A model generated the notes under the pieces. It made no database searches, had not been told where the DNA came from, and saw nothing but the letters and a program-made list of their open reading frames with translations. Both the position numbers and the translations under genes were made by a program. A stretch of 52,243 nt of DNA, filler included, from Basidioascus undulatus (taxonomy: Eukaryota): NCBI GenBank assembly GCA_000826855.1. It is 3 parts of 3 records of this genome, joined end to end, with 100 filler letters (N's around TTAATTAATTAA, not from the genome) between each part and the next. Parts side by side here need not be neighbours in the genome. Positions count along the whole stretch, not along the records: positions 17,445 to 34,788 come from JTLS01000536.1; 2 more parts are not named here. The stretch is one strand, 5' to 3'. Below, piece after piece: positions 1-52,243 of this stretch. Position 1 is the first letter of the stretch; every line of letters begins with the position of its first letter.

Positions 1-103
1 ATCTCCCTTCTTCCCCCTTGCCCCTCCCCTCCTCCCCTTTCTTCCGCTTTTCTTCTCCAAGGAACGGTTTCGTACTAACGCGGAGGTCGAATCGCACGCA
101 CAG

Positions 104-195
104 AGCTCCCCACCTTCTGGGAAGGCAAAGAGATCCTCCCCCCGCCCGGGCAGGCCGCCGCGCTCCAGTCGCAGGGGGAGGTGATGGTCCAGTGA
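104..195 (+). CDS. Probable last exon of a gene starting upstream of the window (reads LPTFWEGKEILPPPGQAAALQSQGEVMVQ*)
   Basis: Pyrimidine-rich intron end, perfect TACTAAC branch point at 73-79, CAG acceptor at 101-103; frame chosen on plausibility only, product unknown. Confidence 0.4.
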
Positions 196-1129
196 GGGCG
201 CTTGCGGGGATGGGAAATGTAGAGATGAAGCACGAATGAAGAATTCAAACGCGAAATAAGAAAGGAGATTGAGGGGTGAGGAGCGTGCGCGGGGGTGCGC
301 AAGCGTAAGGAGGGGCGGATGAGAGGGGAGTTGTCACGCCGGTGGGTTGGGTGCGGTACATAGCGGTGCGCTGTTGGGTTGACGCAAGGGCCCTCTCGGG
401 AGGCTCAGCATCGCGCAGTTTTCCCGACAGCCCCATGTCCTTGGAGTCCAGTTGAGATGGGCACCAGATGCAGTCTTCGCAAGTCTACACTACGCATGTT
501 GAAGCTACATGTGTGGACAACAGCCCCTCCTACCTGCCACATCGGGCCAGTCCATCCACCAGACCCGCGTTCTACCCCTTAACCGTTGTCTTATAACGGT
601 TACTATTTCGCGTACTCGTCTACATACACTGGGACAGTGCTTCGGCATCATCTTCCACCTTGCGTAAACTGGCGCTGCGCAAAACCCCTTCGAAGTTTTT
701 GAAGCTTGCGACTGATCGCAGAGCCCATGCGTTCTTCACCTTTTTTTTTAGCATACACAGGTAATCTGTGAGCCACAATTAATAGCTGGGACGTGGCTGG
801 CCGAGCCGCAAGTGCGAGCTCGACGGTGCAGCGTCACGATCATGGCTCACCACAGCGCAAGTCTTTCTCCTGCCGCTGAGTCCGGCAAATTTGTAGTACT
901 TTACAAAATTTGAATACATTGGTAGCCCTGAACGTGGACACCGAAAAACGTTCAGAAGGCTGATTGGAAACTTACAATTCGCATTCTGCCTGTAAAAATT
1001 CTATGCAGCCGCTGCCTGAGGTCATGATCCATCCTGGCAGTTCTGTTCTAGCGTTCTTTCCGCCCCTCCCAACCCCATCTACCTTCCCAGCACTCTTTGG
1101 ATCTCCACAGTTGTTCTTTTGATTAGAAG

Positions 1130-1886
1130 ATGTCGGACCCTCGCAGGTATCCCAAGAGCAGCAGCGAGTCCCGCTCCTTGGGGATATGCCAGCTGTGCAG
1201 AAAGTCGGCGCCGCTCGAAGGCCCACGCCTCCGCGTCTGCGGGAAATGCAAGGAGGGTAAGCTGCCCTATCGAGGTCCCCATCCCACACTTCTTTCAGTC
1301 GAATCGAGTACCTGTTCGCTAATGCACGCGTCCGCCTCGCCCGTCTGCACCCTCAACACCTCCTTCCGCTCCTCGCCGTCCACCGCAGCATACGTCGACT
1401 TCTCCTACGCCCTCCGCGCGTGGTTCGCCCCGCGCCACGCGCACTTTCAAGCGGCCGTGTGCGCGGCGCTCGACCTCTAAGACCACCCGAACGCCTGCAA
1501 GCGCACGGCACTCCGCATTGTCGTCCGACCTGTCTCGCTCGACCCGCCCAGGTTTGAGCTCGCGCTGTGGCAGACCCTCCCCCTCGAGGAGGCCATGAAG
1601 GAGCTCGCGCCCGGGAGCAGGCAGAGCTTTTATGAGAACGAGAAGTACGGTGCGTGTTGTGGTTTTCCGGCGGGCGGTTTTGGACGCTGGAAGGGAGGAA
1701 GGGTGTTGGACAAAGATCGCCCTGGGCCGGCCGGGCGTCGTGCTGTTCCTCCTCCAGGCGGACGCCTTCCTTTTGAGCGTTCCGACGCTATTTCCGGATA
1801 ACGAGGTGCTGGACATGCTTAGCAACGAGATGAAAAAGGATTGGTGGAAGAACTTGAAGGCGTCGATCGACGAGGAGTTCCGGTAG
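1130..1886 (+). pseudogene. MYND-type zinc-finger protein, paralog 1 (disrupted)
   Basis: N-terminal CQLC...LRVCGKCK half-MYND; the YCS..C..HW..C part seen in paralog 2 is deleted; in-frame TAA at 1478-1480; last intron acceptor reads CAA (1711-1713) where paralog 2 has CAG; ends DWWKNLKASIDEEFR*. Confidence 0.75.
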
Positions 1887-2774
1887 CTCGGTCTCTGTGC
1901 ATCGACCTGCAGATTTTTTCCAGCGCTGGCTGGATAAGTCTTTGCGAGAATGCTGTGCTCGTCGGGACTTGCATGAACGCTTTCTTTCAGTGCCACTGGG
2001 CAGCAATCAAGTTCGAACGCTGCCATTTCTTTCCACCTCAGGTCGGGATTGTCCTCGTCCGATGAGCTTGCAGCTTGTGGCTATTCTGGGATCTGGAAAA
2101 ATGTAGAGACAAATTGACAATTGGCAAAGTGTTCGGTAGACGGAGTCTTTTCCCTTCGTATAGGTTCCGGCTGGGCACCTGCGAACTGGAGCTGCATACA
2201 ACGTTTAACGTGCCCCATCTAAACACTGGGATAGCCCAGCATACGCACCCCTGCATGCGGCGTTGCTTCACTCCTTTGTCAGAGTCATGTTTTAATGTAC
2301 AGATTTTAACCTCAGAGATCCAGTCCTCTGTGAGCTACCCCCTCGGCTGCCCCAACTCTCGGCTGTTGTAAAGTTGTCCGAAATACAGTTGCCACGGGGT
2401 GGCAAGCAGTGATAGATATTTTAATATATTTGCCGAATGCTTTGCGAGAGTCTTTGGGAACAAGGTATCCTCCGCAGGCAGAACGTCCGGAACGTTCTGG
2501 CTGCGGAAACCCGTTGCGCATAGCGTCTCCAGCGGCGGATGTTGGCTCATAGTGTCCACGGTAGGGACATCCGCGAAGAACAATCTAATCAATTCATACT
2601 GTAGCGTTGGGATGCGGCCCGACTGGCCAGGAACCCCAACCTCAGCTCGAACATCGAATGACCCGCAGCGGCCCGCACTCTGTCGAACCTGCTGTTGCTG
2701 GTGCTCCTCAACCCGTACTTCATCTGCTTCTCCACCTCTCCAATCACAGCCCAAAGTTCATCTTTTCTGCCAGA

Positions 2775-3645
2775 ATGTCCGGCTCACGACGGTTCCCAAA
2801 GAGTGAATCCTGCGCCCTGGGAATATGCCAGCTGTGCGCGAAGTCACCACCGCCCAGGGCCCACGTCTCCGCGTGTGCGGGAAGTGCAAGGAAGGCAAGC
2901 TCACTAAGCGCCCACCCCCTACCCCCGCCCCACTTCTCCCAGTAAACTACCTGGTTGCTAACCGTCCGCTTCACCGCTCCCTAGTCACCTACTGCTCCCA
3001 GGCGGGTCAGTGCCAGCTTCTCCCAGTCGATCAACTTCTCGCTTACTCCATTTTTTGTCCCAGGCGTTTGAAGGGAGCACTGGCCCATGTACAGGGCCGT
3101 CTGTGGGCTCAACATGTCCTTCCGCTCCTCCCCCACGACCGTGCCGTACGTCGACCTGGCGTACGCACTCTGCGCGTGGTTCACTCCGCGCAACTTTCAC
3201 TGCCAGGTGGCCGTCTGCACTGCCCTAGGCCTTTATTACAACGACTTAAACTGCTCGCGTGAGGCGCTCCGAATCGTCGTCTGCCCCCTCAGCCTCGACC
3301 CGCCCAAGTTCGAGCTCGTTCAGTGGCAGGTCCCCACTCGAGGACGCCATGAAGGAGCTCGCTCCGGAGAGCATACAGTCCTTCCAGGAGGATTTGAAGT
3401 ACAGTGCGTGTCATGAGTCGGTCATGGGTACTCGCTGTGGAATGCTGAAACGTAACGAAGGGACGTGGGCAGAGATCGCGCGAAGCCGTCGGGGCGCGGC
3501 GCTGTTACTGCTCCAGGCAGACAAGCTCATCATAAGCGTTCACACAATGTTTCTAAGTACAAACATGCTGGAGTTTCTCGGAGCCGATATGAAGCTAGAT
3601 TGGTGGGAGAAGTTGAAGGCGACAATCAACAAGGAGTTGCGGTAG
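2775..3645 (+). pseudogene. MYND-type zinc-finger protein, paralog 2 (disrupted tandem duplicate)
   Basis: CQLC...CGKCKE|VTYCSQA|..EHWPMYRAVC; colinear with 1130-1886 including 3' flank; 1-nt frameshift near 2855, in-frame TGA near 3069, frameshift near 3335; ends DWWEKLKATINKELR*. Confidence 0.8.
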
Positions 3646-4465
3646 CTCGGTCTGGGTGCATCGATCTGCAGGCTGCCTTGTACTTGTTTCCTGGCTTGGT
3701 AGGCCCGTCCAAGATTCTGTTCTGGTCAGTACTCCGAATTCATGGTTGCTTTCATTCCGGGTAAGGTATCCGTCAAATCATTCAGTCTTTGGATAGTCAT
3801 TTCCTTCGTGCAGGATCCTCATCGGCACCTGCGAGCCTGCACCAATCTTGTGCTCTTGTGGCTACGATCTGTCCACAAGATTCACACGATCGTGCATTTA
3901 CTCATACATTAAGATCAGCTTACCTCTGCAGCCTTGAAGAGTCTATCGATGCGTTTCGCCCACCACTTTTGCTGCTGTTGCTAACACTTGCGCGGCACCA
4001 AGCCTTTTCCGGTCGCCTCTCAAAGTAGGAATTCATGTGATTCAGATCAAAGTTTTCCGGCAATCCACATATTGAGGAACGCGGATGAGATCGCTCATTC
4101 TTCTGCTGCGCGCCGCATCCGGCGGAGGTTGTAACTTGTGAGAGCGAACTCCGAGTGCCAATAGAGAGGCGCCCGCCCCTGCCTGCGCGCAGAAAGACCA
4201 ACTGTGCGCGCATGCAGCCGTTTGCGTAAGGTGCTTGCTGTCCAATGGGAATAATGCGCGTGGGGGCTTTCCAAGGGTGGGCGGCAAAGGGGGAGCTCGA
4301 CCCATTCTTGCAACGTCGTTTTGAGCAAGGTCATGCGGTTCTTGCTCGCAGACAGCGCTTTCCCGGGAGAGCAGCCACAGGCGCAGCGAGTTGCTCCTGA
4401 GCCCTCTCACCGGAATCGGGAAATTGTGCAATGCAGGTATGCCTGGCTGCGTTGACTTGGGGAGG

Positions 4466-4473
4466 TATATAAA
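4466..4473 (+). promoter_or_regulatory. TATA box of the small secreted protein gene
   Basis: TATATAAA about 120 nt upstream of ATG 4594, followed by a C/T/A-rich leader. Confidence 0.6.
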
Positions 4474-4593
4474 GTCCACTCGCCGCATCCTTTACTCTCC
4501 ATCACAAGCAGCCTTCTCTCGCCCTACAAAGCCTTCAAACTCAATCCAAACCACACGCCTTATTCTATAACCCGGGCCGACTCGAAGTTCAAA

Positions 4594-4962
4594 ATGCGCT
4601 CCCTCACCTTACCCCTCGTCCTCCTCCCCCTCTGCATCGCCGCCTTCGCGGCGCCTACGCCCGCCAACAATGGCGATCCCCGTTCTCGCGGTGGGATCAG
4701 CTCTGGCGCTCGGAGATCTTTCCGTGGAGGAAACAGCAACAGCAACAACAACGGCGGTGGGGGTACCCGTCCCGCCCCCGCCGCGGCTGCGGCTCCGGGC
4801 GCGCAGACGCTCGTTTGCAACCCCGTCACGGGCAGCGGGCAGCTCGTATGCAACCCGACTAGGAACCACAAGAAGCGTCAGGACGGCGGTGATGGCGGCG
4901 ACGGTGGTGTTGACGGTGCAGATGGCGGGGACGATGGGCAGGGGGGCGAGGACGATAACTGA
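4594..4962 (+). CDS. Small secreted protein (122 aa), putative KEX2-processed precursor
   Basis: Intronless ORF; signal peptide MRSLTLPLVLLPLCIAAFA-APTP; twin LVCNP motif; KKR-Q site followed by Asp/Gly-rich tail; TATA box upstream. Confidence 0.8.
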   Translation: MRSLTLPLVLLPLCIAAFAAPTPANNGDPRSRGGISSGARRSFRGGNSNSNNNGGGGTRPAPAAAAAPGAQTLVCNPVTGSGQLVCNPTRNHKKRQDGGDGGDGGVDGADGGDDGQGGEDDN

Positions 4963-5386
4963 GCGCTGGCTGGAAGGTTGGAAGCAAGGAGAGGAGAGGA
5001 GAGTGAGGTTGGCTGGCTGGGACTCTCCGTGTTGAAAACAGATAGTTACTGGACTTGATCTGAACGTTGCTGCATGTGTGAATTCTGTTTGTCGACAGTC
5101 ACTTACGTTCGCGCTGCATTCTTTCTCTGTGGGGAACGCTTGCCTAGCTTTTGAGTAGCGATTGCAAACTACCCACGGTTTCCTTGGCCAGAGTAGCCGT
5201 GAACAGTCGCAAAGATTTACGAAAAGTACGCCATGCGGACGTACACGTGGAACGGACGGTCGTAGCTGTCACCGCAGTGCCGGCCTGGGCGGCTGCGGTG
5301 CCGACGCCAGAGCTTCTTCTTGATTGAAGAGCTTCTTCTACGTCTTCCATCGATCCATCTTCTCGCCCATCACACCCGAGTCCATC

Positions 5387-8084
5387 ATGCCTTCTCCTCA
5401 CGGACGCAAGCGAAGAATCGCGTACGGCACGGCATGCGCGCTATGCCGAGAACGCAAACTAGGAGGTCGCCTGTTGTCTCTTCGAGGTCATGCTCCATAC
5501 TAACCGATCCTTATCGGTTGCAGGAATGCGACGGAGCACGCCCCGTGTGCCTTCACTGTTCCAAGTCGAAAACAGGCGTATGCACGTATGAGCGTGGTCG
5601 GGGGACGAAGGTCCAGCATTTGGAGAGGAAGATCGGTACAGCCGAATCCGCAAGCCGCTCTGCGCCATCTACCGTTCCCATCGCTAACGTGAACCTCAAC
5701 AACTTCCCTCGTAGCCGAACTCGAACGTGCTCTACAGGAAGTGCATTTGGACGAGCTGACTCCTCGACCGCGCGCTAGCCAGCGCGTGCAGGACAGTGAG
5801 CCCCCCCCCCGGCCCCCACGGCGTATCACATCCTCATTCACCGTCTGAACTTTTCTTTCGATCGGTAGATACACAGGCAGAACCGCCACTCACTGTGGGC
5901 CCTTCGGATGGAGGTACAAGCTGTGTGGCTATTTCTCCTTGTCTGTCTACTCTGTCGTTGACCGGCGACTCGTTGCCTCGAAGGGAACCACGACCCGCCC
6001 CACATCACAATGTACATCGAGGGCGAGGCAGCCTTTGAGGTGGTCGCAATTTACAAGCGTCCTGGCAGTCTTGAGGTCGCTGCCAACGACGAGCCTCCTT
6101 GGGACATGTCTACCAAACTGTACGTCACTTGGCGAAGGAGGAAACGGGTCCGAGCCAGCACGCAGGCTGAACGTCCCGCTCTTCATGCTGTTGGCAGCCT
6201 CGACGTCTTCTTCTCGCGCTGCTTTGGATCTCACGTTTTCGATCGAGCTGCTATTTACACTTCCGTCCATCTACCGCTTAAGCATGCTGCAAGGCCCCAC
6301 CCTTGCCTCCTGTTCGCGATATACGCCTCCGCTGCGTTTCTCAGCTCCGACCCAATGCTCCAATCTCTCGAGGGCACGTTCTTCCGAAGAGCAAAAGACT
6401 ATACCAACGAGGCCTTAACGGGAGATCGGTCTGTACCCACCCTCATCAATATTTGAGGTCGCACGCCCTACTGACGGGCTTTGTGACAGTCATCTGAGCG
6501 CCCTCGCGGCCCATTCCGTCCTTGCTGCAAGTATAGTGCATGCTTTAGCACAGCCTTGTGCTCACCTTGTCATACCGCCTCCAGATTATATGGAATTCTC
6601 TTGTCCCTTCGTCTACGCTTCCGCGGGTACGTCCGGACATCTCCCTTCTCCCTATGACCGCCATCTCACAGCAATGTACAGGCTTCAAGCTTGCAGTAGC
6701 CCTCGGCTTACATCGTCTAAGCCCCGCAAAGCTTGTTTTTGCTGCTACAAGACGTCGATCTCCGTTCGACCGCATCTCGTCTTGCTCGTTTGGCCTGCCC
6801 GGGACGCGTCTTTCCTTCCGGCGCGCACCCGAGACTGTGCAAGAGCAGTCGCTTCCTTCCACCTGTATTCGATTGCGCAGTGACTGCTTGTTGACATTGA
6901 AAAACAGTCTATCTTTGAAACTGTTCTGGGGCAACTACGTCTTCGATCGCGTCTTCAGCCTGGCGTCCTATCGGCCAACGTCCACAGTGCCGGACGGAGA
7001 GATCGCAACGGTACTGGCATTACCGGATATTGGCGTGAGCCACTAATGCCATCCGTTAACTCATCCCCGCTGAACGCTTGTATCTGATTTAACACACTCT
7101 TCCAGCTCGGTACCTTCGGCTCGGAGGACGCCATTCTGCAGACCTTGCAAGATGCCGACTGCTACACGCTTCATCCGCACACGAACCCGCATAGCTTTCT
7201 GGTGCGTGTTCTTTTCGCTTGTACCTGAATTCCAACAGCGTATCAATGACCCCACTTTTTATAGGTCAAGGCGGTGTCGCTCGCCTGCCGCGCCACTAGG
7301 CTGAACGATTCCGATCCGACTGACGCGCCCCAGCATGATCCCGTTGCGCTGTCGAGGATTCGCTTTAGCAAAGACTTCGCCGAGCTGGACAACCTCATCC
7401 TAACCTTCGGGAAGAGCTTGCCCGATTGGCTGGTCCGCCCACCGCGATTCACATCCCTGCCTCCCTCATTCGACGAGGATGCTAGAATGACAGCCAGGAG
7501 TTTTGTAGCTCTGTATGTGCTTTATTCTCTGAAAGAGAGGGGGGGTCTGTTGCACGGCTTACTCGGGACATTTTTAGGTGCCGGCTTGTACTGCATGCGC
7601 CGCATTCCAACGCATCCATGATCGTGTGCAACCGCGCTACGGATGAGATCGTCGAGCTCATCTCCCTTATCCTGGACGACCCGCACTGCGACGTCTCGCG
7701 CTTGCCGGGGGAGATTACGTGCGTGTTCACGTCGCGGAACTTGCCTGATTATTCTCATATTCACGCGAACTTCTAACCAGTGTTGTTTGGGCTCGCTCCG
7801 GTCAACATTCAATCCGTGCTATGCGGGCAGCGCAGCGCAGCGAGATGTGGAGCGAGGAAGCCCGCTGGCGGGCATCGGCCATGCTTTGCATCTCCGTGCT
7901 GATGCGATACGGTGAAACATGGACTTTCTCCTGTAAAATGCACATTTCTTCTCTTTCTCAGTATATGTTACTAACTGGTGGATGAGCAGTGGCTCATGCT
8001 CAGGCACTCGAGGAGAAGCTTTGTTTTGCTCCGGAACGTTCGCCGGCAGCGCCCTATGTGTCGACTTGGATTCGTCACAAATAG
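5387..8084 (+). CDS. Zn(II)2Cys6 fungal transcription factor with middle homology region (multi-exon; first donor non-canonical)
   Basis: ACALCRERKL|ECDGARPVCLHCSKSKTGVC zinc cluster, coiled coil KVQHLERKIAELERAL, then RPHPCLLFAIY, FKLAVALGLHRL and LFWGNYVFDR motifs; remaining exons can be joined in frame to TAG at 8082-8084. Confidence 0.8.
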
Positions 8085-8595
8085 ATAGCTATGCAATGAG
8101 AATTGAGATGAGCGACAGTGTGTTTCGAAAAGAGGCCGTGTCGCAATCACGTCGGCGCAGCAGCAAACGTAGGCCGCAGGGTCAATGTCCGGCGCCTCTC
8201 AGGTTGATCAAAAGTCCCAAGGGATCAGCTGCATGGCGAACTGGCGACAAAACGCCTTGGAAGGAATACGAAGCAGACATAGACAGGGCATGGGAGAAGA
8301 ACTGACGTGGGACATTGCGCTGAGGACGGGTCGAGCAGGCTCAAGTCCGTCGAATTGTTCGCTGTTCTCACTTGACAGCGTCGCGAAATGCTTCACGTTC
8401 TATGCCTTGATACCAGATGCGGATCGTACACGTTCAACAATGAGTGCTGAGAAACATAGAAACTTTCCTTAGGCAGACCCCATGTGTGTCCTTGTAACGT
8501 TCCGAACGCAAGAAATAGCCAAGTGCCAACCAACAGAGTACGCGCGCCCAACTCAAATAATTGCTATTCCCCACCCAGCCCCGTACTCTGAACAT

Positions 8596-10996
8596 CTAGC
8601 CCGTCTTCTCCTTGATCTCTTCGGCGGTCTCCCTCGCCTCCCCCTTGACCTCCTCAGCTTTCTCCCGCGCCTCGCCCTTGACTTCCTCCGCCGTGCCAGC
8701 CCATCTCCTCCGGACACCCTCGAAGTCCACATCGCCCGTAAGGAGCTCCTCGTCCCGGCCAGCCTCCTTCCTTCCCTCTGCCGTCGCCTCCCCTCGGTAG
8801 CTCTCCTCCCATCCCTTCGCCCAGTCTTGCACGGGGTTGCTCAGCGTGTCGCGCTTTATGCGCTCGAGGTACTTCGCCTCCCTCTTGGCGATCCGGGAGC
8901 GCAGCAGCCGCTTCCCGCCGAGCTGGAAGAAGACGATAGGCGCGAAGGTGAGGATCAGGCCGTAGAACCCAACCGAGCGCCACGCGGCGAGTGAGTCGCG
9001 CAGGTTCAGGAGAAGGAAGGGCGCGACGATGAAGTTGAGCGTGAGCTGGACAAAGACAATCGAGATGAGGTCGTAGGCGATCTTGCGGGTCGTGGAAGGC
9101 GGAGGGGTGGACGATTTGGCGTCGAACTTGGGCGGAAGGAAGAAGGGCCGAACGTAGACTGCGGTATGAGGCACGCACGATGAGCTTTGGGAGGGATGAA
9201 ACTTAGCGATCTTCCAACTTACGTCGCAGAAGGCGTCCTAGAGTTTGCAAGAAACCCCCCATCAGGAAGGTGAGATAGTAGCCGGCCGCGATACCGTGCC
9301 ACAGGGCACTCGTTCCGAAGGTCGCCATAGTACTGCGGAATCCAGGCTGCAGCATGTGCCAAAGTCAGTATCGTTTCACCTTCACCGTAAATCGGAAGCC
9401 ATGTGCACCTTCTTGCCCTTGGGCGTAACCCGCCGGTACACGCATGACCGGAGCCAGACGTTCGTGTTCATCTTTGTAGATCGGCAAATGAGCTTGACTC
9501 AAAAGGAGCGAGACGACAAAAAAGCAGCGTACGTTCCAAGCGTCGAGTAGCAATTTGTAGTTCTGGGCAAACTCGACCGAGAGAACCTGAAGCGCAAGGA
9601 GGTCAGCCGGCTCATCCCCTGCGCAATGGATTTACTCGAGAGATTGCAACATACGTCGATATTGCGTACGCGGTCCCAGCGTGTCCTTCCAGCTTCGGTG
9701 AAGCCGTTGAAACCAAGACCGCTGCAGATCAGATGTCAGATTAACGGCTCGGAAATGTCAACGAGGCAAGCGCGTACCCAACGATGCAAGCGCCCTCCGC
9801 GATCGCCCAAACGGCGTAGTACTTTGACCTCGCCACAAAGCCCGCCTTCTGCATCCACCAGATCTTTTGCAGCAGCCCCTTGCCCCAGGCCTCGCCGCTC
9901 GGGAGCAGCCCCTCGTACGTGAACCGCCCGCCGTACACGGCATAGAACGCGAGGAAGACGAGGCCGAACGCGAAGCGCCTGTAGCCTGCGCGTCGACGAC
10001 CGCGCGGGGGCATCCCCGGCTTCGGGAGGATCGCTGCGCCGGAAGGGGCGCCCGTTGTGGGGTGCGCGGAGAAGATGGAGCCGTTGATGAGGGATGCGTA
10101 GGCGGAGTAGGGGAAGGAGGGGCCGACGAGGATGGCGGGGAAGTAGAGACTGCGAGATGACACTCATGATGGGCGAACAGCCAGAACAGGCACTAGGAGA
10201 AGGGGCTTACGCATAGCCGAGGAAAGCAAGGAGCGAGGGCAGCTCGGTCAGTCGGTTCTGACGCTGGTACGGCTCGATTTCCTGTGTCCAATGCTTGTCA
10301 ATATGGCATAGTTACAGGCAAAGAGTTTTGATAGCAGCAGCACGCACCGAGTCTTTCATGCGGCCGTCATGGACATTCCACGCGAACGTCGTGACGCGCT
10401 GGAGAAGAACCATCAAGGACCCGCTGATCTCGATGGTCGACAAGGGGATTCCGTTGATAGCCCTGTCAACATGGCTGCATCACCCCGTTCTCCATAAGCG
10501 TCTCAAGGCAACTCTCGAACGTGTGTGTATACTCACAACACCAGCAGATGCGCCATCGTGCCCACCATGACGATCCAAGGGTTCCACCGCCCGCCAATAC
10601 CGCTCCAGACGATCGCATACGTCGCGAGCGCCGAGCCCACGAGGTTGGCTGTGCCCGAGTAGAGGTGGAAAATGACAAGGAGGAAGATGGCGGTGCAGGC
10701 GAGGTTGAAGCTATGCCGGAGGTTCGGGCGCGAAGCGGGGATGCGGAGGAAGACTGCAGCCACTCTCCGCCATGTCAGCTCGCTCGTTTACGCTGCAGCT
10801 GTCAAGGAGGACGCACTGTGAGAGAGCGGGTACGCGAGAACCAGACAAGTAATGAGCTGCCCCCGCGCCAATCCTTCGAGTGTCAATGCCCGCAAGGCAG
10901 AAGGCGCTTGCAGGAACGCGTGCCGACCTTGAGGTAGTCAGATGGAACTCCAATGCGTTCGCCAGCGGCGTCGAACCATTGATCGAGCACCGTCAT
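8596..10996 (-). CDS. ALE1: MBOAT-family lysophospholipid acyltransferase (Ale1/Slc4/LPCAT-like)
   Basis: Exons give ISGSLMVLLQRVTTFAWNVHDG, LPSLLAFLGY/LYFPAILVGP, RSKYYAVW, WNMKTNVWLR..VY.R and catalytic LWHG..AGYYLTF; ends KEKTG (KxKxx ER-retrieval). Confidence 0.93.
8599..8691 (-). repeat. 33-bp tandem repeat (about 2.8 copies) encoding AEEVKGEAREK-type 11-mers at the ALE1 C-terminus
   Basis: Translation AEEVKGEAREK AEEVKGEARET AEEIKEKTG. Confidence 0.85.
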
Positions 10997-11718
10997 AAGA
11001 AACGTAATTTACAGAGATTGAGAGCGTCGGGGCGTGCTGGTCGTTAAAGGTGCGGTCGTGAGCGTAAGTCGTGGGAAGAGCAAGACGAGGAGGAGCAGGC
11101 CGAGGGGGAAGATGGTCGAGAACGAGACGTCATGGAAGCTGGCAAAACCAAGCGCGCCGCCCGGGCACGTTCGCACAGCGTTCGGCCTGAAAAGTTCATC
11201 AACCTAACTGCAGGCTAGACCGACATGTACATTTCAAGTCAGATGGGCAGGGATTGAGTATTTAACTCAGACTGCGTGCATGCCCATGAAGACGAGGCCA
11301 ATACAAGCAGTGTGGACAGCACAATACAAACAACAGCCATGTCGCATGACGAAGCTCGACCACTGCGTTGATTAACAGTTGCACCGGCAGCACACCCAAG
11401 AAGGAAGCCTGCCACCTGCAGTTCGCAGCCCAGAGCGGAGACAGGGCCTGTGCACAGAAAGCCATGACGGATGCGCTATCAGAGCAGTGGGATGAGAAGC
11501 GGTAACCGCTGCACAGTCCGACATGGCACAATAATCCGGCGCCAGCCGCAAAAAGTCCCACGCACACGTACTTCATTCGACAGAGAAGCATGGCATGCGC
11601 AAGCGGACATACAAAGAATACACCAAATGGAAGCCGAGGCCGCAGCCGATCGGATAGAGCATGTGCGATGGGTGAGGGAGGGGTTGGCTGCTGCCCGATG
11701 GGAGGCTCCAAAAGGCGT

Positions 11719-12669
11719 TTAGACCTGAGGGAGGACGTGGGTGAGACGAGAGAACGCGTGGGCAGGGAAGCGAAGAAATGCGGACCTTGAAGCCACGGGA
11801 CTTCCTGCGACCACGCGCACGCTCGAACTTGCGGCCCTTCGAGATGACGTCTGGATTAAGGAAGAGGGTAAGGGGAAGTGCCAAATGGCGAGCAGGCGAT
11901 TGTGTAGACGCACAGGGCTTCTTGTTCTTGTGCGGGCCCATGCCGAAGTGGCGGACAGCCTCACGCGCGTTCTTCTTGCCGCGGAGGAGGACAGTGTTGG
12001 AGCCAGTCGGGGCACGGAGGGCGAGCTGGTCGAGGGTGATAGCCTCGCCGCCGGCAGCCTCGATGCGGGCCTTCGCGCTCTTGGTGAAGCGGAGGGCGGC
12101 GACCGAGAGCTTAGGGACAGTGAGAAGACGCTCGTCGTCGGTGACGGTGCCGACGGTGACGATCGTCTTAGCGTCCGCAGCAGGCGTGTGACGGGTCTCA
12201 TAGACGATCTTCGAGAGCGACACCGGGGGCCGGTTGATCTTGGACTGGAACAGCCGGCGGAGGATCACACGGTTGAAGGCGCTGTCCGTGCGGCGGGCGA
12301 GGAAGCGGTAGAGCTGCAGGGAAGACGGGACGTTGAGAGGGCTTGGGGAAGGAGGGGAGCAAAAGAGCGTGCCCACCTTCACGAGGAGGAGGAGGTACGG
12401 GTCCTCGCTCTTCGGCGCCGTGCGCTGGCCCTTGGAGACGTGGTGCTTCTTGATGTCGATACCCTGCAATCCCGCCAGAATCCAGCACCGTCAGTCTCCT
12501 GCTTCTCGCTCGGCCACCTGTCCTGCTCTCAGTCCTCCCCAACCCGCGTGCCCAACCTGCCCCTTCCCGCCCGACCAAGCCTTGCCGGCCGGCCTTCCCC
12601 CTTACTCCCTCCCTCACTCTCTTTGACCGCCTCCTCACCCGACCCCTAGCAGGAAAATAGTCTCACCAT
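11719..12669 (-). CDS. RPL18: 60S ribosomal protein L18 (eL18), 5 exons
   Basis: ATG-only first exon, then [73 protein letters not shown]. Confidence 0.98.
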
Positions 12670-13099
12670 CTTGACTGCACGGTGCACGGTATCACCAGCA
12701 GATCAGTACGGGGTGAAATGGGTATCGAGGGGACGGGACGGACCGAACAGCGACGCTCACAAACCAAGTCGGTCGGCCGGGCAGAATTGTGAGAGTGCGT
12801 TGAGCGCGCGAGAAGGAAAAACAACCGTAACGTCCCCCGTTCGGACTCCTCCATCGCACCTCCCTCCCGCCTCTCATCAGTTTCAGACCGAATAACGATT
12901 TGCTGCGACTAGTTTATTTGGATTTCTTTTAAATTATACAGTTAATCAAATATATTTATGATGCAATCGTATTCTGTAACGGATCATGTCTGACCCTGCT
13001 GGGGACGGTTTTACGCACGCTTCGCATTGACTGCACTGTTCCACTTGCTTCAACAGTCTGAGTCCAACAAAATAGGGGCTGCTGGTAGGTAATTACCCA

Positions 13100-14840
13100 A
13101 ACTATATCCCCTGGTCAACATGTAGTTTGAGTGGATGCGGTTTGAGCTGGCCTCCGTCGCGCCCTCTGTGATGCACTTCATGACAGCGCCGGAACGCTCG
13201 CCGGTTCCTCCCGGGCATCGAGTCCACAACTCTGTTGACTTTTTTGAAACGTACATGGCTTATCAAGCGTGCCGAAGCACTCGGACAGATGTAAGTGGAG
13301 ACCGGGGAAGGTGTCATTGAAAAAGACAGCTCTGAGCGCTTTTTCCACCTCGCAGTTGGAAAGGTGTAATAAATGGTTGGGAATGGTCATAATCAAAGAA
13401 AGTGAATGCTGCAGTACATCAAGCGTTGTGAATGGGGATGATCGAGGTTGTTGAATCACCACTTGCAGCGGCAGTGCCCACCGCGCAGTCTGAACGGTTC
13501 ACGTGTTGCCGGCACTCCCATCGCAGGCCAAGTTACTCTTCAGCCTAGACTTATGAGAAAAATTGGGCCTTTTTCCATTACCGCAGAGCCCACCAAAAAT
13601 CACGGTCATACATTCTTACTTACCTCTTTAAGCTTCGGGCAGTGTGTGCCCGAGGCGTCCGCAGTGGGCCGCGGACACCCCAACAGCTTATTTCTGAAAA
13701 TGGTTATGAATCTTTCGGCTTTCCTCTCCTCCCTGAGACAGCAGAAGTTGCAGCTCGGGTCTTCAATTATCCCCGAGTTCCCGGTGGTAAACAGCATACG
13801 CTGCGACGGCAGCAGGACAGTCTGTCTGCCTTGAACCTTTCTGCACCCTCTATGGTAATGAGATCAAGCATTTTTGAGCTGCTTTTCAAGATTAAGGATA
13901 ATATAGCCGAAGTAAGTGCGGCTCACGACACCACTCCAGTGCCGGCAAGGCTGAGCGTGTCCTCGTCCTCATTTGAGAAAATTGGTGCGGGATTACTGAA
14001 ACAACCACAACTTATTATCCGCATTTTGGGGCTGACTCGAGCCAGCCGCGCGGGATGCATTCCTTCCTGGCGAAGGCGACCGCCGATCCGTCGACAGGCG
14101 GAGGAGGCCGCGAATCAAATTCCAACTCCCTCTGCTGTGAGTACAAGAAGAGCAAGTGCAAGATGTTGTAGGTATATAGACGTGGAGCAATCAAAACAGT
14201 TGAGGGTTGCTCCTGATCTCGAAAAACCCATTGTCAAAATGTGGCTGGCCGCAAGCCACAACGAGCAACTGTCGAAGACGCAACCACGACTACCTGCCAG
14301 TGTTTGTGCCATTGTCGCAGTATAGTCAGTGCACTCTTTACTTGGCTTTTAATAGCTATTTCTGTCATGGTAGATCCAAGTTATTCTTACTCTATGTCGT
14401 CCATAGCTGAGCACCAACATCAACTCACCTTCGCGGACAGCCCGGAGCTGGTCGAACCTGCCCAAAATAGGGTTCGGTAACCTCATGTAGCTTGAAAAGT
14501 CTGAGAGAAAAGTTTGTCGGTTTGGATGGGACAGTCACGCTCAGACATAGGCTCAACGTGAGGTTTACGAATCCTGTCACGCAAGCAGCGATCACATCGT
14601 CCCTTACGCTGCTGGGCCGCGAATGGGTTTGTAACCGGAGTGCAGGGCCAGTTTACCGCTACAAGTTCCTTATCCCTGAGAAAGCCTGTGAGTTTCATGA
14701 AGACCGTTTCGCAACACAAGATCCACTGACCGACCAAAGAGGCACCGGCAGGCAGCTCGCCCATCACTAGTTGACACGATAGCTTTCTGAATGAAGACGG
14801 CCTATATCCAGGCTCAATTATGACTCTCTTGTGCAAGGAG
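13100..14840 (-). pseudogene. Possible heavily decayed F-box/leucine-rich-like gene relic
   Basis: Only short broken frames with Leu-rich spacing (e.g. DVIAACVTGFVNLTLSL, NDTFPGLHLHL); boundaries and family are guesses. Confidence 0.2.
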
Positions 14841-15897
14841 AGGGAACCATCAGCACTTTCTCGAACGAAAGCCGGCTGCCGTGCAGTGGAAACGATAGAA
14901 CCTAGATAGAACGACCTTCAACCGAAGCGCTGGCGCTGGCGGCGCGGTTAGTATTCTTCTTTTTGGCCCACCTTCGGCCCCGTGAGTCGGGCTTCTCATC
15001 CTGCACCGCTCTTGTAGATGGTCTACTCCTACGCTCTAGACGTGCATGCGATATCAGAGAGAAAATTTGCTGTGCAAAGCTTTTCAAACCGGATTCGTGC
15101 AAAATTACCAAAAGCGGCGAGCAGCGCCGTCGACGAACGCCGTTCCACTGGACCGTGTCTGCGCTCTTTCCCTTTCGTCTCCCGCGCTCATCCTTTTACG
15201 CGTCTTCATCGCTCTGGCTCGCCCCTTTCCACCGCAATCCCCTCGCTACCAGTCCTTCAGGCGCCGCACAAACAGCGACGTACGTCGTCGACCGCCAGAT
15301 ACCGCTGAAAGTGCCGGCTATTCTCGCTCGCCGGCTGACGCACGAGCCCAATTTTGCGCTCTAGAGCCCACCCAGTCCACTTGGCGGTTGGTTCGATCGC
15401 CAACCCGCCCGCCCGCACTTGCCCGTACCTTGCTTGTTGTATAGCCAGAGGTGGCTGTAGTAGTGTGATTTTTACTAAGGTGAGTTGTGATCTTGCGTGT
15501 GGGTGGGTCAGGAGCCGGGGACGACGCGGGGACACGGGGACGCGGGTGGCGAGGGCGTTTGATATGCACGCTGGTGCACGCGGGGAGAGATGAGCGAATG
15601 CTGAAGGGCATTCTACCATCGCTCGAGCGACGTCCACAACGGTGCTCTCGCCATACCGGTGTCGGCGTATCCTGTGTGGCCGTTGAGGATGTCTGTGGGC
15701 GGTGTAAACATATTTTGTCGCTGGGCGTCTTCGCGGGGACATCCCACCCCTTTCCAGTCCCGGCTCCTCTCTGTCCACGAGGCTCATCTTGCCATGACAC
15801 GCACTTGGCTCGACAACACGACGTGCAACGGCGACTGACTGCATCTTACTCTATAGAGCGATCCACATCCTCTTCATCTATCGACACTCTATGCATC

Positions 15898-17815
15898 ATG
15901 TCGGCTCCCGCACCCCAATCCCCCTCAACGCCCCGTCAACGCACCACCCACCTTCCCCCCTCCCCAACAACGCCGTCTAACGTTGTCAAGGGTCCTGGCC
16001 TTCCCGCTCGGGGAGCTCCTACGACGCCGAAGTCGGGCGATCGCGTAGGACTGCCGACACCGGGACCGTCGGGTGCCGCAGACGGCCTTCCGCAAGGGTT
16101 TGATCCCTTCGCCACGCTCGGCACGCCGTCGAAGGGCTCTGTCCCTCGCATGGAAGGCCAGGCCAGCTTGCAGAGCACCTTTTCATGGTCGTCTCCTGCG
16201 ATCTCTGCGTCTGCAAAGCGCGCCTTCTCCCCTTGCCCGCCCGTATTCGCCTCACCAGCTTCCTCCGCACCCGCTCCTACATCCGACTTGTCCGACATCA
16301 CCCCCAACCCGTCCACCGAGATCCCTTCCGACCCCCCTTGGCCGACTGGCAAGACTCTGCCTCGGGATGAGATCGAGTCGCTGCGCCAGCGAGTCCTTGA
16401 GCTCAGCGTGAGCGAAGGGGGCAAGGGCCAGCAGAGGGAGGGCGAGCCTCCGGCTGCGGATGAGCTCGCGTCCATCGCGTTGCGCCTGGCGGATCACGCG
16501 CTGGAGGTGGACGACATGCCGCCATCGAAGCTCACCGTGGGTCCGATCCTTTCTTCGTGCTGAATGAAGACTTTAGGACTCACATATCCATCGTTCTGCA
16601 GACTGCCCACTTCTCGGAGACTGCCGCCGCTCTGCACCGAGTCGAGGTCGAGTCCCTACGCCGTCAGGCGGAAGCGCTCAGCTGGAAGCTGGAGCGCGTG
16701 CGATGGGACGCGCGGTTAAACCGATGGGAGGACCTGGAGGAGGTGGAGCAGCAAGGCGTCAGCGTGGTCCAGGATGACCTCGAGACCGAGAACCGAATGC
16801 TCGCGGGCGACAAGCGTGTTCTCAAGGCGAAGGTGCGCTCATGTTTGCTGCTTCGTCGTCCTTGCGCAGGCCATGCTGACTCTTCGTCTTCCCTGCAGCT
16901 GGAAGAAGCTCTCACTCGCGCGTCCAAGCTCGAGCACGACCTTCGCACGATGCGAGCGACGCTCATCACTAAGGCACACCCGCCGCTCGACGCCTGGCAG
17001 ACGACGTCCTGGCACGACGGCGATGTCAAGCGTTCGCACTACGGCATGGGCGACGCTCGCGCCGAGCACCTCCTCCTCGCCTCGCGGCGCCTCGGCGAGC
17101 TCGTCAACCGCGGCATCCCGCTCGAGTACCAAGAACCCGCGCCGCCTCCGCCCGAGCCTATCAAGAAGGGCCGCCGGCGTCCGAGCGTGGCAGCTCCGAC
17201 CGCGACGCCCACGATCCCCCAGCACGCGTCCGGCCTCGAGAACCTCCTCAACGCCGCCAATAGTCTCTTTGAGGGCGAGCGCCCGAGCACGCCGACGAGC
17301 GGCATACGCGGCTACGACGACGAGTACGACGACGCGAGCCCGCCNNNNNNNNNNNNNNNNNNNNNNNNNNNNNNNNNNNNNNNNNNNNTTAATTAATTAA
17401 NNNNNNNNNNNNNNNNNNNNNNNNNNNNNNNNNNNNNNNNNNNNCTCCATCCCCCGTTACGCGCTCCTCCTCCCCCGTCCTCACCCGCAAGCGCGGTGTC
17501 GCCATCCTTCAACAACAAGCCCCGGCATCGACGTCTCCGCAGCGGACGCTGCCCTCGCCCTTAAGCAGCGCGCCGCCCATGCGGCGCATGTTCTCGGACG
17601 AGTCGGACGAGGGCGTTGGCGAGGAGGACGGCACCGTCTCGCAGGAAGACGGGGAGGACGACGGGACGGTGCGCCCGCTCATCCGCCGCTCGCCGAAGCG
17701 CGCGGCGGGCAAGTGCGCCGTCTCCCCCGAGAGCAGCCCCGACGCGGGCGGGTTCGAGGCCGAGACATGCTGGGGCTCGTTTGGCGACGATGCCGACTGC
17801 CTAGGAGGGTTCTGA
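15898..17815 (+). CDS. Hypothetical Pro/Ser-rich protein with central coiled coil; interrupted by the assembly spacer
   Basis: GC-rich exons joinable in frame (EIESLRQRVLEL; LETENRMLAGDKRVLKAK|LEEALTRASKLEHDLRTMR; GMGDARAEHLLLASRRLG); similar low-complexity coding resumes after the gap; continuity assumed. Confidence 0.7.
17345..17444. other. Artificial contig-joining spacer (N44 + TTAATTAATTAA + N44)
   Basis: Exactly 100 nt with a six-frame stop linker; identical to 34789-34888. Confidence 0.97.
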
Positions 17816-18577
17816 TGCGAGCGATGGCGGAGCGGTGGAATGGAAGATCGTCGTTGCTGAAGCGTTTTTCTTAGCTCTTTACATACTTCGTTATTCTTTC
17901 TTACCGTGCCTTTCCTCCCTCTCCTTGTCGTGTCTTCCCCCTTTGCATCGTCGTCCTCTGGATTCCTTTTTTCCGCGCCCGTCTCTTCTCTCGTCCTACC
18001 TACACGACTGCGAGCAGTCCTCTTGTTTCCCGCTCCTCATCATGCTCGCATTGCATCCTGCATCGTCTCCCCCCTGTCCGTAGCATGTCTCCCACCGTAC
18101 ACCCCTGTAGCCCTCTTCCCCTTTACACTCTTTGATGATTAGGCAAGCATCGCGCGCATTCGTAGATTATCGTAGACGCGTCATTTACTCGCATCCTCGC
18201 CCGGCGAGCCCCGGAGGAAGGTTGAAGGTGGCGGCGCTTAGAACGAATGCAACGCTGTTCTTGCTGAACTCTTTTTCAGCGTGCATTTGCATTTCGTGTG
18301 CGTGGGCGCCCTTGGCCCATCTGCATGTCGATTGAAAGTGCGTTGCTGCTCGGGGGTGGGAAGTTCGGGCTGAGAGACGTGGCTTTGCGCGTTGTCTTCA
18401 CACCACGTTGTTGTCCTCACGACTGACCGCTCACTCGCTCGCTCCTTCGCTCATTTTCATTCCCTCACGCGCACTGACATTATCCACTGGAGCTCGCTCA
18501 AAATTCTACCCCCAACATCACACTCGCTGATCCGCGTTGTCAATCGAACTTTCCGCTCCACATCGCGCCGGGAAATC

Positions 18578-19847
18578 ATGTCTTCTCTCTCGCCCTCGCC
18601 CTCGCTCGCGTCCCCATCCGCCTCCGAACCTTTCTCGTCTTCCCTCCGCGCCTCCGCACCTGCCTTCACTCCCACCTCTTTCTCTTCTCCAACGCCGTCG
18701 CGCGCGGGGGAGACTCAGTTCGCCCCTCCGCCGCCCAGCCACCCCACGTATGACCACCGCGACCCGCCGTTCGCGGCCGGGCGGGACTGGGTAGCGCCGG
18801 AGGTCGTCTGCTGCCGGGACGCGGACGAGGCGGACGAGCTGCTGCGCGGGGTCGAACCCGGGTACATCTTGAGCTTACCTGACTGCGTGAAGCGGGACTG
18901 ACATGAGCGACTGGCAGGCCGATCGGGTTCGACCTCGAATGGAAGCCCCAGTACCTCAAGGGCGCGCCGCAGAACCCGATTGCACTCGTGCAGATTGCGG
19001 AGAAGAGAAGGGTGCTGCTGCTGTGCGTCTTCAGGATTGTGACTCCCCGCTAATCTGACGAAAGGAGCTGGTGCGGCGCGATGGAGGGGACGCAGGCAGG
19101 TCAGCGCGATGGAGCGTACGTTAGGGGTTGAGGGAACCGGACCTCGGACTCATGTACAACTGACATGCATACACTCTAATTTCAGGATTCCCTGCCGAGC
19201 TGAAGCGCGCGCTTGAATCCGACACGTATCTCAAAGTAGGCGTTGCTGTCGGCGGTGAGCGCTCCCCCTTCCGCAACCGCAGCCCTCTTTTTCCCAGCCA
19301 CTGACCTTCTCCTTTTGGCCCCATCTCCCTCTCACCAGAGGACGCGAAAAAGCTCAACCGGGACTTCCCCTCGGTCTCGCCCGCGTACTGCCTTGAGCTC
19401 ACGCACCTCGCGCGGGCGGCGGACGTGCACCCGTCCATCGCCGGGCGCCGCAAGCAGCTCGTGAGCCTGGCGCGCCTCACCGAGCGGTACCTCGCGAGAG
19501 CGCTCGTGAAGCTCGGGTGGAAGGAGTCGGTGCGGCTCAGTGATTGGGAGGGCGTGCTGGATCATAAGCAGGTGGACTGTGGGTCGCTCTTCAATGCGCT
19601 GGGGAAGGTCGGAAAGGACGGATATTGATAAAGGGTGGCCGGTGCGGGGAGGGGTGTAGACGCTGCCAACGACGCGTTCGCTGCGCTGCAGCTCTTCCAT
19701 CACCTTCACGCGCTGCTGCAGCGTTCAACCCCCGCCGCCGCTCCACCCGACCTCAACCCCTTCCTCACCGGCCCCCCTCGCCCTAATCCTTCTCGTCCAT
19801 CACCACAAGCCGCCTCAGCTCCGCAGGTTTCTTCAAACCCAGTCTGA
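18578..19847 (+). CDS. WRN-like DEDDy 3'-5' exonuclease (DnaQ-like superfamily)
   Basis: ExoI IGFDLEW, IALVQIA, ExoII KVGVAVG|EDAKKL, SLARLTERYL, RLSDWE, ExoIII YAANDA; multi-exon including a ~20-nt exon. Confidence 0.92.
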
Positions 19848-20570
19848 CAAGTCCAGCGAGTCGTTCGTAGATGAAGAGCTTGCGGTGCGTCGCGCTCGCT
19901 GTTCAATTTCTAACGTAGCCAAAGTAGAGAAGCTGGAAGAGCTTAAGTCGAACTGGTTCTAGTTGTTGGAAGGCGCCGCGTATCCCACTGCCGCAGGAAA
20001 AGAAGCAGCGGCAGAGATGGCTCGCGAGTAGAGCGGCTGTAGAAGGGAACAGAAATGCGCATTGCGTGGTTGAGTATTACATCGTCTTCGCAAGTCATGA
20101 CTATCTTAGCTCTGTCGGCATGCTTGCTCGCAGTGGCTGGCAGCTGCCAGACGGGCGAAAAGCGAAACCTCGCAGATCGCCAACGTCTGTGCGCTCAAGC
20201 CGAAGCTCGCAGAGATCCACACTTACCATCTGGGCATAAATCTCTGCTTTTGACTTTTCGTCTCCAACGAAACGCACTCCAGCGTAATCGTAGCGTAATT
20301 CAATGCCCGAGTAAGATGCTCGAAGCGGGTGAAAGATCGGGATACTCGAACTAAATCAAATCACTTGACCTTTCGGGCTGGTGACTTCCTCATATGACTG
20401 TCTTTCAAAGGCAGACGGGGAGACGAACAAGCTGAACATCGTCGTCACGACTTCGAGGTCCGTGAGGTGGGTGGTCCTTGGCCCTCCTCCGACCACCATC
20501 ATCATCGCAGTCCCTCCAGGCAGCTGGCTCGCACGCCCTGACGGCTTTTCCCCTCTCCGTTCATCCCGAA

Positions 20571-21345
20571 ATGCCTTCCACCGCCGAGAGCCTATTCCAA
20601 GCTCACGTCGCCAGCATTTGCCAAAACTGCGGGTTCCACGCGCCGCCTGATGGCCCGCCGCTGAAGGCCTGCGGTCGCTGACGGTGCGCCTCATCTCCGC
20701 GCACCTCACCTATCTCTGGCTCAAGATGCTCTTTCCCTATCAGACGCCTAATGGTCTGTCGAATTCAAAAGGCAGATTTGGCCGCAGCACAAGGGCAAAT
20801 GCGCTCACAACTTACTGGTCGTGCGGCAATCCCGCAGCCCGCCCACATCCTCATGGATGCGCTCAAGGCTTGGATACCTCATCAATCTTCCCGCCTTGCG
20901 ACTCGCTCTCTGCTCTGCCTTGCTTCTGCGCGTCGACGGCACCAACTGCATGCGCCAAGCTTTGCTCATTACCTTGTCGCCCATAAGCATCGAGCCGCCT
21001 CGCTTCGAACCGGCCACGTACGATGTCCTTCCGATGGAGATAGCGTTGGTACATCTTTAGGCTATGCCAGGACCAGAAGGGCTTCGAGACTTTGAGCGCT
21101 TCCAGAAGGGCAGCACGTGGAGCAGTACCCCATCCAGAGCGCGGCGTTGATCTGAAACTCACATGGTGTGCTGTGTTCAGGTATTGCGAAAGGCGCGATT
21201 GGTATTGCGATGCCCGGTTTGAAAAATGGACATTATGATGATATTCAACGAGGTCACGGAGCAGACGAGGGCGGGAAGGGCTTGCTTGGACGCGTCGCGT
21301 TGGTGGGATCAGTTCCGGGAGATGATTCGGGAGGGTCAACGTTAG
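20571..21345 (+). pseudogene. MYND-type zinc-finger protein, paralog 3 (disrupted, more divergent)
   Basis: CQNC...LKACGR*(TGA at a Cys position), QKAD/WPQHKGKC with 1-nt insertion, ALCSALLL..ISIEPPRFEPATYDVLPME matching paralogs 1/2, ends WWDQFREMIREGQR*. Confidence 0.75.
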
Positions 21346-21590
21346 GCGCATTTTAGGAGGCTGCCGCGAGCAATACCATGCATTGGCTCTTGAAATCTCT
21401 GCTGTTTCCCGCTCTGCTTATTTCTTTTCCTTGCCAAGTGCCTCGCGGAAGACCATCAACACCTGTAGCTGAACCCGACTGCTGCTGCTGCGACGGACTT
21501 TTCCTGACATCCTCACTCGAATTGCGTTTTCCCTACAATACGAGACCTTTATAGATGGACTTAAGACTTTTTAGGCGGTCGCAGTTCAGG

Positions 21591-22558
21591 TTATGCGGTG
21601 GGTTCGATGGGAACGCAGGAACGCAGGATCTGTAAGAGGTCCGACGCCCTGCACGAGCAGAAGCTCTTGCTCTTCAACCCTTCTTCAACCGTGGCAGCGA
21701 AGTCTTCAACCTTTTCAGAGATCTGGTTTTCTTTGATGCAACCACTTTCAGTGTCCCTCTACGGTACGCCTGCGAATATCCACATGGCATGGACTCGTCC
21801 ATTCAAGCGGAACACGTTCAGCGTTTATAGCAGCTTTTGGAGTACAAGCAAACGCCAAATCCGAGAGTCAAGCACCCATTTTCGCCTCTAGAAAGCAAGC
21901 TGTTAATCCCAGGGATCCAGAAGCCGGTGTTCCCGTCATACGAAAGGCTGTGGAGAAGGAGGTTGCCGAGCTCGTGCCCCCAGATTCGGTACTTTCCCTC
22001 GCTCGGAGCGCGGTTGAGACACATCATCGTGACAGGCACTGTGGAAGTCTGCTCCTGGACCATTGAAAAGGACAAGGATCTGAATTCTTGCAAATGTGGG
22101 AACGGTATCGCTTAATCGCGTACCTCGTACTGCAGGATGCAGGGGTCAGAATGTAGGGCTGTGGGCGAGGTCCCGGCAACGATATCTCACAATATGCTTG
22201 TAGATGTCGCAAATAGCTTTCGCAATCTCTTGGAGTCGGAACTCGAGTTCTGGCTCATCCGGGCGGACGATGAACTTGGCGGGGCTTCTAAGCGGGTACT
22301 TGCGAAGATGGCCGCTCATCCACCGTTAGTCCTCCGCAGCCGGCCACTCCCCCAAAGGCGGAGGCGAAGACTTACATTAATGTAGAGCACGATACCCGTG
22401 GATGACAATGTCGTCCTTGCCGATGAGCTGGTCGAGGCCCATCTGCAACGCTTCCATTTCGATCGCGTATCTCGGTCCCCTGGCGCTGCCGTACTGCCCG
22501 GCTTGACCGTGGGCACGATAGACTTGAAGGTGATGCGGGTCGTGTTGGAAGAAGCCAT
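21591..22558 (-). pseudogene. Unknown lineage-specific gene, tandem copy A (disrupted)
   Basis: MASSNTTRITFKS.., GLDQLIGKDDIVI, LRKYPLRSPAKFIVRPD, GKYRIWGHELGNLLLHSLSYD..FWIPG in different frames with stops; colinear with copy B. Confidence 0.6.
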
Positions 22559-22699
22559 TTTACATGTCTGGTGCTAAGCGGTATATCGAAGTGGTCAAGT
22601 GTGAGGTCGAGGGCAAGGAACGTTCGTCAGGCAGCCGTACCTGCCTCGGCAACGAGAAACAAAAGTCCAGAGTCATTGTTTGGCTCTCGGTACACCACA

Positions 22700-23851
22700 G
22701 CCTCTAAGCAAGACAATATAACTCTTCTCGTAGCTCTCTGAGTCCTGCGTCTGAGCTTCACCGCCGACAACGGGGTGCCATCACCCTTGCCTTCTGGTAA
22801 GTTTCTCAACTACTGCCAGCTATAACAGCAAGCCAAGGCATCCTCTGCGGGTGCCACAGCCATTTGACGGTGCGTGTGTCAGACGGAGAAGGACAGCCTG
22901 AGGGGCGGTTCGTTCACAATCAGGCCCTGCATTGCCCGACTCTTGAGAAAGTGTACTGACAGCATGCTCGAGGCCGTGATAGGCGTTCACGACCTGCAAG
23001 TATCTCCCACGACACAAACAGCATTTTCAGGCCTGGTCTTTCAGAAAACATTATTGTCGACTTGGTTTTACACCAGGGATTGATGCTCCTAAACATTTCG
23101 ACAATGCGTAGTGCGTTCTTCCACCCTGCCCGAATCACCCCCTCCCTCACTGCAAGTCCATCCCAGGCGCCCAAAGCACGTTCTTCTAATCAAAATCAAG
23201 GCTCTGGAGCAAGAGGCGCTCGATTCCGGGTCCGTAGATCGCGTACTTGCCCTGGCCGGGGGACTCGCCCTCAGGAGCGAGACCCGAGGGCGCGCGGTCT
23301 GGCTCTCGGTCTACGGGAGTCCCGTTTAGGTCAGCTGAGAAAAGTGGCGATCGGTAAGGGTGTGCAGTGTACTGTGCGAAACGGTAGTAGCGGTCAGTTC
23401 CAATCCCGCGGATGAAGCGACTGCTAAAGGACTGCTTACGATGCGCTGGTAGACCTCGCAGACCGGCTGCATAAGCTCAAGCCTGCGAGGGCAAATATGG
23501 GTACGAATGGATCCTCCAACAGACGCATGGAAATAATCCTACCTGGAGAAGCCCACTTGGGGCTAGTCCGGGCGGATGATTAACTGGGCCACACGCCTGA
23601 GCGGGTACTGCCGCAATCCCACCAGCAATCCCACCAGCCTTCGTATCCGCCACAAGGCCCGAGAGAGTGCAACAAGCCGTGATCCTAAGCATAATCTGCT
23701 TGAGCGGCCCAGCGATGACCACGTCGCCCTTTCCGACGAGAGAGTCGAGGTCCTTCTGCGGCGCGGCGAGGTGGACCGTGTGCTGCGCCTCAAGCGACTC
23801 GCCATCAGTGCTGGTGGACTCGAAGATGATCTTGTTGTTCGTAGAGGACAT
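22700..23851 (-). pseudogene. Unknown lineage-specific gene, tandem copy B (disrupted; 3' end approximate)
   Basis: MSSTNNKIIFES.., DLDSLVGKGDVVI, LRQYPLRRVAQLIIRPD*, GKYAIYGPGIERLLLQSLDFD*..LWAPG; internal stops. Confidence 0.6.
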
Positions 23852-24527
23852 GTTGGATGGCAAGAGGAGCTAGTTAAACTGATTAGGGTGGTGAGCGCTG
23901 GCAGAGCCGCAAAGGCAGACGATGCAAACAACGAGGAAACGGAAGGACTGGGTCATTGCTTGGTAGTCCGCCGGCCCAACTTCGGCATGTTGAGACATGT
24001 TGGATATGGTGCTAATAAACCCTGGAAAATTCTCCTTTGAACCAGTGAAGCTTTCAGCTTGAAGTATTCATTATTTTGTTTGCTTCAGGCCTGTCAGGAG
24101 AAGATTCGCTCTGCCACAGGAAGTGCACTGCTGTCAATGTGCCTGTGAATGAAAACACACATGATTTGGATTGAAGCTTTCTGAGCAGCCTGCACGATGG
24201 GGTCTGGTGCCCAGAAGGTCTCGGCAGTCTGGTGAGCTCTTGAATCGTCTTCAGGCCCTGTTTCAGACGCAAAATATCAAGTCGAAGGCTCTGGGTCACG
24301 GAGGAAGACGGGAGAGGGGATTTGAACAACTGAACAGTACTTTTAGTCTGATCCAAGCCGTACCGTTTGCAATTGACAGACAGAAAACGTTCCACGTTCC
24401 CCATTGCGATGCGAAGAAGCGCCAATTCATGGGAAATTTTTGAGTCCATCCCAGCCCGTACTTCCATAATTGAGAGAATAGCCTACTTAAAGCTACCACA
24501 GTCGACGATTCCACTCCTCTCTCCCTG

Positions 24528-25532
24528 CTGCCGCCATCATCGCCAGACAACACCGCCTCTTCATCGCCGCAATCGCTTCCCAGAAACGAGTCTTGTTTTG
24601 ATCTCAACCGGTCCACGGCCTCTTTTTCGGATCTTCCGCTCCAGCTGCTGAGCGAGATCACTTCGCACCTGCACGTGTACCTTTTCACTCGTCAAGCGTG
24701 CTGCGCGGCGGTCGTCTCTCAGTTTCCTATTCTACTCGGTGACAATCAGCTCCGCTGAACAGTTCGCGATCTTCTCTTCCGACGAGGGGCTTTGCGGGCT
24801 GATCAGGTGTGGCGCGGTGTGACTCTTACACTGTTTGCAGCGTTATGCTGACACCCAATCAAGTAGAGATATTGAGATTCGGAGGTCCCTGAGGGGCTGT
24901 CCCTTGATCTCGCTTCCGGCGCGGCTCTGGACGGGTTGCTACAGAAATGCTGCTCGCTGCACAGTCTGACGCTCAGCCTCGACTGGGATTTGCTCGTGCA
25001 GGCAGACATCTCGCTGGTTAGTTCATTTAAAAGTATCGACACATTCTTCTACTGCCGAGGGCTGATCGACGTTTTTGTCTCTCACCTTCCGAACCTCAAG
25101 CGCCTCTGCCCGGCATTGAGCGAAGAGCTTGCGAGTCCCAGCGAGCTTACACAGCTTCTCGACGCGCTCCCAAGTGCATTGCTTCTTGTGGTCCATCTGA
25201 CTTGTTATGACTTTATTCCGACCCAAAGCCATATCATCAGGTTAGTCAAGAAAGCTCAGAGCATCCAGTATCTCAAATTGTCCCTAGACGGTCACTTCAT
25301 CTTCGATCATGACACAGCCGTACGTCGTCTTTCTCTCACGCAAACATCCGCAGTCTTCGCTAAAATGTTTCTGTCCTACCTCACTGCTCCAAGGTTGAAA
25401 TTTTGCAGTCGCTTTCTCGGCTCACGGATCTACGTCGGCTCTGCCTTCCGGCTGGTCTGGACCGCCACCTGCATGCTCTCGCAGGATATCAAGACATCAA
25501 TGCTTTCCAGACGGCTCTTTCTGATTAAGTGA
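24528..25532 (+). pseudogene. F-box-like / leucine-rich protein relic
   Basis: FSDLPLQLLSEITSHL followed in another frame by SLVKRAARR..LFYSVTI; downstream LQKCCSLHSLTLSL, LPNLKRL; no in-frame ATG seen. Confidence 0.55.
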
Positions 25533-26212
25533 AGGTAAACAAAGGCGCCCTTCCAAATCTCGAGCAGCTCTGCTGGTACTACCGTGATGGCTACGCGCTG
25601 TTCAGCATAGGCCTGGAGTACGGGGTCGTGGCCGTCAAACTCGAGCGTGTCGAGTCCAAATGGGTGCGTATTGAACAGGGGTGAGGGGGACCTTCCTACA
25701 TGCATGGTATGGATGGTGAAATGTGCAGGATGTTTCCTCGACGATAGAACGCTGGGTGCGCTCGTTACTCGCTAGCGTCCAGGCTTGTACCGAAAGGAAA
25801 ATGGTGCCACAGTTCTTGCGGTGCACGACCCATGCATTGCAATTAGGCGTAGCGGGGGCCAAGCATGATTTTTAATTCCACTGTGACCATCTGTCGGTAT
25901 CTTCTAGCGGCCGGAGAGAAAGCAAGTCTACCTCTCTTACAGCCCCGATGACCGGGGGGAGGGCAGCTGTGGTTTGCCTGGACAAGATGCTGACTCGAGA
26001 AGATAATGATTTATTGCTCAGATTTTCCAGGTACCTAGCTATAGCTGGTAAACAATCCAAGGGAGACACATCGCATGCTGCGGCTGTCGGTTAATGAGCC
26101 GACTCGATCTTCACAAAAATCACGAGCCGAGCGCCATGTATAATAAGTACATAATGGTCGTTACAGAAAGTAGGAAGACAACGGTAATGAAGAGGCGTGA
26201 AAAGCCTGCAAA

Positions 26213-26796
26213 TTAAGTCTCTTGCTGCTGCTGCTGCGCCTCGTCGCCGGGTCCTGCAAAAGAGGGCATCCGCAGCATCAGGCTCAAGCTGGGACAGAGT
26301 AGGAAGAAGGTTTCAGACCATCGCAAGCCTTGCAGCACTGCACCAGTGAATTGTCAGTCGCAATTGCCTCCGAAAGACAGAAGAAATAGGAGAGCTCACT
26401 TGGCGGATGGCCAGGAAGCACTGTGTGGGGTTGTTCAGTTTTCACTGGGCATGAGCTGACAAGACCTGATGAAATATGGCTGCCTACTAGGAGTTGCTGT
26501 GTCACGCAGCAGATGCACGCTCCCGCCAGGCAGTTGAACAAGCCTCGGCGCCATTCGGAACCCTGAGTGACTTCGGTCTGCAGCGCAAGGTTGATCGTAG
26601 CCTTGGAGGGGTCGGAGGGGATGACTGCCCCCGGCACGCATGATTAGCGAGACCTTATTAAGAGCGGTATATGTGAGAGCGAGATACCCATGACCGAAGC
26701 CTTGGGCGCGATCGAGATCTGAGGAGCCTTGAGCGGCGTGGACTCCTCCGCAGGGGGGGAAGCGGCGGCGGGGGCGACATCAGCTTTCGAACTCAT
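26213..26796 (-). CDS. Small cysteine-rich membrane-anchor peptide (~102 aa), CYSTM-like, 5 exons
   Basis: Splices in frame to MSSKADVAP...EWRRGLFNCLAGACICC|CFLAIRQ|CCKACD|GPGDEAQQQQQET* using GT-AG introns and 21- and 19-nt exons. Confidence 0.65.
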
Positions 26797-27799
26797 GCGG
26801 GGCGTGAGGGGTCGTTATACGGTCGTTAATTCGTGATGGTTGGAGAAGGAGAAAGAGGTTGAGCTGAAGGAGGTGCGCGCACTCAGGGTAAAGGACGGTC
26901 GAGAGCCCCTGAGTGCCACTGTCAGCGGACAGCGAACAGGCTGTCAGCAGACACGTTCCTGCCTGGCTTCCAGAGTTCGCAGCTTTCACACTCCGATGTA
27001 AACGGGTTTTAGGTAAATTGGAAGTGTGGAATGCAAATTGGGTGTGTTCAGAGGCGGTACAGTGTTGCAGTCTCGACATTCCTTAGGGCCGGTCCAGAGC
27101 TCTCCGGCACTCTGCAAACTTCAAGCTCCTTTCTATTCCCAACTCATTTTCACCAATAATCTCGTATTCATCCAATACCATGTCTACAGCGGAAATATCG
27201 TTCTCATTCTCATCGCAGTTTCCGCTTTGTCCCGCTCATCGGGCGCGAGTCGCGACCTTCCGTAGCAACCTGTTCATCCTAGTCACTCCTCGCAACCATG
27301 CGCCCATTCTGGGTTCATTCTCACTTCCAATCACTTACAATGCACTCTGGATTATCGCTCGGAACTGCGTAACTGCCTTGCGGGATTCAACGACCGCTGA
27401 GTCCGAGCCAGGCCGCGCATCGAGGCCTCGTCCCCCTCGTGCCCGTCGTCAACCTCGTGCCCTTGATCGCCGCGGATCGAAACATCCGCGATTCTTTCGC
27501 CCTTTCGCTCGCTGCCCGTAGCCTGCCCCCGTACCACCATCATCTCGCTCACATCCACTAATCTGATTGTAACTATTACGCTACACTGCTCTTTTGAGAC
27601 CTACTTTTCGCACACTCACGCTCACCGCTCGTCCGCGACTCGCAACCTTCCTTTTCGCCGTATTCTCAGTTTCACATTGCGCATACACCCAGCCTCTCTG
27701 CCTACCGAGTGCATCAGCTGATAGTTCTGTTGGACTCTATAGTCGACTGTCACTTCGCATCACAACACTCGCACTCCTTTGAGCTGGATCACGACCACC

Positions 27800-30619
27800 A
27801 TGCATACTCCTCGCCGCCGCCTTTCACCTCCTCCCCCGCTCTACTCGCCGCACCGCCAGCCTGCCTCGTCACCCCCGCGCGAGGGCCGCGTCCGTCGCGC
27901 TACCGAAGCCGTCTTCGCGATCACGGACCTCCCCGCTACTCTTCCTCGCGCCGCCGCGCCCGTGCTGCCAAGGCCTATTACGCCTCCTCCCGCCTCGGCC
28001 GGTATGTTTCCTTCGGTGGCGACGCTGCTGGGACCAACAGGAGCTGATCATTCATGACAGGCCTACTCTCCCCTCCCGACTTCACCAGGCCCCTTCCACG
28101 CACCCGCTCTACCCGCGCGAAGACGATCCACTCGCTCGCCCCCCGCCCGACGACAGACCTGCTCGCATCCGCCCCGAGCGTCCCTCTCGCGCAGCCCCCG
28201 CACTTCCACACCCCCAAGGCCCGCAGGCAGCGCACCGAGACGTACCGCTCGCGGCTGACTAAGACGGGCGGTCTACTGGACTCCGTCAACGAGGAGGACG
28301 ACGACGGGAAGGCGGGCGCGGCGGAGTTCAAACCCCAGATGGTCGACGACGGCGTCTTCTGGTCGTCCCAAGCTCTCGCTCCGGCAGCGTCGATCTCACC
28401 TCCGCAGTGCGACAGCTGCAGCTACGAGGCGCGGCCGGGCGACGTCCTGACCGCGCTCGACCCTTGCGGGCACCTCGCGTGCAGGGCGTGCCTCTCGAGC
28501 AGCCTCGGTATCGTCGCCGCTGCCGCCGCCGTCCAAGCTTCGTCGTCTCCCATCCACTGCGGCCGCTGCCACCGCGCAGTCTCGAGCTTCCGCCTGTCCC
28601 CCTCCCTCTTCCCATCGGAGAGGGCGAAGACACTGTTCCCGCCTCTGTCCCCCGAGACCGAGCTGCCGGCAGCCGCGCCACCTACGCCCAGCGCACCGAG
28701 GGCGATGCGCGTCGCGCTTGCTGCAAGCCAAGCGATGGCGAAGGCGACGTCCTCGGGCGCACCCACCGCCTATGACCCGATCGCGTACGAGGCTGGCGGA
28801 TTGTCGCGCAAGCCGGCGCGCAGCGATGAGTCGCCGGCCGTCGGCGTCTCGTCTATTGGCTGGCCAGTGGTCAAGGTGTCGAACATCCCGTGGGCGAGTC
28901 TTCTCTTCCTCCACTCCCTAAGCAGTCTGTAACGATGCGGTCCCCTACAGGACATCACGCCCGCGCGTATCGAGAAGTGGCTGCCCGCCGGCTCCCTCCC
29001 GCCCGCGCCCCTCCACCCTCACTCCGTGCACATCATCATGGACAGGTACGCTGCGCCCTACTTACCCCCCTTGTTTTGAACGCTCATCGAGTGCCCTCGC
29101 AGGAACGACGGCAAGACCGCCCACCACATGTACATCGAGCTCGCGTCGCAGGAGAGCACGGAGGTCATCATCTCGACGATGAGAAACACGCTTCTCGGCA
29201 GCGAGAACCGCGCTCGCTACGTCAACGTTACGCTCGCGAGCCAGGACGAGCTTCTGAGCGCGGTACATGTCTTCTCTGTATCGACGTTCGCGCTTGCTGC
29301 TGACTCGTTTCTGTCTTCCGCAGCTCTTCCCGACCTGGCAAGGCAGCTTCGAGCTCGGGCGCCCCTCCTTCTCCAATCTCAACACCGCGGAGGCCAACGA
29401 AGTCGTGTTCAACGGCTTCATCAGCCCGAAGGAGGTCCAGACGCTCATCGACCTTTGCGAGCGCGTCGGAGCGCACGCCATCCAGAAGATGCCGCCCAAG
29501 GTGCGCCGCGCGTCTTCGTCTCTCCCTCCCTTGACGGCGACATCTGACATTTTTGACTTCTCAGATGCACTTTTGCAAGGCGAGGCAGAACCCCTTCAAC
29601 GACCTGATCAGCATTCTCGTCAAGCTGCCGTGGACCGCGCTCGTTCACGAGAAGCCGGGCACGGGACACAGGCATACGCTGTTCTGTGCGTTACGTCCGA
29701 TTTTGACTCACGGGAGCTACTCTGACTGGGATGGCGCGGGCGCATTCAGGCTCCTTCAAGGGTAACATCGAGTTCAGTGTGGGCAAGCAGGCCTGAGCTG
29801 ACGCTCGGCTCCGCAGCGGCCATCTCGATCCTCAAGAAGCATCTCGAGGCGCAGGAAGAAGGTCTCGACCAGCACGTGCTCGCGCGCATGGTGCGTCACA
29901 TGTCCATCTTCCTCCCGCAAATGCTTACCGCGCATGTTCAGGTCACCGCCGCCAGCCTCTCGCCGGGTCCGTTTTCGCCTGCGCAGAGAGCGCTACGCGT
30001 CGCGATCTGACGTCCTGCATCTCACAGCGTTCAGCGAGCACCAGAAGTTTATCCTCTTCAAGCTGAGCGGCCTGAAGCGCAAGCGTCTTCCCGAGTACGC
30101 GCGCCCGGTCCGGTCCAACAGGGTCCCGCAGAGCGAGAACGTCTCGCCGTCGTCGACGCTCTTCTCGTCGCTGACCAGCCCCACGCTGCCCGCGCCCCTT
30201 GCGCCTGCTCTTCCCATCCACGCGGATCCCGCATCGCGTATTCCTCGGATGCTTGGTGCGTCTGTCACTCGTGCTGCTAGTTTCGGGAGCTGACCTTTCT
30301 ACTCCGCCACGCAGTCCCGTTCTCCACCTCACCCGGCATGACCCTTCATCCTCTCGGCCCGTTCAAGGCCCAAGTCCAACTTCCCCCCCCCCCGCCGTAC
30401 GCGCTCAACCCAGACGCGCGGATCTTCAAGCCGCATATCCGGCCCACGCAGCTCCCGCTCAGCCCGGAGTCGCCAGACCACATGCGCGCTCTTCCAGGAG
30501 CGGGGTATGCGGATGGCCATCTCGCGCGCAGCGGCGTCGGCGTCGCGCTGAAGTACGGCGCCCCGGACGAGGTCGTGCAGTCGCTCGCGGGCAGGCTGCG
30601 CGGTGCGGCGCAGGGTTGA
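27800..30619 (+). CDS. RING-finger (C3HC4-type) plus RRM-like protein with C-terminal PAM2-like motif
   Basis: CDSC..DPCGHLACRAC..CGRC; WPVVKVSNIPW|DIT..VHIIMDR|NDGKTAHHMYIE..YVNVTLASQDELLSA|LFP; PFNDLISILVKLPW; YALNPDARIFKP in last exon. Confidence 0.82.
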
Positions 30620-31466
30620 GTCGTCGGCGGGCAAACCCAGGTTCGCTGCAGCTTGTCCTTCCTTTTCATTTCTTATTCACTGTAACGAGCATTTGTTGGC
30701 TGGACTAGCCCAGACTGTAACAACCAATTCGCGCATTCCCCGCATCGCATGTCGTTCTGTACTCCTACCCGCTGTACCATCGTAGCTCGCTTAACCATCG
30801 CATCTCCGCAACGACTGTCACCTTCTGTTGTTCAGTTGGCTGTACTGAACTTTCAGGCATGGCGGTCGAACCCCGGATGCGGCGGACGGCGGAAGGCGTC
30901 ACGACACAATTCCGGCATCTTGTGCTTGCTCGCGACTGAGCAGGCAACGCAGTGTGCAAGTTTCAACTACGAGGTGTCGACAGAGACAGACTGCCCAAGC
31001 TCCCCTCCCCCCTGTTGTGGTTTCAGGAGTTCAAGTCGTTTCTAGGCGAGCCCCGGGAACGTGAAGCCCACCCTGGTGGCAGACAAGAGGAAGACATGGG
31101 AGAGCAGCAAGGTCGACCTTCAATCAGAAACGGCAGACATTGCAAGCGGGCATTGTACGTCCAGCTGTTTAAAGTCTGACTCGATAATAGCATTCCGTGT
31201 ATGAATTGGCTTCGCTCAAGACAACATACACATCCACCAAGTGGCTCTCCGATCAAAGACACAGTACAGTATTGGGACTGTCTCCATCTTGTTCCTGCCT
31301 GCGTCACTCTCGAACTTCAAGCAATCGGAATGATTGTGGAAGCAAGATTGAGGTAAAATCATTGCAAATCGGCCCATTGTGCCTTTACCTTTCGCCCTAG
31401 ATTGGTCTAGGAGTCGGCGCCGGAAAAAGCCGAATGTGGAGATCACGCATCCGAAGTACCTTCGTG

Positions 31467-31539
31467 GGGCATTTGGTGTAGGGGCTATCACATCTCATTC
31501 GCATTGAGGGGGTCCCCGGTTCAATTCCGGGAATGTCCA
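31467..31539 (+). tRNA. tRNA-Ala(CGC), intronless
   Basis: Acceptor GGGCATT/AATGTCC with G3:U70 alanine determinant, anticodon arm TCTCA-TTCGCAT-TGAGG, T-loop GGTTCAATTCC. Confidence 0.93.
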
Positions 31540-31540
31540 G

Positions 31541-31546
31541 TTTTTT
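31541..31546 (+). terminator. Pol III oligo(T) terminator of tRNA-Ala
   Basis: TTTTTT two nt after the discriminator base. Confidence 0.8.
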
Positions 31547-32149
31547 CTTCATTTGCTCCCGTTAGACCGCAGTTGATCTGTATGGGTCAAGCTGTGCAAG
31601 GTTGCTTTTTTCGTCCTTTTTTATCGTTCGCAGGGCCCGCTGAGTCTGTGGGCTCGTGGCATTGCTTGGGGAACCTGCGCTGGCAGACCTTCGCTCTTGC
31701 ACTCTTCGAAACGCTCATTCTTATGAGTTACAACAGGAAAGGTACGGCAGGCAAGCCCGGCAAAGACCTTCTAGAGGGTAGCTGGATGAGTGCGACATGT
31801 CGACGGAACGAGACAGTGCGGGACAATCATCATGGTGTGTATCACGTCAGTGAAAGGCGGCACCAGCTGCACCCGTTTAGAGCTGTGAACGTGCACAACA
31901 GGTCTGTCAGAGTATCCCTTCCACAATTATTTGACTTGGACAGCCAACCGGTGTACTCTTGGCTCTGTTAGGGCGCTGAGGCGGAATCTGCTCATGCAAG
32001 CTTGCCAGAGCCGAGCAGGCAGCAAGCGGCCGTGCTGTTGTACGAAGTTGTTCATAACTCATGGCTGCGATACAATGGTACATTCTTTCATTTGAGGGTA
32101 CGATTTGGATACCCGTGTGCACTGCAATGACCTGGCTGATTGCCAGATC

Positions 32150-33341
32150 AGCTGCCGGACTGTCAAGCCGCAGTGCTGATGGATCAGCACCAGCTTTGCT
32201 TCTGGATTGATGGGAGTGAACGATGGCTGCATCTTTTTCTTCTCCTCCTTCTTCTTTACAAGTCCTTAAGACAACTTCCCACGTCAGCATCTAAATTCAC
32301 AATGGAAATGAGTAAAAGTGTTGGCACCTTCTCCTTCACATGCTTCTTCTTCTCATCATCCTGAGGAAAGTGCTCAGCAATGAGCCGGGCTTTCCGATAT
32401 AAGGAGTCATGGTAGTGACTCCTTCTTCTTTTCGGCTCGTATTAACTCGTATTGTGTCAGCAACAGGCCACACCCCAAGAAACACGAGGAGGACAAGAAG
32501 GAGAAGGCATAGTCTCCACTCCATTCAGAAATGAAGTGCGGTCTGTTGCTCACCAATTGCATGCACTCTAGCATGACGAAGATAAGAAGAAGGTGGACAA
32601 ACTGAAGCGTGAGAGAGGAACGATGAGAAGAAAAAGGACAAGAAGGATGAGGAGGATGAGAAGAAGGCACGGGTGCCCTCAGCGTTCCACTGAACACAGG
32701 ATCTGACCTTTCCCTGATCGAACTCATCCTTATCAGGTCGAGGAGAAGAAAAAGGAGGATGACAAGGAGATTAAGGTACAGTTGATGCTGCGTTGCATTC
32801 AACATCCAGTATGGGCTATTGCTGACCTCATGCGATCTTACAGGATGACAAAAAGGAGGACAGTGATGAGAAGAAGGTACTTCAATGTTTAACCGCAGTC
32901 ATTATGAGATCTGAGGCGGTCCACCCTTACAACGAGGACGAGGATAAGAAGAAGACCAAGCGGGAGGACAAGAAACAGGAAGAAAAGGAAAAGGAAGATG
33001 ACAAGGAGAAGGTGCACTTGGTGCTACATTCAACTTGGTCATCGTCCTGTTGACAAATAGAATCAGGGAATGCAGGCTGGATATGAAGTTGAAAATCGAA
33101 TGCACCTTCTTCTTCTTGTCGTCGACCTTCTTATCCACCTGAAATAATGTGAAGGTTGGTTATCAGCAGCGAGGGTCTAAGTAGCATGCCCTCTTCAAGT
33201 TGCTGTTCCAGTGGCGCTTGCCGAAATCACCCGCATCACGACGATTCAGCATTTTAGAGCCGGTCGCGGCGTCGAGCGGCAGGGCAGCTGCCATGGCGGA
33301 GGCGGAGAAGGCAACGAGGCGAGGATGGAGCTGGTGCGCAT
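32150..33341 (-). pseudogene. Secreted Lys/Asp/Glu-rich micro-exon repeat protein gene, disrupted by an internal inversion (about 32477-33037) and small indels
   Basis: Signal peptide MRTSSILA/LVAFSASAMAAALP (1-nt deletion near 33319), LNRR, GKR, LKR sites; K/D/E micro-exons with splice signals on the minus strand outside and the plus strand inside the inverted segment; 3' end approximate. Confidence 0.8.
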
Positions 33342-34788
33342 GTTGAGCTGAAGGGGTGGGGAGCGTGTGGAGGGGCAAAGGTCGAAGAGGCTTGTATTGT
33401 AAGTTTTTGGAGCTTGGGAGAAAGATGGCTAATGGAGCTTTCAACCCTGCGAACGCTGGCCTTTTTAACTGGGGAGGCGACAACGATGCGCAGAGCAGTG
33501 ACCACGGTCTGTGGCACCAGGCTGACCCGCTGCTTCTCCTAATTTTTGATGGCATTCGTGGCGACTGCTATTTGCGTCGGCTTGGAACACGTTGCCTGTG
33601 CACTATTGCTGTCTTTATGACTGTGTTGCTAAGTCAGTCACCGCTCACGCAGCCACGGGATCTGCTTGGTGGGAAACACACTGTGTAATGATGATGATAT
33701 GACTTGCCGCACATGTAGTGTGCACAATCTTGCGAACCAACCGCTGCCGTCATCTTTCGAGGGAAGGATAAGACAGCGACGCAGCGACTCACGTACACGT
33801 GGTATGTTATTACGGCGAGCAACAACGTGCCGCTGAGATTTCCAGGTTTATCGTTGAGTGTGCGAATATATCAATCCCACTGGCAAAAGACGCTTAAAAC
33901 CTTACTGACCAAGCTCAGAATACAAAAGAGCGGACCGGTGGTCAACATCAGCGCCGCGCTGTTCGAACCCAGCTCTTCCCTCGCTCTTGCATGCAAGATC
34001 TGCCCTGTTCATGTCGCTAGTTTACATACGCGCTGGAATATATAGATTTGGTTCCACCCTCAGAATTCCGGTCTAGCTCAACCTGCGACGCGGTACCGTC
34101 GAGGTAGAACCTGTGTGCACCTCGATTGCCGTACGAGTGGCAAATGCCGCAGACGTCGACGCCTCACAACGACCGTTGTCCCCCTCCAACGCTGTAATGC
34201 TGTAAAAAATGAACTAAAATGGGTGGGTTGGAACTGCCGAAGCCCTCAAAGTGCAGTGACAGGACAGACTAGCTGAGCATCCACTGGCATTACTGTATGG
34301 ACGTGTTGACGAAGGCGTTTCAAACGTTAATTTTTTTTCGCTATTGGTAGAATCGAAACTGCTAGAAGTCGGGAAAACAGAAAATGAATGAGCAGTCACT
34401 ATCGGGTCCTTGCCTGCAAACGCAGCCGCTTTACCGCCCTCCGGGTCGGTACTTGACAGGAGATGTGGGCGCTGGTCGGCCCACCGCTGAAAGTCCTCTG
34501 CATCCTAGCTGCGTCTGTCAGCATTCTTCTCGTGTGCCACCTTTGTGCGGTTGGAGAAACAAGAGATGCGAGGGACTGAATGATGAGGCTATCCCGCCAA
34601 CATTGACTCGACTCACCCAACCTCCCTCTCTCTCGAACCTGATCGACCTGCATCTGAAAGCGCCACGCAGCCTCATCATGTTCATGCATGGCAGCCAGCA
34701 GCTTTCGTAACCTTCCCCCCTTCTCCCACTTCCCAAAGTACTCCCCCCTCCTCAGTCCGAGTCGCTCGAGCTCCCATGACCCTCAATA

Positions 34789-34888
34789 NNNNNNNNNNNN
34801 NNNNNNNNNNNNNNNNNNNNNNNNNNNNNNNNTTAATTAATTAANNNNNNNNNNNNNNNNNNNNNNNNNNNNNNNNNNNNNNNNNNNN
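34789..34888. other. Artificial contig-joining spacer (N44 + TTAATTAATTAA + N44)
   Basis: Identical layout to 17345-17444. Confidence 0.97.
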
Positions 34889-34968
34889 GGCGAGATGGCC
34901 GAGCGGTCTAAGGCGCCAGACTAAGGATCTGGTCCGAAAGGGCGTGGGTTCGAATCCCACTCTCGTCA
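34889..34968 (+). tRNA. tRNA-Leu(AAG), intronless, starting at the first base of the contig
   Basis: Acceptor GGCGAGA/TCTCGTC, D-arm TGGCCGAGCGGTCTAAGGC, anticodon arm CCAGA-CTAAGGA-TCTGG, long variable arm, GGTTCGAATCC. Confidence 0.95.
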
Positions 34969-35418
34969 CTCCTTTTGCATACTTCTTGACTCGTCTTAGT
35001 CGTCCGGAAGGAGGCAACTTGCTTTTGGTCTCGCTCGCCCACAAGCGTGAGTCCTGAAACACCAGGTTTAAACCTGTTTGCAGACTCTGACAGAGCCGAT
35101 GCTACTCTCCAGCTCAGCCTGACTACTGCGCCTGCGCATATGTTCAGTACAAGGCTGTGTCCCCTTTTAGCCGAGGTATCCGCATTCTTTCTTACGACAC
35201 TCTGTTCGTTTTCCAGAGGTAGCGAGCAGTCCTCTGCTGGCGCGTAAGAAGGTACGCCTGCAGCCCACGTGCAAGGAAACAAACTCCTGTGCCTCATCGG
35301 CTTGACAAACTGGACGTTTGCACTCCCAGATCCAGAAGAACGAATTCAAGTCATGGGTGTTATACACATTGGAAGAATCGGGGTATCAGGTTGCGCGGTG
35401 CCCTGGAAGCACCAGCAT

Positions 35419-36342
35419 CTAAACCGGAGGAGCCTCGCAAGTGACGGCGGCGGTGTCCGCCTCGTCGTACGTGCAGTAGCCCTCCCAGGCCCACTGTAAT
35501 TGAAGAAAGAACAGTCCCAGGCCTCTTGCTGCCTCGTAAAATCTGAGAGAAAACTACTGACGTTGATGTAGCCGCCGTCGCCCTTGCGCGTGAACACGCC
35601 CTTCTTAAAGAGGATAATGTCGTAACTGGGTGAGACGGGTAAGCCAGGCTGAAAAGATTTCGAAAATTCTCTAAATTCTAGCTCACCCGAACGACAGGTT
35701 GTAGGTAGTGTCCCAGTAAAACTGTGGATAATAATTGGCATGCATCAGCATCGATCCAGGCATTTGCGGGGTCACTGTTTAGCACACCTCTTGGTGGTCC
35801 TGGAAGTTTCAGGGATCATCAGCGGGGAAATCGGTGGTGTAATTCACTTACGGTCTGGTAGTTTACACCCTCGTCTCCTTCGTACTGGACTCCCCATGGC
35901 GAGTACGTCACGAACGCGTTGAACTCGCGGTGCTCCTCGCGCATCTTCGATGCGAGCTGCTTCGCAAACTTCGCGCCTCTAAAGAGGAATCAAACAACAT
36001 CGCTAGTGATCGAGGATGAAACCTTAAACCGAAGACTCACCCTGTCAATGTCCTTGACGCCTTTAACGAGACCCTTGATGATTTCGCGATCGGGTCCGCA
36101 AAGCCAGGCGCGATGTGACTATAAGCAGTCGAACCAAGTTCAGTGTCATACTCATGTCGGAGGTGCGAGGAGAAAGAAGAACAAGAGAACCCGGCCTGGC
36201 GGACTTGGACACCGGCCGCCTCACGGCGGACGATCGGGGCCTGGGGGTCGCCGGTGACGAACTTGGCGGACTCGAGCGGGACGGCGCTCACGGTCGCGAC
36301 AGCGAGCGCGCCGAAGGCACCCAGGACGTTGCTCAAATTCAT
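35419..36342 (-). CDS. Small secreted protein with C-terminal GDGGYINWAW motif (multi-exon; possible compensating frameshifts near 36090-35970)
   Basis: Signal peptide MNLSNVLGAFGALAVATVSA-VPL, VRR site; exons join to KFAKQLASKMREEHREFNAFV..EGDEGVNYQT|DHQE|FYWDTTYNLSFG|YDIILFKKGVFTRKGDGGYIN|WAWEGYC..C..*. Confidence 0.75.
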
Positions 36343-36428
36343 GGTCAGCTGAGGATGTGGGACTGGGCCTGTTGGGAGGGCAAGCGGGTTGCGGACGATG
36401 GAGAGGTCTTGCTCATGGCAGGGGTGGC

Positions 36429-36435
36429 TTTTATA
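36429..36435 (-). promoter_or_regulatory. TATA box of the 36342 secreted-protein gene
   Basis: TATAAAA on the minus strand about 90 nt upstream of the ATG. Confidence 0.6.
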
Positions 36436-37506
36436 TGGCCTGCTCAGCAGGAGATTGCCGATACCCTGTATAAATGACACATGAACCTCATGGATAATGC
36501 ATGCGACGACCGCATGGTGTCTATCTGGGGTGGAAAGCCGGGCGGACTGCACGGATTTCAGCTTCTTCGCACTGGGAAGAGCAGCCTCTCCGCCAACACA
36601 CGCTGAGCCCGTTGCTGGGCAAGGGAGGTGATATTGTATAGGGCCGCGTGAAACGACGATGGTTCAGCGTCTTGCAGCGTCACGTCCGTTGGTAGTCGCC
36701 GCCGGGAGTGGGATGATCAGGAGGCTGCCGCTACTAGAGGACTCGGACGAGGAGCATGTTGCAGATTGGATAGCCAAGACCCCTGTATATCGATCGTGCA
36801 AGTATCATGTACTACATTGCCTGTCCTGGTCATGCATACAACCAATTATTGCCATAGTCATGGGGTTGTGATTTTTAGAGACGCCATGAAATCGGTAATC
36901 GCGCGCAGCCAGGTGCACTGATCAGTGGCCTTTCGCGTATCTTCAGCATGAGGAGGAAGTGAGCCATCAACAGGCCCATTCCTTCTTGAAGCACAAATTT
37001 TTCTTGTTATATTATGGCTCGACTGGTTGCAAGAGCAGTTTTACAGTGGGACATCTGTTGCTCAAGGAAGAGCCACCTGAAGCTGGCGGAATATTTCGCT
37101 GGGGATACTTCGCAGTATGGTACGCTTGAAGGCGGCTGCAAGGAGCTCTAGATTCATGTATGAAGACTGCTACCGGAGTCCGCACGCGTGAGCATGCCCA
37201 AGCATTGCGGAAGACGACACCTGGCTGGCAACCACAGTCCTTGCAATGTGAACCTGTGTTTCTGGCGCCTGCTTGGCAGGGTTAAGTGGCCCACAGTTAA
37301 TGGCCAAGAAGTCGACCATGCGGGACTCCAGTGGATGTAGGTAGGGCACTGCATGATAAATGGGATTCTCCAGCCAACGTTGTTGTAATCGCCAACGATA
37401 ACGAAGTAGGAACGTCGGCAGCACCTCCTCCGACCGTCTGTTGGTCGTTTCAACCTCCAGCCAGCATTCATTATCACCAAACCCAGTACGCACCTCGCCG
37501 ACCGCT

Positions 37507-38300
37507 ATGGCGACCTTTAGCCTCCCGCGCCTCGACTTCGACCCGCGCAACGCGTGCCTCCGCTTCGAGACCTGTGTCTACCGTACACTCACGCCCAACC
37601 CGGACTCGCTGCCGTGGACGACGACGCTCCTGCGTCAGTCTACCACTGCCCCGAATTCCGAAGTTTCAGATGACGAGGATGATATGTTCGAGAAAGAGGA
37701 AGAGGTGGCGACGCTCCGCCCGGACTGTGCTGGACGGCGTGTGGTACCTCCAGCGCGTCGACTTCGCTGAGGGTAGCGGGGAACGGTGCTGGACACTAGA
37801 GTGCGGCGTTAATGGCGGGTAAGCGGAGGCACCCAGACCTATACACTGACCACTGACGATCTGGTTTTCGCGAACATGCACTCGCTCACCACTGCCGATC
37901 GTCGCGTCTACACATGGGCAACTGGAGCGGTCAGTTCGCTCAGTGTTCCCGCTGGTCCCTCCCCTCGTCGCGAACACTGGCGCGACTGACGCGTGGACTC
38001 CCTCTTCACTCTCTCAGGTCCGTCCACTAGAATTTAAAAAAGCATACCCTCTCAGCACGTCTCGTCCCGCGTACGCGACCGCCACCTCAGCTGCAAATGC
38101 ATGACGGACCTGCGCGCCTCTCCATCTCGGACAGCGAGATCGTGGAGCCAATACTCTTGTTCCTGCTGCTGCAGCGTCTAGTGGACAAAATGTCCGACTT
38201 GCCGCCGGCGCGCCGGCGCGCCGAATTGGTCGTAGCGGTGTCGACGAGCTGCGCAGGCAGTTGGTGCCCGCTTTCGGAATGCAGCCCCAGAGCACGGTAG
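37507..38300 (+). pseudogene. DUF6593-like basidiomycete protein, apparently frameshifted
   Basis: DPRNACL..VYRT..TTTLLR..EVATL, then (other frame) ADRRVYTW and EIVEPILLFLLLQR, matching my recollection of the DUF6593 motif order; frame change near 37720. Confidence 0.5.
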
Positions 38301-40020
38301 GATGGGCTTTCAATCATGTAGTTATCTATCTGAGATACATCAAATTGGAAAGCTTTGTAGAGCGCGACGCACTGCGTGTGATGCTCAGGCTGATCATTTT
38401 CCAACAGTAGTGGTTGTCGTGATGCCTCTTTCGCATATACTCTGACTTGCGCATGCGCACCCATGCAATGGCCTAGCACAAAAACAGAAACTTCCAATAA
38501 AATTTTCCAATAGTAAGCCGGCCCTGATCGGTATTGTAGCGGAGCATGATCAACTTCGCAAATGTCGTGCGAACGCTCGCCTGAGGTATGTCGCTAGGTG
38601 ATAGAGCGAACATTCAATTTAGGGCGTCTGAAACTGGGCAAAGGTCCAAGCGATGCCCCGGTTAAAAGGCGTACTTCCTGGTTCGAATGCTCATCTCATC
38701 AGTGGCTAGTATGCATACAGGCTCGTTACAGTCCAGCACATGAGGTTTGTCTCCTTTGCGCCGACGGCTCTGCTTCTGTCTTGGCGGACCTCAATCCCCC
38801 GGACCCTGGTATCTGTAATGCGGACGTTGAGTACTGCATTCCCGCCCATGGCCACCGCTTCGCGTCGCATGGCTGCGAAAGCCCGCTGCAGTCCAACCTA
38901 TGGCTGAATCGACACACAGTCGACACGGTCGAGATGTCTATATCCCTCCTTATAGAAAACAGACTTTCAATATGGATCTCCTTGGAGTGACCAGCAGCGG
39001 CTAGCCCCAGCCTACGGATGATTCGACAGTTTGGCGAGAGCTCCCAGCCGCTGTGAAGCGCGACGGAGGCGGCGCCCACATCGCTAGGCGCGACTTGGTG
39101 TGACATGCTGCGATAAAGGGTGATTGCTATAGGGTGAGTACGGTTGGAGGTTGGAATGGTTGAAGAGGGCAAGATGTGTGTCGGCAGAGGTTGACGGCGG
39201 AAACAAAGCGGGAAAGTGAGACTTTGTCATCCTCGACCCTCCATTCCGCACCGTCGGACGGATTCTGGCCATGAAAGATCGCCCTTGTACATACCAGCTC
39301 TCTTATATTTCGGAGAGGCAGTCGGCATCGTGGCATCTCTGCGAGGGTGCAACCGTCGATGGGGATGCCAACGTTTCCGTCCCACGCTCGCAAGTGTATG
39401 TAACACCGCAGCCAGCCCTACCACCAGTGCTCATGCCAAAAGAAACACACACAACCCACAAGTCCTGATGCTGCAGATGCTCAATGAATTGCTCTCCCCA
39501 ATCTCGTCCCCTCCCTTCCGTCCTGGCCTTAACAACAACGAAGAAGAATGTGAACAGCCAGCGACTTAAGTGCGTGCGTGCGAACGTTAAGAAGCGAAAG
39601 AAAGAAAGAGATGAAAACTGAGAACGTAAACGAAATCGAAAATCGAACGAGAGCGTGCGGTATGTGTATGAAAAGAATAAAGGTCCGTGCTGAGCGGGAA
39701 AGACGACTCGCTAAAGAGAAGAGAAACGTGCGGGACGTCAAAACGGAAGAGCGAAGAGAGAAATGAGAAGGAGAGTAAAGACAGACTGTGAAAGGCGAAA
39801 GAAGTGTGAGGGTGGACTAAGAAGGCAGGAAGGAGCAAGAGCGAGAGAGAACAAGGGCAGGAGTCGTTGAGAAATGTGCTGCAGATCGAGAGGGGCAGGA
39901 TGAGGATGTGAGACGGAAAGGAGATGTCGAGAAAAACGGTAAGGGATGGTAGGATAGGCAAGATAAGGAGACGGGAAGGAAGCAAGAAGGAAAAGAGCCC
40001 AAAGTCAACACCCGAAATCG

Positions 40021-42398
40021 TTACCGCCATTCACCCTGCATCGTCCCAGCCACACAATCAGCATCTCGCGAAACGAAAAGAAGAGAAGGAAACGAAAGGC
40101 CAACTCACCTCCCAATCGTCGTCCCTCTCCCTGCCCCGTTCCCTCTGCTCCCTCTCAACACGTCTCCGCTCGACCGCGCTCCCCGCCGAGACACTGCGGC
40201 CCATCGGCTCAGCCTGGGCGGACCGCAGCTCGGGCTCCATGCTAGCCATGAGCGCATCGACTGAGTCGCCGGTCTTCATGCCCGCTTCTCCTTGGCCGGG
40301 GACCGCGGCGAGTCCGTATGGCGGAGGGGCGGGGCCGAGGCCGGGTGTGGAGGGTGGTGCGGGCGAGGATGCGGAGGGGGCGGGGGTGTTTGACCGCGAG
40401 GGCGGGGCGGGTCGTGGGTGCCCTGCTGCGGAGGGGGGTTGGAGGAGAGCGGAAGAGGAGGAAGAGACAGTGGTAGCGGATGCGCCGTTGCGACCGAAGC
40501 CCGCCGCCTGGGAGGACCGGTGGTGCGAGTGCGCCAGGTCGACATTTGGAGAGGGGCTGCGAAAGGCCCCGAGCCCCGCCTGGCCGGGCGGGGGTTGCGG
40601 GCTCGGCGCGCGCGAGTTCGGCGCGCTCTCGATGTCCCCCGGCGGGAGGCTCGTCGGGAGCGGCGAGTACCCCGCCGAGGGCTCGGCGGAGCGGCCGACG
40701 GCGAGCGAGAACGGCCAGGGCAGGGAGGACGCCGCTGAGCGGGGCGGCGCGGGCGTGGTGGTGGAGGGGGAGAAAGGGTAGTAGAGGATCGCGGGGAGGA
40801 GGCCTGCGGAAGGCTGCCGGCTGTGCGAGCGGGAGGGCGAGCCGGGGCGCGAGAGCGGGGCGGACCCGACGGGGAAGGGGAGAAGAGGAATCCCACGTGC
40901 CGGCGCGGGGTGGTGCACCGAGCCATCGTCGTCGTTCGTGGAGGGGTGGGGAGGAGGAGAGGAAGGGAAGAAGTACGCTGCTGCGCCCGGCGGGTAGATG
41001 GATGCGGGCGGGCTGACGACGCGCTTGGCGAACAGGAGACGAATGACACCGATGGCGAGGACGAAGCCGCCGATGACGAGCAGGCCACGACCCCAGCGCC
41101 CAAGGAACGTGATGAAGCCCGCGTCGTCGGCGTGCCAGCTCGAGCCGTAGTAGTGGTCGAAGAACGCCTCGGGCGCAGTGCCCGGCTTGGCGTTCTTGCC
41201 GTAGAGGCTCTTGGGCAGGACGCGCACGGCCTCGGGGTCGGGCCCTTGGTCGAGCGGAGGAGCCGGGTGCGAGCCCAGCCAGAGCCCGTAGATCGTGCTG
41301 CGGCGCAGAAAAGCCTAGGGTTCAGATAGGGGCAATGCTGAGAAGTCACGCGACACGGACCTGATGAACATCGGACCGGTAGAGAACATCACGGTGGGAT
41401 AGTTGGAGATGTAGCGGTGGTTGAACTGGTTGTCCCAAGCGCCGCTAATCTATGAGCACGAGATCTCCTGGCTTTTCACAGGACGTAACGGGAGACGCAC
41501 CGTCTGCAAGTTGTGGATAACCTCGACCATGAACTGGCCATGCCGCTCCGAGAACATCACGTCGTTGGAAACGCCGACAGGGATTGTCTTGGCGAGGATG
41601 ACCGGGTACTGCAGCAGCGGGTCGACGCGGCGTCGGCACCCGACGTCCAGATCCAGGTAGACGCCGCCGTAGTGGTGCAGAACGAAGTAGCGGATGGCAT
41701 CGGCGCGCTGTTGTGACATCGTCAGCATCTCCGAGATGAACGCGTGGAGGGCTGGGAGAGTGGGCTGGGGAGTAAACGAACCTGAATCGGGTACGGGTAG
41801 GACGTGTACGTCGGCAAGAACCACGGATAGTACGTAGAGATGAACTGCTGCGCGAGCGAGTCGGTCCACAGGATGTGCTCGCTGTGAGGTGATGGGACAG
41901 AGGAGGGTCAGCAAGGTACGTCTCAGCGTTGTAGCTGTCCGCCCGATCATTATTCCGCCCCAATTCTCACGCCCATACACCCGCTCGCTCTCAAGGACCG
42001 ACCAGCCCCCCCTGCGGCATCCACAAGCCCCGCGTAGAAGAGACAACAACTCACTAGTCACTGTGCATCTGCATGCACGCGTCCCTCACGGCCTTCCACC
42101 GCTCAGGCAGGACGTCGTCCTTCCAAGTCCAATGCAGAATGCGCGGGATGCGCTCGCCGAGGTCATCGCGGGGGTCGACTAGGTGCGCATAGCCGTCGTA
42201 CTCGCCCGAGTTGTTGTAGGGCGGGAAGGGCTGCTTCATCGGATCGGCGGGGAAGGCGGGCATGTCCAGCGGGTACGGCTGGAGGAGCGCCGAGGAGGGG
42301 ATCGCGTAATAGGACGTGACGGCCGTGAGGAATATGAGCGTCCCGAGGAGGACGAGCGTGAGCAGCGTCAGCGCTACAAAAAGCGGTCGCCGGGCCAT
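40021..42398 (-). CDS. SUR1: Mannosyl-inositol-phosphorylceramide synthase, glycosyltransferase family 32 (Sur1/Csh1-like)
   Basis: N-terminal TM, RIPRILHWTWK, HILWTD..REFI..YPWFL, QRADAIRYFVLHHYGGVYLDLD (DxD), PVGVSNDVM, YPTVMFSTGPMF, FFDHYYGSSWHADDA, TM, long Pro/Ser tail. Confidence 0.93.
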
Positions 42399-45060
42399 GC
42401 TGGGCGAAGAGAGGGAGGGGGAGGGGGTCTGCAAGTGCCGCGCGTGAGATCTCGATCGAAGCGGATGAGAGTCGTTGAGAATACAAAGAGGAGTATTACA
42501 AAAACGTGCAAGCGGGCGAGGCCTTCTTTTCGAAACGAAGAGCGCAGCTATCGAGGCGGTCCAAGCTGCATCGCCTCGCGGAGAGTTAGCGCGGTGATGG
42601 CCGCGCTCGCCGACAGGTAGAGCACGTACAGAGCGTGAATTAGAGTGTGATCGTAACGAGCAGCTTGTCAAGCAAAGATGGAACGCGTAGTCGTCAACTT
42701 GGCCGAGGGACGAAGAGGGGCGGGCAGGGGAGAGAGAAGGGCAGGGCAGGGCAGTGTGTCAGTGGAAGGTCGGCTAGCGCACTCGGAGCGTCCGTCATGG
42801 CAACAAGAATGTCCCAGTCTGCAGCCGTGACTATCTTCTTCTTTATCGTTCCCAACGACCACTTGGCCAACATCATCGTCCAAGTGCGCAGCTCCGTTGA
42901 GGAGCCGTTGTCCGGCCCACGGCCTATGGCGAGCGAGAGCGCATCCGCAGCAAGGAGCAAGCCAAGCCAAGCCATCTCCGCCAGCCAAAACACGATATCG
43001 TGCTCGGAATCGCCGACTCACCGACTCGGTTTCCCAGTCGCCCGGTCTGCGGCCCAGTCGTGATGGCGATGGGTAACAGGGGCGGCGGCGGGGGGTGAAC
43101 GCGTAGGGGGAAGGGGGAAAGAAGGAAGGAGGGGGAGGGATGAAGGTCGAGGGTGTCCAAGTGCAATAATGGAAGGTCGAGGGGCGCGTGTGTCGTGCTG
43201 TTTTAACCTCTTGCGCGCCGGGCGTCGCTCGTTGCAAATCAAGATTTCGCGTCGATCAGGCCCAGCTCGTTCGAACCTCAGGCGCCTTGCTTGATCTATT
43301 GCTGGTCAATTCGGCACAGCAATCGCGATATTGTGAAAGCAGGCTGTGATGCTGGGTGGCAAAGTTTGAACATCGCTCGAAGGCACGGTGGCTGCGGCTT
43401 CGCTGTCAGAGAAAGGCCTGTCAAGCTCGGCGATGGCACGGCAGTCGTCCCCGAGCACATACAGCGCGGGTCCCGGTCTTGCTCTGACCATGGGAAGTTT
43501 ACATGTACGTGCATTTTCTTTCTTCCTCCCTTCTCCTCTCTCACGAGCGCTCAGATCAAACTCCTACATTCATCCCCGAACCGTAGAGTTGGAAGGCTCG
43601 CGAAGGGCTTGTGTAGAACACCGACGGACGCTGCTGAAGTGGAGATGAGCGCGGCGCCCATCTGCCCTCCGGTTCAATTCTTTCTCAAGATCCTACGCCG
43701 AGTGTACCATTTTAATCCTTCACGGTTGCAAACGAAAGTGCTCTCTGATTGCCTATATTCTTGTTATTGGGAATACAACAATATACTGGCTAGCAGACCT
43801 CCTATAACTCATGCAGCGCATTCGTTTGCAACATGGACGTACACTGCACGATGCCGGTAAACGAGGCGTGCTCCAATAATCGAGACCTACAGCTGGTACC
43901 ATTGAATCTGGCTTGGAGTGTGATATAGCGCGGATATGGGCGGAACGCATTGCGACCGGAACTGTAGCCGTTGCCAAGTGGCCTATGCAGCGGTCGGGAG
44001 GTGTGGAGCGTAGGCCATCGGATAAAGTAACGAGCCTATAAATTTCAGCTTAATTTTGGTAGCCTCTACTGGCTTCAGCACAAGTATCACACCCGCATGG
44101 GACCTCGGCCGCCTTCGCGACTGTCGTTGCGCACGGTGGGTGAATGGCAGCACTGCAGCTGCCGCTCAACGGCGAGCAGATGTTCCCTACACTGCATGGT
44201 CGGGCTCAGTAAAAGGCGGGAGTGAGTATATTTTCAATTCGGCTCGGGACGTAAGTGCGCCTTGCCCTGGAAGCGCACAGCAGGCAAGCCACGGTCGACG
44301 AGGTGTGCGAGTTTCGTTGCCAGCACCACCAGATTCTTAGACACGAGCAGAGGACTTGTGCCTTGCATAGCGATATAAAGAGCGTCGGTCTCAATCGAGG
44401 GCGACTTGGATCGCAGAAGATTCGCCAGGTTTTGCATGAGACCTGGCCCTGCGGTTGCCTGACCACCGGCCGAGGTGTGTTGAACGATAGTGGCATCTCC
44501 ACATTGAATAACCATGAGACAATCTCCTCAAATGAGACGACGAAGGCAGTACCCCGCTCCCGGGGTCGACGAGTCAATCACACCGAGGCAAATACGGAGA
44601 TGGGGGAAGATCGATGTGCGTCCGACCGGACGTGTCGAGAACCAGGAGAGGACTTTGAACGCGAGTCTCGAGTGGCATGGCAGGAGAAGGTGCAAGAGAC
44701 TCTGAAAAATCGCTGAAGAGTATGTCCGGTCTAGTAGCGGCGACGGGTTTCGGTTGGGAGAAGGAGGAAAAGGGGAGAAGTGGGAGGAAGTGGGTGAGGA
44801 AGTGGGTGAGCTGGTGACGCTGCCAGAAAGAGAAACCGTAAGATTGGGGTTCTCGGATACCATTGCCTCCGTCTGTCAAAGCTTCACACTGTGACGGCCG
44901 TCAATCAAAATTAAAAGCTGAATCCCGACATGTCTAGATTTTGGGGAGACCAAGGGAGTTGGTGTGAAGCATACGCTACTATGACCTTGAACAAATCGTT
45001 TCCAAAGATTCTACTGGGTTTCCCTGGTTTTCATGCCTCGGGACGGCAGGCAGTCAGGAC

Positions 45061-45094
45061 TGCCTTGCGCATGTGCCCCCTGCCTTGCGCATGT
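45061..45094. repeat. Short direct repeat TGCCTTGCGCATGT x2 (20-bp period) upstream of ELG1
   Basis: Copies at 45061-45074 and 45081-45094. Confidence 0.8.
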
Positions 45095-45426
45095 ATGTCA
45101 CGCAGTCCTGCAGGCCAGGTGCCCAGGACAGCTCGGCCAGTGCCATGTCAGGCTGACGTTCGAGCCTCGGCGACCTTTCTCGAGACTACCGTATGAGCTT
45201 GAGAAGACATCGCAGCGGTAACAAGAGAGCTCTTATATGACAGACCAACAGTGAAAATTAATGAAAGTTGGTGAAAGCAAGTGAAAGGCGACGCAGCCTC
45301 CGTCCTGCCGCGGGTAAAGCGCGGTCGCGCTGCCTCATCAGACGTCAAGACGCGTTCCACCCCGGCGCGTCCACCAAGGGCTCGCCTCGCCCCTTGACCA
45401 CCTTCCACGCCCCATCGCGCATACCC

Positions 45427-48400
45427 ATGTCCAACGATCCACCCACACCACAGCCAAAGTACCATCCACTATTCGGGCAGAAGCGGTCCGCGTCGGCATC
45501 ATCGTCGGCGAGCTCAGCAGCGCCGCCGGCCAACGCGCCCAAGCGGAAGAACAATACCAAGGCCGCTGTCGCGCGCGATCCAAAGCAGGGGAGAATCGTC
45601 TTTGGCCAGGCAGGGCTTGTCGCGGGGAGGACGGAGGCGGAGAAGGCTGTGGAGACACAGAAGGGGAAGAAGAAGGGGGAGAAGAAGGCCATGGGGGAGG
45701 AGGCTTCCAGGTCGGGAGGGAGTCATGCGAGGGAGGATGTGGAAGGTGAGTGATTTCGGTGGTTAATCCTGGATCGAGCTGTTCGTGGAGGTGCTTGGAC
45801 CTTTTGATTCCCCGTGAGAGCTGACTTGCGCTTCTGTTGCAGGATCGGGAGCTCTGCCAGCTCCAAGACCGTCAGCGCCGTTCGAGACGCCCGAGGCCGG
45901 TAAGCTACCTGTCAAGCGTTCTATTGCGAACCTGGCTGATCGCTTTCCACCCATCCTCTTTAAGCGCCCTCGTCTACACTTCATGCTCCCGCGAAGGCGG
46001 ACAGCACCGCGAGCAGCGCCGAGACCGACGTCGACCGGACTGAGGCAGAGGACACGGAGATGGAGGTGGACGACGCTGCATCAAGTGTGTTTCTTACATT
46101 TTGGAGAGGTTACCGCGGTTCATATGTAAACTCTGCCTTGACCACTTCAGACGCGGCTCTTCCTGCAGAACCCGCGCCCGCGCCCGCCGTGCACGAAGGT
46201 GCGTCTGCATTTCAGCTGGTCGCGAGGTGTGCGGTTGCGCTGAGCAAACCCCTTCATAGGCGTCTCACAACCTCCGCCGGCGGGGACTGACACGGGCAAT
46301 GAACCCACTCTGGACGACGGCGGTGTGTTTTGGGGTGCTTTCTCTGTCAGCCAGATTACCTTACCGACCTCCCACCCCCTCAGGGCGTCCGAAACGGAAG
46401 CGTCCTCCCCCTGGGTCGTTCACCATACCTGGTGCACACCTCCGAGCTCTGAGATGAACGAAGCACGATGGCTGAACCTCTCCTCGTTTCCGCGCACCAG
46501 CTCTCTCCCCGCTCAAGCCTGCTCGCTCGCCCTCGCCGCCGGCCAAGAAGCGCTCGCAGGCGCCGCAGGCGCTGACGTCAGATAAGGATGGCGACGACGT
46601 TCGGGTCGTCTCACCGAAAGGCAAGAAAAGCGGCCGGCCACCAAAGGGTGGGTTTCAGACTCGTGTTGTATCCTCTGCTAAAGCGACACGCTCTCATCTT
46701 CGTTGGCCGCACAGCACGCCCTCCTGTCGCGACTGCGGCTCCGAGCAGCGACGACGACGTCAAGTACATCTCCACTACCTCCCGCTCCGCCTCGCCCAAG
46801 CGTCCTCCTCCGCCCTCCAAGCCCCTTCATCCCATGTTCGCGCCCAAGGCACAATCGAAGAAGCCACGCCCTTCTCCCCGGCCCGAACCTACCCGTCTTT
46901 TCAACTTCTCCGCCGTTCCCCCCACCTCAGCTTCCTCCAGCAAGCGGGCCCCTGAGCCCATCGTCATCTCCGACGAGGACTCGCCGAAGAAGCCGCGCCC
47001 GCCGGCGCCCGCGCTGGCGCTGCATCCCATATTCGCGCCTCTCTCGAGACCGGCACGAGCGCTGCCGAGTGCGAAGGCGTGGACGACGGGGAAGTGGAGG
47101 GAAGCGAAGGAGGCGAGCTGGCCTTTGCGGGAGGACATGCACGTCCAGCCTCCGCCCGCGCTCAATTGGCCTGACGCCCCGCCCAGCCGTGTCTTCGGCT
47201 CGCGCGACCCTCGTGCGTTCGTTGGCGTCCCGGCCCCGCCCACCTCCATGCCGTTCGCCATCGACCTCCGCCCACCGTCGTCTGCTCGCCCTCACACGCC
47301 GAGCCCGTCATTCTCCTCCCCCTCCTTGCTCCGCTCTCATCCTGCCATCGCGCGTCTCCCGCTCCCCCCCTCCTCCGAGGCCGAGACCTACGCGGATCGG
47401 TTCCGCCCAACGCGAGCGGACGAGGTCCTCGGCAACGAGGAGCAGGCGCAGTACCTCAAGCAGTGGATGAGCGGCCTCGCGCTGGGCGGAGAAGGCTGGG
47501 CCGGCGTGCGCGACGTGCGGACCGAGCGCCGCACACGGAAACGCGGCCGACCACGCAAAGCTCGTGCGAACGACGACGACAAATGGATCGACGACGACGA
47601 CATCGAGCATTTCTCCGACGAGGCGTCGGACGCGGACGCTGGCGCCCCGGCCGAGGCGACCCTCGAGGACGATAGCGCGCGCAGGATCGAGTACACCTCA
47701 AACGCGATCCTCCTCGCCGGACCGTCCGGAACGGGCAAGACCGCGGCGCTATATGCGTGCGCGGCGGAGCTCGGGTGGGACGTCTTCGAGGTCAACCCCG
47801 GCGTGGGGAAGCGCTCGGGCAAGGAGCTCCTCTCGCTCGTCGGCGCCGTCGGGGGCAATCACGTCCTCGGGCCGGGGCGCGAGACACGCGAGGGCAGGAC
47901 GCGCAGCGTCGTTAGCCATGCTGAGGAGGAGGCCGCTTCGGGCGAGGGGACGAGGTTCAGGGAGAGCGTGATCTTGCTCGAGGAGTGCGACGTCCTGTTT
48001 GAGGAGGACAAGGGCTTTTGGAACGCAGTGGGCACGCTCGTCGCCGAGTCCAAGAGGCCGGTTGTCTTGACTTGCAACGGTGCGCTGCACTCTTCGACAC
48101 AGTTCCAGTCATTCTCGGTTCATGCGCTCACAACCGCTCCACCCTCTCCCTCCAACAGACCCCTCCGTCCTTCAACTCTCCTCCATCCCCCTCCAAACGA
48201 CCCTCACATTCCGCCCGCCGCCAACCGACCTCGCCGTCTCTTACCTTCACGCCATCGCACCGGACATCTCGCGCTCGCACCTCAAGCGCCTCTACCTCGC
48301 TCTGCACGAGCCCGACGCTCAAGAACGCCTCGCGCAGGACCGCGTGTACCCCGTGCGCGGCGTACCCGCCGAGGTCGGAGCTGCGGGGAGCGGGGGAGAT

Positions 48401-49423
48401 CTGCGCAGAGCGTTGATGGCGCTGCAGGTCGGTGGCGCAGCGGAGCCGGCAGTGAGCGAGGAGCTCGGCGCAGTGGCGTCGGGCGTGAGCGAGGAGCTCG
48501 AAACGGACGCATCGGCTGCGCTCGCGTCCTTGAAGGCTAGGGCGGCGTACTGGGACGCGCTATCCTTTGCGGATGCATGCGTTTACCCGGGTCTAGCGCG
48601 CACGGTCGAGGTGCGTGTTCCACCGGCACAAAGCCGAGGAGCGTATCGGCTGACGCGCGCTTCGATAGGCACTCGAGCCAGAGCATTCAGCGCCCTCTTC
48701 AAACGACATTGTCGGCTACGCCCATCTCGTCAAACCCTATCCTGGCCCGCCCGCGGCCGGCCTGGCGCAGTTCGGGCGCGAACAGGAGATGGGGGACGAA
48801 ATTGTTTGCCGCGCGAGGGAGCGGTTGGGTGGAAAGCATGTGGGCAGGGAGGTTCGGGTGTTGGAACTCGCTGCAGACCGGTGCGTTGCTGCTTGCATTC
48901 GCTCGTTGTTCGCAAGCTGGAAGCTGACAAGTTCATAGCACGAGCAGCGCACAATACATCGAGAACAGCCTCTCTTTCTTCGCCAACCTCCTGCCACTCT
49001 CGGCGCCCCTACTCCCGCACCCTTCGCTCTTCACCGACTACGCTCCCTGGATCAGGCACATGGTGCTCGTCGATGACCTCTACGCCGTCGCCGCTACCGC
49101 CGTCGCCGCGGCGGGCGGGCGGGCGACCCGCACCTCAGCGGCGGCGAGGATGGGGATATACTATCGCTATATCGATGAGGATGAGCGCGTGCTGGAAGGG
49201 ATGAGGAAGAGCGGGTGGGAGGGTGTTCAGGTGCGCACGGGTTTCGCCTTCGGCACTGTCGCGCTGCGATGCGACACTGACTGGCGAGCGGGGACAGTGC
49301 GAGTTGAGGATGCAGGCGGCAGGAAAGGGCGCTGAGAAGGTGGGGGAGAGGGCAGTGGAAGGCCAGAGCGTGATGGAAGAGAATGGCGCTTCAGCACCGG
49401 TGGAAGAGCAGCGCAGCGTGTGA
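45427..49423 (+). CDS. ELG1: Elg1/ATAD5 alternative RFC large subunit (PCNA unloader), AAA+
   Basis: YADRFRPTRADEVLGN, Walker A GPSGTGKT, AAELGWDVFEVNPG..RSGK, ILLEECDVLFEEDKGFW, SKRPVVLTCN, GDLRRAL; long disordered N-terminus; last exon inferred. Confidence 0.9.
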
Positions 49424-50267
49424 ACGGAGGAGGTTGCATCTTGAAGCGCGCACACACAGTACCTTTATTTCGCGATACACACGAATCCATACCCATCATC
49501 GCATCTTGTTCTCAACTGTGGCGAGTTGGGAGATGTGCACGCTGTGCAATCGTCTGTTGGCAGACATCGCGACAGAGGATCGCTCCGAAACGCACAACGC
49601 TGTCGGTCAGTGTCAGGCTGACGTTCAATTGCAACCTCGTCCTGAAGGTGCTCGCTACGCAGGTCTCGTTGTTCCGACTGATTGTGCACAAATGTTCCAG
49701 CTAGACGTTCGTTCGGCACAAATCATCAAGCGAGCCTGCAATTAACGCATCCGCGCTCAACGAAGTCTGAACAGCGCGCCCCTAGGTGGCCAATGTGATT
49801 GTCCTCATAGCAGACGTGTCGGAAAAATACAAACGTATGTGCTATGGTACACTCTGGGAGCTGTATGGGACTGAGGGAAGGAAAGGGAGGGCAGACCAGC
49901 ATGGATGTGAGGCATGAACTAGATAGAACAGGGAGAAGCGAGCTCGGGGGAACTATGTGTGTGCCAGAATCAGAAGAACGATAATTAAGTGAAGAGCATC
50001 GGCAGTGCGTGGGTATGGGAAAATGGGAATCTGGAAGCGCGTGTGGGAATAGTCTGTGGTGATGATCGTTGCGTGCATGGGTGCGGGAAACAGACGAACA
50101 AAACGAACGGATGGAACGATAGCGGAACGAAACGAAGGAGTGTGTGAAGGATTGAGACGGGAAGAAGAAGAGGCATGGATCGAAAACGATGCAAGTAATG
50201 AAAAGGAAGTGTGCATGGTGCCGTGCGGGTTGCGTGTGTGGATGAATGCGCGAGGCGGAATGTGGAA

Positions 50268-52243
50268 TCAGGTCTGCACCCACTCGGCCGAGCGGGTGGC
50301 GAGCGCGATGGAGTTGTCCGCGCGCCAGAAGAGGCGCTCGACGGGCGTCCGGCCCGTCCAGGACTTTTGGTCGCGGAGGATCATGGCCTGTCCGCACGTA
50401 CACCCATCAGCCACCGGCGGGAAGAAGGGAAGGAAAGAGGGAAAACGCACCTGCTGCGCTCCAAAGTTCCTGTACTCGCGATCAAACGAGTCGCGGTGCT
50501 CCTCCAGCGCCTCGAGGAAGACGTCGAGGTCCTGCAAGACGGCCTCGAGCGCCTCAAGCGTCGCCTGGTTCGCGAGCTCCCTCCTCGTCGCCGTCCTCCC
50601 CCCTCCGCTCCCTGCCCCACCCCCGCCCGAAGCAAGGTTCGCGATCGCCATGCGGATACAGCGCTGTGTCTCCGCCAGGAGGCGCTGCGCCTGAATGTGG
50701 TTCCGCCGGCTCACGAGCAGCAGCGCGCGCGTCGTCATGTCGCTCGCGAGGAGCTCCATCCGCCGGCGAATGACGGACGGGTCGGGCGCGCCTTGCGAGG
50801 GCGACGCGCCGGACGTGTGCGGGTTCGGCGGGGGGTGGATCGTGAGCGTGAGGAGGATCGGGTGGAGAAGGCGCGTTACGCTCTTGGCTGCTGCGGGGTC
50901 GTGGAAGGACGCGTCGACTTCGAAGAGGACGGCCTGCATCCGACAACCCGGTCAGTCAGCAGGTGCAAACGAGGGAAAGAGAAGCAGAATCATCCCACGC
51001 ACCTCGTCGATCATCTCCTCATACGCATCGACCAGCCTCGACACGGGATCATGGATCGCCATTCCCGCCAAGCCCTCCTCGATCCCGTCGCTCGCCTCGC
51101 TGCCCGCCCTGCCCGCGCCCGCGCCAGCCATCTCGAGCTCGACGAGCAGCTCGCAGCGCTCGCCGAAGCGGAGCTCGCCGAGGTCGATGTGCACGTCGCG
51201 CCCGTCCGCGCTCACGATCGCCGCCGTGGACGGGGAGACCTTGCGCATGCGGAAGCGCGGGAGGTCGAGCACGGAGAGGTGCAGCTTCACGTTGGACAAA
51301 GCGATGGACAGCAGGCCGCCGACTGCGCCGGCGAGACAGTCCCGCAGGTGGTAGAACTCCTTCACGAACGTGTAGGTCCCCGCCGTGGCAGCTGCGAAAC
51401 CCCGGCCCCTCATGCGTAAGATACTTGCTTTGCCGGAGAGGAGATGGGCAGAGGCGAGGGAATCTAACGCACAGGAAATGAGCCAGAGCGAGCTGGGGTC
51501 GTGCACGCGCGAGTAGCCAAACGAGTGGATGGGCACGTTCGCCGCCTCTGCGCGGGCGAGGACGAGGTCCATCTGTGCGCGCCGGGTCGAGTCCGCCGTG
51601 TCCGAGACGAGGAGCGCGCCGGTGAGCGGGTTCTTGGTCTTGCGCTGGAGGAGGGTGTCGAGGGCTGTTTCTTCCCAAATCGTCAGTCCGAATACTTCCT
51701 GGAGCGATGGTGAAACAAGGGGGAAGGAGAGGAGAGACGCACCAGCATTGACGGCCGTTATCACGTCCGTCTTCTCGTCCAAGCGCACCTGGACCTCATA
51801 CGGGTCCGGCGCGCCGTCCTGGCTGAAGCGGGTCTCCTCCCACGGCACGCCCAAGCTTTCGACCATCTTTTCCATCCTCCTCCTCCCCGTCTTCGTCCCC
51901 ACAGCCAAGAACGGCGTCTTGCGCACCTGCCCGCCGAGGCCGGGCGAGAACGTGACGACGCTCATGCGGTCGCGCGGGCCGAGGTGGGCGAGGACGAACT
52001 CGAGCGAGGAGCGGAGGAGGCGGAGCTTGAATGCCGGGGAGCTCGACGCTGGGGGCAGGGAGAGGATGAGGATCAGATCGACGGGCGTGTGCGGCACGAG
52101 CACCCCGTCCGAGATCGGCGTCGGCGGCCCGGCCGACCACGGACCCTTGATCGTCTTGATCGTGCGCGCGTCGTGCGCGAAGTCGGAAGAGCGGAAGGAG
52201 GACGGCGCGGTGGATGCGGACGTGCGGGAGGAGACGGTCGACG
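50268..52243 (-). CDS. vWA-domain protein, 3' part (resembles fungal RING/PH/vWA, Far1/Ste5-like scaffolds); 5' end outside window
   Basis: PVDLILILS..LRSSLEFVLAHLGPRDRMSVVTF, ALLVSD, PIHSFGY, GTYTFVKEFYHLRDCLAG, LGELRFGE, FGAQQ|AMILRDQKSWTGRT; RING/PH not visible here. Confidence 0.85.

Follow-up and report, generated by a model that had tools for sequence, protein, structure and literature searches.

Does a cluster of very short reading frames made almost only of Lys, Asp and Glu (K/D/E) in the genome of the fungus Basidioascus undulatus represent a gene, and if so, of what kind and in what state? The cluster lies in a 52,243-nucleotide stretch of DNA, analysed here as a whole and referred to as the window. 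The initial annotation had read it as the precursor of a secreted, highly charged protein, assembled from an array of micro-exons and no longer functional in this copy. We compared this reading with splice signals, related copies in the same genome, strand composition and known systems of similar design.

Results

An array of short K/D/E exons

When all six frames of the window were searched for K/D/E runs, with 9 or more such residues in 11, 8 of the 10 runs fell between 32325 and 33138, within 814 nt. A scan for stop-free units of the form AG, 3n nucleotides, GT or GC, with at least 75% K/D/E, returned seven distinct exons at this locus and four isolated places elsewhere in the window. Two of the seven exons are read from the minus strand: E2 (33106-33138, VDKKVDDKKKK, 33 nt, phase 0-0, donor GTGCAT) and M3 (32328-32360, DDEKKKHVKEK, 33 nt, CAG acceptor, donor GTGCCA). 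The other five are read from the plus strand: P1 (32480-32506, KHEEDKKEK, 27 nt), P2 (32572-32666, HDEDKKKVDKLKR / ERNDEKKKDKKDEEDEKK, 95 nt), P3 (32737-32775, VEEKKKEDDKEIK, 39 nt, donor GTACAG), P4 (32844-32876, DDKKEDSDEKK, 33 nt, donor GTACTT) and P5 (32937-33011, DEDKKKTKREDKKQEEKEKEDDKEK, 75 nt, 25 residues, donor GTGCAC). The K/D/E stretches listed in the initial annotation are thus all present where it had placed them, except that the "DDD" piece described before KKHEEDKKEK was not found and only KHEEDKKEK is seen there.

All seven exons are preceded by AG, end in AAG and are followed by GT or GC, and six of them have lengths that are multiples of 3, in agreement with the at least seven AAG-ending exons at phase-0 junctions that had been proposed. 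The sole exception is P2, which carries a 1-nt frameshift near 32611-32613. The spacers are 51-70 nt long, and a branch-site-like CTRAY motif is located 20-34 nt before the acceptor in five of eight spacers, against 1.33 expected from shuffled sequences. The 111 codons of the array comprise 46 Lys, 24 Asp, 24 Glu and no Gly codons, so that K/D/E make up 85% of the residues, with AAG strongly preferred over AAA (40 vs 6) and GAG over GAA (19 vs 5). This bias and the GC3 of 0.75 agree with the GC-rich codon use of the gene for the 60S ribosomal protein eL18 in the same window. The array was missed by ORF finding, as had been anticipated. Together with the first exon described below, these features support a gene-like arrangement in which a signal-peptide exon precedes an array of short symmetric exons.

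When the seven exon-plus-intron units were aligned, their lengths aligned and the exon ends, donors and branch regions fell in register. Over 50 nt, the 3' junctions of P3 and P5 agree to 80% (E 3.7e-6), and since this likeness reaches into the intron, it backs the earlier suggestion that the array grew by duplication of exon-plus-intron units, which is probable from the sequences at hand. This junction pair is the only significant DNA similarity among the K/D/E segments, the eight segments being alike in composition; pairwise intron alignments gave z above 2.5 in only 1 of 28 pairs, and TRF detected short internal repeats only.

The signal-peptide exon and a candidate last exon

Exon 1 (33190-33341, minus strand) contains the start codon, a putative signal peptide and a pro-region with the dibasic sites RR, KR and KR. 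At 152 nt it is one base short of 51 codons. The frame that opens at the ATG at 33341 starts with MRTSSILA and meets a stop after 31 codons; the signal peptide goes on into LVAFSASAMAAALP...LNRR..GKR..LKR only if the frame is shifted by 1 nt near 33317/33318. Read by eye through this break, which lies between 33317 and 33318, the N-terminus shows a basic n-region and a hydrophobic core of ~18 residues as well as a small-residue site (ASA/AMA). The proposed signal peptide with its LNRR, GKR and LKR sites is therefore present from this ATG but is continuous only across the frame change. Exon 1 is followed by a 51-nt intron (33139-33189) with a GC donor (GCATGC) and CTGAT 28 nt before its CAG acceptor.

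At the other end of the gene, the nearest acceptor after M3 (32266) leads to DL and then a stop. Another acceptor, AAG, lies 12 nt beyond it and would open a 64-codon exon in phase 0 on the minus strand (32059-32253, KKEEKKKMQPSF...IVSQP followed by a stop), which is an uncertain candidate for the last exon; its GC3 is higher, and it includes a piece kept in one of the related copies below. It appears that the array may be followed by a short non-repetitive C-terminal tail.

Related copies in the same genome

The region 31600-33700 was compared with the contigs of two sequencing runs at a likeness of at least 80%, a comparison that covered the matching parts of the paralogs. In each run, three further contigs matched the locus, and each of them shared the signal-peptide exon and at least one other module. 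Record 3/8 matched 33227-33341 (16 differences, 1 gap) and 33109-33159, a segment that includes most of E2, with 81 letters between the two matches against 67 at the locus. Record 2/7 matched 33294-33371 and, on the same strand as this signal-peptide match, 32132-32180 in the candidate last exon, with 911 letters between them against 1113 in the window. Record 5/10 matched 33187-33533 (49 differences, 12 gaps), 33631-33699 and exon E2. The 5' flank upstream of the start codon (33342-33699, minus strand) is thus common to family copies, the match of record 2/7 reaching into it up to 33371. A third run, X3, gave very short low-complexity matches only and was left out.

All three paralogs have one extra base at 33317/33318, exactly at the frame break of the window copy. 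In each of the three, by a manual reading of the alignment, the added base makes up a full codon, for an aliphatic residue that lies in the hydrophobic signal-peptide core. Third codon positions account for six of the nine differences listed in the aligned exon 1, a weak point given that 15 more differences exist. Taken together, the alignments indicate that the first exon codes for a signal peptide whose frame is broken in the window and open in the three paralogs. As the three paralogs share modules with the locus, they also indicate that the family is real and has at least four copies in this genome, including the apparent pseudogene in the window.

The summed contig depth over 32594-32664 was ~6 times the baseline in both runs (112.5 vs 19 in X1; 297.6 vs 55.6 in the other run). 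This peak over P2 points to several other places in the genome with K/D/E-coding sequence at least 80% alike to P2, which could be paralog arrays or unrelated charged tails. The contig across the locus in run X2 stops in or beside the tRNA-Ala gene, one of two tRNA genes that flank the locus, tRNA-Ala(CGC) at 31467-31539 and tRNA-Leu(AAG) at 34889-34969, both on the plus strand.

Searches for homologues elsewhere

Protein searches were carried out with the N- and C-terminal pieces. For the N-terminal 44 residues, 64 word-sharing candidates were found, none with E <= 1 among longer proteins, and a comparison with 1.84 billion representatives gave no match with E <= 0.001. For the candidate C-terminal 65 residues there were three candidates, none with E <= 1, and no usable match in the ESM Atlas. 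Among seven readings of the locus, six had no Pfam family, and a 75-residue read-through had sub-threshold matches only (best E 0.029, 14.2 bits against a cut-off of 27). Rfam over 30500-35500 found nothing beyond the two tRNAs. A metagenome locus (L001) matched by a 52-residue reading of exon 1 was rejected: it is a bacterial contig with an 801-residue repeat protein, and since the match runs out of the frame of that gene, we consider it a chance match and not a relative. By the sequence searches with the N- and C-terminal pieces, no homologue was found outside the genome of Basidioascus undulatus.

Elsewhere in the window, Pfam families were found in 3 of 50 long frames. An exon at 41453-42085 (minus strand) contains the DXD sugar-binding region of a glycosyltransferase (PF04488, E 3e-12), and a 654-codon ORF at 46576-48537 (plus strand) has an AAA+ domain, its homologues carrying Rad17/RFC-type Pfam families. 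This ORF had 85 matches with E <= 1e-20, the named ones being from Basidiomycota (Exobasidium, Wallemia, Naematelia, Calocera, Ustilago and Malassezia). Since their local identity was only 28-53%, it appears that the database contains no close annotated relative of this lineage, which limits the reach of all the homology searches described here. The window is eukaryotic and, most probably, of basidiomycete origin. The segments 28001-31000, 40001-41000 and 47001-48000 have 61-71% G+C and adjoin a region of 48-52% G+C (31-35 kb) that holds the locus.

Five exons lie in reverse orientation

What the initial annotation had not described is that the orientation of five exons is opposite to that of the remaining gene. 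Exon 1 (33341-33190), E2 (33138-33106), M3 (32360-32328) and the candidate last exon are on the minus strand, and P1-P5 (32480-33011) are on the plus strand. The purine profile agrees: the sequence is pyrimidine-rich at 32220-32440 and 33100-33120 and shows purine-rich pulses at 32460-33010, which places one strand switch within ~32440-32460 and the other within 33011-33105. This distribution of strands points to the inversion of a block of ~0.6 kb inside the gene.

By the purine profile and by reading, the right junction of the block (33012-33105) consists of two intron 5' parts that face each other, GTGCAC... on the plus strand and GTGCAT... on the minus strand, both with the TTCAACTT motif. 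The two similar intron starts (GTGCA..TTCAACTT) noticed earlier do exist, but on opposite strands and facing each other. The left junction (32361-32479) holds two intron 3' parts directed outwards, one to P1 and the other to M3. Two 5' halves at the right and two 3' halves at the left are what is expected if a two-break inversion had cut the gene in two introns. The N- and C-terminal anchors are 1113 nt apart at the locus, a spacing of the same order as the 911 nt in record 2/7, which argues for an inversion in place. The left junction is less tidy: there are two small repeats, one inverted (9 bp, 32401-32409 / 32416-32424) and one direct (8 bp, 32436-32443 / 32446-32453), as well as an orphan K/E fragment on the minus strand (32419-32436), and both junctions together are ~80 nt longer than two family-type introns. 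The extra length, the orphan fragment and the palindrome suggest that a simple two-break inversion may be too simple. We infer that the ancestral order was E1-E2-P1-P2-P3-P4-P5-M3-last and that the five-exon block P1-P5 (~32440-33050) would have been inverted in place, in which case the array could no longer be spliced into one message.

Lesions and the state of the copy

The frames of exon 1 and of exon P2 are both broken, P2 being readable only with a 1-nt frame change inside the exon. The donors of exon 1 and P1 (GCATAG) are GC, and that of P2 is either GC at 32667 or GTGCCC at 32673, which makes two or three GC donors. The acceptors of P1 (AAG) and P5 (GAG) are weak. G at +5 is missing from all five GT donors of the array but present in all four donors of the eL18 gene in the window. 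That gene (11576-12690, minus strand) has four introns with donors GTGAGA, GTGGGC, GTGCGT and GTCCGC, intron 1 (~215 nt) following directly after the ATG. In a de novo intron census of the window, G at +5 was present in 185 of 643 candidates, a share that is not discriminating. The E2 donor of record 3/8, taken from a loose contig end, is of the GTGCA type as well, so that the odd donors look like a trait of the family and not like decay of one copy.

The whole locus was found unchanged in one contig in each of the two runs, and the frameshifts and the inversion are therefore present in the assemblies of both, although both runs may derive from the same DNA and are not independent. No signature of ascomycete-type RIP was seen at the locus (TpA/ApT 0.46, against 0.64 in the window). 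The CpG observed/expected ratio is 0.66 at the locus against 1.04 in the window, which may reflect either decay or composition only.

The extra base that all three paralogs have at 33317/33318 marks the copy in the window as a pseudogene, and the initial view that this copy is dead agrees with the frameshifts in the signal peptide and P2, the inversion and this base. The damage would comprise the loss of one base in the signal peptide and one in P2, with two or three donors being GC. In our judgement the locus is probably a non-processed pseudogene from a gene family that is multi-copy and specific to its lineage; the pseudogene is inverted in part, frameshifted twice and weakened in its splice sites.

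Discussion

Other explanations of the locus

Among the other explanations, the one that deserves most weight, although we regard it as unlikely, is that the block P1-P5 came from elsewhere in the family: a copied part of another member would have been inserted, in reverse, into the intron between E2 and M3 of a short gene of two or three exons. Such an event would account for the extra material and small repeats at the left junction, would leave E2 and M3 to be joined by a phase-0 to phase-0 splice across 745 nt, and would fit the several other contigs that match the K/D/E exons (112.5 vs 19 over 32594-32664 in X1). However, the anchor distance without the block would be ~500 nt, against 911 nt in record 2/7, both junctions are halves of family-type introns as a two-break inversion predicts, and no flanking target duplication was seen. 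It is far less probable still that the plus-strand array P1-P5 is a live gene and the minus-strand pieces are remnants; this is the least credible of the explanations considered. Five consecutive exons do lie on one strand, and the continuation after P5 stays open for 26 codons, but this plus-strand tail is a mere antisense of exon E2. Upstream of P1 there is no in-frame start codon or signal exon, P2 is frameshifted, P1 and perhaps P2 have a GC donor, and the acceptors of P1 (AAG) and P5 (GAG) are weak.

That there is no gene at all, the locus being purine-rich low-complexity DNA or a decayed minisatellite that reads as K/D/E by chance, seems very improbable to us. The short internal repeats that are all TRF finds, the atypical donor hexamers and the lack of a Pfam family and of homologues of the N- and C-terminal pieces would be in line with it, but a signal-peptide exon kept in three other copies, each with the frame-keeping extra base, speaks against it, as do 3n exon lengths, AG/GY borders at all seven units, enriched branch-like motifs and a codon choice biased to AAG and GAG. 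We give equally little credence to a family that is not secreted, in which the K/D/E part would be a KKE/D-type tail and the N-terminus would have been misread. Tails of this type are found in nuclear or nucleolar proteins, and low-complexity sequence rich in K/D/E, with runs of lysine, is frequent among nuclear proteins. Against this stand the N-terminus itself, which when read by eye through the frame break has the n-region, core and small-residue site of a signal peptide, and the open signal-peptide frame of the paralogs. We thus retain the partly inverted pseudogene of a secreted family as the preferred reading.

The predicted product of intact copies

In an intact member of the family, a signal-peptide exon and a short pro-region with three dibasic sites would be followed by exons of 27-75 nt in phase 0-0 with introns of 51-70 nt between them, and these exons would encode a nearly pure, charge-balanced K/D/E polyampholyte. 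The product would enter the secretory pathway, and the pro-region would perhaps be trimmed at RR/KR. Cleavage of the array itself into peptides by a Kex2-type protease, as the initial annotation had envisaged, is not borne out: KR occurs in only two of the eight K/D/E segments (P2a and P5), inside the segments and at none of the unit borders.

The charges of the array are balanced (49 K+R vs 48 D+E among 111 residues) and blocky. Opposite charges are depleted at i+1 (33 vs 41.6 expected), enriched at i+3 (44 vs 35.3 expected, a value reached in 2.3% of 5000 shuffles) and not enriched at i+4 (32 vs 32.1 expected). In a single-sequence AF2 model of the plus-strand read-through from P4 through the intron to P5, residues 37-72 form a helix, with P5 as one helix at pLDDT 85-92; this is weak evidence, since such sequences are readily modelled as helices and the model includes intron-coded residues. 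From the balanced, blocky charges and this helix, we favour a helix-prone or disordered charged spacer as the body of the product. The K/D/E part would be a strongly hydrated, extended segment, rod-like and prone to form a helix or else disordered, and its length would depend on the number of exon units and could shift by unequal recombination between exon-intron units of ~100 nt.

Comparison with known systems

Gene families that combine a signal peptide with arrays of symmetric micro-exons are known from parasitic flatworms. The micro-exon genes (MEGs) of schistosomes are described as multi-copy genes with a signal-peptide exon first and a coding region made mostly of short 3n exons (6-81 bp), which are missed by automatic annotation; their introns are 100 to ~5000 bp long, their exons are mostly 15 bp, and their products are rich in the apolar residues Pro, Phe and Leu (PMC10526429). 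Like MEGs, the locus has a signal-peptide exon first, short 3n exons and a multi-copy family, and it is missed by annotation. Unlike MEGs, it has introns of 51-70 nt, exons of 27-75 nt and 85% K/D/E, and its host is a fungus and not a flatworm. Three protein searches with the N- and C-terminal pieces gave no match that would relate it to flatworm MEG proteins.

Among fungal secreted proteins, the KEX2-processed repeat proteins (KEPs), for example Ustilago Rep1, have a signal peptide and repeated peptide cores split by KR/RR, and Basidiomycota are included in a survey of them (PMC6339444). The locus shares the signal peptide, internal repetition and dibasic sites. It differs in the defining feature, as there is no KR or RR between its repeats, the three dibasic sites lie in the pro-region, and the repeats are compositional and not copies of one peptide.

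Single alpha-helices (SAHs) are rigid connectors rich in R, E and K (PMC5812594, PMC5347031). As in SAHs of the ER-K type, oppositely charged residues of the array alternate in short blocks, and P5 is predicted as one long helix. Unlike in SAHs, Asp makes up half of the acidic residues, Arg is nearly absent, and only i/i+3 pairs, not i/i+4 pairs, are enriched. Known SAHs are intracellular. The array is thus a partial fit to a charged single alpha-helix as far as the model goes.

Hydrophilins and LEA-like proteins resemble the array in their extreme hydrophilicity and low complexity. Hydrophilins are usually defined by more than 6% Gly, and they are not known to be secreted via a signal peptide. 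With no Gly among its 111 residues, the array does not match them, and the hydrophilin-like or ion-binding role suggested in the initial annotation is not supported.

Implications

Microexons have been called "barely studied in fungi" (PMC12230235), and in the literature searched we found no description of a fungal gene family that combines a signal peptide with a micro-exon array. The design of the family is unusual for a fungus, and it is plausible, as a lead, that the family is a variant of the micro-exon gene design in a fungus. More tentatively, and with less than even confidence, we propose that it is a fungal counterpart of the flatworm genes: multi-copy secreted proteins assembled from symmetric micro-exons of ~9-25 K/D/E-balanced residues each, in which gain, loss, inversion and skipping of exons may adjust how long a charged extracellular rod or polyampholyte becomes, the copy in the window being a casualty of that recombination. 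Regardless, the locus in the window is only a relic, of value because it points to the three other copies. If intact copies are expressed, the same micro-exon design would have arisen independently in a fungus whose introns are short, and the family would add to the secreted proteins a class overlooked by ORF-based and most gene-model pipelines. It would then also offer a simple system for exon-unit duplication and inversion.
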